A stretch of 64,000 nucleotides of DNA from Octopus sinensis (Eukaryota), in the NCBI RefSeq assembly GCF_006345805.1, contig NC_042999.1, positions 125,612,001-125,676,000 of the forward strand. The letters are read 5' to 3'. The notes under the pieces were generated by a model. It had not been told where the DNA came from and did no database searches. It worked only from the letters and a program-made list of their open reading frames with translations. Shown here in pieces: positions 1 through 64,000 of this stretch. The number at the start of each line of letters is the position of its first letter. Positions within the stretch are counted from its first letter, which is position 1. A program made the translations under genes and the position numbers.

Positions 1-908
1 ATCATTTTGGAAGTTATTTGCTGTCAGTATATCATCATAGGGTTTTAAGTTAAAATTAACATAATTTTGAAAATCTTTAAAAACTATTTCAATGAATAAA
101 AATATGCCTTGCTTGGAAGGAGGAAACAAATATCTTACTGAGGTATGAAATTTATTAGATTTCAAAAATATTTTTCTGAGAGTTTACAGGAAAGTTTTAT
201 AGTAAAAAAGTTATGTAATGAATATAATGAAGTGTGAAGGAAATGGTTTTGATCCGGGATTGAAGTTTTGCTATTACCTTCTGACCTTAAAAGGCTAAAT
301 CTATTCTTTTAAAGTTGAGTTTTTCCTATTTTTCTGATTCTTTGAACTTCTTAAATATGTCTGCAAGTCAACATGTGTAAAGCAATAATGATTTGGTATG
401 CAGTGGTCATTGTGGAGACTGCAATGCTGCACTATTAAATTGTGGATTATAAAGAAGCAGTCCATTTTTTTTCCCCCCCTGTGAACCTCTTAAATGTGGC
501 TGTTTGTCATTCAAGATACAAACATCCCGATGTTTTGATTATCTAAAACTACATTATTACAATATGTACTTTCTATTTTAAGGGCATAGGACTTGATTTA
601 ATAGATATTTGACAGTTATTTCCATTACCAACTGACTAATGTGGGGGAACCTATTATTAGTTCATAGACCCTATAACTGCTATTCAGTTTAAGGGTTTGA
701 CAAACTATCCCTACTGTCAAAATATACTGTTGCTACAAAATTTACACAAAAAAGAAAAATTAGTATCAAATGCTAGAGAAAGATAAAAAAATATATATAT
801 TTTAAATTTTTTTCTCATAAAAGTTTAATAAACATATACTCTACTAAAAGTATTGAATAATCCTTCAGTCTAACATTAGATCATTTTTATATATAATTTG
901 ATATAAAA

Positions 909-913
<5 letters not shown>

Positions 914-957
<44 letters not shown>
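914..957. repeat. (TA)n microsatellite
   Basis: Perfect dinucleotide run. Confidence 0.95.
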
Positions 958-960
<3 letters not shown>

Positions 961-2108
961 ATAAAGGAAGGCTTTGTTTGCATGACGGTTTAGTTGAATA
1001 GCAGTTTATACTTAATAAAACTAAGAGGTTGATAGGAGGAAAATGTTTGCTACAGGTATTGCACCCTACATTATTCAAGATTAATAAAATTTCCGAAGTG
1101 ACCAATGTTGAATAATGCCACTACATGCCAATTATAGTTGTTATACATGCCTTGATTGACATACATATTTAAGGGCTTCAGTAGAGTAAGAAAAGAAAAA
1201 GATTTCTCCAATGCAAAATTTTGTTTCCAACTTTTCATTAAAAAATAATTTAAATCTTATTAAAATTTATAAATTAAAAGGATTTCAATATCTAATAATA
1301 ACTTGCACAAAAACCAGTATATTTTATACATGAAACAAAACGTTCAGTGCTGATATTTATAATAAAACAAAATAAACTTGAAAGTCCTGTTTTAATTAAA
1401 AAAAAAAAAAAACAACAACAAAAAAACTCATCTTAATAGATTAGTATTTATAATATAAATTAAGTGATAAATGTAGAAATAAAGATACAATTTAATGAAT
1501 ACATCTCATTACTAATGAAGAGAAATATAGGATTTTTTCCCCACTGATGTTCATGAAGTTTTTAACTGATTAACTTAGCTTTGCAAAATATTTTATGGAA
1601 ATGATATTAAATACATTATTGTACACATCCACATGATCTGTACAAAGGTGTGTGTGTGTGTACATGTACGAGACCAAAGTTTCTTTCGATTAGTTTTTCA
1701 CTTTGTAAATTTCATACAATTTCTATAGGAGTAAACATAAACAAATTTGCTATGAGAGTAAATTAGCTTTATTATTTTACAAATACAATAACTGGCTAAT
1801 GATTGATTAATAAAAAGTAATGCAAGTACATAGGATCAAAAGAAAATTAAATAGTTTATGAAGAATAAAGGAATGTTTGAGAAAACTGTTAGATGTCACT
1901 AATGTAATATATGAATGCTTCCTCATGGAAGTTATACCTTACATGATACTACAAGTAAGAACAGGTGATCCATTAACTCATTTATCCACATGCTTGAAAA
2001 TGAACTTATGGCATGGAATGATTTGCATGTAACTTGAAAAACTTCTATATGATCACTCAAAGAGTAACGAAGAGTGGTCAAATTGCTCTAAATCCCAAAC
2101 CTACTGTC

Positions 2109-2336
2109 TTAACCCTTTAGTATTTAAACCGGCCATATCCGGCCAAAAGTATTCTACCTGTTTTATGTTCAAACTGGCCAGATCCAGGCTCTCACACCTA
2201 CCCTACAATGTTATTCTACATTAAGTAATTACACCATCAAGATCTTGAAGATATGAGATAATGCATGATTAATTCGAATCAATGGGAATCAATAGGCATT
2301 ATGTTTGATAGAATAATCTGAACACTAAAGGGTTAA
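2109..2336 (-). mobile_element. piggyBac-like MITE (~220 bp), TTAA-flanked
   Basis: TTAA-CCCTTTAG...CTAAAGGG-TTAA termini; homologous to the copies at 17853, 46990, 52264 and 52869. Confidence 0.8.
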
Positions 2337-4237
2337 AATGGAAAGATGCATTGGAAAATGTCCCTAGTTACATTATGTAAGAAAAAAGGAAAAAAAAACA
2401 AACAAAACTAAATGTTCATGGATTGAGCACCTTTGATCATAGGTCTGCTGGATCAAAGCTGACCTGAGGTTAAACAACAGCAACTAGCATAACACTGTCT
2501 TAACTATGAAAATACTAGTATAGTAAACTTAACAACAAAAAACAATAAAAGTTGAACTGTTAATTACAGCAGAAACTATGTTCTATTTGAATCTGCTCCA
2601 TATACTTCAATTGCTCTATTAACATTAGTTATAATTTTAAATATCCTTCACTGCTTTGAGCAGCCTCATGATTTGACTTCAGCATAGATTTTTTTGTACT
2701 TTCTAATCCCATTTTAATGAGCCAATTACACTTCCACCTGACTGCAACAACTAGGTAGCAATAATTACAAAGAAAGAAAAAAAAAAGCTTTTTTTTTATG
2801 GAATTGGAATTACTTCACAAATAATTCTGAAACTTTAAGCAGTAAGCACTAACTTATTCTTGTACACACACACACACACAATATCAAAATAAACTTTGGT
2901 ATTGCAGTCAATATATATTATATAATATTCACGTAATGTAAAATGTGAATGTGTGAGCATATGTGTTTGAGAGAATGCTTTGTTTTCAAATAGCTTACGT
3001 CAATATAACTAATACACCTGTTACCTATGAGAAGATTAAACAGAAGGTGAAAGTTACCATCACCAAATATTAAAATGAACCATTAAACAACAAGATGTGA
3101 ATAACTGCAGAAAAATAGACATCTCTATATTACCAGAAGTTAAAACATCAGTATTGTTTGTAACTTACGGGAGTCAGAAATTACTTTGAGAAAAGTAAGC
3201 ATTAGTTAAATTACTTGGTCTCTATAAAAAACTTTATCAACTTGAAAAATGGCAAAATTAGAAAACATCAACAGTAAGAATTAAACTTATCAATCAGAAG
3301 CAACAGATTTGTTTTTTAATATTAACTTTTTATTTCTATTTTAGAGTCACAATGAATGATTAAACAACACTGCTTAAATAATTTGTGAAGTTGCCATTTA
3401 CTATATTTCTAAACTCTAGAAGGCAGGCTTCTAAATTTATTTCAATTTAAAAATCTAACATCAAATGATGTTAGAGCTACTAAGATTACATAAATTATTA
3501 GATCTAATGAATACAATTAACTCTGCCATATATCAGCATTAGTTAAAATGTCCACCTTTCTATACTAAAAAATATTTTTGTGATGGAACATTAAGAACAT
3601 AACCAAAAAGAATTTGAATTGCTGTAAGGAGTAGTAGAGTATGAAGTAAATTAACTCATATCTTGAGGGTAGCAGTGAAATTTTCCACACTCCTTAATTG
3701 CTTTATTCATTTTTATAAATATGAAAGTGGAATCTACCTATTAAAAACAAAGATTGAAAAAATTTACTAACTAGATTCAGCAGTGCATTACTGCTATATT
3801 CTCAAAACTGTTCATTCTAAACATTGACATATCTCTAATGTTCAAATTGGAATTATACTGATTAAAATAATTTTTCTACCAACCAAAGACAGATTAAAGA
3901 AATTTATGGTACTTTATTTCTTTTACATTTTTCTTGAAATATTAAAAAAAAAAAGGTACTTCTGGTAATATAGACACATACTGCAAATATAAGAATGTGA
4001 AGTTAGGAAGGAATCAGTTGAGAAAAAAAAGCTATTTTCCCAAATTACTCAGATATTAATTACTGAGCAAAAGCCATCAATGTAAGGGGGGAAAAAGGAA
4101 AAAAAAAAATACAAGAAATCATGCTCAGAATGTTTTTTTTTAATAACTTGTTTTAAGGTGCACAACCTTATATTCACAAATCTGCATTTTTCTTGATTTT
4201 TTTTTATAAACATTAAAATAACTAACCAAGTTCCTAC

Positions 4238-4249
4238 CTCCAAATCATC
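4238..4249 (-). CDS. AP1G1: Candidate 12-nt AP1G1 microexon (DDLE)
   Basis: catcttttgtgtattctgcag|GATGATTTGGAG|gtaggaac; phase 0-0, located right after the HFRK exon. Confidence 0.55.
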
Positions 4250-4875
4250 CTGCAGAATACACAAAAGATGTCAAACATAAAATCAGTTAAGTCAATAAGA
4301 AATAGGTCAAATAAAGCCACTTTATATTTAAAAAAAAAAAAAATGAAATGATACAATTTAATGTGAAACCCCCCCCCCCTTCCTTCTAAAAGAAAAAAAA
4401 ACAAACCCATTTGTTTGAAGTTCTGTATAAAAAAATTCATTGTCAGTCCAGCTGTATGTGCTTTTAAAGAGTATAACATAAAAAATGGGGGGAGCCAAAA
4501 AATTTAAGCAACTTACAAACACACCGAAAATAAAAATTAGAAAAACCTGTTTATATCTTACAATGTGAAATGATAAACAAATTGATAGATCTGCATAAAG
4601 CAAATTGTATAATGGTAAGGAATGATATTCGAGTTGTTTGTGATAAGCAATATCCATAGCTAACTTGAGATTTCAGTTTGTTGGATCAAACAGAAGAAAT
4701 TAATTGTGAATGATAATGTTGAAATTAAAAGACTTCTACAAAAATAATCATGTAACTTTAAAACAAAAGGGGGGGGGGCAAAATCCATTGTAGTACCAGG
4801 ATACTTGTAAGAGTTGATTTCCAAACATTGGTATATTGAGATCATACTATAACATTAATCTATCAGACTACGTAA

Positions 4876-5670
4876 TAGTAATAATCCTTTCTACGAAAGG
4901 CACAAGGCTTGAAATTTTGGCAGAGAGGATCAACCAATTACATCAAACCCAGTGTTTCACTGGTACTTAATTTATTGACCCCCGAAAGGATGAAAGGCAG
5001 AATTTGAACTCAGAACATAGCAATGGGTGGAAAACCACTAATCATTTCGTCCAGCATACTAACGATTGTGCCAGCTCGATGCCTTAGCTTCAAATTTTGG
5101 CACATGGCCAGATCAACCCGAGTGTTCAACTTGTATTTATTTTACCAACCCTGAAAGGATGAAAGGCAAAGTTGACTTTGGCTGAATTTTAACTCAGAAT
5201 GTAACATGTCAGTAGAAATATCACAAAGCATTTTTTCTGATGATCTAATGAGTTTGTTCGCTTGCTACTTTAAATAATAATAACAATGGTTTCTAATCTA
5301 GCCACAAGGACAGCAATGTTGAGGGGAGAGGATTAGTCAATACCAATAACCCAAGTATTGGTCCTGTATAAATGAAAGGCAATGTTGACCATAGCCAGAT
5401 TTGAACTGAGAACATATAGAACTGGAATAAATAACACAAGGCATTTGTTTTATAATGTCTAATTTAGAGACAAGGCCAACAATTTTGAAAGAAGGTTAAT
5501 CAACACCATTAATCACAATGCTTGACTGGTATGTATTTAATCAATCTTGAAAGGATAAAAGGCAAAGTTGGCCTTCTGTCCTTTTGGGGTAGATAAAGTA
5601 CGAAGATTGATGGAATCAACTAACCCCTCCCTTTAAAACTGTTGGTCTTGTGTCTTATTTAGAAATAATA
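4876..5670 (-). mobile_element. Tandem cluster of 4-5 decayed tRNA-derived SINE copies
   Basis: Repeated cores 'ggtacttaatttattgacccccgaaaggatgaaaggc...atttgaactcagaac' and 'aaggcacaaggc...aaattttgg', all in the same orientation. Confidence 0.75.
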
Positions 5671-8600
5671 ATAATATCGAACCATGTAAGTTAAAGAGAA
5701 AGTACTTAATATCTTTATCATACACAAACACAAGTAATTAATTATACAACTTATCCATTAATGAAGAGTCTGTACAATGATGGATATTGCTTTGATTTTA
5801 GTTTTGAAATTTAGAAACACACAAGAAAAGTCTAGTTTTTAAACTGATTGTTAATATCTGCATACAATTTCAAAAACAAAAACATTAGTTATAAAGCCAA
5901 TTTTAAAATAAATCTTTAGTTTCTAAAGCTAAAAAAAAAAAGAAAAAAAGGTATCATGATGGTGTCTCAGTATGGCTACAGTTAGTATAAAAGAATAAAG
6001 AATGATCTGAAGAATTTCAGAGTGCCAATATTTTTCATAGATTGAGTATAAAATAAGTTGCAATGTCATGCAGAGTCTAAGTGCAGCGGATCATTAATTA
6101 TATTTATTTTAGAAAAGAACCATTAAATCAAACTATATGTTCAAAGGACATTTTAATTGGGCTATTTAACATCATAATCTATTCAAAATAGCAACATCTT
6201 TTAGAGTATAAGAGGCTAGACTACAATTTATTTTTTTAGAATATTTTATTCCAGATCTTTTTCTAACATTTTAGAGTAATTTTTCTGCTGGAGTAATCAA
6301 ATTCAAACTTATTTTATATCATCACAGTCAGTGAGGAATGTCATTGGTTACAGGTTTCCAATAGGTCAATGTATGTTCACTATATTTCTCACAGTAAGAG
6401 TGACAAGGGAGTGTTTGTAACTCAGTGCAAAATAAATATTGGAAAGGACTTTGAAGAACATCATTTTTATAATTTTCTCTCTGATGTTTATGCCATTTGT
6501 TTATATATGTTGGTAAAAAATACATACATTCATGTATATATGTACATGTATGTAAATACATATATGTTAGTCTTCTGCACAATTTCAATCTAAATTCCAG
6601 TTGCAATCTGAGCTTATGATATAAGACACTTGCTCAAGATGCTGGGTAGTGTGACAAAACTGGAACAGCATGGTTGCAAAGTGAACTTTCTTCATACAGC
6701 CATACCTGTCCTCAACTGAACATTTTTCTGTAACTATTAAACTGTTGATGTTACTTATCTTTTACCAGACAAAATGTCACAGCAACAGTCTAAAACATAA
6801 CAAATTAAAAAGAAAAAAATAAACAAATGCAAACTGACAAAATATAAACCTAACAACAACAATAACACACTGAGAATTTGATACATATTTTCCTCCATAA
6901 ATTTCAAAAAAAAAAAAAAAAGAAAAAGAAAGAAAGAAACTGATAAGTAGCATGAATAAACGATTATTCAAGTGTTGAAATTGTGCTAATGTCAAATTTT
7001 ATTTTAATATCTTGAGAATATTAATCAAAGCACATATATATGTCTTTAATAAGGACATTAATGAGCAAAATTATTTTAATATGATGCAGCAAATACAGAA
7101 AATATACACTGTTATGGGAAAATTTTAACCTTTAATGATAGAATGCAATAAAGATGGAAAGTGTAAACAGAACCACCTAGTTGATACCGTCTATTTAAAA
7201 GTGGCAGTGAAATCAATACAACTTATATATATATATATATCACAAAAGCGCAAGACTACCTAGTCTATATTTACTAGTAAAGCAGGTGATTAATAGACTG
7301 TCGACACAGGTGAGTTCCTACTAATTTAAACAGCAGTTAGTAGTTATGGATTTGCTTATGTATAAAATGTAATTATAAATTTGTGCTAAAGTTGCAGTTA
7401 CTGCTAAACATTTGTATATCAAAAGTTTAAATCAATATTCAAAACTTTTAATTTTGTTTTTCATAATAGTCATACATAGGGAAAACTTTATTTAAAAAAA
7501 TGTAATATTAACAGGCTTTCTAATAAATATTTCAATTGTAACCAATGCAAAGACATGCTGTTAGATATAGTCAAACAAAAAAACAGTGATGCACACACAC
7601 ACACAAACACACACACACACAGAATTAAGATTACAAATAAGAGAAATTTAGGCAAGCTTAAAAAGAGGGTTAGTATTTCAACAAATAAATTTGAAGGTAA
7701 TAAACTAATGAAGCTCAATGTAGGTATATTAAACCTCCACAGAATAACTTTAGAATGACATACATGAGCAATTCCACAATAAACTAGAGATGAGAATAAG
7801 TTATAATTGTCAGTCTATAGATGTAAATGTCCAACATGGATAATATAATCAATGCTTATTAAAATGCATATTCAAGCATCTTAAAAGTAAATCTATATGG
7901 TATTTTGAATCAGCACTGCTGGTCCTTAAACAGTGATTTTGTCATACTATTCATCTTTTAAAATGTAACATACATGTTTGATACCATTTAGTATAAATTT
8001 AATTCCCAGTTCATGTTTGTCATTGAATTCTGTCTATTATAATTTCATAAAGATAGCAACTGAAATCATCAAGTCAGAAATTGACCTTTACTATATGGGT
8101 ACATGTAGAAATGGTTAAGCCAAAATAAACTGTAATGTATTTGGTACTTCATTCTATTTATAACATTTTAAGCAAGAGTATTGAGGCCTCTGTATGTGAT
8201 GTTGATGTGGACATTTTGTATTGTAAGCAACCACATATTTTGGTAAATGTTGATCATCTCTTGAATTTGCTCAGTAACTATTTTTTTCCTGTACAGAAAA
8301 GGTTTTGTACTTCTGTATTTATTTTTTAGATTTTCTACTTGAACATTATTAGTATATTAATTAGAAGCAACAGGTTAATAACAGTAAACAGAAAAGTATT
8401 ATAAAATCAAGAAATGAAACACTACAGCAAATGGACTATAACAAATTACATTATAAAACAGGTACACACATTTTAAATAAAAAATTCTGTCAAAAAAGAA
8501 ACACCATTTCTTTTATCCCCCTATTGTTAGGAATAGGGTGATAAATGAATGGTAGGTCATTTATTTTAAGTCCCTGCTGACACAAATTTAAGGCCCAATT

Positions 8601-8901
8601 CTCAGGTCTGAAAATCTTTAAACATAGTACATCACTGGAAGTTCAATACTGTTGTGCAAACAAACTAATTTTGAATATTTTGTATTTCTATTAACATAAA
8701 TGAGCAAACTATATCTGCTGTTATGCCAAATATATTTGCTGTAACATCCATATATATATATATATATGTATCATGTATATATAAGGAGAGAGCATTCCCC
8801 CCCTAAAACAAAGTATAGGGTATCAAATAAATGGACATATTTAAGACTTACCTCAAAACTATGGGGGAGGGGGAGTGTTTAAGTATATTAACAGCACTTA
8901 C

Positions 8902-8978
8902 CTTTCTAAAATGAAGCAGTGTGTCTGGACTCTTTTCACACATTTCTGTGATTAGGCAGACAGCTGTCAATAACACAC
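8902..8978 (-). CDS. AP1G1: AP1G1 coding exon (77 nt)
   Basis: (G)VLLTAVCLITEMCEKSPDTLLHFRK. Acceptor atttcag, donor AAG|gtaagt. The five exons total 642 nt = 214 codons. I did not find the next constitutive exon (LVPQLVRILKNL-like) in 1-8900, so it probably lies beyond the window. Confidence 0.96.
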
Positions 8979-9959
8979 CTGAAATTGTACAAATAGTTTT
9001 ATTCCCAGTAAAAATATATGAACAATTGAAATCTTATAATCATTGAATAAACTTGCCAGTAAACTTCTACAATGACCATCTTTGTCACGATGCATGAAAA
9101 AGGTAAGCATTTTAAATGAAATTTTCAATAATAGTAGATCTTAAAAGAAAATAACATTTAAAAAGAAAGAACAAATTGAATAGTTTTATCTTTTGGCATT
9201 CTTGTTGGCAAAGTTAGAACAGCTTAGGGTCCAACTTTGAGTCCTATCAATTTAATAAATATTTTTTTTAATAAATACTTTTTGTCATAGTGTCTTTCTA
9301 TATGAGAGGTTCATATATCAGAGTAGTTGCTATTATGAGATAAAGGATATATACACAAAATGAAGAAGAGCCTTAAGTCATTAACAATAATGTCATTGTT
9401 GCTAGTGGTCAGCCCAAAGTGATGTACCCAAGGAAGATGTTTGATTGTAAAACACCAGCTATCAAAAGCTGGTATATCATAAGAAATGACTAAACACAAT
9501 TGCAAAAGTCACTTGTGTGATCTTTCATAAACAGATAATGAAATTAGCCCAATTAATTTTGGGTAAAGAAATGGATTTAGAAATGTTTATGTCTTTCCTA
9601 AGAATATTCATAAATGAAATGAAATAACCACAGCTAGGAATAAAAACTACATTTGCAACTGCTGTCTGTTTATTCTACATCAAAAGCCAGATATACTCAA
9701 CAATATTGAGAATTTCAGCAGACATGTGTATTGGTAACATTTAAAGAAGACATTTATGAACAAGAGACTTCTACTTTAGATTTTCAATTAATATAAATTT
9801 TTTTAATAACATTATACAAGGATGAATTATATAGTATTAAGTTAAGTAACATTATAGTTCAATAGATTCAATAAGTTGTAGTTGCAAAATGATTAGTGTT
9901 GAGTTTGGATTATCTATGCAAACCTTATATGGTGGCCCTTAGAAGTACAAACTTCTGCA

Positions 9960-11010
9960 ATGTGAGGTGTTCTGGATTGCAGAGTAGAGTGTCAGTATGA
10001 ATGAGGACATCATCAGTGAAAAGTGCATACATAATAATCAGGCTTACCCTCACTGACACTGAGGAGGAGACATTGAAATACCACTAAGAAAGATTGTTGA
10101 ATGAAGAGAATGCATGGGAAAGAAAAGGACTACCCACCAGCAAACCCAACAGAGTTGCCAGTTACTGGAATTGACAAAAATATAGTTAAGCTGGACATTA
10201 TGAATATAAAGGAAGGGAAGGCTGCTGGAAATATCTGATAAAATGTGACAGTTGCAAGTCAATTAGTCAGTCTGGTAATACAGGATGGGGTCATCTGCAA
10301 TAACTGGTGTAACAGTATGACCAGAAAGAAGCAATTATAGGGGTATCAAACTGATAGATTAAGTGAGTGAAAGTAACAAAACAAGTGGTAGTACAACTAA
10401 TTATGAAGAAACTTAAGGGATGAGGTGTAGTTCCAATCTCTGTTAACAGGTTATCACTGATGCCCTTTTCCTAATGACACAATTAGGGTCTTATGAAAGC
10501 ATAGTAGCCAGAGTAAGAATGAGGTGGAAAAGTTTAGGGCCCCTGTTATCTCAAATGGCAACAAATACATTCTCTCCCACAATGAAGGGTAGATTGTAGG
10601 ATACTTATATATAATGTGATGTTACACACTAGCAAAACATGTGTACTGAATGCAGTGGAGTGTGAATGTTGGAAATAAATAAGGTGAGCATGCTCTGTTC
10701 AATGTATAATGTTAGTGTGGATGAAGAACACAAATGAGCTGAGAGAAAATTCTTGAATGAAAGGAATTAGATGTAGTGTGAAGAAAATACTGAGCTGATA
10801 CAGATGTGTGATATATATGAAGAAATACATCTGTGAAAAGAAGTGCCTATCAATCCAAGAGGAAGGAACTTGTAGCAGAAGACCAATGAAGACATTAGAT
10901 GTAGAGGTGAAAATTGATTTCATGAAGCTAAATCTCTTGAAGAAGATGACAAAAGACTGCAACAAACAATGTAATGCTATGCTGGAGAAGCCCACTCAAC
11001 TAATGTAAGC
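9960..11010 (+). mobile_element. Decayed RTE-clade LINE with internal deletions
   Basis: Broken frames read ..KYH*ERLLNEENAWE.., ..RSNYRGIKLID.., ..RVRMRWK.. and ..EGTCSRRPMKTLDVEVKIDFMKLNL.., all RTE ORF-like; many stops. Confidence 0.65.
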
Positions 11011-11165
11011 TTTGGGGAAAAAATGTAAAAAGATGATGATAATTGGTATAAGGGAGAATATTTATTTTAGAACAATTTGATTAAGACATCTAGAATATCT
11101 GACTTTGCAGAACCAGCTAACTTATATGTTAGTAGCAAAACATTTTGGGAGAGAGTGATGGACAG

Positions 11166-11490
11166 ATCATCATCATCATCATCATTATCGTTTAACATCC
11201 GCTTTCCATGCTAGCATGGGTTGGACGGTTCAACTGGGGTCTGGCAAGCCCGAAGGCTGCACCAGGCCAGTCAGATCTGGCAGTGTTTCTACAGCTGGAT
11301 GCCCTTCCTAACACCAACCACTCCGAGAGTGTAGTGGGTGATTTTATGTGCCACCGACACAGGTGCCAGACAAGGCTGGCAGACAGCCACGCTCGGATGG
11401 TGTTTTTTATGTGACACCGACACAGGTGCCAGACGAGGCTGGCAGACGGCCACGCTCGGATGGTGTTTTTTATGTTCCACCGACACAGGA
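11166..11490 (-). mobile_element. RTE-type 3' UTR/SINE tail with a (GAT)n end and ~61-bp tandem repeats
   Basis: (ATC)n followed by gtttaacatccgctttccatgctagcatgggttggacgg...ctggatgcccttcctaac; reverse complement of the tail at 21700-21847. Confidence 0.75.
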
Positions 11491-14400
11491 ATAATTGTTA
11501 AGCCCCAGGTCTGTCTTGATTGAGAAAACCTTTGATGAAACATGTACTAGCTGTAAGCACTCCTTTTTTATATATATATCTGTGGCTACATTATCTACAA
11601 TATCCTTTGAGGAAGAATTGGAAACTATTCTTGGTAGGTCATGCAACCATTTGGAGCTCTCTTGTTGTTTTGACTTATTCTAGTTTTAATGAAGTAATGA
11701 AACAAAACTAACTTTTTGGACCTCCAAAATTAAAAGCATAAGTTTCAGTACATTTTTGAATAATTAGTTTTAATGTTCTAACATATGAGATAACTTACAG
11801 TACCAGAACGATATAACTGGTTTAATATAGTTAAAACACTACAAAAATTACACTACTGAATTTATTGTAACTGTAAGCAGTGATAGGTGACTACATTTAT
11901 ATATTAATTGCATCAGCCTTATTCTAATAGTTATTTTTCATGCTTCTATAGGTTAAGCATACAGATTTATTTTAAGAAGAAAAAGGGAGGATCATCAACA
12001 GCTTGATTTCAATCATCATAATACCAGGATTTTTTTTTATGAAACTAAATGATTTCATTATATTAAATGGATTATCCTGCATGAAGCATTCTCTTTGGAT
12101 TTAATTCTCATCTACATCTTTTGTTGCATTTAGAAATTTTTTTATGTCAAAGCTCTTAAGCTATTGAGCTAGTTTTTTCTTTAGCACTAATCATCTACTT
12201 TATCTTCTCTTAGCTACTTACAGATGTATTTTTAACTTTGGGATCAATCAGTAGCTATTTCTAATTTACTTGTAATACTGTATTCAGAAAAAATTGTATT
12301 TAGTTTACCATCGCTAAACCTATTTATATTATTTGGGGGTATATTTTCTTCCTTATTTCTTATATACCATTCTAATTTAATCTCCCTTTTCCATTTATTC
12401 TATCTTTTGAAATTTAGTTACTTATCCACAGAATCATTTCTATGTTTTTGCTCATCTAAGTGAAGTAATTCCACAGTAAACGATAGGGTAATTAATCATG
12501 CACTCTATGTTGAATACTTGATATCTGCAATATCACTGAACAGCACACTTAAACCAGTAAGAAGTATACTATGTACACTACATGCCAAAAATAAATCCCT
12601 TATTTATAAATTATAATTAAATTGGTTCTTTCACTCAAATTAATCAGAGATTTTCAGGACCCAGTAAAAGCTTCAAAATTGTGAAATTATATACTCGGAA
12701 TAAATTTTTCAGAATAAATGATATATAAAACTATAAATATTAATTCAAAAGGAAATGAGTTGTGTTATTTATTCTTGTTGCTTAAAACATGCTATACTTT
12801 TAAAATAGGTAATATTTCCAAAGGTGAACTGTTACACACATACAAAAATATATGAATCTAAACACTCATGTTCATTAATTACATTGTTAGACTGAAGTCA
12901 ATTAGAATTATTACCATTACATTATCTGAAAATTGTGTTGCTAGAGTCAAGTCTTCCTTCTACTGGGCTCATGAAATAAATACCATTACTATAAAAAATA
13001 ATTTCAATTGACTATACAATCATTCCCAAAATGGGCTTTACACCTAGTCAAATAAAAATGAATATAAGTTATGGATACTGATAATTTGCACTGCAACATA
13101 AATTTGAGTTCTCATTTGAAACTTTTAAAAGGGAATGTTTGCAGAAGGGCATATATACCATGATTTTCCCAGTCTCCTCCTCATAATCAGGAAACATTGA
13201 TGTATATTAGAAATAATTATCATTATTTCTAGTAATAGCCTAAGATTGAGCTAGAAGATATCAAACATATTATAAGTTCAGTCTGAAAAACTCCAAGCTA
13301 CTTTTCTAAATATTGTTTAACTTCACACAATTTACTGGCATTTTGCATATACATACTTCCACAAATGCTTTCTTTTTTTTAATAAACTTTCTCACATATC
13401 TTTGAACTTCAGTCATTCCTCAAACCTTAATATTATATCACATTCTCCTTTCATACATTTCAAAGACTAGCAGTTGGGATGTTTTCAATTGTTCTTGTTT
13501 TACCCACTGAGACAGATCAACTTTTACTGGTTATTTTCTAAAATTAAACCTGAAATCTCTCTGGTAGACTTACACATGTACTTTAACACTACAAATACAG
13601 TTTCTTTTCCTTATTCTCTAGTACAGTTTCTCTGACTTTATACCACTAATCCTTTTTGTTTTGGTGAAGTTATTGCTAAAGCTGTCAATAAATTGTTATA
13701 TCATCTCTTAAAATACTCATTTTTATTAAATATTTTACATCTAGACTACAGCAGGTGAACTGTTGTCTCATTTTCTTTCATAGTTTGAACAAATCCCAAT
13801 TACATCCTTCTAAACTTCTCACCTATTAGTAATGGGAAAAAATTTTCTGGAATTAACCATCTTCAGGGTTTTTATCTAAGCTGTTAAAACTTCACTCTGG
13901 CTAAAGCATTAGTTCTTATCTCTTTCATCATCAGCATCATGAATGAATGGCCAAGTAGATAAGATACTAAACAAACGCTTATACAAAATTTTTAGTTCAT
14001 AGAGCTTTTAGTTGATTATAATGCTTCTTGCCTAAATCTATATGATACCAAAACATAAAAGAACCTCTTCACCTAAATTCAAATATTTCAATGAATATTA
14101 AGTTGGCCAACACATTTGTTCTATCATATCTTAATTAATGCTTCCCTCACTAACTAGATCCCTACAGATAAAATCATTTTATACTGAATCCATTTAATAT
14201 TTAATAGAAGTGTTTTATTCATGACACATCTTTTGACTAAATTTTTACACCAATTCTATCAGTATATTTTAAACATTTCACATACAAACTAGTCATTAAA
14301 TTTTAATATCTCAGTAAAAGAATTAAAAGAATAATTGTTCTTAATGAAAAAAAAAACTTTTCTCTATAACCCTCTTACAACAAATTTCCAACCAGAAAAC

Positions 14401-17361
14401 TTTCATTATTTTATAACTATTCAACATAATATGAAACTTATTGCACAAAGTTTGCAAAATTTTATCTTCAATAAGACATTTTACTGATCGTCAACTAAAA
14501 AATTAGATATCAAAGATCAGTGCAAGTCATTGGCTGAGTAACAGATTTAAGAAAATATCTAACAAAACAGATTCTCAGTGTTTTGAGTTAAAAAACCAGC
14601 AATGTTACTTTACTGCTACCTTTCATTTAAATACCAGAGTAGATGACACAGTTATACTTAAAATAAACCTAGAGATTTCTAAAACTGAAGATGATTGGCA
14701 ATAAGCCTATATGTTGCCTGAAACTTTGACTGAAAAAGGTGATAGTGAATGTATAGAGTGTACTTTGGATAACAGTGAAGCATTTTGGGACATTATGAAG
14801 AAGAAAATGTTTACAATCCACAATAATAATCTAAATGGATAAAAGGTGCAGCAGGAAATGTGTTTCTAAAATACACTAGATATGATTATATTCTAATGCA
14901 GGGATGTTATGAATAGTAGTAGTTGGAGTGCAGACACTAAGGCTTCTACAGACAAAACACATGTGTGGCACATGCCGTTTGGAGACACAGTCCTAGCCCA
15001 TCGCCCAGCATGTCTGTTGCATGGGATATATCCTTCGCCTGGATGACCTGGCAATCCTGGAAAAAGAAAGCATACGTGCCATTTCAAAAATTGGCTAATG
15101 TTTCATTTAGCCAAGGCACAAACGGACTGTTTTTTTTTTTCAATAAACAAGTATATGAGGAAAAATTAACAACCTATTTAAAAAGCAACTTATTTTGTTC
15201 CAGTTGCCTTTCCTGTCTACAAATGGTTAAATAATAATGTTTCAAATGGTTAATGTTCTTTGATTGAGTACTTTTCTTTCAAAATCTGCAAGACTGCTGT
15301 TTATACATAGTAAAAAGAATTTAGCTTAAACTTCTGGTTAGAACAGATATGTAAAAATGAAATTTATGATAGCCATTGAAGTATGTAAATGCTATGCTAT
15401 GACAACATTAATGAACTCAGTGATTGTCTAAGAAGTTTTCTATTTGATTCCTTATTGATTTCTAACTTTAGTACAAAAATGCACATTTTGGAAAAGGGTG
15501 CAGTTGATAGAATTGCCTTAAATACTCAACTGGTACTTATTTTGTTGACCTCAAAATGATAATGTGAATACAACTAGACACACAAAAATATTTAGTCTGG
15601 CACTATCATTACTGTCACTCTATTTCCCTACACTTAGCTATCTACTAAATATAATTTAATTATAACAAAAACTAAACTATTTTTGTATAACAGCAATGAT
15701 TCCATTATATCTAGGCACTTAATAAAAATATACTTTTCAAAATATTTGAAATGTTTTCAAAACATTTTCTCCTGTGAATAGTATAATTTAGGTGACAAAC
15801 GGGCAAAAACAATGGATTATATTGTTTACTCTACATTTTTAAATATGCAAACAAAGAAATCTGATCGCCAAATTATTTAGAAATTAAGCACAACACTATA
15901 AATATATAATTAGACATTTGAGTTAAATAATTCAGATTAGTTTGTATGACAATCTGATCCAATGTTTAGATCCTTTGATTAATAAGTAAACTTATCATTT
16001 ATAAAAGCTAATTCTTTTAAAAATATGCAGAATCCTAATTTTCAAAAGAAAAAAAAAAAATTCAGTAATAAAATTAGTTCAAACTTTAATACTCAGGCAG
16101 TTAGCTCTACAAATATTATCAGCTCTGCAACAGATTAACTATAATCCAACAGCAAATTGTTATAAGAGAACCTATTATCTTTTATTAAGAATAATATTAC
16201 ACATAAATTAGCTATCATCATAACTGTAAAGTTCAATGTTTGCCTTAAAATATAGCAACTTGCAACATTTTGATACAGCAACTACGAAGTAATCCTTTCC
16301 TGCTGTTAAGCCAAGCTTAAACAAGCACTGAGAGCACCTTTATAAATAAATGACTTCAAATAGCAAATCAAAAAGCAAATCTCAAATGTTGAAAGGAAAT
16401 TCTAATGTGTAATGTTTATCAGAAAGGAAAATACTATTTATTTTTTAAAGAATAGATTCAATTACTCTTGTTTTATCTTTCCACAAAGCAACTGAAGGCA
16501 CACATGATGTCAGTAATCCTTTTTTTATGTCTTTTATCAGCAGGTTTTGGAAAATCAGGAAGTGACAGTTGTAGTTGTGGCAATCTGCCTGAATTTTACG
16601 AAGCTATATTAAAAACTAATAACTTTTATTTTTAGTAATTATTTGCTACCATAAAATAGTATATTATGTAAAGCAAATGTTTTCCTAATTTAACAGGAGT
16701 TCTAATCAACTCTCTGCACAGTCCAGTAACTGTTACAAAGTGAATCACTCACAACAATCTGTTTGGGTGGTGTGATGGCAATGTGCATATTCATTGAGCC
16801 TATCATGTATTAATATCATTGATATTGAATCAGTATTCAGTTTTTGGTATGGGTAAACATTTATTACTTAAGTCTTATCCAATTCAACAAGGGGAAAAAA
16901 GTCAATATAGTTTTAAAATTTTCTTTAAGAACAAAAGTAAAGCTGAGTCAGAGGAAGTATTTGTATAACAAAGCAGTCTAAATTACTTAGAAGAATTTGT
17001 AAATTCAGATAGAATTAAACAAGCAAGAACGAAAGTTGAGGCAAAATTATATGATAGAATTTTGTTGAAAACTAAGTTAATTGAGAGCAATTAATCAAGA
17101 TTATCATGGATATTTTGGTATTAGTATAAAAATAAATTATATCAGTTGAAATATCTAAAATTAGAGAAATTAGGAGATATTTTAGTTGATCTTTGTATAT
17201 ATACTTCTTTTTGTGAGTAACACTTTAGCATTTGAAGCTGTTGAATATGTTTCACTTAATAAGATTTACTTCCTAAATCATTTGACAAGAACTGGAGTAA
17301 TTTTAAAGAATTATCTTAACAGACAATTACATTAGCATTTATATTAAGGAACGTCTATTAT

Positions 17362-17745
17362 AGGTACGGATATAGTTGTGAGGTTGAGAAGCTTGCTTTC
17401 TGACCAGGTGGTCTTGAAGTTCAGTTATACTGCATGGCACCTTGGACAGGTGTCATTAACCATAGCCCCAGGCCAACTAAAGCCTTGTGAATGGATTTGT
17501 AGATAGAAACTGAAAGAAGCCTGTCATGTATATATGTATGCATTTATATACCCATGTCTTGAATCACATGATGGCTGTAAATGAACAGCCTTATTATACA
17601 AGTAATGTCATTCATTTCCAGTTTTCTGTGAATAATATGGTTGGTCATGAGAAATATTTCTTGTTTGGAAACAAGTGAAGGTTGGTGATAGGAAAGGCAT
17701 CTGCTTGTAGAAAATTTGCTTCAATAAATTCTGTCTGACTCATGA
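17362..17745 (+). mobile_element. tRNA-derived SINE, second family
   Basis: gttgtgaggttgagaagcttgct...gttcagttatactgcatggcaccttggacagg...aaagccttgtgaatggatttgtagatagaaactgaaagaagcc. Confidence 0.7.
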
Positions 17746-17852
17746 TGTATATAATCTGTTATTACATATAAACACGAATTCTTAAAGTACTTCTCAATTT
17801 CTATATAATCTTTTTTATTATGTAGAAAGATACAATTGCATTTAATTAACCA

Positions 17853-18080
17853 TTAACTCTTTAGCATTCAGATTACTCTGTCAAATGTAATGCTTATTTA
17901 TTCACATTGTTTTGAATTAATTGGGCCTTATCTCATAGCTTCAAGATATTAATGATGTGATTGTTTATTTTTCAACTGTCATTGTACAGTATATGTGAGA
18001 AGCCAGATCTGTCTGGTCTGAACATAAAGCAGGTAGAATATTTGGGCTGGATATGACCAGTTTAAATACTAAAGGGTTAA
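17853..18080 (+). mobile_element. piggyBac-like MITE copy
   Basis: ttaactctttagcattcagattac...aaatactaaagggttaa. Confidence 0.8.
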
Positions 18081-20270
18081 GGTATCATAGTTGTAATTAT
18101 TATTAGCATAAAGCCATCAGTATATTGTTGATAATTATTTTATAATAAATGGGTGGATGCGATGAGCAAAGTCAGTCCCAGAAAGAGTTGCACAAAGCAA
18201 TGAGGTACTTTTGCTTTGCATACAAATCCATATAACTTATGAAAAAGATTTAATATATCATTCGAATATGAATCTGTCCATACACTAAACTAAAATTTAT
18301 AATATAAAGAGTTATTTTTTTAATGAATCAGTTAGAAAAGAAAGGAAAGCCCCTATGAGTGGTAGAAGAGAATGGAGAAGTTATCCTTAGATCAGAGACC
18401 TTGCTTGAATGCTTGCAACAGACTCAGCTAAAGGTACCCAAGTGCCAGAAAGTAATGTAAAATCAGGTTACAGATTAAGTCCACAACCTAAGATTAGGAA
18501 TGATTCCTTAAATGGTCTTCCTTACAGTTTCCATCTACCAAATTTCTTAACTTAGAAGGCTTTGGTGAACCCAAGATAGAAGACCCTTACTTTGGAAGCA
18601 AACTTCTCAACCATGCAGCCATGCTTGTGCCTATTTTTCTACTAGTTATTACCAAAGTCTTTTCAGAATTTAAGATTACAGATACCAATGAATGGGACTG
18701 TGGAACAAGAAGTTAAAAGCATTGAAATCCTATGTTAGGGATAAAAATACTGAATTTAAACTCAACCTATGATTATATGTATATAAAGGTAGGGAACTGT
18801 AAAATGATTGAGGATTACTAGATGTTTATTTTAAAAAAAATACTGTAGAATACAGAAATATAAATGCAAGCAATGAAGTTAATCATATGGAGATCTCAAA
18901 TGAAGGTTAAGACAATGTTTTTAAATCAAAGGTATATATGTGAAAGATAAAAGCTAAAAATATCTATGGTAATCATACAAAAAACAGATTCTCTTTTTGA
19001 AGTATATAACTGACCTAGAAAACTGTCAACTAAATTTTATCAGCAATAAGACAGGCCTACTGTAGATGATAGTTTTAACAAATTCCAGACTGATGAAAGA
19101 ATGATTTCAGTAACTTTTCTTATCCACACAAAAAGAAAGAAACAAAGAAACAAGCAAAAAAACTGACAAAGTTTTTAGTTCAACTATGAAATATTTTACT
19201 TGTCCTCTCATATAATGTGAGTACAGTACTTAAGTGAAAATTTAACTGAACAGTAATGTTTATTAAAAACTAAAACAAGAAGGTGAATAGCTAATAGCAG
19301 TGTCAAGGCTAGTTGACAATATATTTCTTTAACCACAATTAGTAACAGACATGATGTGTGTGTGTGTGTGAAAGTGAATCAAATGTTGATTGTGTCAAAA
19401 GAGAACAATGCACTGACAGAATAATTAACTATGAACAAAATCATAGGTGTGCTTGGTTGAGTGAGCAACAATTATATACTTATATTGTATTATTTCTCAT
19501 TACAACTCCCTTACCTGTTGATGGTTTGACTGAAGAAAAATGATCACCTACATATCATAAAAAACCAAGGTAGATAACACCAATTGTTAGAAGAACATAG
19601 TCATATTCAAAAGGTGTAACTTGGGAAATTCTTTAGTAAAACAGAACAGAACATTAATTTACATACAACAACCCAAAGACTAACAAATGAAATTTTAAAG
19701 AACACACTGCAAAAAAAATTTGCAAACACATTTTGTGAGTGCTGTGTTTGTACATCTGAAACTAAACCCACATATGCAAGTGTCACCTTGATTTCAATAT
19801 TTTAAACTTTAGATTTTATATTGTTTTATAGTAGTCACAGCATACTAAGGAAGTTAATAACTAAAGAAGTGAATAAAGCAACATGATATGAAGATTAGTG
19901 TTTTTATTGTCACATCCAAATCATCATGAAGCAAAAGGAAATTCATAAATCGACTGGTAAGTAATAAATATTTAGTCACATCCCACCTTTAGCCTAGTTT
20001 CCTTAATAGAGAAATTTACAGTTAGTGAACATAATCTTAATTATGGCTGTGTTTCTTTTACTTTAAAAACAACAACAATATCCTGAATTAAGTAACATAA
20101 TATTTTAGCATATCTCCAACACATGCAGATGAATATCTGAAATATCATTTCATTCATTCTAATAAGCACATATTGTTCTCATTATCACTCTCACAGATAC
20201 ATAAATAATGAACACAATTAAATGTAAAGTGCTTCTGGGCTAAGAGTATGCATTTTAGAAAGCAACTTAC

Positions 20271-20367
20271 CATGGTTTTTTTCATTGAGCAAAGACCTAG
20301 TTGCTGGAATGAACATTTCCATAAGATCTGGTACTTTTCTGATTATGCGAAAAGCACACAGAGTAGC
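20271..20367 (-). CDS. AP1G1: AP1G1 coding exon (97 nt)
   Basis: [32 protein letters not shown](G). Acceptor ttttacag, donor G|gtaagt. Confidence 0.97.
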
Positions 20368-20584
20368 CTGTAAAAACAATATTGCTGTATTAGGTAATTT
20401 CAAAAGGTTTCATTATTATAAAACAATGGCAGCTTGGATAAATTAATAAAAACAAATACATATAAAGAGAAATTTAACACCAAAAGATGAAGTGGCAGAG
20501 TCATACTTTAGGTGGTAATTAAAAATAATTATGCCAATATCAACACAATTTAACATTTGATATTAATTTTTGAGCAGTATTATA

Positions 20585-21847
20585 TTAAGTAAATGTGTGA
20601 AATTTGCGTGAATTAGAAAACAGTGGTGATTGATATTTTGTAGGACAGTTTGATCTGTAGAAAAGGCGTGGGTAGAAACTCCATAAGATGTACCGAGGGT
20701 AAGCTATGGATGCATAAGAGGTGCAGCAACATCAAAGGAAGGTTAACTGGGATGATAGCTTTTGTGTGAAGCAGATGCACAGAGGCAATAAACACTGCAG
20801 ATACTCAGAAAACGGATTCCATCACATGCCAGGGTGAGAAACTAGAAGTAGCTGATAGCTTCTGCTACATAGGTGACCAAGTCTATAGTAGGGGGGGTGG
20901 ATGCTCGGAGAGCATTGCCACTAGAATAAGAATAGCTTGGGCAAAGTTCAGAAAGCTCCTACCTCTACTGGTGACAAAGGGCCTCTCACTCAGAATGAAA
21001 GGTAGACTGCATGATGCATGTATGCGAACTGCCATGCTACACAGTAATGAAACATGAGCTGTGACTGCTGAAGATATGCGTAAGCTTGAAAGAAATGAAG
21101 CTGGTATGATCCACTGGATGTGTAATGTCAGTGTGCACACACAACAGAGTGTAAGCACCCTGAGAGAAATGTTGGACATAAAAAGCATCAGATGTGGTGT
21201 GCAAGAGAGATGACTGCACTGGCATGGTCATGTGCTGCATATGGATGAGGAGAGCTGTGTGAAGAAGTGTCGCTATTTAACAATGGAAAGAACCCATGGT
21301 AGAGGGAGACCCAGGATGACATAGAATGAGGTGGTGAAGCATGACCTTCAAACATTGGGCCTCACAGAGGCGATGTCAAGAGATTGAGATCTCTAGAGAT
21401 ATGGTGTGATTAAGAAGACCTGGCAATTAAAGTGAGAAATTGTAGTGGTGACCGTTGCCAGTGCTGCCTAACTGGCTCTCGTACTGGTGGCACACAATAA
21501 GCACCATTCATACATAGGTCATTGCCAGTGCTGCTTGACTGGGTCCCCGTTCCGGTGGCACATAAAAAGCATCATCCAAACATGGTTGATCCCGCCCCCC
21601 ATCCTGTGCTGGTAGCATGTAAAAGGCATCCTCCGAACATGGCTGATGCCAGTGCCGCCTGACTTGCTCCTGTGCCGGTGGCATGTAAAAAGTACCCACT
21701 ACACTCTCGGAGTGGTTTGCGTTAAGAAGGGCATCCAGCTGTAGAAACATTGATTAGAGCCTGGTGTGACCTCCTGGCGTGCCAGTCCGCAGTCAAACCA
21801 TCCAACCCATGCCAGCATGGAAAACAAGTGTTAAACGATGATGATGA
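20585..21847 (+). mobile_element. 5'-truncated RTE-clade LINE: C-terminal ORF, tandem-repeat 3' UTR and (GAT)n tail
   Basis: KLEVADSFCYIGDQV..GGCSESIATRIRIAWAKFRKLLPLLVTKGLSLRMKGRLHDACMRTAMLH..KLERNEAGMIHWMCNV..GRGRPRMT*NEVVKHDLQTLGL; ends ttaaacgatgatgatga. Confidence 0.85.
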
Positions 21848-22475
21848 ATAAAGAAGTGATGATCACTTAAAGTGGATGAAAGTTGTGGAAGAGGGAGACC
21901 TGGGAAGACATGGGATGAAGTACTGAAGGTTGATCTCAAAACATCGAGCCTTATGAAGGAGATGACAAAGGGCTGAGATATGTAGCACATTGTTGTACTC
22001 AAGAAGACGCACCCACCACAACAGAATTGATATCCTAAAACCACCTTGATAACGTTTGTCCATGAGGGGATCTGCCCTTTCAACGTTCTCACCCACTCAC
22101 ATTTCATCCCCTAACACCCAAACAGCACTGGTACTGGTGCCATGTAAAAAGCATTAGTGCTGGTATCACATAAAAATCACTTGTTCCACGTAAAAAACAC
22201 TGGTGCTGGTGTCACGTAAAAGGCACTGGTGTCGGTGCCACGCAAAAGGCACTGATGTTGGTGCCCCAGCCATGTAAAAAGCACTGGTGCCGGTGCCATG
22301 TAAAAAGCACTGGTGCCAGTGCCATGTAAAAAGCACCCAATACACCCTGTAAAGTGGTTGGCCTTAGGAAGGGCATCCAGCTGTAGAAACCAAGCTAATA
22401 CAGACTATGGAAGCTGGTCCAGTTCCTGTCAAATTGTCCAACCTATGCCAACATGGAAAATGGACATTAAATGAA
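21848..22475 (+). mobile_element. Second RTE 3' fragment with a ~25-bp minisatellite and tail
   Basis: GRGRPGKTWDEVLKVDLK-like frame; (aaaagcactggtgccggtgccatgta)n at about 22120-22340; aagggcatccagctgtagaaacc tail motif. Confidence 0.72.
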
Positions 22476-23149
22476 GCTATAAGCCTTCACCATATATTGG
22501 TTATAGGAAATAGTCTAATATCAGGGTATATAAGTCCCTATAATAGGAAATAATAAGCATTAGTGCATTAGTACACATGCTAATGCCCATTTTTTTCTGT
22601 TACATGGGATTATAAGTCCTAATATTAGATTATTTTCTATAGTCAATATACAGTGAAGGATTATAATTCCATTTATAGTATTATAATTATTTGATTAAGC
22701 ACAAAGCGAGTTATGTAAATTTCCCACATGTGACTGATTAAGAATCACCTATACAAGAGATGGCAGGAATAGTCAATCAATAACTGGGTTAACTGTGAAT
22801 GTGGCTGATTAAATCTTATGTAACTGAAGTGTTTTGAAAAAAAAGGATGATTTGCAAGATGAGGACAAGCCAATTTACAGACATACGAACAGTCAAATTT
22901 GCCATTATTTAGAGTGATTTTAAGTTTTACTACCATTAAAGTTTAGGAGTCAATCTCACTGATGAATAATACACAAATATGTATGAAATCCAAGACAAAA
23001 TTAGTTATTTTCAAGCATGGAATAACAGGTTGAACATTCTTTTGTTGCCGAGTTACTCCAACAGACAGAGAATATAAAAACATCTAAAAGAGCAAATAAA
23101 AAGTTCATCTTCCTAATTTAAAAGATTTTTTAATAAAGATTTTATTTAC

Positions 23150-23291
23150 CTTTTTCTTTATGTAAGCATTTGAAGACTTTAATAATTTTTCTACCTCTCC
23201 TGCTAAATCTCGGCTCATTTCTGTTGAGCATACAGAGCCTAAAGTACACAATGCCAAGCTTTGTATATATTGATTCTGATGGGTAAGATCA
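23150..23291 (-). CDS. AP1G1: AP1G1 coding exon (142 nt)
   Basis: (N)[47 protein letters not shown]. Acceptor ctttccag, donor AAG|gtaaat. Confidence 0.97.
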
Positions 23292-25451
23292 CTGGAAAGA
23301 AAAAGATTACAGATTGAGAATAAAGAAAACCTAAATGATAAACATTTTAATAGGTACCTATACAAGTCAAGGTATCAAAATCAGAGATCAACAGTTTTAT
23401 GGCTTCCCTTCTAACTTTCTTTATGAGACATACACAATGATGGCTTTTTATATCACAATCAACAGCCTATGTACAGCACAAAACTTGGAAGACAAACTTA
23501 ATAAATCATAAATATGAAAATGTAGTGAATACTTCAACAAATGGTTCCTGCAAATAATACCAATGACCTGTTAGGTATATGTTATATGATATTCGTTGAA
23601 CTATTTGCACATGAAATTTGTTCAAAAAGGTGACTTTTGTGCAGACCACAGGATATACAAGAAGTACAGCACGGGTAAGTGGTTAAGAAGTTTGCTCTGC
23701 AACTACATAGTTCCAGATTCAATTCCACTGCATGGCACCTTTGATAAGTGTTGTCTACAACAGTCTGAGTAGACTAATGGCTTGTGAGAGGAATTTAGAA
23801 GATGCAAACAGTGCAGTAGCTTTTCATATCATCATCATTTTATCATTCCATGCTGGTGGGGATTGAACGAAAAAAAAAAACTGGACAACTTTAGTTTTGT
23901 GTAGTCTTTCTTACAGTGAAATTCTTTTATCTTCTTGAGTTCTGCTTAGAGTGTTAGTTGAATAGCTTCAGGTTAGCTCTCACCAAAGACAACTATGGCG
24001 CATAATTATTTGACTGAATGACTAAGTGTGACTGTCTAACTGAGGGCCATGCTGTACATGCCAACAAGCATTGATACAAGTCACATGGAGTACAGTGGGA
24101 CAATTTAGTTATGTAATGAAAGAGTTTTCGTGCAGTCACTCAAGCTGCTCAAATTGCAGCAAATCACCTTCAAAGTTCACCCTATTGTCTTAAAAATGAT
24201 GAATATAGTGGATAAAATAGTTCTGAACATAATATGCCAGAATATGTCAAATGACAGGTTCATCACAGGGAAACATACAGTAAATAGAAATATTTGGTTG
24301 AAGACTAAGAGGTAGTGAAGCAGAATCAAACAATGTTGATACCATTGACCTTATCCACTGTTCTCAATGAGAAATATTTTGTAATTGACAAGGAAGTTGT
24401 AAATGTCATTGTTGCAGTAGAGAGAAATAAATTAAAAACAAAAAGTGTTTCAGCAGATAAGTTAGTGTTGACATATTGTTTAATGAAGTGAGCATTGAAA
24501 ATTTAAATAGAAATACTTATGTGCTGAGAAATTGACAACATTAGTTCAATGGCTAATATTGTTCTAATCATTCCAGATACCACAGGAGATATGTCCAGAC
24601 ATGTATACAACAACTGTCTGGATAAAAGATAGCATCCGAGAAACAGCAAATAACTTTGCAGCACTGAAGTAAACCTATTAAATCCTACAAACTAAATAAA
24701 ATCTAGTCATTGAGTACATATTCAGGGTGGTAAAAACTATAAATGCAATCACCCAAAACAGATACTACACATAATTTACTTCAAAAGTTAAATGATCTCA
24801 TAAACTAAAGGCGGCATTTAAACAAAATAACCAGAGCATTAATTCCACTGACAACATAAAATTAATATATAATATAAAAATTAAAAATCAGGACACCTTG
24901 TATTAAACAAAAAGGCATTATCCATTCATTATACAAAAGATTATTCAATGCTGCAACTCACATCCAAAACAAACTTAACATGATAAATAATCATATAACC
25001 CCATAGTTACATATAAATAGTGCTTAATGTGACCAAACTAAAAGGAAAATAAAAACAGAAGAGCAGTCTTTGGAAATGAATTAACATTCAAAATAGATAT
25101 CTTATATGCATCTCTACAATGAATACTGTATAAAAGGCAGGTAATTCTTAGATTTAATCTGCTATAGACAGTATTATGATTTACTCTCAATAACTCTCCA
25201 TAACATCATATACTTTTGTCAACTATTATAACAATAATATATGTTTTCCTTAACTGCAATTATGATTTAATAAAATTGCAAATGTTAAATGAGAACAAGA
25301 GAAAAATTAATTACTTTAGATGTAATTTCTTTAATATCACAATATAAAAATAGTTAGTAAGATCAAATGACATTATCTAACAATGTTATTCACAAGTTTC
25401 AGCCAAATCTAAACTGTTTCTATGAAATATACTAAGAAAAGTAAGATGCTA

Positions 25452-25673
<222 letters not shown>

Positions 25674-26606
25674 TTATTTTGTTCTGAAATGAACATCTGA
25701 TTGCTTTTTCTTTTTGTGCAAGAAATGAGATTATGTAATGTAGCAAGTTACAAATAAAAGTCAAAACTGGATCGAGAGCTCATTTTACTAGAAGCACTCA
25801 TTTACTCTACAGCACTTTCTTAATAATATTCACAACTGTCAGCTGTCATAATATTTATCTTTAAATAGAAAGCAGCCAAAATTATTCTAAGTAATTTTGG
25901 AGAATTATTCTGCGTAATATTAGAGTTGACAATGAGGAAGCTATGAAGCTAAATAGTCTGCTAGCAGATACATCTTTGTAGCTAGCAAGCATAATATATA
26001 TTTCATTGGCTTGCTCCATGTCATAGATTAGCTAAGGGTTTAATGTACAATATGGGTTATCAAAACTTTACCAAGAAATTTGCTGTTCTTCATATTATTA
26101 TTACAGTATGGATTAATCAGAAAGACTGTATTAATCATGGCAGACAAAAACGTATGTACTGCAAAAAAAAAAAGTATAAATATACAGCCATCAGAAACAG
26201 ACAGAGCTGTGTGATGAAGAAGCTCATTTCAAAACTATGTGGTCTAAAGCTCAATCCCACTGCATGGCACCTCAGACAAGTGTTTTCTACCATAGTTTTA
26301 GATCAATCTGAGACTATATGAGAAGCCCACTGGAAGGACTGTTTTAGTTTTTAAACAGTAGACTAAACTCACCACCATCTTGCACACACCCAATTGCATA
26401 CATTTAGTTGCACGGATCCTGTTTGAGGAGAATTTGCCAATTGCTTCCCACTAATTTTGGAGTCACTTAAAAAGTTTATGGGTGCAGCTCTTGGAACTTT
26501 AAGTCATGTGTAAAAGACAAACACGTTAAAATCATTTAGGGTTAGAGAAGCAGTTCTCTTTCAAGCACTATACAGAATTAAAATCAACTTGGTCAACTTT
26601 ACTTAC

Positions 26607-26807
26607 CTGACCAAAATGAGCTGGATAACCAAGCATGTGTATATATAATAATTTAGCCACATTTCTGCAACGATAAGTGTTATCTTCATCTCTAAATGAG
26701 TCCCTAATTTGGGCACATTCTTTGTTCACTACAGCCCGTTCATCAGCAGCAGTACGGGCTGATCGGATCTCCCTTATCAGGTCCCGTAATCTCTTCGGGG
26801 TTGGCAT
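26607..26807 (-). CDS. AP1G1: AP-1 complex subunit gamma-1, first conserved coding exon (exon starts at 26809; ATG at 26807)
   Basis: Translates to [67 protein letters not shown], the gamma-adaptin N-terminus. Acceptor ttttttgacag|GTATG, donor CAG|gtaagt; 201 coding nt. Confidence 0.97.
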
Positions 26808-27519
26808 ACCTGTCAAAAAATTACATAGAATTCTTACTCAAAAGGTTCGTTAATAATTACATTAAAAATATTAAAGCTCAACATATAACTCCTTTATGTG
26901 TTTTTATTTTAAACAACATTTGAGGAAGCTATTTAACCCCATAGTATTTAATTTAGAAAAACATCAAAAACAACAGTGCATTGTAAAATAATAGCATTAT
27001 AATTCTTTCAATGCAGAAGAAAAAAAAATTATGAATAAAATAAATACAAATTAAACTATGATCAGGAGCCAATCAGAATCAAAGCCTGGAATCAAAGTAA
27101 TTATAATCAAGAATCATGTACAGAATATAAAAAAGCAGAAATTTACTAAGGATAAATTTGATTTATTTTAGTGGACAGAATAATATCAAATAAAGTAGTT
27201 AACATTGGACACAACTCAGATATCAAATTAGTTTAGGGAACAAAGTAAAAAAACCAATGATCCAATACTCTTATACTATATGGGGTCAGATCACTAATAA
27301 TATATAAGATAAGAGTGAATAAAAACTCAAAATTATGAATACAATGCAAAGACTACACAAATGATAAAGATTTCTGGCAAACTTACAGGAAACCAGAATT
27401 TTATAGTTATGAAATAAAGGCTATGTTCTACAGAGATGTCTAGCTGATTATACTAAAATTCTGCTCAATGATGGTATAATTATTATTGAAAGTATAGTAA
27501 CTAGGATACAAACATCACA

Positions 27520-29300
27520 ATTACATTCCAAAGAAGATTCAACTTCGGGAAAGCAAACTGATCTGGCTTCCAAGATCTAGAAAGGAAGATCATGTCACCT
27601 AGCAGACATCAAGAATTACGACAATTTTACAAAGTTTGGGCACCAAGCAGCCTGCAAGAATATAAAGAGACAGTCGCCTCAATACATTATAGGCCCAGAT
27701 ACTCAAAGTATCAAACTATAAGCAATACCAATAGCTTTATCAATCTCAAACTTCTGGACTGACTTAGCCATCTCCTCCTAAAGAGATTAATATCAGCATC
27801 AACACCAATAAGACTGGTAAAGCTTTTGGACTGCATAACATTTTCATAGAAGGGATCAAACAGTTTTGGACCTCTGACATGGAAGTAGATCTTTGAGCTA
27901 ATGAACCCATGCATGCTGACAAAAACACATCTCAAAGAACTGGAGGAAAATCAGGATTTTCTCAAATTGGGTCGAGATCCAGCATATGCAAAGAACTTTC
28001 ATTTGATTTCTCTGCTATGCCCCAAACATAAGCTGCTTGAGCATCTGATTATTAACATGCTTGTCCCTGCTGTTGAACCAGCCACCATTCCTCAATATGC
28101 TGAATTCCAACCTGGCAAATCTACAACAAGCCAACTTCTGAATCTCACTCAGCAGACAGAGGATAACAGGAGCAGATTTCACTGATCTGTTTGCCACATA
28201 TAACACTTTGAAGTATTGCCTCCTCCCAAAAAAGATCTTGGAGTTGACAAAAGATCTGGCAGATACTGACTGCATAGGAGCTTTCCAAGTTTTAACATGA
28301 TGTTACAGGATTATTGGTGTTTCTTTGTGGTTGTCAATGACAATAGAAAAACTTACTCCAAAGTAATGTGCTAGCCCTACTACTATGTAACTTCTACACT
28401 AATGACAAGCCAATGAATCAGAGAGAACATTTGAAGCAGTAGAAACAAATCTCACCTCAGTTTTAGGTGAACTACTCCTCTATCATGAATGTAACCACCT
28501 ACATGCCAACCACGAAAAGGTAAATTTGAGCCTGCTCATTCCATCTCAAGAATTGTGAAGCACCTCTTAACATCAAATGGTCTGGAACATCACTGTACCT
28601 ACCCTGTCTACGTTGGAGTTACCTTAGCACGCACTATTTCTTTCCAGCATATCAAAAACACCAAAATGAAAGTCAGTTTAATATCCTACAGAAACTAATC
28701 AACTACAAATGGGGAGCTACAGCACACACATTATAATCCACTGATTTAACCTTGTGCTATTCTTCGGTGAAGTATACATATCCTGCCTGGGAGAGATTAA
28801 CCTATACCCAGAAACTTACAGTACTGAACAACACCTGTTGCTTGATCACAGCTGCATGAAATCCACCAACAGAAACAACCTGCACCTCTTTGTTAGCATT
28901 ACTCCTACTGATATCAGATGGGAAGTAGCCAGGCAAGTTGAGATGACAAAGGCTACTAGTAATGAATGCCACTCCATCCATGGATGTCAATCTCTGACTA
29001 ATAACTGACGTCAAGGAAAAACTTCCTCAGTCACATCCAGTCCTTAACATCCGAGGAAGAAACCATGCTTCAGCTCTGGATGGAAAAGCTGGAGAATGAC
29101 TTTCCTCCAATTGGCATGGGAATCCTCTCCTGCTTCAGACCTCCCTCCTGACTCAGAATTACCATGGAGTCAGTGGAAAACACTCAACATTGCCTGACAA
29201 CAAAAATAGGATGATCAAAAGCTGCTTCAGTCATAAGAGGAACAAGACCAACTCATCCTATGAATGTAGAGAAGCAATCTATACTACTACTACTACTACC
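27520..29300 (+). mobile_element. Decayed non-LTR retrotransposon (Ingi/Vingi-like, I-group) RT region
   Basis: DPAYAKNFHLISLLC..KLLEHLIIN..AEFQPGKSTTSQLLNLTQ, TLCNFYTNDKP, YVGVTLARTISF.QHIKNTKMKV, CMKSTNRNNLHLFVSITPTDIRWEV; (TAC)n tail at 29282-29300. The clade name is from recall. Confidence 0.7.
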
Positions 29301-31716
29301 CAAGTTTTGCAGTACAAAAGACTTTGCACAGTATAGTAAAAAAGCAAAGAACTGTCCAAAGAAATGGGAAACTGTTTTATAGCCATTGCATTTCAAAGAA
29401 TTGAAAAATCACTATTGGCAACAAAGGGTTTCTCTGGCTGTATAAAAAGTAGATATACGTAGTAAGTATAAAAGATTTGACATTAGTGAAATTATGAGCA
29501 ATGAGTGCTGAATAAGATGAAATATGAGTGTACATGAATTGGGAAGATAGCTTAACATGTAAGTATTCACCAATGGCACAAGAGTACTGCATTGAATGCA
29601 TGTTATATACAAGATGAAAGTGTTGTGTATTGAAGGAGGAAAGTAGTAATGGTTGAGAGGTATACAAAGTATGACATATGAGAAAGTGGTGAGCTCCAAT
29701 CTGAAGATAAGCCTCACATAATACAAAATGAAAACAATGTAAATAGTACTGTAGACCCATCCAACCCACACAATCAAAGAAAATTCAATTAATTTTATCC
29801 CTATTTCTATCTAAAAAAAAGTCTTATTCACCATTTCAATATTATGAAGTGATTATCATAAAAGACCTTTAAAATAAAAAAAACAAACAAAAAAACAGCA
29901 GCTGACAAGGGAAATAATTTCAATTTCTTTTGAACTTCTATTGTTTTCATTTCCATTAGCCAATGGAAGAAGTCAACTTCTACCATTTTGATTTTAAAAT
30001 AAGTTCCATTTAAATAACACATTTTTCCAGCAGAAAAGGAAGAAAATTGAAATAGAAAAAAAAAGGAAGACTTTTAGAATACAAGATAAATCAAAAAAGA
30101 AAATACAGTAAGTATTCTCTGGCAGACAGTAAAAAGCTTTGAAATTGCTCAAGAGTGAGGGAAATAGGTGAATAGTAAAATAAAAATGAAATAAAAAAGC
30201 CCATAAAAAATTTTAAAATATATAATGGCAGATATCAAGCATAGAAAGCACAGCAATAATATAAAGCTGTAAAGGTCAGTTCAGGAAGGATCATTAAAAC
30301 ACGTACTATTTTCTTCCAAAACTTAGTGAAACCACCAAGAAAAATGTAGAATCAATACTGGGGGTGATCAAAGATTTGAAAAACATCATAAATTGCTGGG
30401 TTTTGAGGTGTTCGTTCAGCTGTTTTTACATTTCTGGGATTATATTTAGGCCAACATAAGTGGTCCTTTGCGTATATAACATCAAACCCTTTTCAAAATA
30501 AAAATAACAGTTGAAGTGTGCAGTTTTTTTTTTGTAGATCTTATTGGTTTTGTTCTGGTTTTCATAGATGCTGCTTATGAAGTGAAGTCATTAAGACCCT
30601 TATATGCTTAAATCAAAATCCCATCAATTATGCTCAGCACATAAAACAAATAAAATCTGTAAGCTAAATTTATTATAGAAGCAACACATCAGCTATTATT
30701 AGCTAAAATTGCTTAAGAAAGTCATTCCATTTCCTTCAGTTAATTACTTCTAATTTTAAGACATAGCTTTCCTCATGTTACAAATTAGATTGAATAGAAA
30801 GACAACTAAAAAGAAATCTCTCTCTCTTTTCAACAAGTGTAACCATTCATACTCACTGAGAAATTGAAATTCTCTAGAATCTTACATGAATAAGGGCAGA
30901 AAAGAATGGGAGATGAACAAATTAGCTTTATAATAATATTACAACAGAGTATTAAAAAAAAAGGAAAAGAGAAACTATGTTCTCACTCAAAGTTAATATG
31001 GCAGAAAAAAATCATGAAATCTATTTTGCTGTATGAAGCTGAACAGATTTTGTTTATAATGAATAAGAGATATACTTGAAAAAAAAATATCTTCATACAG
31101 ATCTACTTGATGTATTAAATGATTACATGTAGTTTTGATTAGAAGTGTAGAAGGAATTTTACTGTAACAATGTTAGCCATTGAAAAAATATGTTATTCAA
31201 TCCACCGACAAAAAAAAAAATATTCACCAGATCAGAGAAGAAAAGAAAAAAAAACCCCACCTACTAGTAGTCACTGAAATAAATCATTTATCTTATTAAG
31301 AGCTTTGATTGTCTGAAGCCACTCGATAGCTTTGATTTAATGCCATCATCAATATCATTGACTAAATTTAAAAAGAAAATCCTAATGCAAATTCAAATGT
31401 AATAATATTATCTGCAGTTTATTTTCTTTTGAAGATTTAATAAACACTAACAATAAACCTTATGAAGTTGAAACACAAAATACTCAATCAAATGAAATTA
31501 ACACCCACTTATCAATTCACCAGAGACTACTGACAACTGTTTAAACTAGGGAATAAAAAAATATATCCATTCAGAGAATTTTTTTAAAATCCAAAAGTGA
31601 ATTATACATATGTATGTATGTATATGTATATATATATGTATATATATGTGTGTGGGTATATATATATATATTTATTAAACAAGTAATATATAATTAAATT
31701 ATTTAAAACCACTTAC

Positions 31717-31761
31717 CAATAGAAGTTTTGAAGATGTTCGCCATGTTGAGAAGCACCAATG
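31717..31761 (-). CDS. AP1G1: Candidate upstream AP1G1 exon (45 nt) with in-frame ATG at 31744 (MANIFKTSI-G)
   Basis: tttatcttttag|CATTGGTGCTTCTCAACATGGCGAACATCTTCAAAACTTCTATTG|gtaagt. The phase-1 end joins GT-ATG at 26809 to give MANIFKTSIGMPTP. Confidence 0.55.
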
Positions 31762-33701
31762 CTAAAAGATAAACTAACTAATGGTCAAACTTTAAAGTAC
31801 ACAATGATTTATTGTAGTCTATCAGCAGTTAGAACAACTAAATTAGGTTAATGCAGCAGTTATCTATCAAGTAAATAACCATAAGTTAGTCTAAAGGCAA
31901 AATTCAACCATTCAGATATATTGAACCACTGATAAACAGAAAAAAAAACAACAAAAAAATGTACTTGTTCCCTAATATAAAAAGCTGAACTTGTTATTCA
32001 GTAGAGTAACAAGGTGGATAATTGATAGCAGTCTTCTGAAAAGCCAATGTGACTGCTAACCTTTAATTTACAACAACCAAGAATGACTCAAAAGTGTTTA
32101 GATGAAATTAGGAGTGAGAAATATTAGTTAAGAAATGTTCTGTTAGAACAGTTAGTTAAAGGCATGAATTTATATTCAAATAAGAAAATGGTATTTTTAA
32201 TGATATGTGTATGACGCTACTGAAAAGGATGCTTAAATGAGGTTTAACAAAATATCAATGAATTGCTCCAACAGCAAATGTGTTAAGCAGTTTTTGCAAT
32301 GTATTTTCTATCCACAAAAGTGCGCGCACATGTGTTTGTGTGTGTGAGTTTATATATATATATAAGGGAATAGCTGCATTATTAATTACTAGATCTATGT
32401 TATTGTAGAAAATAATAATTTTATACATTCATCAATTAGTTTAATCAGGATTGAATTAAGAACAGATTTACATATATATATATGTATATATATATCTCGG
32501 TCTAAATAAATGTAACTTTTATTTGAATATAGTTTATAAATTTAAACAAATTAGAAAATATGAATTATAAATGATTCTTCATAAATGCTTTAACCAATTA
32601 CACAAAAAAAAAGAAAATGGAAACAATTGAATGGAAACATTAAAATGTTTACAAATTATTTGTAATATGAAAAAAAAAGTCAACAATTTAAAAGCATATG
32701 AAAACAACAAAATTAACTACTTAGTAGGTTAATTATATATAAATACACATACATAGATGTGCCTTATGTTATTCTAATAAACACATGTAAACATGCTTGC
32801 ATGCAGACATTTACCTAGCATTATTAAAGTTTCATTATGACTGCTTAAAATTTTGAAATGTAACTAATTTAAATGCTTTTTTAAAATAATTTTCTTTATA
32901 TCTGTTACATTACAGCTTATATATTTAAAAACAACAGCATTTAGTCTTTTTTAATTTATAACTATAAAAAGCAATTAAAACATGAAAATTATCAGTAGAT
33001 TGTTAGAGTGAATATTAAAAATATTTATTTAATGCATTATTGTGTTAGCTGTGCAATCTTTAGAGACTATGGTGATTAGTATAAATTTAAAGTTATTAGT
33101 GTGATATAAGAAAATCCTAATTCACTAGCATGCTTAATGTAAATATGTTGACCTAAATTTTGGTAACATCAGTTTAAAATCTAGACATGTATTTGGATAT
33201 GAAAAAATGTTATAAAATATGAGTTGAGCTCAGAATGAGTGGTATTATGAAAAGATGGAAATACAAAGTAATACTTGATGAATGAAAGCAAATGCAGCCT
33301 TGGTAGGGTTTAAATAGAGAAATGAATAGCAATCTGGTTATGGAAAAGCACCCAGTCCAACATAACTGTGTGTGAATTGTACAGTTCAAGTAAACTGATT
33401 GAAATATTGATCAAACACAAAATATATATTTGATTTTATGTTGTTGTTATTTTGGAATTTTTCTTATCCAAGAATCAATTTTTAAAAGAAATGAAAAATC
33501 AATTTTTATCAAGTGAGAAGACATTTTATTTGTTTATTCATTTTTGCAAATGAATCAAATGATTATTTCATTGAAAAAAACTTATAGCCTATTTTGTTGT
33601 GCTATAAACCTCATCTGCAAATTCAATAAACAACAGCAGGTATTAATCGTAAATATTATAGCTACTGAAGCAAATATATGTCATCCAATTCTTTAAATTC
33701 T

Positions 33702-33914
33702 TTTCTACTCTAGGTACAAGGCCCGAAATTTTTTGGGGGAGGGGGCCAGTCGATTAGATCGACCCCAGTATGTAACTGGTACTTAATTTATCAACCCTGA
33801 AAGGATGAAAGGCAAAGTTGACCTTGGTGGAATTTGAACTCAGAACGTAAAGACAGATGAAATACCGCTAAGCATTTTGCCTGGCGTGCTAATGTTTCTG
33901 CCAGCTCGCTGCCT
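33702..33914 (-). mobile_element. Young tRNA-derived SINE with an 18-bp TSD
   Basis: Well-preserved body including CpGs; tccaattctttaaattct is duplicated at 33684-33701 and 33915-33932. Confidence 0.9.
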
Positions 33915-34759
33915 TCCAATTCTTTAAATTCTACATTAGGCTTGAAGGTGATTTTTCTTTTGTTAAACATTTGCAAAACCAGCAACTACATTCATCATCT
34001 GGACACTACTGATTTCATGTGTTTATTTTTGTGAGCTTTTTAGTCTAATATCACTAAATCTTTTTTAACTAATGAGATAATTGAATAAAATACCTATTTA
34101 ATGCATGATTAGTGTATGAAATGCTCACCTACCAAAGTAGAATAAAGGACTAATAATTCATTATTTTGGTCAAGAACAAAACAAACACTTCGTGCAGTTC
34201 TTTGTGAAATTGAATTCATTTTCCTAGTCAAAATATCTTTCAAGCACTTTAGTAACTTGTCTAACCTAGCAAGTTTCTTTGAAAAATAGTATTTGAACAA
34301 TAGCTAATTAAAGAACAGAGCAGAACTCATGGCTCTTTTTATGCTTGCCCAAAGATAGTGACAATTAAGTACAAATAGTTGGAAGTCCTTTGTTTTGTTA
34401 ATATCCAGACAGGTAGCTGGAAGATGGACTATAACTGGATAATGAAGTTGAATAAACACTAGATATGTACCTGAGAAAAGTGACTGATAGTGAGAGCTAA
34501 AGAAGCCACATTTGAAGCAGATTAATTAATATTAGAGGAAGAAGAAATAGCCTAATTCTTTAAGATAAGTTTTGTCACAGCTTAGAATTTAAGATGAGTG
34601 AGGCCAAAAAGACCAATATTCATAGGTTGCTGCTGACTAATATCTCAATTCCCATGCAGGAGCCAGCTAGCAGTTAGTAGGCAAAGAATGCATTCATTTT
34701 CCTTATGGGTGAAGGGAGGTCACCAATCATGAACAGGAGTGAACAAAATACATGATTAT

Positions 34760-34900
34760 GCAATGTTGTTAGAGTGTAGGATAAAACACTTTATGGTATT
34801 CCTTTTCTGTACTCCAAGTTCAAATCCTGCTGAGGTCTTATCCTTTCAGATGCAATAAAGTACCAGTCTAGGCAGGCAGAATTGTTAGAGTGATAGATGA
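34760..34900 (+). mobile_element. Decayed SINE fragment(s), same family
   Basis: aagttcaaatcctgctgaggtc...tcctttcagatgcaataaagtaccagt. Confidence 0.55.
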
Positions 34901-37791
34901 AATGACATACAATCTCTCTTTGTTCCAGCTTGATGTGGTCTATATTCAAATTCAACCAATGATCATGGTTAATCATCCAGCCACAGGAGCATCCCAACCA
35001 TCTTGCAATTGGCCAATATGGACAAATAGGTATACAACCAACATAGATAAGCCTGTAACATCATGTTAAAACTTTCTTCCAGAAAGGGTTCAAACATGGC
35101 TAAAAAGAATGAATTAAACTAGCCTCCTAGGTCATTACTCAAACTTTTAAATTTTGAGGAAACCACTTCTGAGAGAGCTTTCCTATTACTGATACTTATA
35201 GGAGATCAACACAAATAAAAGGCAGTGTATCATCAAGTCTATCTAAAATCGCATGTCTAGTCTGAGTGTTTGTAATATTGTGGACTAAAGGCAACCAAGA
35301 ACTAGAAAGTGGCTTTTAAATTAATTGGCAGAAGCTTATTACAGTAAAAACAAAAGTAGCTATGGAGTGTATGTAGCAGGTCAGCAGCAGTAGATAGGTA
35401 TTATACCATGTTATTAATGGTAATTTATTCCTTTTCCTACTCCTTGCCATCATTGTTTTAATGTACAAGTTTTCTGTGTTGTTGTGAGTTTTGATGACAT
35501 GTACATTTGTCATGATGTGTCATCAATTTTGTTGGGCCAAAAATTTTTAAATACCATCAATTAATGCTTATATAACTAATATTTATCTATCATTAAATCT
35601 TCTATCTATTAAAAAAAAAAAGAGTAAACAGTTACTAGCTTACAACAAAAAATTTGTTTATGCAAACCTTTAAACAGATTATTTTTTACAACTACCATAC
35701 AAACAATCTCCATAAAGGTTAGCTATAAGTATGCTAAGATCAATAAGTATTATTTGGAAGTTATGCTCTGGAAGGATAAATAATTTCTTTATATTGATAT
35801 GAGACAGTGGTTTTCCTTGTAACTCATTTTTTGTGGTTGCTGTGGTTATTTTTTTAATTAAATTTCTTCATTGGTATTAATGATTTTGACATTTATTGAT
35901 CTGCACTAATAAATTTAATAAAACACTAGTTTACTATGCAAAGTAGTAGTCTTGTTATATATACATACAATCTATTGATTTTAGGGTAAGTTAGAATTCC
36001 TAAGGGTTAAGGGAAATATCTTGGGAGATTTCAGGATTACATAGTCATGCATTTATGGTTAGTACTGGGAATTAAAAACATGCAGTGATTAGGTTAACTA
36101 GAATAAAGCTTGCAATATTTTGAAGATTCATATGTCTGGCATTAGCAAGTAATCTTGCTTGTTTTTTTCCACCCTTTACTTTGTTATAATTTTAAAAGAG
36201 AAATACAATTCTTAACAAAATTTTCAGTTCAATAGTTTTCTCCATCTTCAAAATATTGCTACATAAAGAAGTTTTAAATTTTAAAACAATTCTGTGCATT
36301 TTATTACCTTAAATATACAAATAAAATATTGGCTTTGGAAACTTATACACATAGCTTTATTAGTGGTATTAGTTGCTTGTGGTGAGGAAATGTCTAGGGG
36401 TTTAAAATGTTAGAATTTAAGAAAAAATATTCACAAGAAAAGTGGATGTATTTACCTTTCAATGACCAAATTGCTCTATTTCTTAATACAACATTTTTTG
36501 GGATTTGCGCCAATATAGTCGTTGACTAGCAAAAAGAAGAAATGAATTTCTTTCAAAATGCTTAACTAAAATAGCACTAAATTGTATAGCTATACGTTTA
36601 GGTGAGTGTTCTTCCTTTCCTTTTTGTTGTTATTGTATGCAAATGTCATATATATAATTCATATTAAAAAACTGTTAACACACAAGTAATAAAAAAAAAG
36701 CTACAGTAAAAGCTTTTCTAAATATTTTGTTTCTATTTCTCCAAGTTGAAGGTGTTTGCAAATTTAGACACATGAACAGAGATAATGTTTTGATTTGATA
36801 TCCTTATTAACATAAACTATTTTGTAATGGGATTGATAGTAAAATTTTGGGAAAATTTTCAGTTCATACCCAACAACCAGTAGTTCTGCATTATAGTCAC
36901 TCGCTCACTTTTCCCCTTCACACACTCACATGCTGAGGATTCATTTCATGTAGATTTTTTTTTTAATGATCTTAATCCCTTTTCAAATTTTCAGTGTAGT
37001 AGTATTATAACTAGGAGTGTGGTTGGCTATTTTCTCCTATTTTCAACCTAGACTAATGAAAATATTTCATATTTATCATGTTTAAATATAAACATTAAAA
37101 GTAAAATTAAACCTATTCATATATCTCATTATATAAGATAAAGCCAGTTATTAAATCAGTAAATATGAAAGGATCTTTTTTTTTTTAATCATTACACATC
37201 AATATGGAAGTAATGTTAAAGAGAATGGTATAATGTGGAAGACTGTGAAATGAATTGATAACGAGCAAGTTAATCTGGTTGATTATACACCAAATTATGC
37301 AGCTAAAAATGAGATAATTATTTGATTTCAAAAAATATTCATGTACTTGGAAAAAAATGTGCATAATAAGGAGAAATGATTGATTACAAGGAATCATTAC
37401 AATTGGCAGAAAACAAAATTGTCAGAGGTGAAGTGGAAACATCATGGCAACATTTCCACGGAAACTGCTTGCTTTTGTATTAGTATGTCTGCACACACTA
37501 ATTAAAGCAAAGAGTAGAACAGTAGCAAACTATAATCATATGAAATGGTGTTATAATATTTTCAATGAGAGTTGTCAAGCAACAAGTGTTACCAGAAGGA
37601 ATTATTCCAGTAGTTTTATATTACAGTTTTCACTCTTTTTCATTTTTTGGTAAATAAATAGCATTATTATATAAACCCCAACAAAATATTTTTAATACTG
37701 TAATAAAAAATTATATGACAACTTTTTTCCTGAATTTTTGAGTTGGTATCTACTGATGTATTTGGATTATATTCTTCCTTTTGATTTTTAT

Positions 37792-37838
37792 GTTCATAAC
37801 ATTTCAGCTGTTGTACCCTTCAGCCTTCTTCAGGTGCC
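37792..37838 (-). ncRNA. CpG-decayed hammerhead ribozyme motif, same family as 54120
   Basis: Reverse complement ggcac-CTGAAGA-A-GGCTG-aagggtacaa-CAGCT-GAAA-TGTT-atgaac. Confidence 0.6.
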
Positions 37839-38144
37839 TATCATGTACATTAATATTCTTGAAATTTTGAATGAAATTCTTTATTAAATATATGGGTTTC
37901 AATTGTCTTCATTGTCTTGTCTATGTCAAGAATATTGTCATATTAGTTATCCTTGTGCTTGTGATTTCACTTGTTCATTCACCTCGAACCAATGCATATA
38001 TAAATCATCTAACTCATTCAGAATTCACATCGAGCAAGTAAACTACAGCACTTAACACTTGATCAATGCTTATATTCAATCTCCCATTATCCCATAAGAC
38101 AGTCAGGAAATGGAAATTACTTGCCAAATATTTGTACATATTAA

Positions 38145-38330
38145 GGTAGCAAGCTGGCACAATCATTAGCACACTGAACAAAATGCTTTGTGGTATTTCG
38201 TCCATCTTTACATTTTGGGCTCAAATTCTGCCAAAGTTGACTTTGGCTTTCATCCTTTTGGGGCTGATGTAATTGACTTAACCTCACCTCCAAAATTGCT
38301 GGCTTTGTGCCAAAATTTAAATCCAATGTA
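38145..38330 (+). mobile_element. Decayed SINE, same family
   Basis: aaggtagcaagctggcacaatcattagc...tcaaattctgccaaagttgactttggctttcatccttttggg. Confidence 0.7.
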
Positions 38331-39894
38331 TTTGTACATATTGTTGAAAAACATTTTTGATACATATCAATTGAAGTGTAACAAAAAATAAAGAGGTTTT
38401 GGAAAAACTTTTCACCTGAAGTACAGCCATAGCTTACAATAAAGGATGGATTTATCAAGAAGGGATTATAAAAGGAATGATAAAAGATTTAGAAGCTTAA
38501 TATTGTTCCTTAGAAATTTAACTCACAAATGTAAAATAGCACAAAGGGAACAAGGGGAATAAGAGACAAATCTTTGGACAACATGAGAGGGTACAACAGG
38601 TAGACATAAAATCAAAAGTTGGTGGGCAAATTGTAAACACACACACACACACAAAAATAACATAACATTGTGCACAGTGAATTCTATGTCAAAAAAGGAA
38701 AAGGAACAGACTGACATTTTTACCATAAAAAATGTTCAGGTGAAAACCTACCTCATGTACAAATTCTAAATTAAATAGTGACAGGAAAGTTGAAAGGGTT
38801 AAATGATTTGCTTGGCATATAAAATACTTTGAAGGAAGTTAGTAACTCCTTGAGTTATCTTCTTGGCCATAACTTGTAGATATGAATTCCAATAGTTGGG
38901 TAGGAAACCAATAAAATGTACTAAATATTGTCTAACAAAACAACAAAACTTAATATATGGGGATGTGAAACATTAACTTTCAACCAAGCAACAATGAATT
39001 TGCTCAATGCATTCTCTCTAAAAATTCAATTAATATAGTAAATAGTGCTATTACTTGATAGTAATAGACAACTACTTAATGTCAATATTGACTGTCATTA
39101 TTCCTCCCCACTGAAACATTTATTTAACATCTCCAAAAAGAAATGTAACAGAAAAGACAATATCCTGATTCTAACCACAGCTAGTTAACATTTCAATATT
39201 GATTGTTTTACAAAGTTCTCAAATGTAAGTGATTTTTTTTTTGAGTAGGTACAAGAACAAGTTCTTGCAAGGAACTGAAGTATAGTATATTGTTAGGATT
39301 TGATCTCAGAACTAACTAAATTTTTTTTATTTAGTCAGAAGAGGATGTGCAATGTCCATTGCTCTTTGAGAAAGAGTCCATTGCTCTTTGAGAAAGCCTC
39401 AAATCACAGACCTGGCCTAAATGCTTGTAAGAGAGTGGATGCCACTAAAACCAGGCGGTAGAATTAAATGGTGACAAATTAAGTTTATTGCTTAATAACA
39501 GGAATGGTCTCCCCCAAAATTTCCACCTACCAAATTTCATTAATAAGGCTTTGGTTGACCCAAATACACAGTGAATCAAATCCAAAACCATATAAATTGT
39601 GTAGTGTGCATCTACATCACAGAGCCAAAATTGCTGTTTTCCATTTGTCAGTCATCATGGAATGTTTCAATAATAAGGGTAAATTTTCAAAGTCAGTTTT
39701 TTCCAAAACACTTTAGCAAATCAACCAACAAAGTTTTAAAATATATTTTTAAAAGGCCTTGGAAGAAATAGTTTTATCAGAAGCATGACTAACTTAATCA
39801 TGAAATTTACCTCTCAATCTGAAAAATAAAAAGAGATTATTCTATTCAAATTTATTGTACTGTATTTAAATTTATTCTATTCTACATTTTTAAA

Positions 39895-40060
39895 AGAGGG
39901 GTATAGTGAATTATATTAACTCCAGTACTTCACTGGTACTATATCTTATCAATCCCAGAGGATGAAAGGCAAAAACAACCTAAGAGGGATGAACTCTCAA
40001 CGTAAAGGCTCACAACTAAATACTATAAAGCATTTTGTCTGATGCTCTATTAATTCTGAA
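39895..40060 (-). mobile_element. Decayed SINE, same family
   Basis: ccagtacttcactggtact...gatgaaaggcaaaaac...aagcattttgtctgatgct. Confidence 0.6.
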
Positions 40061-40173
40061 AATCCCTCGAGATTTTAATATCATATTCTTAGTTTCCAAG
40101 AGTTGAAAATGTTGACCCATGTGAGTATGATAAATAAGAATCCACATAAATTAATGAAATAATGTTAGCTTAC

Positions 40174-40218
40174 TTGCACTGAAGTTAATGTTTAAATTGG
40201 CACAATCTGAATCAGACA
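40174..40218 (-). CDS. Candidate upstream AP1G1 cassette exon (45 nt, phase 1-1)
   Basis: ttgcttttgccattttatatattgtacaag|TGTCTGATTCAGATTGTGCCAATTTAAACATTAACTTCAGTGCAA|gtaagc; open frame (V)SDSDCANLNINFSA. The AAG acceptor is weak. Confidence 0.35.
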
Positions 40219-41089
40219 CTTGTACAATATATAAAATGGCAAAAGCAAGCTGTTCTTTTTGGCAGTTTGTCGATATAAATAACAAAGCAGAGAGAGAGAG
40301 AGAAAAAAATCAATGAGCAACAAATTGAATCCTATAATAACTGATCTTCTTACAATAAATATGATAATAGCTTTAATAACAAATAAAATGTTTCATACAA
40401 AACCAAGGAAGATAAATAAAATCCTACATTAATAAAATATTTTTACTGTTAATTAGATAAGGAAACCTTATTAAATTAGTCCCTGGTCAGCCCTGATCAA
40501 ATAAAACAAACCCATGATCAAAGACATTCCAGCTGTGAACATCCCATTTTTTTTATTCAGTCACAACATTTTCAAGATTACATTTTTTATTCAGTCCCAA
40601 TGTTTCCAAGATTACATTATCTAATGTATCTTTTACATTTATTTATTTTTTGAGAGTATCTTATTTATTGATAACTGAATAGCAGCAGTTTAAGGATGGT
40701 GCTTAACCCAAAATTCACTCTTCCCTTAGATACAACATACTTTACAGGTAACTTTCTAAAAACAACCTTCGTCTGCCTATTTATCAGCAAGGTAGTTGAA
40801 TTATGTGAAGAAGCTTCTACATGCTACTCAGCCAGGTAGAAAATGTATCACAATCACATTTAACTCGCAATCTATTGTCTTACAAAAGAAAAAAAAAAGA
40901 CATTAGATAATTGGATAATGCAGTTCAATACTGAATAAAAGACAGGATGTTCATAGGGGTGCTTGATCAGGGCTGACATTGGCTTAAACACTAACGGAAG
41001 CAAGTAAAAGTATATTGGCAAAAAGTCAACCTGTAAAAATATATGAATTTCTGGCCCATTACTCAATATTTCTATTTTACCTTTCTTTT

Positions 41090-41463
41090 CTTCTTTTATT
41101 TGTTTCAATCATTTGACTGCGGTCATGCTGTCAAACAAATTGACCCTAGGACTTATTCTTTTTAACCCTAGTACTTATTCTATTGGTTTCTTTTGCCGAA
41201 CCGCTAAGTTACGGGGACATAAACACATCAACATCAGTTGTCAAGCAATCATGGGGGAACAAACACAGACACACAAACATATATATATATATTCTACACA
41301 TAACAGACTCCATTCAGTTTCCATCTACCAAATCCACTCACAAAGCTTTGGTCGGCCCGAGGCTATAGTAGAAGATACTTGCTCAAGGTGCCCTGCAGTG
41401 GGACTGAATCTGGAACAATGTCGTTGGTAAGCAAGCTACTTACCACACAGCCACTCCTGTGCC
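41090..41463 (-). mobile_element. tRNA-derived SINE, second family, with an internal microsatellite
   Basis: tRNA-like head (reverse complement of gcagtgggactgaatctggaac...taccacacagcc), body 'tctaccaaatccactcacaaagctttggtcggcccgaggctatagtagaag', tail 'gtttcaatcatttgactgcggtcatgctg'. Confidence 0.8.
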
Positions 41464-42639
41464 TGTGGCCACAGTTTCATAAAATATCTTTTTTATTTAA
41501 AATACATAGTCGGTAGGAGAGACAGTAGCCATAATGTTCTTCAGGATTTATGAGATTACTAGAGGAAAATTATCTTCTGACTGGAGAACTGGACCAAATA
41601 CTTGCAACAAATGGACTCTACTAAAGACATAAAAGGGTGTTAAACCAGGCACAAATTAAATCCATCATCCATGAACAACACACAGCTTTAAGCCCATTAA
41701 GGAACTTCAATGTAGTTGCTCAATCTGCTTCATATAGCAGCTAAATTTATCTCATATCACACTTTATTGTGTTAAAAAAGAATGGACACAAATGTAGTTA
41801 TAGAAACCAGAGATGATGGTAACATGTAGAATACCTTTCATCAGAGAGTTGTCAAATCATTACTAAACAAAAATAACAACAGACACAGCTGAAACCATAC
41901 AAACTCTTGACTTATGCATTGGTATTTTTCATTGGCAAGATGAAATAGACATGTAATCAGATATTAAATGCTCAAGAATATATTAGAATACACCCACAAA
42001 ATAATAATAAAAAAGCTATAGTTATTAACAAAAAAAATGCCCTTTAGGATATCACATAAGTAGCAGTTTAATCAATACCAGAATGCATAATAATATCCAA
42101 TCATAAACATTACATAAAAGCTATAACTGAAATGAAAAGATTATTAAAATTATCCTCAGGTAAAGTGGCCATGATAAATAATGTTTTTATAGCTAAATAA
42201 AAAAAAATCCTTTAATTTGAAATTCTATAACTGTGAAGTAGTAAATTGTTCTCTAATAACTGAAATAGAAATTACAAGTGTTTGCTTAGATGCTTACTAT
42301 CAGATGTGTGTATGTGCATATGCATGAGAGTGTGTAAGAACATGAAAACAAAAAATTTAGTATAATCCAAAGAGAAGATAGAATTCCAGGAAAGGAATTA
42401 AGTGGATGCCAGTGTAAATGTGGAGGATCATTAAAAAATAAATAAGCAATGTAGGGGTAAAATAATTGATAAATATGGTACAAAGTTCAAGCTTTAAAGG
42501 AATAACAAAGTTTTTAAGGATTTGCACTGATGTCCTTCACTGAAAAGGAGAAACTGAAGAATGTGAAAATTAGGGAGAAAAAACACAAACAAAAATGGAG
42601 GGTCGAAAGCTATGTGTTTCCTATGCAGCATAATTTGGG

Positions 42640-43555
42640 AAAGTGGTGGAGGTATAGCCAGCAAAGAGAACATCGATTTTAAAAGTGGCTGTTCAACAAA
42701 AGAAATAAAAACTCATATTTTGGGTGATCTAAAAGTACAGTGGGCCAGAGTTAGAATGAGTTGGAGAAGTCCAAGGAGCTAACAACAAAGGGCCTCTCCC
42801 TCAGAGAAGGGAGTAAATTATATGACATTTGTACGCTAAGTGTGAAGCTATATGGTATTAAGACAACAGTCTTCAATGCAGAATATCTGTGAAGACTAAA
42901 CTAGCACTTCATTGGTTATGATGACAAAGGTTCTGATCAATGGAACTGCCTGTTCATGAACTTAACATGCAAGTGGCTGAGTGCAGCACAGACACATGTT
43001 CCCTTAACATAGTTCTCAGGGAAATTCAGCATGGCACAGAATGCGACAAGGCTGGCTCCTTTGAAATACAGGTACACTCATTTTTACTAGCTGAGCGGGC
43101 TGGAGCAACATGAAATAGAGTGCCTTGCCCCAGGACATAATATGCTGCCAGGAATTGAACTCATGACAATACAATCATGACCTGAATACTCTAACCACTA
43201 AACCACATACCTTCACTGTGAAAACTAGAAATAAACCAAGTAAGTATGTTTTGCTGGATGGGTAGTGTTAGTGTGTATGAAAAACCATACAAATACTCCC
43301 AGAGAAAAGTTATCAGATGTAGTAACCAAACATAAAGACTTGGTATAAAGATGTGATGTGTATAGATGATAACAACTGCATAAAAGAGTGCCTAGTGCAC
43401 AAAGCAGACATTGCTTGTAGAAGAAGACCCAGAAAGACATGAGACAAAGAATGATGAAAACTAATTTTGAGATACTGTACCTCATGAAACAGATGACAAG
43501 GGATCTTGACAATTGGCAACATGCAGTGCTCAAGAAAACTCACACTTTCTGAGCA
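42640..43555 (+). mobile_element. Decayed RTE LINE 3' fragment split by a SINE
   Basis: ARVRMSW..TTKGLSLREGSKLYD before the SINE; CIKECLVHKADIACRRRPRKT*DK..LKKTH after it. Confidence 0.6.
42910..43215 (-). mobile_element. tRNA-derived SINE, third family, interrupting an RTE fragment
   Basis: Reverse complement of a tRNA-like head (gaaggtatgtggtttagtggttagagtattcagg...gagttcaattcctggcagc) followed by 'gggcaaggcactctatttc' and 'ccagcccgctcagctag'. Confidence 0.6.
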
Positions 43556-46500
43556 ATCATGAGAGAGAGAGAGCTAAATTGAGTAAAGATTGTGGGTGGT
43601 TGGAATATTCTCATTGTATTTGTCCACAACTTGCCCACTCAACCCCTCTTTCTCTCAGTGACTTCTCTCCATAGCTTCTCTACCACCTTAACATTCTCTC
43701 AACTACTTCTCTCCCCCCTCCACTTCCATGACACCTTTTAATCCTCACTTTTGCTGGCTCTCTCCTCACAACTTCTGCAACTCCTAATTAACCCTATCTT
43801 TATCTTTCATGCACCCTGCCTTCCCATATTGCTCCTTAAAACATGGTTTAGTATTGGAATCCTTCAACTCAACCCATTCCATCATCCTTACTACTGACTC
43901 TTTTTCACAAACTTAACTCTATACTCTCCTTTCATTACTTCACAACAACACTGTTTCATCTATTACTCTCTCCACTTCTATCGTCTCACAATGAAACAGT
44001 TCCTTCCATTATATTTAATTTCTCTCAACACCTTGTACAAAGTTCTCACACTCTCCCTCCTGTTTTCTCTTTCAAAGATTTGAGATTAACAAAGCAACCT
44101 TACTAGTGCTGGTTTCATGTAGTACACACTGTAAAGTGGGTGGTAAATCAAGCAGAAGTAGAGACCATGCAGAGTTAAAAGGACTTTTTACTTTTGCCAA
44201 GAGCAAGACAATTCTATAATGATGGTGACATGAAAAAATGCACACAGTACACTGTACAATGCTTGGTGTTAAGAAGGGCATTCAGCCATAGAAACTATAC
44301 CAACACTGAGATGTCAGAACAAAATGTTGTCTTCTGATCCATCAGATCTTACTGAACCATTCGACTACTACCAGCATGGAAAATTGGCTTAAAATGATGT
44401 GATAATGATCATATATACACACATGCAAATAAATATGAGTGTGTGTGTGTGTGTGCACATGTACACACAGATACATAAATACATACAAAAGTGAATGAGG
44501 GATGTACTAAAAAGCAAGCTACAGGTATGAAATGGCAGTTTCAATCAACGTTAGTAGCTTGTTGCTGTGAAAAAGAGCCTGCCACTTAATGAAATTCATG
44601 TCAATAATAAAATTCTGATTTGTATTTATAAAATTAGAACATTTTTCATTGTGCTCGACTGAAATTTTCACTTTAATACTGGAAATTAATCGAAGGTAAT
44701 GTTAGCATCAAACATTTTAAAACAAATTTTTTTTTTTTTCCTTTCAGAAAATTGATTTATAGTGTTGAAATCACAATGATGTACTTACTGACATATAGCC
44801 AATAAAATTAAGGCATTGGAATACTTTAGTAAGGTGGCCAAGTTTATTCTATTTGTATGAGCCAATTGAAATGAATATAAAAGCATTAGTCAGTGTCAGC
44901 AAGAGTATCTCTATCAATAAAACTTGAGCAACTGTGATAAATATCAATGCTTAATCAATGTTAACATGGTAATGGCAGTAGACAGAAAGATGAAACAATT
45001 TAATACAAACATAAAAATGTAAATATTTTATAGAAACAGACATTTGAATCATATCAAATTCAAAGTCTCCACATTTATCAGTTCAATGTAATAGTCTCTC
45101 TATTATCTTTAAAATGGAGACCTTGTGTTTGTACATTTTAAATCTTTAGGAAAATATCAGAATAAAGACTGGTGGGCAGAATGTGCAAAAAACAAAACAA
45201 AATGCTTCATTTAATTAAGGAGCCTCTATGAGTTTGCTTAACTAGTTAGCAATAGCTAAATCAATTTTTAAAATCACATCCATTATTCAATGGTTATGCA
45301 ATGTCTTTTGATCAAAGTCTGCTCATTCAGAATGTATGTAAACAAGAACAAAAACCTCGAGGTTATAAAGTTAACTAGAGACAACTATAGAAAACGATTG
45401 AGGCAAAAGTTATGTATAGGTAACAGGTAATATAATTATTGCTTTTGGTTAAGAATTTGTAAAATATATTATTTATAGACACTATAACATCAATCAAAAA
45501 GAAATTATTTTGATCTGAAATATTTTCTAAATAATTTCAGTATTTAAGTTTTAAAGTTAAGTCTTGCAATAAATACAATGCTTTCATATAGGACTCATAA
45601 CAGATATGTTTACAATTGAAAGAATTAATGTAAAACATGTTAGAATTAACAACAAAACTGATACAAAAAGAATTCCACTTAAATTTATCTTGGAAGCCAT
45701 CTCTATGATTAGAGAGTTGTGTGAAGCAAGTTGCAAAAGAAAAACGAATTAGTTAAAGAATGATTTTTGTTCTTCATCGCCAAACCAATGGCAACACTGA
45801 ATGCAGTTTGCTTTGTTTGAACACTCCTGAGAATTAGCATGCAAATTGCTTAATAAGTATGCTAAATATATATACTTGGTGTAGAGCAAGAGAAATATTA
45901 ACAGATTAGATTGCTTTGAACACATTTATGTTAATTAGATAGATATGTGGGTGAAAGTATATTCAATTATTAGAACATCAAACAGCTAAAGTAGATTTAC
46001 TTATACAGTAAAATAAATCAATATTAGTCAAGGACTTGCATTTTTTTCTTTCGTAAGTGCTGGAGACAATTCCAGACATGCTTGACATTTGTTTAAAGGC
46101 TTTTCAAACTTGGAGTATTGGTAAACAACTTGCTGAATAAGAATAATAAATCACATATTTGTTTGCTTCACCAAGGAGCTTTCAAAGAAAGTGAAATGAG
46201 TGTGCCCTGTATTTCATGATGGGAAAAGAATATTCAACTAATCAGTCTATTTCTTTTATCACTTACATGAATATACTTAATCTGTCTAATGTTCTAAATC
46301 ATTAAATAAATATACTTTCTATATAATTATCTAATTCTTTCAACAGGTGGAAATATCTTGATATTTAGTTTCATTGACCAGGTACAATAATATTCTTTGA
46401 ACCACCTTGAGAGAACTTGTAAAACAGGATATGAGGTTTGAAAGTAACTAATTATATAAAAAATAAATCTAATACTTAACGAGGTTTATTTTTAAACATT

Positions 46501-46989
46501 AAACGAATGCGAAACAAAAAATGGCTAGGGAAAACTTAATAATACAATTTGAATATAGTTTCATTGGTCCAAACTATGATAGTACAGCTAGATAATAAAT
46601 TTAGATTTTCAGGTAATAAGAAGGTTATTTTCCAATGGATGTCGACTTTGTAATATTTAAAGGATGAGTTTTATTTCCTGTAATATTTGTAGTCATAACT
46701 CTATTAATCTTTTCCTAACTATATTTCTAATGAAATCCATTATTCTTTTACTTTTACTTGTTTCAGTCATTTGACTGTGGTCATGCTGGAGCACTGCTTT
46801 ATGTTTTCAATTAATTTTGAAAATAAACAAAAACCAAGAGGGGTTTATTAAAATAACTATCTCCTTATCATTATAATGTAACATAAGTTAAGGGTCTTAT
46901 AAAATTAAAATAACATTAAATAACATTTTAAATGGACAATCTTATATTGTAGAATCAGGCTATTTTATGCAAGTTCTTACTGAAAGGGT

Positions 46990-47195
46990 TTAAACCTTTA
47001 GCATTCAGATTACTCTGTCAAATATGATAATTATTTGCACTGTTTTGATTTAATCATGCATTACCTCACAGCTTCAAGATTTCAGTGATGTGATTGTTTA
47101 TTGTCAAAATGATATTATAGGGATGGTGTGCAAAGCTGGATCTAGCTGGTTTGAGTATGAAACAATATTTGGACCTAATATGATCAGTTTAAATA
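46990..47195 (+). mobile_element. Degenerate piggyBac-like MITE copy lacking the right terminal repeat
   Basis: ttaaacctttagcattcagattactctgtcaaa... matches the family body. Confidence 0.65.
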
Positions 47196-47297
47196 ATATC
47201 AAGCATTTTGCTAGTTGATCTCTCTCACTCAGTCTTCATATTCTGACAATGAGGAAAAAAAGCCCTGCCTTTTGTTCTATCAACTTACAAGGCCTAC

Positions 47298-47334
47298 CTG
47301 CATCTTGGAGGAGGTCAGAAAAATTATCAAAGGC
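47298..47334 (-). CDS. Candidate upstream AP1G1 exon (37 nt, phase 0-1)
   Basis: aattctctctag|GCCTTTGATAATTTTTCTGACCTCCTCCAAGATGCAG|gtaggc; AFDNFSDLLQDA(G). A second in-frame donor gtaagt lies 9 nt further on. Confidence 0.45.
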
Positions 47335-50300
47335 CTAGAGAGAATTATTTTTAAAAAATATTGCCAGAAATATGAGACAAAGACTGACTGGTGATATGAC
47401 ATTATTGATTTACAATGACAATGTTTCTCATTATAACCTGTGCAAAAGAGACACAATCTACTGAATTTGTTCATGTACAGAACTATATTTTTACTGATTC
47501 TGAAAGATCCAATGTTAAAGCTGACACTGGCAGAATTTTAACGCAGAATGCAAAAGACTAAATGTAACTACTCAAGTGCATTACCATTTTTGTCATTCAT
47601 AGCTAAAAATAATGCTTCCTCACATCAGTAGAAGACTATAAATTTACTGGGATGAAGAATAGTTGATTGAAACAAATTTGTCTAGTTAGTACATTGGCAC
47701 TTATTATCCCCAGAAGGATGAGAGTAAAAGTTGGCCATAGTGGGAATTGAACTCCGAACATAAAGAAAACTAAATACAAGACAGACATTTCAACATGACT
47801 GCTATGATGATGATGGTTTTGTGTAGAGGCACAAGGTTAATTTTTGTAGACAATGAACATGCTTGAATGAAACAACTCCAGTATATTTACTTATTTTATC
47901 AAATTCAGGAAAATGAAGTGTAAGCTGAATCCAAGAGAGAGAGACTAAACAAAATACAGTACTGTATTTAGTGGCCACATTTAAAGAAGCAGAGGTATCG
48001 AAAGCATTATCATAGAAGGAAGAGTAAAAGATAGATCAAGAGATAGGCAAAGAATGCAATGGATGGACAATATCACGAATTGGTTGGACAGGAGTGGCAA
48101 GGCAGCAGGAGAACCTGTGCTTAAACAGGAAGACTTCCATTGTTGTGACATCAAGGCACTACAGGTGTACTGTACATGACAACTGCATTTAGTTCAGCTT
48201 TCTATCATTTCTGCCAACTTATCTATTCTGCTCCAAAACCTAAGAACTAGATTTTACCTTTACTTCATTTTGCATAACTACAATCATCACTTAGTGTAAT
48301 ACCTTGTTATTTTCATAGCTATGACATTACTTACACTCCAATTAATATACACACATCTTTTTTTTTTGTACTCTGCCAGTACAATTGCAAAAATTCAAAG
48401 AAAGAATCAGTTATAAAAGTCCATGACTCATATTTTTTACCATGCATCAATGTTAATTATATTTTAATATTAACACAAATGAATAAAATAAATTTTTTTA
48501 TAATTTTTCTTTTTTAATTTTTTGAAATTTAATATATTTTACATATTAAATAGATAGCCAATGATAAAATTAAATAATGTGTATAACTCAACAAAAACAT
48601 TAAAAATACAAAATGAAACTGGCTTGATATATTCAATACCAAAATTCCTAATTATTTTTCATATGTGATTATTATCTCTGTTTAATAATCCAAGTTTGTT
48701 CACTTTTTACTACTTGGAAGCTTTACAATGAAGACATCAATCAAACCAAAAATATTCACAGCACCACACAACTCTATTTAAGTGGCTGTATCTAATTAGA
48801 ATATATTTTCAGTATAGAAAGCAAATAGCTAGCTTTTATTTATTGTTTACTTTTCACAAAGGAAAATAGAACCAACAGAAATTTTATTGATTTTTATAAT
48901 TGATCACTTAGTTCGCTAATGATAGGAAAAAACGCTTTTGTTACTCGTTTGAGATACTGAATAAAAATGTTGGTTTCTTAACAATTTCAAATGATTAATG
49001 TTGTTTTGCATATTGTTCAAACAGCCTTATTTAAATACATAGTAACCATGAAAATATTATGTAAAAGTAACAATTAAATACATATAAAATTCTAGAATTT
49101 TATTTAATATTTTCAAGTTTTAAAGCTGAATAATAACATGTGTAATAACCTACAACTAAACATATACAAATAAAAGTATTTAATATTTAGAAATACTACA
49201 AAAATTCACCTGCAACAAAACCCATCAAGCCCCTTGAAATGGTAGAAAAAGTAACCAAACCCTCTTCTGAATCACATTATGTCTAAAAAAGTGGACATGT
49301 CTTTATTTTTTTAAGAAACAGTATTGTCTAGGAATTTTTATGCTTATGAAAAAAAAAAGAGACAAAAAAAACTAAAAAAACTTCTACTCAATCCAGGATA
49401 ACTTGAGCTAAAAAGACTAAAAAAAAATACAAGATTTTATTAATACTGATTGGCATTAGGGAGGTGATAATAGAGCTATGAAATAAATCTGAATAATTGT
49501 TCAGCATCCCATGAATTATTTGAATAGTTAAAACAAAATTACTCCATAGGACAATTCTATACTAAAACAAGCATTCTGAAGAAACCCTATTAACAGTTTA
49601 TAACAACAAACCTTGAAAGAAGATTAGCATCAATCATGATAACTACCTAAAAATAATATGCTCAAATCAATCTTGTCTCATTTAATCCTTCACTGACCTC
49701 AAAAATGATATTTTAAATTTAAAGATAACATGTAATATGATACTTAGAAACAATTTTACCATGACAAGTATAACAGTAGTTCAAATTTAATGTTGAATTT
49801 TGAGGGTTTACATTTATAGTTAATACTGTTATCTTTTACTATAATTAAATAGGATTTGCAGTTTTTTAAAAATAACTTTTCTTAGAAAACAACATCTATC
49901 TAAGACATCATCTATTGATGATCTATATAAAATAAACACCACCACCATCTTATTGCCAATTTATACTTCCTGCCATAAGTTAGATAGGTCTAAAAATCAA
50001 TACAGGTTTCATTTCTATTACGTCTCATCAGTGACACACATCTAAATTTTATCTTGTCTACCATTAATGTATTCTCCTCCACTAACAGAGCATCTTCACT
50101 AATAAGTAGCACCCCACTGACATTTGATTAGTTTATAAGATTATAACTTACATTACTTTATAAATTCTAAGAAGATCTCTATATTTTAATTCTTTCAAAC
50201 TTCATCATGTTACCTTTGTGCCAATCCTCCTCTTGATACCTTTGTAACAAAGGTAACCATATAAAAGAACATAACCTCATCTTGTTTACCTTTGTGTCTA

Positions 50301-52263
50301 CTTTCATCTCATTACCTTTGCTTCAACTTCCCCTTAATTTGATAAATTTGGCTGAAAACCTTTATGGACCAATAAACTAAGCCATTACAAAAACAAAACA
50401 ATTGTCTGGTAGTTTCTTTCTCTTAGAAAATCAATATTATATCAAAAGCGAATTATTTATAAATTTCCAGCCAAAATATTTATTGAAAGCTTATTTAACA
50501 AACGAAACTAATATTAGGCTTCAATTAAAAGTGAATCAATAATTATGTGGCAACAAATTAATGAAAGCAATTATACAGAATATAAAGATCATTGATCAAA
50601 AATTAGATCTTTATTAAATGTTTGAAACTATCCCTATCACACACTTCAACATGACTATGAGCAGTGACATAGTTTGATAAAAACAAAACTAATCTATTCA
50701 ATATTAATTTTTATTCAATTCTAGAGACAAAATCTATCTTTAGAAAGGATGTCCTAGATACCAATAAAGATAACAGCATCCATAATTACATATATTTACA
50801 ATTCATTGTTTAAAAAAGTGCTTGATTCTACTATAAAGCAATTTCAAATGGAGAAGAATTCCTTTAAGCCCTTATCACAGATGTATCCAGTGGATCTATA
50901 AGTATGAAATAAACCTCAGGGCTTAAGGTGAATGAATGAGCTAGACAATATCTGACAGTGAAGAAACTAACCTTGAGCAATCATTTCACTCTTCCAGTTA
51001 AATACAGTATCATGCAGCCATAACTATGTTAATCCTCTCATTGGATTAATACTTAACTTATTTTACTTTAATAGTAAATTTAATAGCAAATAGAATATCA
51101 GTATAAGGAAACAAAATTTATGAATATAAGAGAAAGAACTGATTATTTCTTTAATTTTAATATGTTCAATTTCTTTTTTTCAAAATTCACTGAAATTTTA
51201 AAGAAACTTTAAAATTGTATCTATATTTAAAATGCTTTAAAAAATTATTATTTTTTTTATTTTACTAGATCAAATTATATACATTCTTGTTACTATTAAT
51301 CACCAATCAATGATATTTTAAAATCAAGTTCTAATCTAATACTTTCATGACATCTGACACTTCATTCATTTAAGAAAAAAATTTCTCTCTCAATGTCTCA
51401 TTTGTATGATAGAAACTAAGGTTATTAGACAATATATCAGGTTGTAATGTAAGTTCTATTCAATTACTTCAATGACAAATAAAACAAAACAGTGGAGCTC
51501 AATTCAATCCTCAATATAGTCACCATTATTTTCAACAACCTTATCCCATCTACTAGCAATCCTTTTAATGCTATGTGTGTATAATTAATTCTCTTGGTTT
51601 TGACGTGAAATAAGAGATCAACTTATTTTCAGGCTCTTCTCTCTAAACAGACAGTAATTGGAAGGAGGGAGAACTGGAAAATATAGGGAAAGAAGCATTA
51701 ATTTCCAGTAGAGTTCTTCCAGATTTTTGGTCATTCATGCAGCATAGAGTCATGTGTATCACAATGAAGGATGATCTATATTCTGTTTGATATAGAGGGA
51801 TGATTTTTTTTTTCCAGAGATGCTTTTCAGTGCCTTAACTGTTGACAGTAAACTTTGGTTTTAACTGATTGTTTGACAGATTGTAATAAATGAGTATCTG
51901 CACATCCTACCAAACACTTAAAAGAACCTTCTTTGGATTGCAGGCCTACTTTTGGTTGCTGAGCAGGCCTTCCACAACAAAGTCACTGACACAACTGCTA
52001 AAGAAACTGTTAAGAATCCACTTATCAACCCCAAGCTTAGAGGGTTGGAATGATGCATAATATTTAACATGTTGTCCCTGATTTTCTGCTTACAGGTCAT
52101 GTCAAATTGACTTTCCAACCACAGATTTTCCTAAGCTGAGAGAGTGTGTGTGTGTGGTTGATGTATCAGTGATATGCCAACTGGAGGTTCTCTTACATTA
52201 TTTACAGACTACTGAATGTAACAGATATGGAATGAGTGGAAGAAAAATCTACCCAAGTGATGT

Positions 52264-52489
52264 TTAGCCCTTTAGCATTCAAACTGACCATATCAGGCCC
52301 AAATATTATATTGGTTTTATGTTGAAAATGGCCAGACCCAGCCTTTCATGTCCATTCTTCAATATCATTCGGAAAAACAGATCACGTAATCAAAATCATA
52401 AAGCTATGAGATAATGTATGATTAATTCAAAGCAATGAGAATATATAAGCATTACATTTCACAAAATAATCTGAATGCTAAAAGATTAA
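52264..52489 (-). mobile_element. Degenerate piggyBac-like MITE copy
   Basis: ttagccctttagcattcaaac...ctgaatgctaaaagattaa is the reverse complement of the family sequence. Confidence 0.7.
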
Positions 52490-52773
52490 AAGCTTCATCA
52501 AATAGATAACATCAATTCAACAAGCGTGGGTGGGGGGCTTTACTCATCAATACATACAATAGTAGACTACTTTGAGTTTGGCGCTTTCTCTCTCTTCTAC
52601 AGCTAATGCAATAGTGACTGATACTCTGAATTTTGGAAACCGTTTAAAGCACCTATCCACCTCCCTAATATTCCTCTAGATCATGTTTTAAATACTTCCT
52701 CGTCAGAAATACAACACTGGAATTCTCTTTGTTCTCATTTTCATTTTAGACATTTAACTGTCAAAGATAAAAC

Positions 52774-53246
52774 CAGGGCTGTGGAGTTGGAGTTACAAAC
52801 AATTAAGGAGTAGCTGGAGTTGGAGTCAGTAAAACTATACCAACTCCAACTCACAATATCTTTATTCTTTAACCCTTTAGTGTTCAGATTATTCTATCAA
52901 ACATAATGCTTATTGATTCACATTGATTTGAATTAATCATGCATTATCCCATATCTTTAAGATCTTGATGGTGTAATTACTTAATGTAGAATAACATTGT
53001 AGGGTAGGTGTGAGAGCATGGATCTGGTCAGTTTGAGCATAAAACAGATTAAATATTTTGGCCGGATATGGCCGGTTTAAATACTAAAGGGTTAATATAA
53101 ACCAGTTATAACATAAAGGCCTACTCAGAGTACAAGCATATGCTTTATGAGATATGTAGCCACAACCAATTACATGAGTTGGAGTCGGAGGTGCCAACAG
53201 TAGAGGAGTCAGAATTAAAGTTTTTTGTTTCGACTCCACAGCTCTG
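52774..53246. mobile_element. hAT-like non-autonomous DNA transposon
   Basis: Termini cagggctgtggagttgg...cgactccacagctctg, subterminal GGAGTC/GACTCC repeats, and flanks gataaaac / gttaaaac (7/8 match to an 8-bp TSD). Confidence 0.55.
52869..53095 (+). mobile_element. piggyBac-like MITE copy nested in a hAT-like element
   Basis: ttaaccctttagtgttcag...aaatactaaagggttaa; perfect TTAA duplication. Confidence 0.82.
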
Positions 53247-54074
53247 TTAAAACTGAACACCATTCCATAGGAGTCCAGTAGGATCTGCAAGAATCAATAA
53301 CACTGTCCTTCTTGGATTACAAAAAAAAAAAGTTTGGGTTCTGTAAAGGCAAGACTTTTGTAAAAGAGTAGATCACTCAATTCTCAGATTGACAGCATTA
53401 GCAATTGACAAATATTTTTCTGTTCTTTGATTAATATGGAATAGTAATGTGAACAGATCATGAATGTTGGATGGAAAAATGTCATGAGTTGATGGTGAAA
53501 ATAATTGTATAGTTTGATTTATCTAGCTGATACATAACAGCAGGATTGTAAATAAATATACTTCTTCATACTTAATTTTAACAATTACTACAAAGGAGAG
53601 CAAAGAAAAATGGGAAAAGAGATGTAAAATAGTTGATCTATGCATACAAAAATATGTGAAAATGTACATATAGATTTCATATTAACTGTAAACAAATGTT
53701 TAAAATTAATAAATAAAATTGTTTTTAAACTAACTGGTGGATTTCATCTGATACTCAGTTTTTAATCACCAGATTTTCTTTTTGCCTATATATACTTTTA
53801 ATATGTACCAATAAATATATTTATGTTAACCAATAAAACCTCTATGGTGGATCAAGTAGCTGCAAAGTGAATTTCTTAACTACACAGTCATGCCTGCATC
53901 TGTATGTAGCATTTTTTTCAGTTGAATACTGAATTGAAATTTTTTTTTTCATTAAATATGTAAATTTCAAAACAAACACCTGGTCTGCAATCATACAACT
54001 AAAGTAGCAGCTGTAATGCTAAGACAGCTATGCCCACATTTTATCTGTAAAATAACTTCTATGACAAAATTAAT

Positions 54075-54470
54075 GACTTTATTTACATTTGACAGATATT
54101 TGTCCTCATCTTGTTTGTTGTTAACACGTTTCGGCTGATATACCCTCCAGCCTTCATCAGGTGTCTTGGGGAAATTTTGAACCTGGGTTCTCATTCCTAA
54201 GGCATTTTTCAATGTTGTTGTTATAATAATAATAATAATAATAATAATAATTATTATTATTATTATTCAGGTCACTGCTTGGAATCAAACTTGGAATCTT
54301 GGGGTTAGTAGCCTGCACTCTTAACCACTATGCCATATGCCTGTGGGCATTTCCCCAAGATGAAGGCTGGAGGGTATATCAGCCAAAATGTTGTGTTAAC
54401 AACAAACAAGATGAGGACAAATATCCATCAAATGTAAATAATGTACATAATTCCTCATCTCTTAAATATA
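54075..54470 (-). mobile_element. Composite element: tRNA-like head, (AAT)n, hammerhead tail, plus an inverted tail copy
   Basis: Head at 54268-54342 (reverse complement TGGCATAGTGG A box, GTTTGATTCC B box); (AAT)n/(ATT)n at 54224-54266; about 80-bp inverted repeat between 54081-54157 and 54360-54438. Confidence 0.65.
54120..54165 (-). ncRNA. Minimal type I hammerhead ribozyme motif (Penelope-type)
   Basis: Reverse complement gacac-CTGATGA-A-GGCTG-gagggtatat-CAGCC-GAAA-CGT-gtt: intact core and a 5-bp stem II. The cleavage site and stem I are shortened by 2 nt relative to the neighbouring inverted copy. Confidence 0.7.
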
Positions 54471-55467
54471 GAAATGTGTAAAATTAACGACTGTTTCACA
54501 AAGTAATTAACTATCTAGTTTTTCAGGTTTTAAGTAGTTTATAAACATCATCTACTTATGAAAACAAAATCTTTAGAATTGCATTGAAAAGTTATATTGA
54601 ACAGTATAGTTCCTGATATACAAATGATGAAATTGTTACAACTAGAGTGCTTATCAGAGATTTGTTCATCTACAACTGAGCTAAGAATACACAATAGCAA
54701 ACTTTACTTGGAGCCAACAAGGGCAGGCCTTTGCATGGGTGCTCAACTTGTAAGATATAGCAGACAAATTTCCCTCAAATCACACCCGTTTCAATGGAAT
54801 AAAATCCCTGCAGCAACACAAACTAGTCAAACAGTAACATATTTTGATGGTAAATAATAAGCTGTTTAACACCAATTTACAATATGAGTTATTACAACCC
54901 TGGCATAATATCTTTTGATTGGCACTTATCAAATTCTTAACATGTATTAATTACTTTTGAGCTTTCATTTAATGGCAGTTAGACTCCACAGGATAAAAAC
55001 CAAAATTTATTCCATAAGCTTTTTTTTATGCCAGATTATGGATGGAAAAAAATGAATGAGATATTAATCATGCCAACCAAGTGAATTCATTTTCTACTTA
55101 ATATTTACTTCTTGAACTTTTTTTTTAATAAAAGGTTTTAATACTTTCAAATTGGTATTCTTTTCCTTTTTTATGTGAGATGCCTTAACTGAATATCCAC
55201 CTTTATGATGCTTTGAGATAAAAAGAAACATTTCTAAATAGAGCTATTATCATGATATATCATTTTAAATATAGTTTCAGTCTAAGTAAGGGAAATCTGT
55301 ACCTTTTGATTAAGATATAATGCAATGGATTTTTATTACTATTATCATCTAACAACTCATTACAACACTGCAAATCAAGCTAAACTTCATTTAATTTCTT
55401 GTCAAACATCTTTCAAATAAACAAATATGCCTATCACTTAATTAGTATTCAGTAGTTGAAATTCTTG

Positions 55468-55795
55468 TATGGTAAGAATTTTGCTTCCCAGTCACATGGT
55501 GGTGGGTTCAGTTCCATTGCATGACACTTTGAGCAAGAGTCTCCAACTATAACCTCAGGCCAACCAAAGCCTATGTGTTTTTGTATTTGTCTCCCAACCA
55601 AAGCCTATGTGTTTTTGTATTTGTCTCCCACCACTGTTTGACAACCAGTGTCTGTTTACATCCCTGTAACTTAGCAGTTCAGCAAAAGAATAAGTACCAG
55701 ACTTTAAAAAAAGTATTGAAGTTCATTTGTTTGACTAAAACCCTTCAAGGTAGGCCACAGCATGGCTGCAGTCCAATAAAAACAAGAGATAATAA
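55468..55795 (+). mobile_element. tRNA-derived SINE, second family, with an internal deletion and a 34-bp tandem duplication
   Basis: gtatggtaagaattttgcttcccagtcacatggtggtgggttcagttcc; ccaaccaaagcctatgtgtttttgtatttgtctc occurs twice (55560-55627). Confidence 0.72.
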
Positions 55796-57271
55796 ATTGC
55801 AGTTAAACTTCTATTTGTATATCTTAGTATGAAAATATTATAACCTAGTTTAACAGTTCATATAAACTTTATTAGCAGATTCAATACTAGATTAATTTTC
55901 TGTGGAGTCTGTATAAATGCATAGTTTAAGGAGAATATAACTGAAGAAATTTAAAGAAATAACATGGGTTTTAAGAACAAAGTTAGCTTTATTTGGAACC
56001 CCCCCCCCCCAAAAAAAAAACATAGACAAATACAATCTCTGAAGGATAATGTATACAGAGTAATGATACACTAATATTTTTGTTCCATCAACACTATAAA
56101 AAATGTTAAGAAATTACTTCAAGCAGTAAAAATAAACCTAACACCTGCTTTTACTACTTCCCTTTATGCAAACAACACCCTGCTGGGAAAACAGATACAA
56201 CCACTTCAGGAACCACTACTTAGGCTGAAAATGCTGACAGCTATAAAGTTTAGAACTAAAAAGAGAAATTGATGTTATGACTATTTAGTTATGTATGTTT
56301 TGTGTTGTCTCAAAGGTTGGAAAATGTCTAAGCTTAGAGCAATGTTTTACTATCAATATGTCCCCAGGCTTGCAGATGTACTTTCAGAAGCTGAGTTGGT
56401 TGACATAAATTGCCAGCATGAATTGTTTACTTCATATGACTATGGAACCTTCTATTTAAATATTTTGACTTTATTTTATGCACATTATCTATGGTTTGTG
56501 GGAAAGATTTTTGTAGTTCAGGTTATACTGACACAGACCATGGTTTATACTCTAGAGAGTGGTATAAAATGAAAGAGTATTTAAGTCATAAGCTTCACAT
56601 TCTACTGTTCATAATAGTCAATGAGAATATTAAAATGAATTTTAAAACTAAATGCCTGTAAGGCATGAGCACATAGATGGTCTTCTTTTGAATGCATAAA
56701 CAATTTAAAAGCTGCAAATGATGCTTGAAATGTAAAATAAATAAATAAAAGCTCAAATCAGGATTAACATAGTCGTGACTAAAATACTAATTAATTGTAG
56801 AAGCTTTCAAAATCAATACTTTGAAAGAAATAGCCATAATTGATATGAAGGAAGTGATTAGGTAGTCAATCAATAAAGGTATGAACCATGCATTTGAGGT
56901 AAACTGGAATTTCAGGTAAACTGACAAATTTTTGGTATGCCCAATATACACTCATGTAATAAACAATAGAAACACAACTTTTAACCATATACTTCCCACA
57001 TAGATAACTTGAAGTAATGAGTAGTTTGATTAACAGCAAGAATTTATGCAGAAAGTGAGCTAGTAAAGATATATCAAGGACACAAGGGAGGTTGAAAATG
57101 TTATTTAACCTTACATGCAAACCAACATGCAAGGTATTCCAACCATTTCAGACAGCACTGATTAGGACTACATTATCCAATGAATCTTTCTTTTCAAGAC
57201 AACATGGTATGATTGGCTGCTATTTCTACCAAATCAAACAACAATGTAGAAGTTGCGTCATCTTTTTAACT

Positions 57272-57474
57272 AGGTGGCAAGCTGGCAGAAACATTAACAT
57301 GCCAGACAAAATGCTTAGTGGTCTTTCGTCTGTCTTTATGTTCTGAGTTTAAATTCCGCCGAGGTTGACTTTGCTTTTCATCCTTTCAGGGTTGATAAAT
57401 TAAGTACCAGTTGATCTAATCGGCTGGCCCCCTCCCCCAAAATTTTGGGCCTTGTGCCTAAAGTAGAAAAGATT
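57272..57474 (+). mobile_element. tRNA-derived SINE (same family as 33702) with a 12-bp TSD
   Basis: aggtggcaagctggcagaaac...gagtttaaattccgccgaggttgactttgc...aaagtagaaaagatt; atctttttaact at 57260-57271 and 57475-57486. Confidence 0.88.
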
Positions 57475-59529
57475 ATCTTTTTAACTGAACATATTAGGGA
57501 GAACTACAACCAGTATATGAGCAGAAAGATTTCTCTCTGTATGGAAAGTATACTGTACAATGTTTGTCAGTAATATGAAACCTCTGCACTAACATTAAAA
57601 GACATGTGACAATTAGTGAGAAAAGAGTTATGAATACTTAATATGAATATCAAACTAGCCTGCTGCTTAGTATTCCCAAAGCCAAATAAAACAATAACCT
57701 GATAATGCTGAAGATTGTAAATTCTTACAATCTTAACTGACTAACACTATCATAGCGATCATGGATTTAGTTGAATAATTCCCTCAATAACAAGAGCTCT
57801 ATTTTTAACAAAACATATTGACACCATATGTTGAGAATAGAATTCTATTTAGGAAAGGAATTATTGATTATTGCTTGAATAATTTCAAGGTATTTAAGAA
57901 TACAAAAGACATGTTAGGACCTTGAAGGACCATTGCAACATATCTTTTAATAGAAGAAACTAATGCATCATATTTTGAAGATAGGTGAGAAGATAAATAT
58001 AATTTTAATATTTTAAAATGTTTTTGAGTAAGAGATAGAAACAACAATATTCACAACTACATATAATATCTGTACACAAAAACAGTGTGACTGTGTGAGT
58101 ATGTGTGCATACATGCACGTGGTTTTTACAGATTTAATGTTTTAGCAAAGAAAGTCTGCTTTTATTAATTCATTGTTCCTCTGAAATAATATTTTGAATC
58201 TGTAAACACAGTGGAATTATTTCAGAATATTTCTGTGTAATTCCAATGTTTAGAACAAATTTGATTCATAAAAGTTGAAAGTATTTCAACACAATATATA
58301 TAACAATTAAGAATTAGAAGTCGACAGTAAATCAAATGCCATTTTAAATAAAACATAAAGTACTTCAAAATCAATATTTAAAAATGCACATACACACACT
58401 AGTATAATAAATATGTAAATATATAGGTAAATGAATTGATAAGTGAATGCAGAATATGCAGTAAATATGGAACTAAATCAATAATAAGACATTATAATAT
58501 ACTGGAAAAGTTCATAACAGAATGCAATCTGTAAAGGATACATCAGAAGACATACTCATATCTATGTGCAGACACTCAAATAACTAATGTTTGTCTATAT
58601 TTATACACACAAATAATAAATACTTTAATAAATACATCATTGTTTTCATGACTACTTTTCCAAACTTGCATGGGTCAAATAGGAATATGTTGGCACAACA
58701 TGTACAGAAATATACCCACATAGATGCATAGTCTACCCACCCTCACATTCAAAATGTATAAGTACCTACATAATAAAAACATACATATATTTACAAATGT
58801 GTATAAATCTATGCACACACACACACACACACTTAGCTATACTAAATATATACATACTGACATATATACATACTGTAAACTGGTATACACACATCCATAC
58901 ATATAGAGACACCTGCACATATACTAAAACCCAGCTTCACTATATAATCATCATTAGCATCATCACCCAACATTAAATTTTCCATGGGTTGGATGGTTTG
59001 ACAGGAGCTGACAAGTTAGAGGACTGTGCAAAGCTCTACTGTTTACTTTGGGATGGTCTTTATGGCTGGATACCCTTCCTAATGCCAACTACTTTACAGA
59101 GTGTACTAGGTTCATTTTTTTTTTTATGTGGCACAAGCACCAGCGAGGTCATCCAGTAACTTGCAAGACAAGACACCTCAACTTGTGCCAAGTGATGACT
59201 GGTTAGAGTATGAGTGTGGGACAGAAACAGGTGTCTTTCAGTATAAGATACTTGGCAACTTCAGCTGGAGAGAGGGAGAGAGAAGATGGTGTAGCAAAGA
59301 AGATCTGTCCCGACATACCAACAAGTTACAAGGAGGTGTACATAAGTGGTACAGAAAATTTGATAGGGTAAAAGAGCAGTTAAGTTCATGAAAGAGCAAA
59401 AGAAGAATGAGAGAGGGGAAGGGAATCCAGTAAGCGGTGACACAGATGGAGGGAGGGGAGTGTTAGGAAGATGATTTGTGGGAGAGATTTGTCAGGGACA
59501 GATTGTGTACAAGTGCATAGACATGAATG

Positions 59530-59860
59530 CTGTGCCTTTAGGGTTGAGTTTTTACTTGGACAGGACTTCTTAAGTACAACAAATCACCAATCATTTCAAT
59601 CTTTCATCTCCTTTGTGAGGTTCAACATCTGAAGATAATTTTTTTCCTCACTTTGTCCCATGTCTTCCTGGATCTTCCACTTCCACAGGTTCCGTCTAAA
59701 TTTAGGGACTGGCACTACTTTATGCGGTTCACTTCCATACATATCACATGACCATGCCAGTACAGCTTTCTTTCTTGCACAATACATCAGATGCTGCTTA
59801 TGCCTAATTCTTTGTATCCTATTTCAGTCTTTGTTTCTATATCTAGGGCAGGTACCACTG
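59530..59860 (-). mobile_element. Decayed RTE LINE 3' fragment
   Basis: Minus strand reads GIRCIVQERKLYWHGHVICMEVNRIK*CQSLNLDGTCGSGRSRKTWDKV; a related UTR tail lies at about 58960-59210. Confidence 0.7.
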
Positions 59861-59934
59861 GTATCATTACATATAATGTTACCTAACTTCTTTCTAGCAC
59901 TGCTGTATACTCAAACCCTATCTTTCTGATCATA

Positions 59935-60715
59935 TCCAGAGAACTGCATGCGGTACATGAAGTTCTGTATATGTTTCTTCATTTCATAGGGTTTGCATAG
60001 TGGGGACATGTTGTTCATATCCTAAGTCTGCTATCAGAATGTTAATTTTCATGTTGTGTGAGAAAGCTGAGTTCTTGTGAACAATATATTTTGAAGCCAT
60101 GGGTTTCATGTAATAGGAGTGGAGGAGCTGCACTCTGTTGTTCACAGTCTCTAACCAAAGTTCAATAACAAGGACGGGGAATCTATTGTTGGGTGCCTAG
60201 TGAGGTTATCTATAGATACCTTGATGGAGTTAGCTACTTGCTGGATCATCTCCATTACGTTCCTCTCAGTTTCTACATTACCGTCACTAGAGTTGGTCAT
60301 GACTATGATATTAATGTCATCTACATACCTACTGTAGAGTAGAAGAGTTGTTAACTGTTCTGCTAAGGATTGCTTAAGTTTTCTGTCCCACCAGGTCATG
60401 AAGAGGCCAGCCACATCTCCAGCTACACCAATGGCTGCACCTTGAACTTGCATGTATAGTTTCTTGTTAAACTTTACAATGTGGTTCTTACACTGGCCCC
60501 TATTGCATATACAATAATTTCTTTCACCTGACTGTTGTTCTCAGGGTCTTGGGTGGGTATGGTCCAGCCACTCCAGCATTCTGTGGTACTTTTCTTTACT
60601 GCTGAGGTGATGGTAGGTGGTCTTCCCCTCTGTGATCTGGTGTGGTAGAATCTACTAAGGCCATGGTCGTCTAAATAGTCACTGTTGTAGCTTAGTCTAG
60701 TCTAGATTTAGGAAA
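59935..60715 (-). mobile_element. Penelope-like element reverse transcriptase fragment
   Basis: QVQGAAIG..LYSRYVDDINIIV (YVDD at 60316-60327), followed by HSYYMKPMASKYIVHKNSAFSHNMKINILIADL; frameshifted. Confidence 0.78.
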
Positions 60716-60859
60716 GCTCTGAAGGAGACCAAATTCAACATCAAGATTGTTGAAAAGCCAAGGAACTCCATCAGATCACAACTATGTATGACATACCTCT
60801 TTGAGAATACCATATGCACCAGTGATAACTACATGGTATGTAGGATTAGCCCTGGCATT

Positions 60860-61160
60860 AACAGTAGAATGAGAAATGTAGTTTACAACATAAGATACAT
60901 AGAAGATGCTTGTAAAGACATGAACATGACATGCATAGGGGAGACATCTAGGAGCATTGGGGAATGACTAAATGAACATTTGAGAAAATATGACGACAAA
61001 GAAACAGTCATCCATACTCTACCAACATGGAAGCAACCTGGGTCAACTTGACATCTGCATTTTATCCAAACACCCAAAGGACCCAACACTCAGACAAATA
61101 CAGGAGCACGTCCTCATAAATGAAACATTCCCAGTACTAAATAGGAAATATACATACTAG
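60860..61160 (+). mobile_element. Penelope-like element GIY-YIG endonuclease fragment
   Basis: MRNVVYNIRY..ACKDMNMTCIGETSRSIGE*LNEH, then SILYQH..HPKDPTLRQIQEHVLINETFPVLNRK; this follows the GIY-YIG pattern VY-x-IGET-R-EH. Confidence 0.75.
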
Positions 61161-61204
61161 ATATCATACCCACAGTTTATACAGGTAGAGCAGAATACTT
61201 AGTG

Positions 61205-61600
61205 AGCTGTTATGTAGATAGATGTATGTGTGTGTGTGTCTATATATGCATATGTATGTAGGCACAGGGATATGAATGTAGACAGACATACAGATGGATA
61301 GGTACATAGGTTATATGAACAGACAAGAACACATACACACACATACATACACAAATGAAGACTGAAACACATGACCATATATATACACTTCACTTCACAC
61401 AAGGACACATGTCCACACATATGGAGATACACATCCATACATATAGACTGTATATAGTTGCAAAAAACCCATACACACAAACACATGAATATGCAGAATA
61501 CATACAAACGTAGACACATACATACATATGCACACACATATACATGCATACATACATGTGAATGCACACACACACTGACCTACACACATGCGCACAAACA
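61205..61600. repeat. Degenerate (CA/TA/TG)n low-complexity tract after the Penelope endonuclease ORF
   Basis: Interspersed acacacat, atatatgc and gtgtgt units; the source of several spurious ORFs. Confidence 0.8.
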
Positions 61601-62710
61601 AACAAAAAGAATGCAGCTTCAATAACCGACAGAGTTAACAACTACTGAAAAGGTTGTAAGACACAATGAAAATTTTAGAAAAATAAATAAGTAAATGAGT
61701 GGAAATTTTACTGGTGAGTGTGTTAAATTATAAGGCATTAAAAGAGACTCTCCCCAGACACAACAGAACACACACACATAAATGTGATTTATGTGTCTAA
61801 CTATCTATGTATGTATGTGTGTGTGTGTGTGTGTATATATATATTTCCTTATAGACACATAACTCTATAGAAAAATGCATCATCCATATACATTTATCAG
61901 GATGTGCAGTTGCATGCATTCATTACATCTTCTACAATTATAGATAGCCACACTAAAACATTACAGCAATTGAATAGATATTTTATAGTTACAATTTCCT
62001 CAATCCAAACTTTTTCAAACATAACTTGTTTGAAATTTAAAAGAAAGGTACTAACACCAAAACTAACTTGAACTTCTACCTGACCTATACAATGTAGTGT
62101 GATAAATCAAACCAGTATTATCAATAAACATTCTTTGGTAAACAGTAAAACAGAATACAACTAACTTTATAAACAAATAACCCTGATTAGGCACAGCACA
62201 ACACAAACTGAGACCCAAATATGATATATTTATTTTTTTCTTTTACATTCACACCTGATTAAAACCTAAACAACAAAATTCATCTACCAAACCGGTGTAA
62301 CTTCCTCCACAGTGCTTTTCTCTCAGTAATCATCCTGCAAACACTTTTCAAACTTTATGTCTCCATCCTCCTTCCATCAAAAAGAACCACTTACCCTGTC
62401 TACTTCCATCACACTACTTCTCAATCACATCACTCCACCTGTTATAAGAACACTCTCCCACAAACTATATAAAGCAAGAAAGAAGCAATGTAAACCACAG
62501 TCTGATGAAAGCTTATACAATGAAACTTCAAAGACACTGGCAACCTTTTCCATCTACAAATAAACTAATATACCCTATTTAAAATGTACTGTATAACCAT
62601 TCAATTAATGTCAAAACATTTTATGTATAATTTGAAATAAAAACAAATATACACATATACATGTACACACACAAACAACTGCAAATAGAGACATATATAT
62701 GCAAATACAC

Positions 62711-62715
<5 letters not shown>

Positions 62716-62792
<77 letters not shown>
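62716..62792. repeat. Compound (CT)n(AT)n(AC)n microsatellite
   Basis: Seen directly in the sequence. Confidence 0.95.
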
Positions 62793-62795
<3 letters not shown>

Positions 62796-63144
62796 TACAT
62801 ATACATGTATAAGTGTGTGAGTGATAAACATTGCAAAATGACCTGTAACTACATCAAGAGCAGATTTGACTTCGATGTACCTTCTCTTACACCTTTCCCA
62901 CCAAAGGATTGCTATAAGATTTGTAAGAAGCATATCTGCAGACACTAGGATGGTTGTTGACTCATATGAATTCATCCACCCTTCAGTAGGCCTTCCTTTT
63001 TATCCTGCAGGATGTCCAAAAACCACCCTCAGCACCAAGCAGATATGACTATGCAATAAGTTGTAAAATATTACATGTTACTAGTAGCACTCAAGAGTAA
63101 CCTGACAAATATATACACACCATATCTATGTATACACGTGCGCG

Positions 63145-63163
63145 TGCACACACACACACACAC

Positions 63164-63204
<41 letters not shown>

Positions 63205-63206
63205 TA
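63145..63206. repeat. Compound (CA)n/(TA)n microsatellite
   Basis: Seen directly in the sequence. Confidence 0.9.
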
Positions 63207-63213
63207 CACTTAT

Positions 63214-63600
63214 GTGGCTGTGTGGTAAGAAGTTTGCTTCCTAATCACATGGTTTGGGTTCAGTCCCACTGTGTGATACTTAGAGCATGTCTTCTACACC
63301 AATCCACAGGCCAACCAAAGCCTTGTGAGTAGATTTGGTAGACAGAAACTGAAAGAAGCCTGTCATATATGTATATGTAAGAGTGTGTGTGTGTGTGTGC
63401 TGGTTCCCAACCACCCCTTGACTACGAATCTTGGTTGGTTTATGTCCCTTATAACTGAGAGGATTAACAGAAGAAACTGAAAAAATAAGTACCAGGCTAA
63501 TTAAAAAAAAAGTACTGGGGTCAATTTGTTCAACTAAATCCTTCAAGGCAGGGCTTGAGCATGATTGCAGTTCAATGATTGAAACATGCAAAAATATAGA
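63214..63600 (+). mobile_element. tRNA-derived SINE, second family
   Basis: ggctgtgtggtaagaagtttgcttcc...ggttcagtcccactg...ccaaagccttgtgagtagatttggtagacagaaactgaaagaagcc...atgattgaaac. Confidence 0.8.
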
Positions 63601-63607
63601 TACAAAT

Positions 63608-63619
63608 ACACACACACAC

Positions 63620-63675
<56 letters not shown>

Positions 63676-63676
63676 A
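63608..63676. repeat. (CA)n/(TA)n microsatellite
   Basis: Seen directly in the sequence. Confidence 0.9.
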
Positions 63677-64000
63677 ACATACATTCAAACATGTTTATAT
63701 ATATATAGAAAAATATGTTGATATATAAATTAAGTTGCATAAAATAGTGCTGAATAAAATATATACATGAACAATGATATTTAGCATATTTGTGTACACT
63801 CAAATGTGCTAGGATCTTTCACTGCAGAAATAGTTTTAAAAGAAATAATTCCTCTGAGACAACATATGTGAAAACACTTTGAGCTATGATTGGATCATGG
63901 GTTGACACCCTATCAGAATGATAGTTTTGATATATAAGAACAGCAAAGAGTAAATTTGCTGGCATGCAATAAGTAAGCTTGGTTAAACTGGAATTAATTA

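Follow-up and report, generated by a model that had tools for sequence, protein, structure and literature searches.

A conserved 12-nucleotide cassette microexon in the gamma-adaptin gene AP1G1 of octopus and other coleoid cephalopods

The 64-kb stretch of Octopus sinensis DNA analysed here, to which we refer throughout as the window, carries the first five coding exons of AP1G1, the gamma-adaptin gene, on its minus strand. The exons were located by TBLASTN with a gamma-adaptin probe and their splice sites were then read, so that each row of the following map rests on both the TBLASTN match and the splice sites.

26607..26807, minus strand: AP1G1 coding exon 1, which starts at the ATG of MPTPKRL
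25519..25643, minus strand: AP1G1 coding exon 2
23150..23291, minus strand: AP1G1 coding exon 3
20271..20367, minus strand: AP1G1 coding exon 4
8902..8978, minus strand: AP1G1 coding exon 5, constitutive, which ends in ...LLHFRK and has the donor gtaagt

When joined, the five coding exons encode 214 residues (...SPDTLLHFRK) and the last of them closes in phase 0, its end at 8902 reading CATTTTAGAAAG followed by gtaagt. The next constitutive exon (LVPQLVRILK...) is absent from the 64-kb window as searched by TBLASTN. In O. vulgaris, the chromosome record of which (OX597816.1) is 99.25% identical to the window over 30 kb, this exon 6 (LVPQLVR) is found 18.6 kb further downstream.

Alternative exons are present elsewhere in the gene as well. 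An 81-nt exon of intron 4 (window 15056-14976, minus strand), which encodes (G)LPGHPGEGYIPCNRHAGRWARTVSPN, belongs to many isoforms of O. bimaculoides and O. sinensis and appears to use a GC-AG donor, given that gcatgt directly follows it. The same intron holds a 33-nt exon (window 19547-19515, minus strand; preceded by tgtag and followed by gtaagg), which encodes DHFSSVKPST and is carried by O. vulgaris and O. sinensis isoforms (P0121, P0126 and P0130). Further upstream, an alternative coding exon with an ATG start and a gtaagt donor (window 31744-31718, minus strand) encodes MANIFKTSI(G) and lengthens the N-terminus by 10 residues in many isoforms; the O. bimaculoides models have yet longer N-termini (MNHKSTT...), of which a part, VYLLALVLLN, is encoded directly 5′ of this ATG (31774-31745).

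The microexon that is the subject of this analysis lies in intron 5, 4.65 kb downstream of the end of the exon terminating in HFRK (8902). It is listed here along with its splice sites.

4249..4238, minus strand: 12-nt alternative cassette microexon GATGATTTGGAG, encoding DDLE, phase 0-0 (gene models, Octopus/Argonauta identity and Sepia mRNA)
4250..4300, minus strand: 3′ splice-site region with branch-like CTTAAC, CTGAT and TTGAC, a U-rich tract, UGC at -5..-3 and a CAG acceptor
4232..4237, minus strand: 5′ splice site gtagga, which matches MAG/GTRAGT at 6/9 positions with the exon end counted

An earlier note made from the letters of the window had proposed a 12-nt AP1G1 microexon encoding DDLE at this site, and the gene models, transcripts and conservation described below bear this proposal out. 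On the minus strand the sequence runs ...ttatgtttgacatcttttgtgtattctgcag, GATGATTTGGAG, gtaggaacttgg, with AG before the exon and GT after it, and the acceptor, the gtagga donor and the phase (0-0) read as that note had described them. The exon, flanked by cag and gtagga, has a length within the 3-27 nt range, contains no stop codon, keeps the frame and would place DDLE after K214 (HFRK-DDLE-LVPQ). The branch-like motifs TTGAC and TTAAC are present, as is CTGAT, but the pyrimidine tract, which had been called strong, is moderate, with 70% C+T at positions -22..-3 of the acceptor.

Such features are, however, not sufficient to recognize the exon. The 8.9 kb of intron 5 that lie in the window contain 143 in-frame, stop-free AG-(3..27 nt)-GT candidates compared to 145 +/- 14 in Markov shuffles. 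Upon setting a crude score bar at the values of the target itself (a YAG acceptor, a pyrimidine content of at least 70% upstream and a donor that matches 6/9 positions), 6 candidates, including the target, reach the bar as against an expected 1.8 +/- 1.3 from the shuffles. As the number of candidates is that of shuffled sequence and several rivals score equally, the sequence features do not go beyond chance. We dropped a microexon call based on the window sequence alone, since crude splice-site scores fail to separate the microexon from five other in-frame AG...GT candidates of the same 8.9 kb that score at least equally well. What confirms the exon is its presence in gene models and transcripts and its conservation, not its splice-site scores.

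A protein search with the junction region identified HFRK-DDLE-LVPQ in an O. bimaculoides model (XP_014784171.1, P0003), and DDLE is also present in O. sinensis models of the same 90% cluster (XP_036357169-72, XP_029634178.1 and XP_036357174.1), which have sibling isoforms without it. Forms with and without DDLE are thus found among the models of both O. sinensis and O. bimaculoides (DDLE-bearing models P0003, P0127, P0130 and P0134). The newer O. bimaculoides models and the readable O. vulgaris models are devoid of the insert, which may mean that it is included rarely or only in some settings; two additional protein searches for short transcript fragments with DDLE, which used junction queries of 310 aa and 100 aa, brought up no cephalopod fragments. 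The earlier note had presented the exon as a candidate. The NCBI models, however, have contained DDLE since XP_014784171.1, and the microexon is thus already annotated in public RefSeq models; what we report is a confirmation rather than a discovery and, for this reason, adds little as genome annotation. We found no paper describing the octopus AP1G1 microexon.

Transcripts of the two forms are available from cuttlefish. In the decapodiform cluster, the 823-aa protein P0138 corresponds to the 819-aa representative P0004 with DDYE added at residue 215, and it is encoded on Logan mRNA contigs of five Sepia esculenta runs, among them SRR8281673 and SRR8281690. These inclusion contigs (L001 and L002) read AGGAAG-GATGATTATGAG-CTTGTT, the insert being DDYE. 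Skipping contigs were found in about 30 runs, which include SRR8281663 and SRR8281687, from the series of the inclusion runs, and whole-larva libraries; aligned with the inclusion contig, the skipping contig shows one 12-nt gap and zero mismatches. Given that contigs with and without the 12 nt are otherwise identical, the cuttlefish makes both isoforms. In S. esculenta, only 5 runs have inclusion as the assembled path as against about 30 with skipping, and within one series the two kinds of contigs come from different runs, the dominant isoform varying by sample. The assignment to S. esculenta was made via runs that have the same skipping isoform and are cited in PMC10466719 and PMC11917092; a full-text search on the accessions SRR8281673 and SRR8281690, or on prefixes of them, led to no cephalopod paper.

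In O. vulgaris (L003:25883-25894) and in Argonauta hians (L004:22545-22556), the 12 nt of the exon and the AG and GT that enclose it are the same as in the window, and intron 5 of both species reads cag, GATGATTTGGAG, gtaggaacttggtta. BLASTN comparison of this intron between the window and Argonauta reveals only three alignable islands, of which the longest and best surrounds the microexon.

3958..4432, minus strand: conserved intronic island around the microexon, 79% identical to Argonauta hians over 488 aligned nt

Outside the three islands the intron, including the part that adjoins constitutive exon 5, does not align with Argonauta. The 488-nt island is centred on the microexon, and identity to Argonauta is 12/12 in the exon, 90% in the 30 nt upstream, 97% (29/30) in the 30 nt downstream and 85% in the 100 nt downstream, with 90% over 50 nt of the 3′ splice-site region. 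Conservation of an exon together with its flanking intron is the usual signature of regulated alternative exons. The octopus and S. esculenta exons match at 10/12 nt (TTG in octopus, TAT in the cuttlefish) and have the same third codon positions in both Asp codons and in the Glu codon; the last 30 nt of exon 5 differ between the two at four synonymous positions. The exon is therefore conserved in other cephalopods, as the earlier note had anticipated, with DDLE in Octopus and Argonauta and DDYE in S. esculenta. The same note's notion of a general mollusc version does not hold, as DD[L/Y]E is seen only in coleoid cephalopods and other molluscs have unrelated inserts or none.

The other two islands have features of their own. 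The first (window 7666-7486, minus strand; 74% identity), about 1.3 kb downstream of exon 5, contains a conserved CTGACTAxATCTAACA...GCATGTCTTTG block with a (U)GCAUG motif. The third (window 3163-3003, minus strand; 72% identity) shows a pyrimidine tract followed by AG/GT (tctcatagGTAACAG in the window and cacttagGTGGCAG in Argonauta), and is a candidate for a recursive splice site or an additional cryptic exon of the 20-kb intron.

An exact copy of GATGATTATGAG followed by GT is also found in Acanthosepion pharaonis (L005:7972-7983), 1,979 nt upstream of exon 6, as the only copy in the 10 kb before this exon. It could be an exon that has decayed, reflect a difference in the assembly or match by chance; chance matches to a 12-mer do occur, given that a second copy of the octopus 12-mer is present without splice sites in the O. 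vulgaris intron (L003:39470). As AT stands in the place of AG before the Acanthosepion copy, a pyrimidine tract is missing and the flanks show no similarity to the octopus island, we discounted the copy as evidence either way.

The trans-Golgi network and endosomes are the sites at which AP-1 sorts cargo. Solved AP-1 gamma chains (PDB identifiers 1W63, 4HMY, 6CM9, 7R4H and others), when aligned with the cuttlefish inclusion isoform, all have a gap of 4 residues at K214/L215 and thus represent the skipping form. AlphaFold2 was run on residues 1-400 of the form that includes DDYE (mean pLDDT of 79); in the resulting model, the insert (residues 215-218) is located in the loop between helices 206-212 and 219-232, and the pLDDT is below 50 at residues 215-217. 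The model suggests that the four mostly acidic residues extend a flexible turn at the surface of the gamma-trunk solenoid. The 'back side' contact of Arf1 has been located on the central gamma trunk (review, PMC6627992), and an effect of the insert on this contact is conceivable.

The earlier note had mentioned a small insert of vertebrate AP1G1 at this junction, and protein models do show NEK exactly there (HFRK-NEK-LVPQ). The 9-nt vertebrate NEK microexon and the 12-nt octopus exon reside in the same gene at the same junction (HFRK/LVPQLVR(ILK)) in phase 0-0, and both are frame-keeping cassettes of at most 27 nt which introduce a few charged residues into the same inter-helix loop. They differ, however, in length, in net charge (0 for NEK and -3 for DDLE) and in having no residues in common when placed in register. 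The zebrafish ap1g1 microexon is among 21 conserved neuronal microexons that were picked for deletion (PMC12626424), a study whose Figure 2A tabulates the neural enrichment of these microexons and their response to eMIC depletion, and its removal led to minimal larval phenotypes (PMC12626420). Neural enrichment and eMIC response are hence tabulated for the vertebrate exon, whereas the octopus exon is known from models and genomes and its cuttlefish counterpart from mRNA contigs.

A survey of this junction in about 200 gamma-adaptin models identified short inserts in several other lineages.

Amphioxus (three species and hybrid assemblies): QNK, alternative
Saccoglossus: NEE
A crinoid: FNDGE
Lepidoptera: ESGQRE
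Orthoptera: DSGHRE and ETSHSE, alternative in Schistocerca
Culicoides: DTGSRE
Haliotis: GSRHD, GSKHD and GKE
Pomacea: ESE and GVFIIE
A chiton: EHSKT
Dreissena: TVPPGSDNHFK
An unidentified Logan mollusc: FQKDKFSAPC

The models of oysters, venerid clams, Mya, Ptychodera and Glandiceps have no insert at the junction. Haliotis and Pomacea each show two different short inserts at this same AP1G1 junction (P0008, P0140, P0155 and P0156), which suggests that the intron may contain two or more alternative microexons or splice sites. V-initial inserts (VR, VN, VS, VG, VKE, VSE, VSDN, VSVD and VRT), which occur in birds, scallops, a starfish, Gigantopelta, Drosophila and a tick, were not counted as cassette microexons; they are probable cases of alternative-donor read-through or mis-annotation, as the GT of a donor would be translated as a Val codon.

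The 18-nt insert of insects ([DE][ST]G[QHSG][RS]E) resembles the octopus exon in being a short, charged insert at the same junction, alternative in Schistocerca, and differs from it in length and in its unrelated sequence, the insect insert being known here from gene models alone. Very short exons at an equivalent position across Bilateria have been described in APBB1/2/3 (6 nt) and MADD (9 nt), the neural microexons of which occupy the same position in vertebrates, insects and outgroups including octopus (bioRxiv 10.64898/2026.09.05.749416). These passed a formal test of exon orthology and tissue specificity, whereas our view of the AP1G1 junction comes from a gene-model survey in which insert lengths differ between clades. 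The same study, a 2026 preprint with O. bimaculoides among its species, describes as common a 'type I convergence', in which neural exons arise independently at equivalent positions of orthologous genes (bioRxiv 10.64898/2026.09.05.749416). The AP1G1 junction resembles this class in that differing short exons occur at one equivalent coding position in many lineages, but membership in the class rests on measured tissue specificity and the AP1G1 inserts are known here from models.

It could be argued that the octopus exon is splicing noise or an annotation artefact, i.e. a functionless cryptic AG...GT pair put to occasional use and taken up by automated gene prediction, as its splice-site scores are ordinary, five candidates in the intron equal it and several annotation sets omit it. 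Such a view is difficult to reconcile with an exon and splice sites that are identical between Octopus and Argonauta inside a conserved island of an otherwise unalignable intron, with a cuttlefish mRNA insert at the same junction whose Asp and Glu third positions are unchanged, and with inclusion as the assembled path in five cuttlefish runs; it is largely refuted already and we consider it very improbable. How inclusion is controlled is a further point on which explanations differ. The UGC that the earlier note had expected near the 3′ splice site occurs at -5..-3 both in the window and in O. vulgaris but is missing in Argonauta, where the acceptor reads CUACAG and no UGC occurs in the aligned 40 nt. 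Control of the octopus microexon by the SRRM/eMIC system would be proposed only by way of analogy, and a second kind of motif offers another lead.

4120..4124, minus strand: GCAUG, an Rbfox-type motif 113 nt downstream of the donor, kept in Argonauta

The microexon may thus be regulated by a factor other than the SRRM eMIC neural programme, for example by Rbfox through this downstream GCAUG, in which case inclusion could extend to muscle in addition to neurons or could follow developmental stage. The conservation of the motif in Argonauta, a second conserved GCAUG in the first Argonauta-aligned island and the absence in Argonauta of the acceptor-proximal UGC expected of eMIC targets argue for this possibility, but the enrichment of the motif is weak (6 GCATG in 8.9 kb, of which 2 are inside conserved islands as against about 0.55 expected), and we regard control outside the eMIC programme as rather unlikely.

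The occurrence of small inserts at one junction in models across Bilateria suggests either that microexons have occupied the K214 junction since ancient times and turned over fast, or that the junction is a hotspot at which they arise again and again. That the coleoid DD[L/Y]E exon arose independently, in an intron which has repeatedly spawned small alternative exons, and does not derive from NEK is a proposition that we judge to be about evenly poised. The inserts differ in length and sequence (12, 9 and 18 nt, and others), several molluscs and two enteropneusts have none, and a recurrent origin of neural exons at equivalent positions is described as common, with only the APBB1/2/3 and MADD microexons accepted as bilaterian-ancestral (bioRxiv 10.64898/2026.09.05.749416). 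On the other hand, a short and mostly charged cassette is present at the identical phase-0 junction in chordates, a hemichordate, a crinoid, insects and four mollusc classes, 12 nt are too few for homology to remain detectable, and absence from a gene model is weak evidence of absence. These observations could also be read as the legacy of a short alternative exon that was present at the K214 junction in the bilaterian ancestor and was kept in cephalopods, insects and deuterostomes while its sequence and length turned over. Alternative short inserts at the same junction and in the same phase in all three bilaterian superclades, the similarity of the three deuterostome 9-nt versions (NEK, QNK and NEE) and the several mollusc versions that are likewise 9 nt long and end in E (GKE and ESE) are consistent with such a legacy, which we nevertheless advance only tentatively and with some doubt, as the sequence is not continuous between clades, the distribution is patchy and AP1G1 is unnamed in the main text of the study on bilaterian-ancestral microexons (bioRxiv 10.64898/2026.09.05.749416). 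In its most far-reaching and, in our estimate, improbable form, the junction would harbor a third bilaterian-ancestral neural microexon after those of APBB1/2/3 and MADD, a charged loop insert that has drifted for >600 My (NEK, QNK, NEE, DD[L/Y]E and xSGxRE) and of which the cephalopod exon would be a neuron-controlled descendant.

Irrespective of its origin, an exon that exists, is conserved, gives rise to two isoforms and places its insert in a loop is, with high probability, a genuine coleoid-conserved cassette microexon of AP1G1, which encodes the DDLE loop insert and the inclusion of which is likely regulated. Inclusion adds 12 nt to the mRNA and DDLE to the protein between K214 and L215; the added residues extend a flexible loop that joins two helices at the surface of the alpha-solenoid trunk, while the rest of the protein stays unchanged. 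The conserved intron sequence on either side plausibly makes inclusion depend on tissue, with neurons the most likely site, and the added acidic loop perhaps tunes an interaction of the AP-1 core and not its fold. The vertebrate AP-1 gamma subunit has a conserved neuronal microexon, and the large brains of cephalopods evolved independently. The presence of a different cephalopod microexon at the identical loop, and of inserts in insects and many other phyla likewise, suggests that this loop may have been chosen repeatedly for tissue-particular tuning of AP-1. The octopus exon thereby offers a comparative handle on the role of vertebrate NEK and on the question of ancient versus recurrently reinvented microexon positions, and we consider the wider pattern at the AP1G1 K214 junction to be the most interesting by-product of this analysis.

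Intron 5 of the window also contains a 2,576-nt insertion (7298-4723), about 470 nt upstream of the microexon, that is missing in the O. vulgaris record. The alignments flanking it overlap by 6 nt, which may represent a target-site duplication, and the insertion includes a SINE-like repeat of about 140-220 nt, further copies of which are located near 33.7, 38.1 and 57.3 kb of the window.
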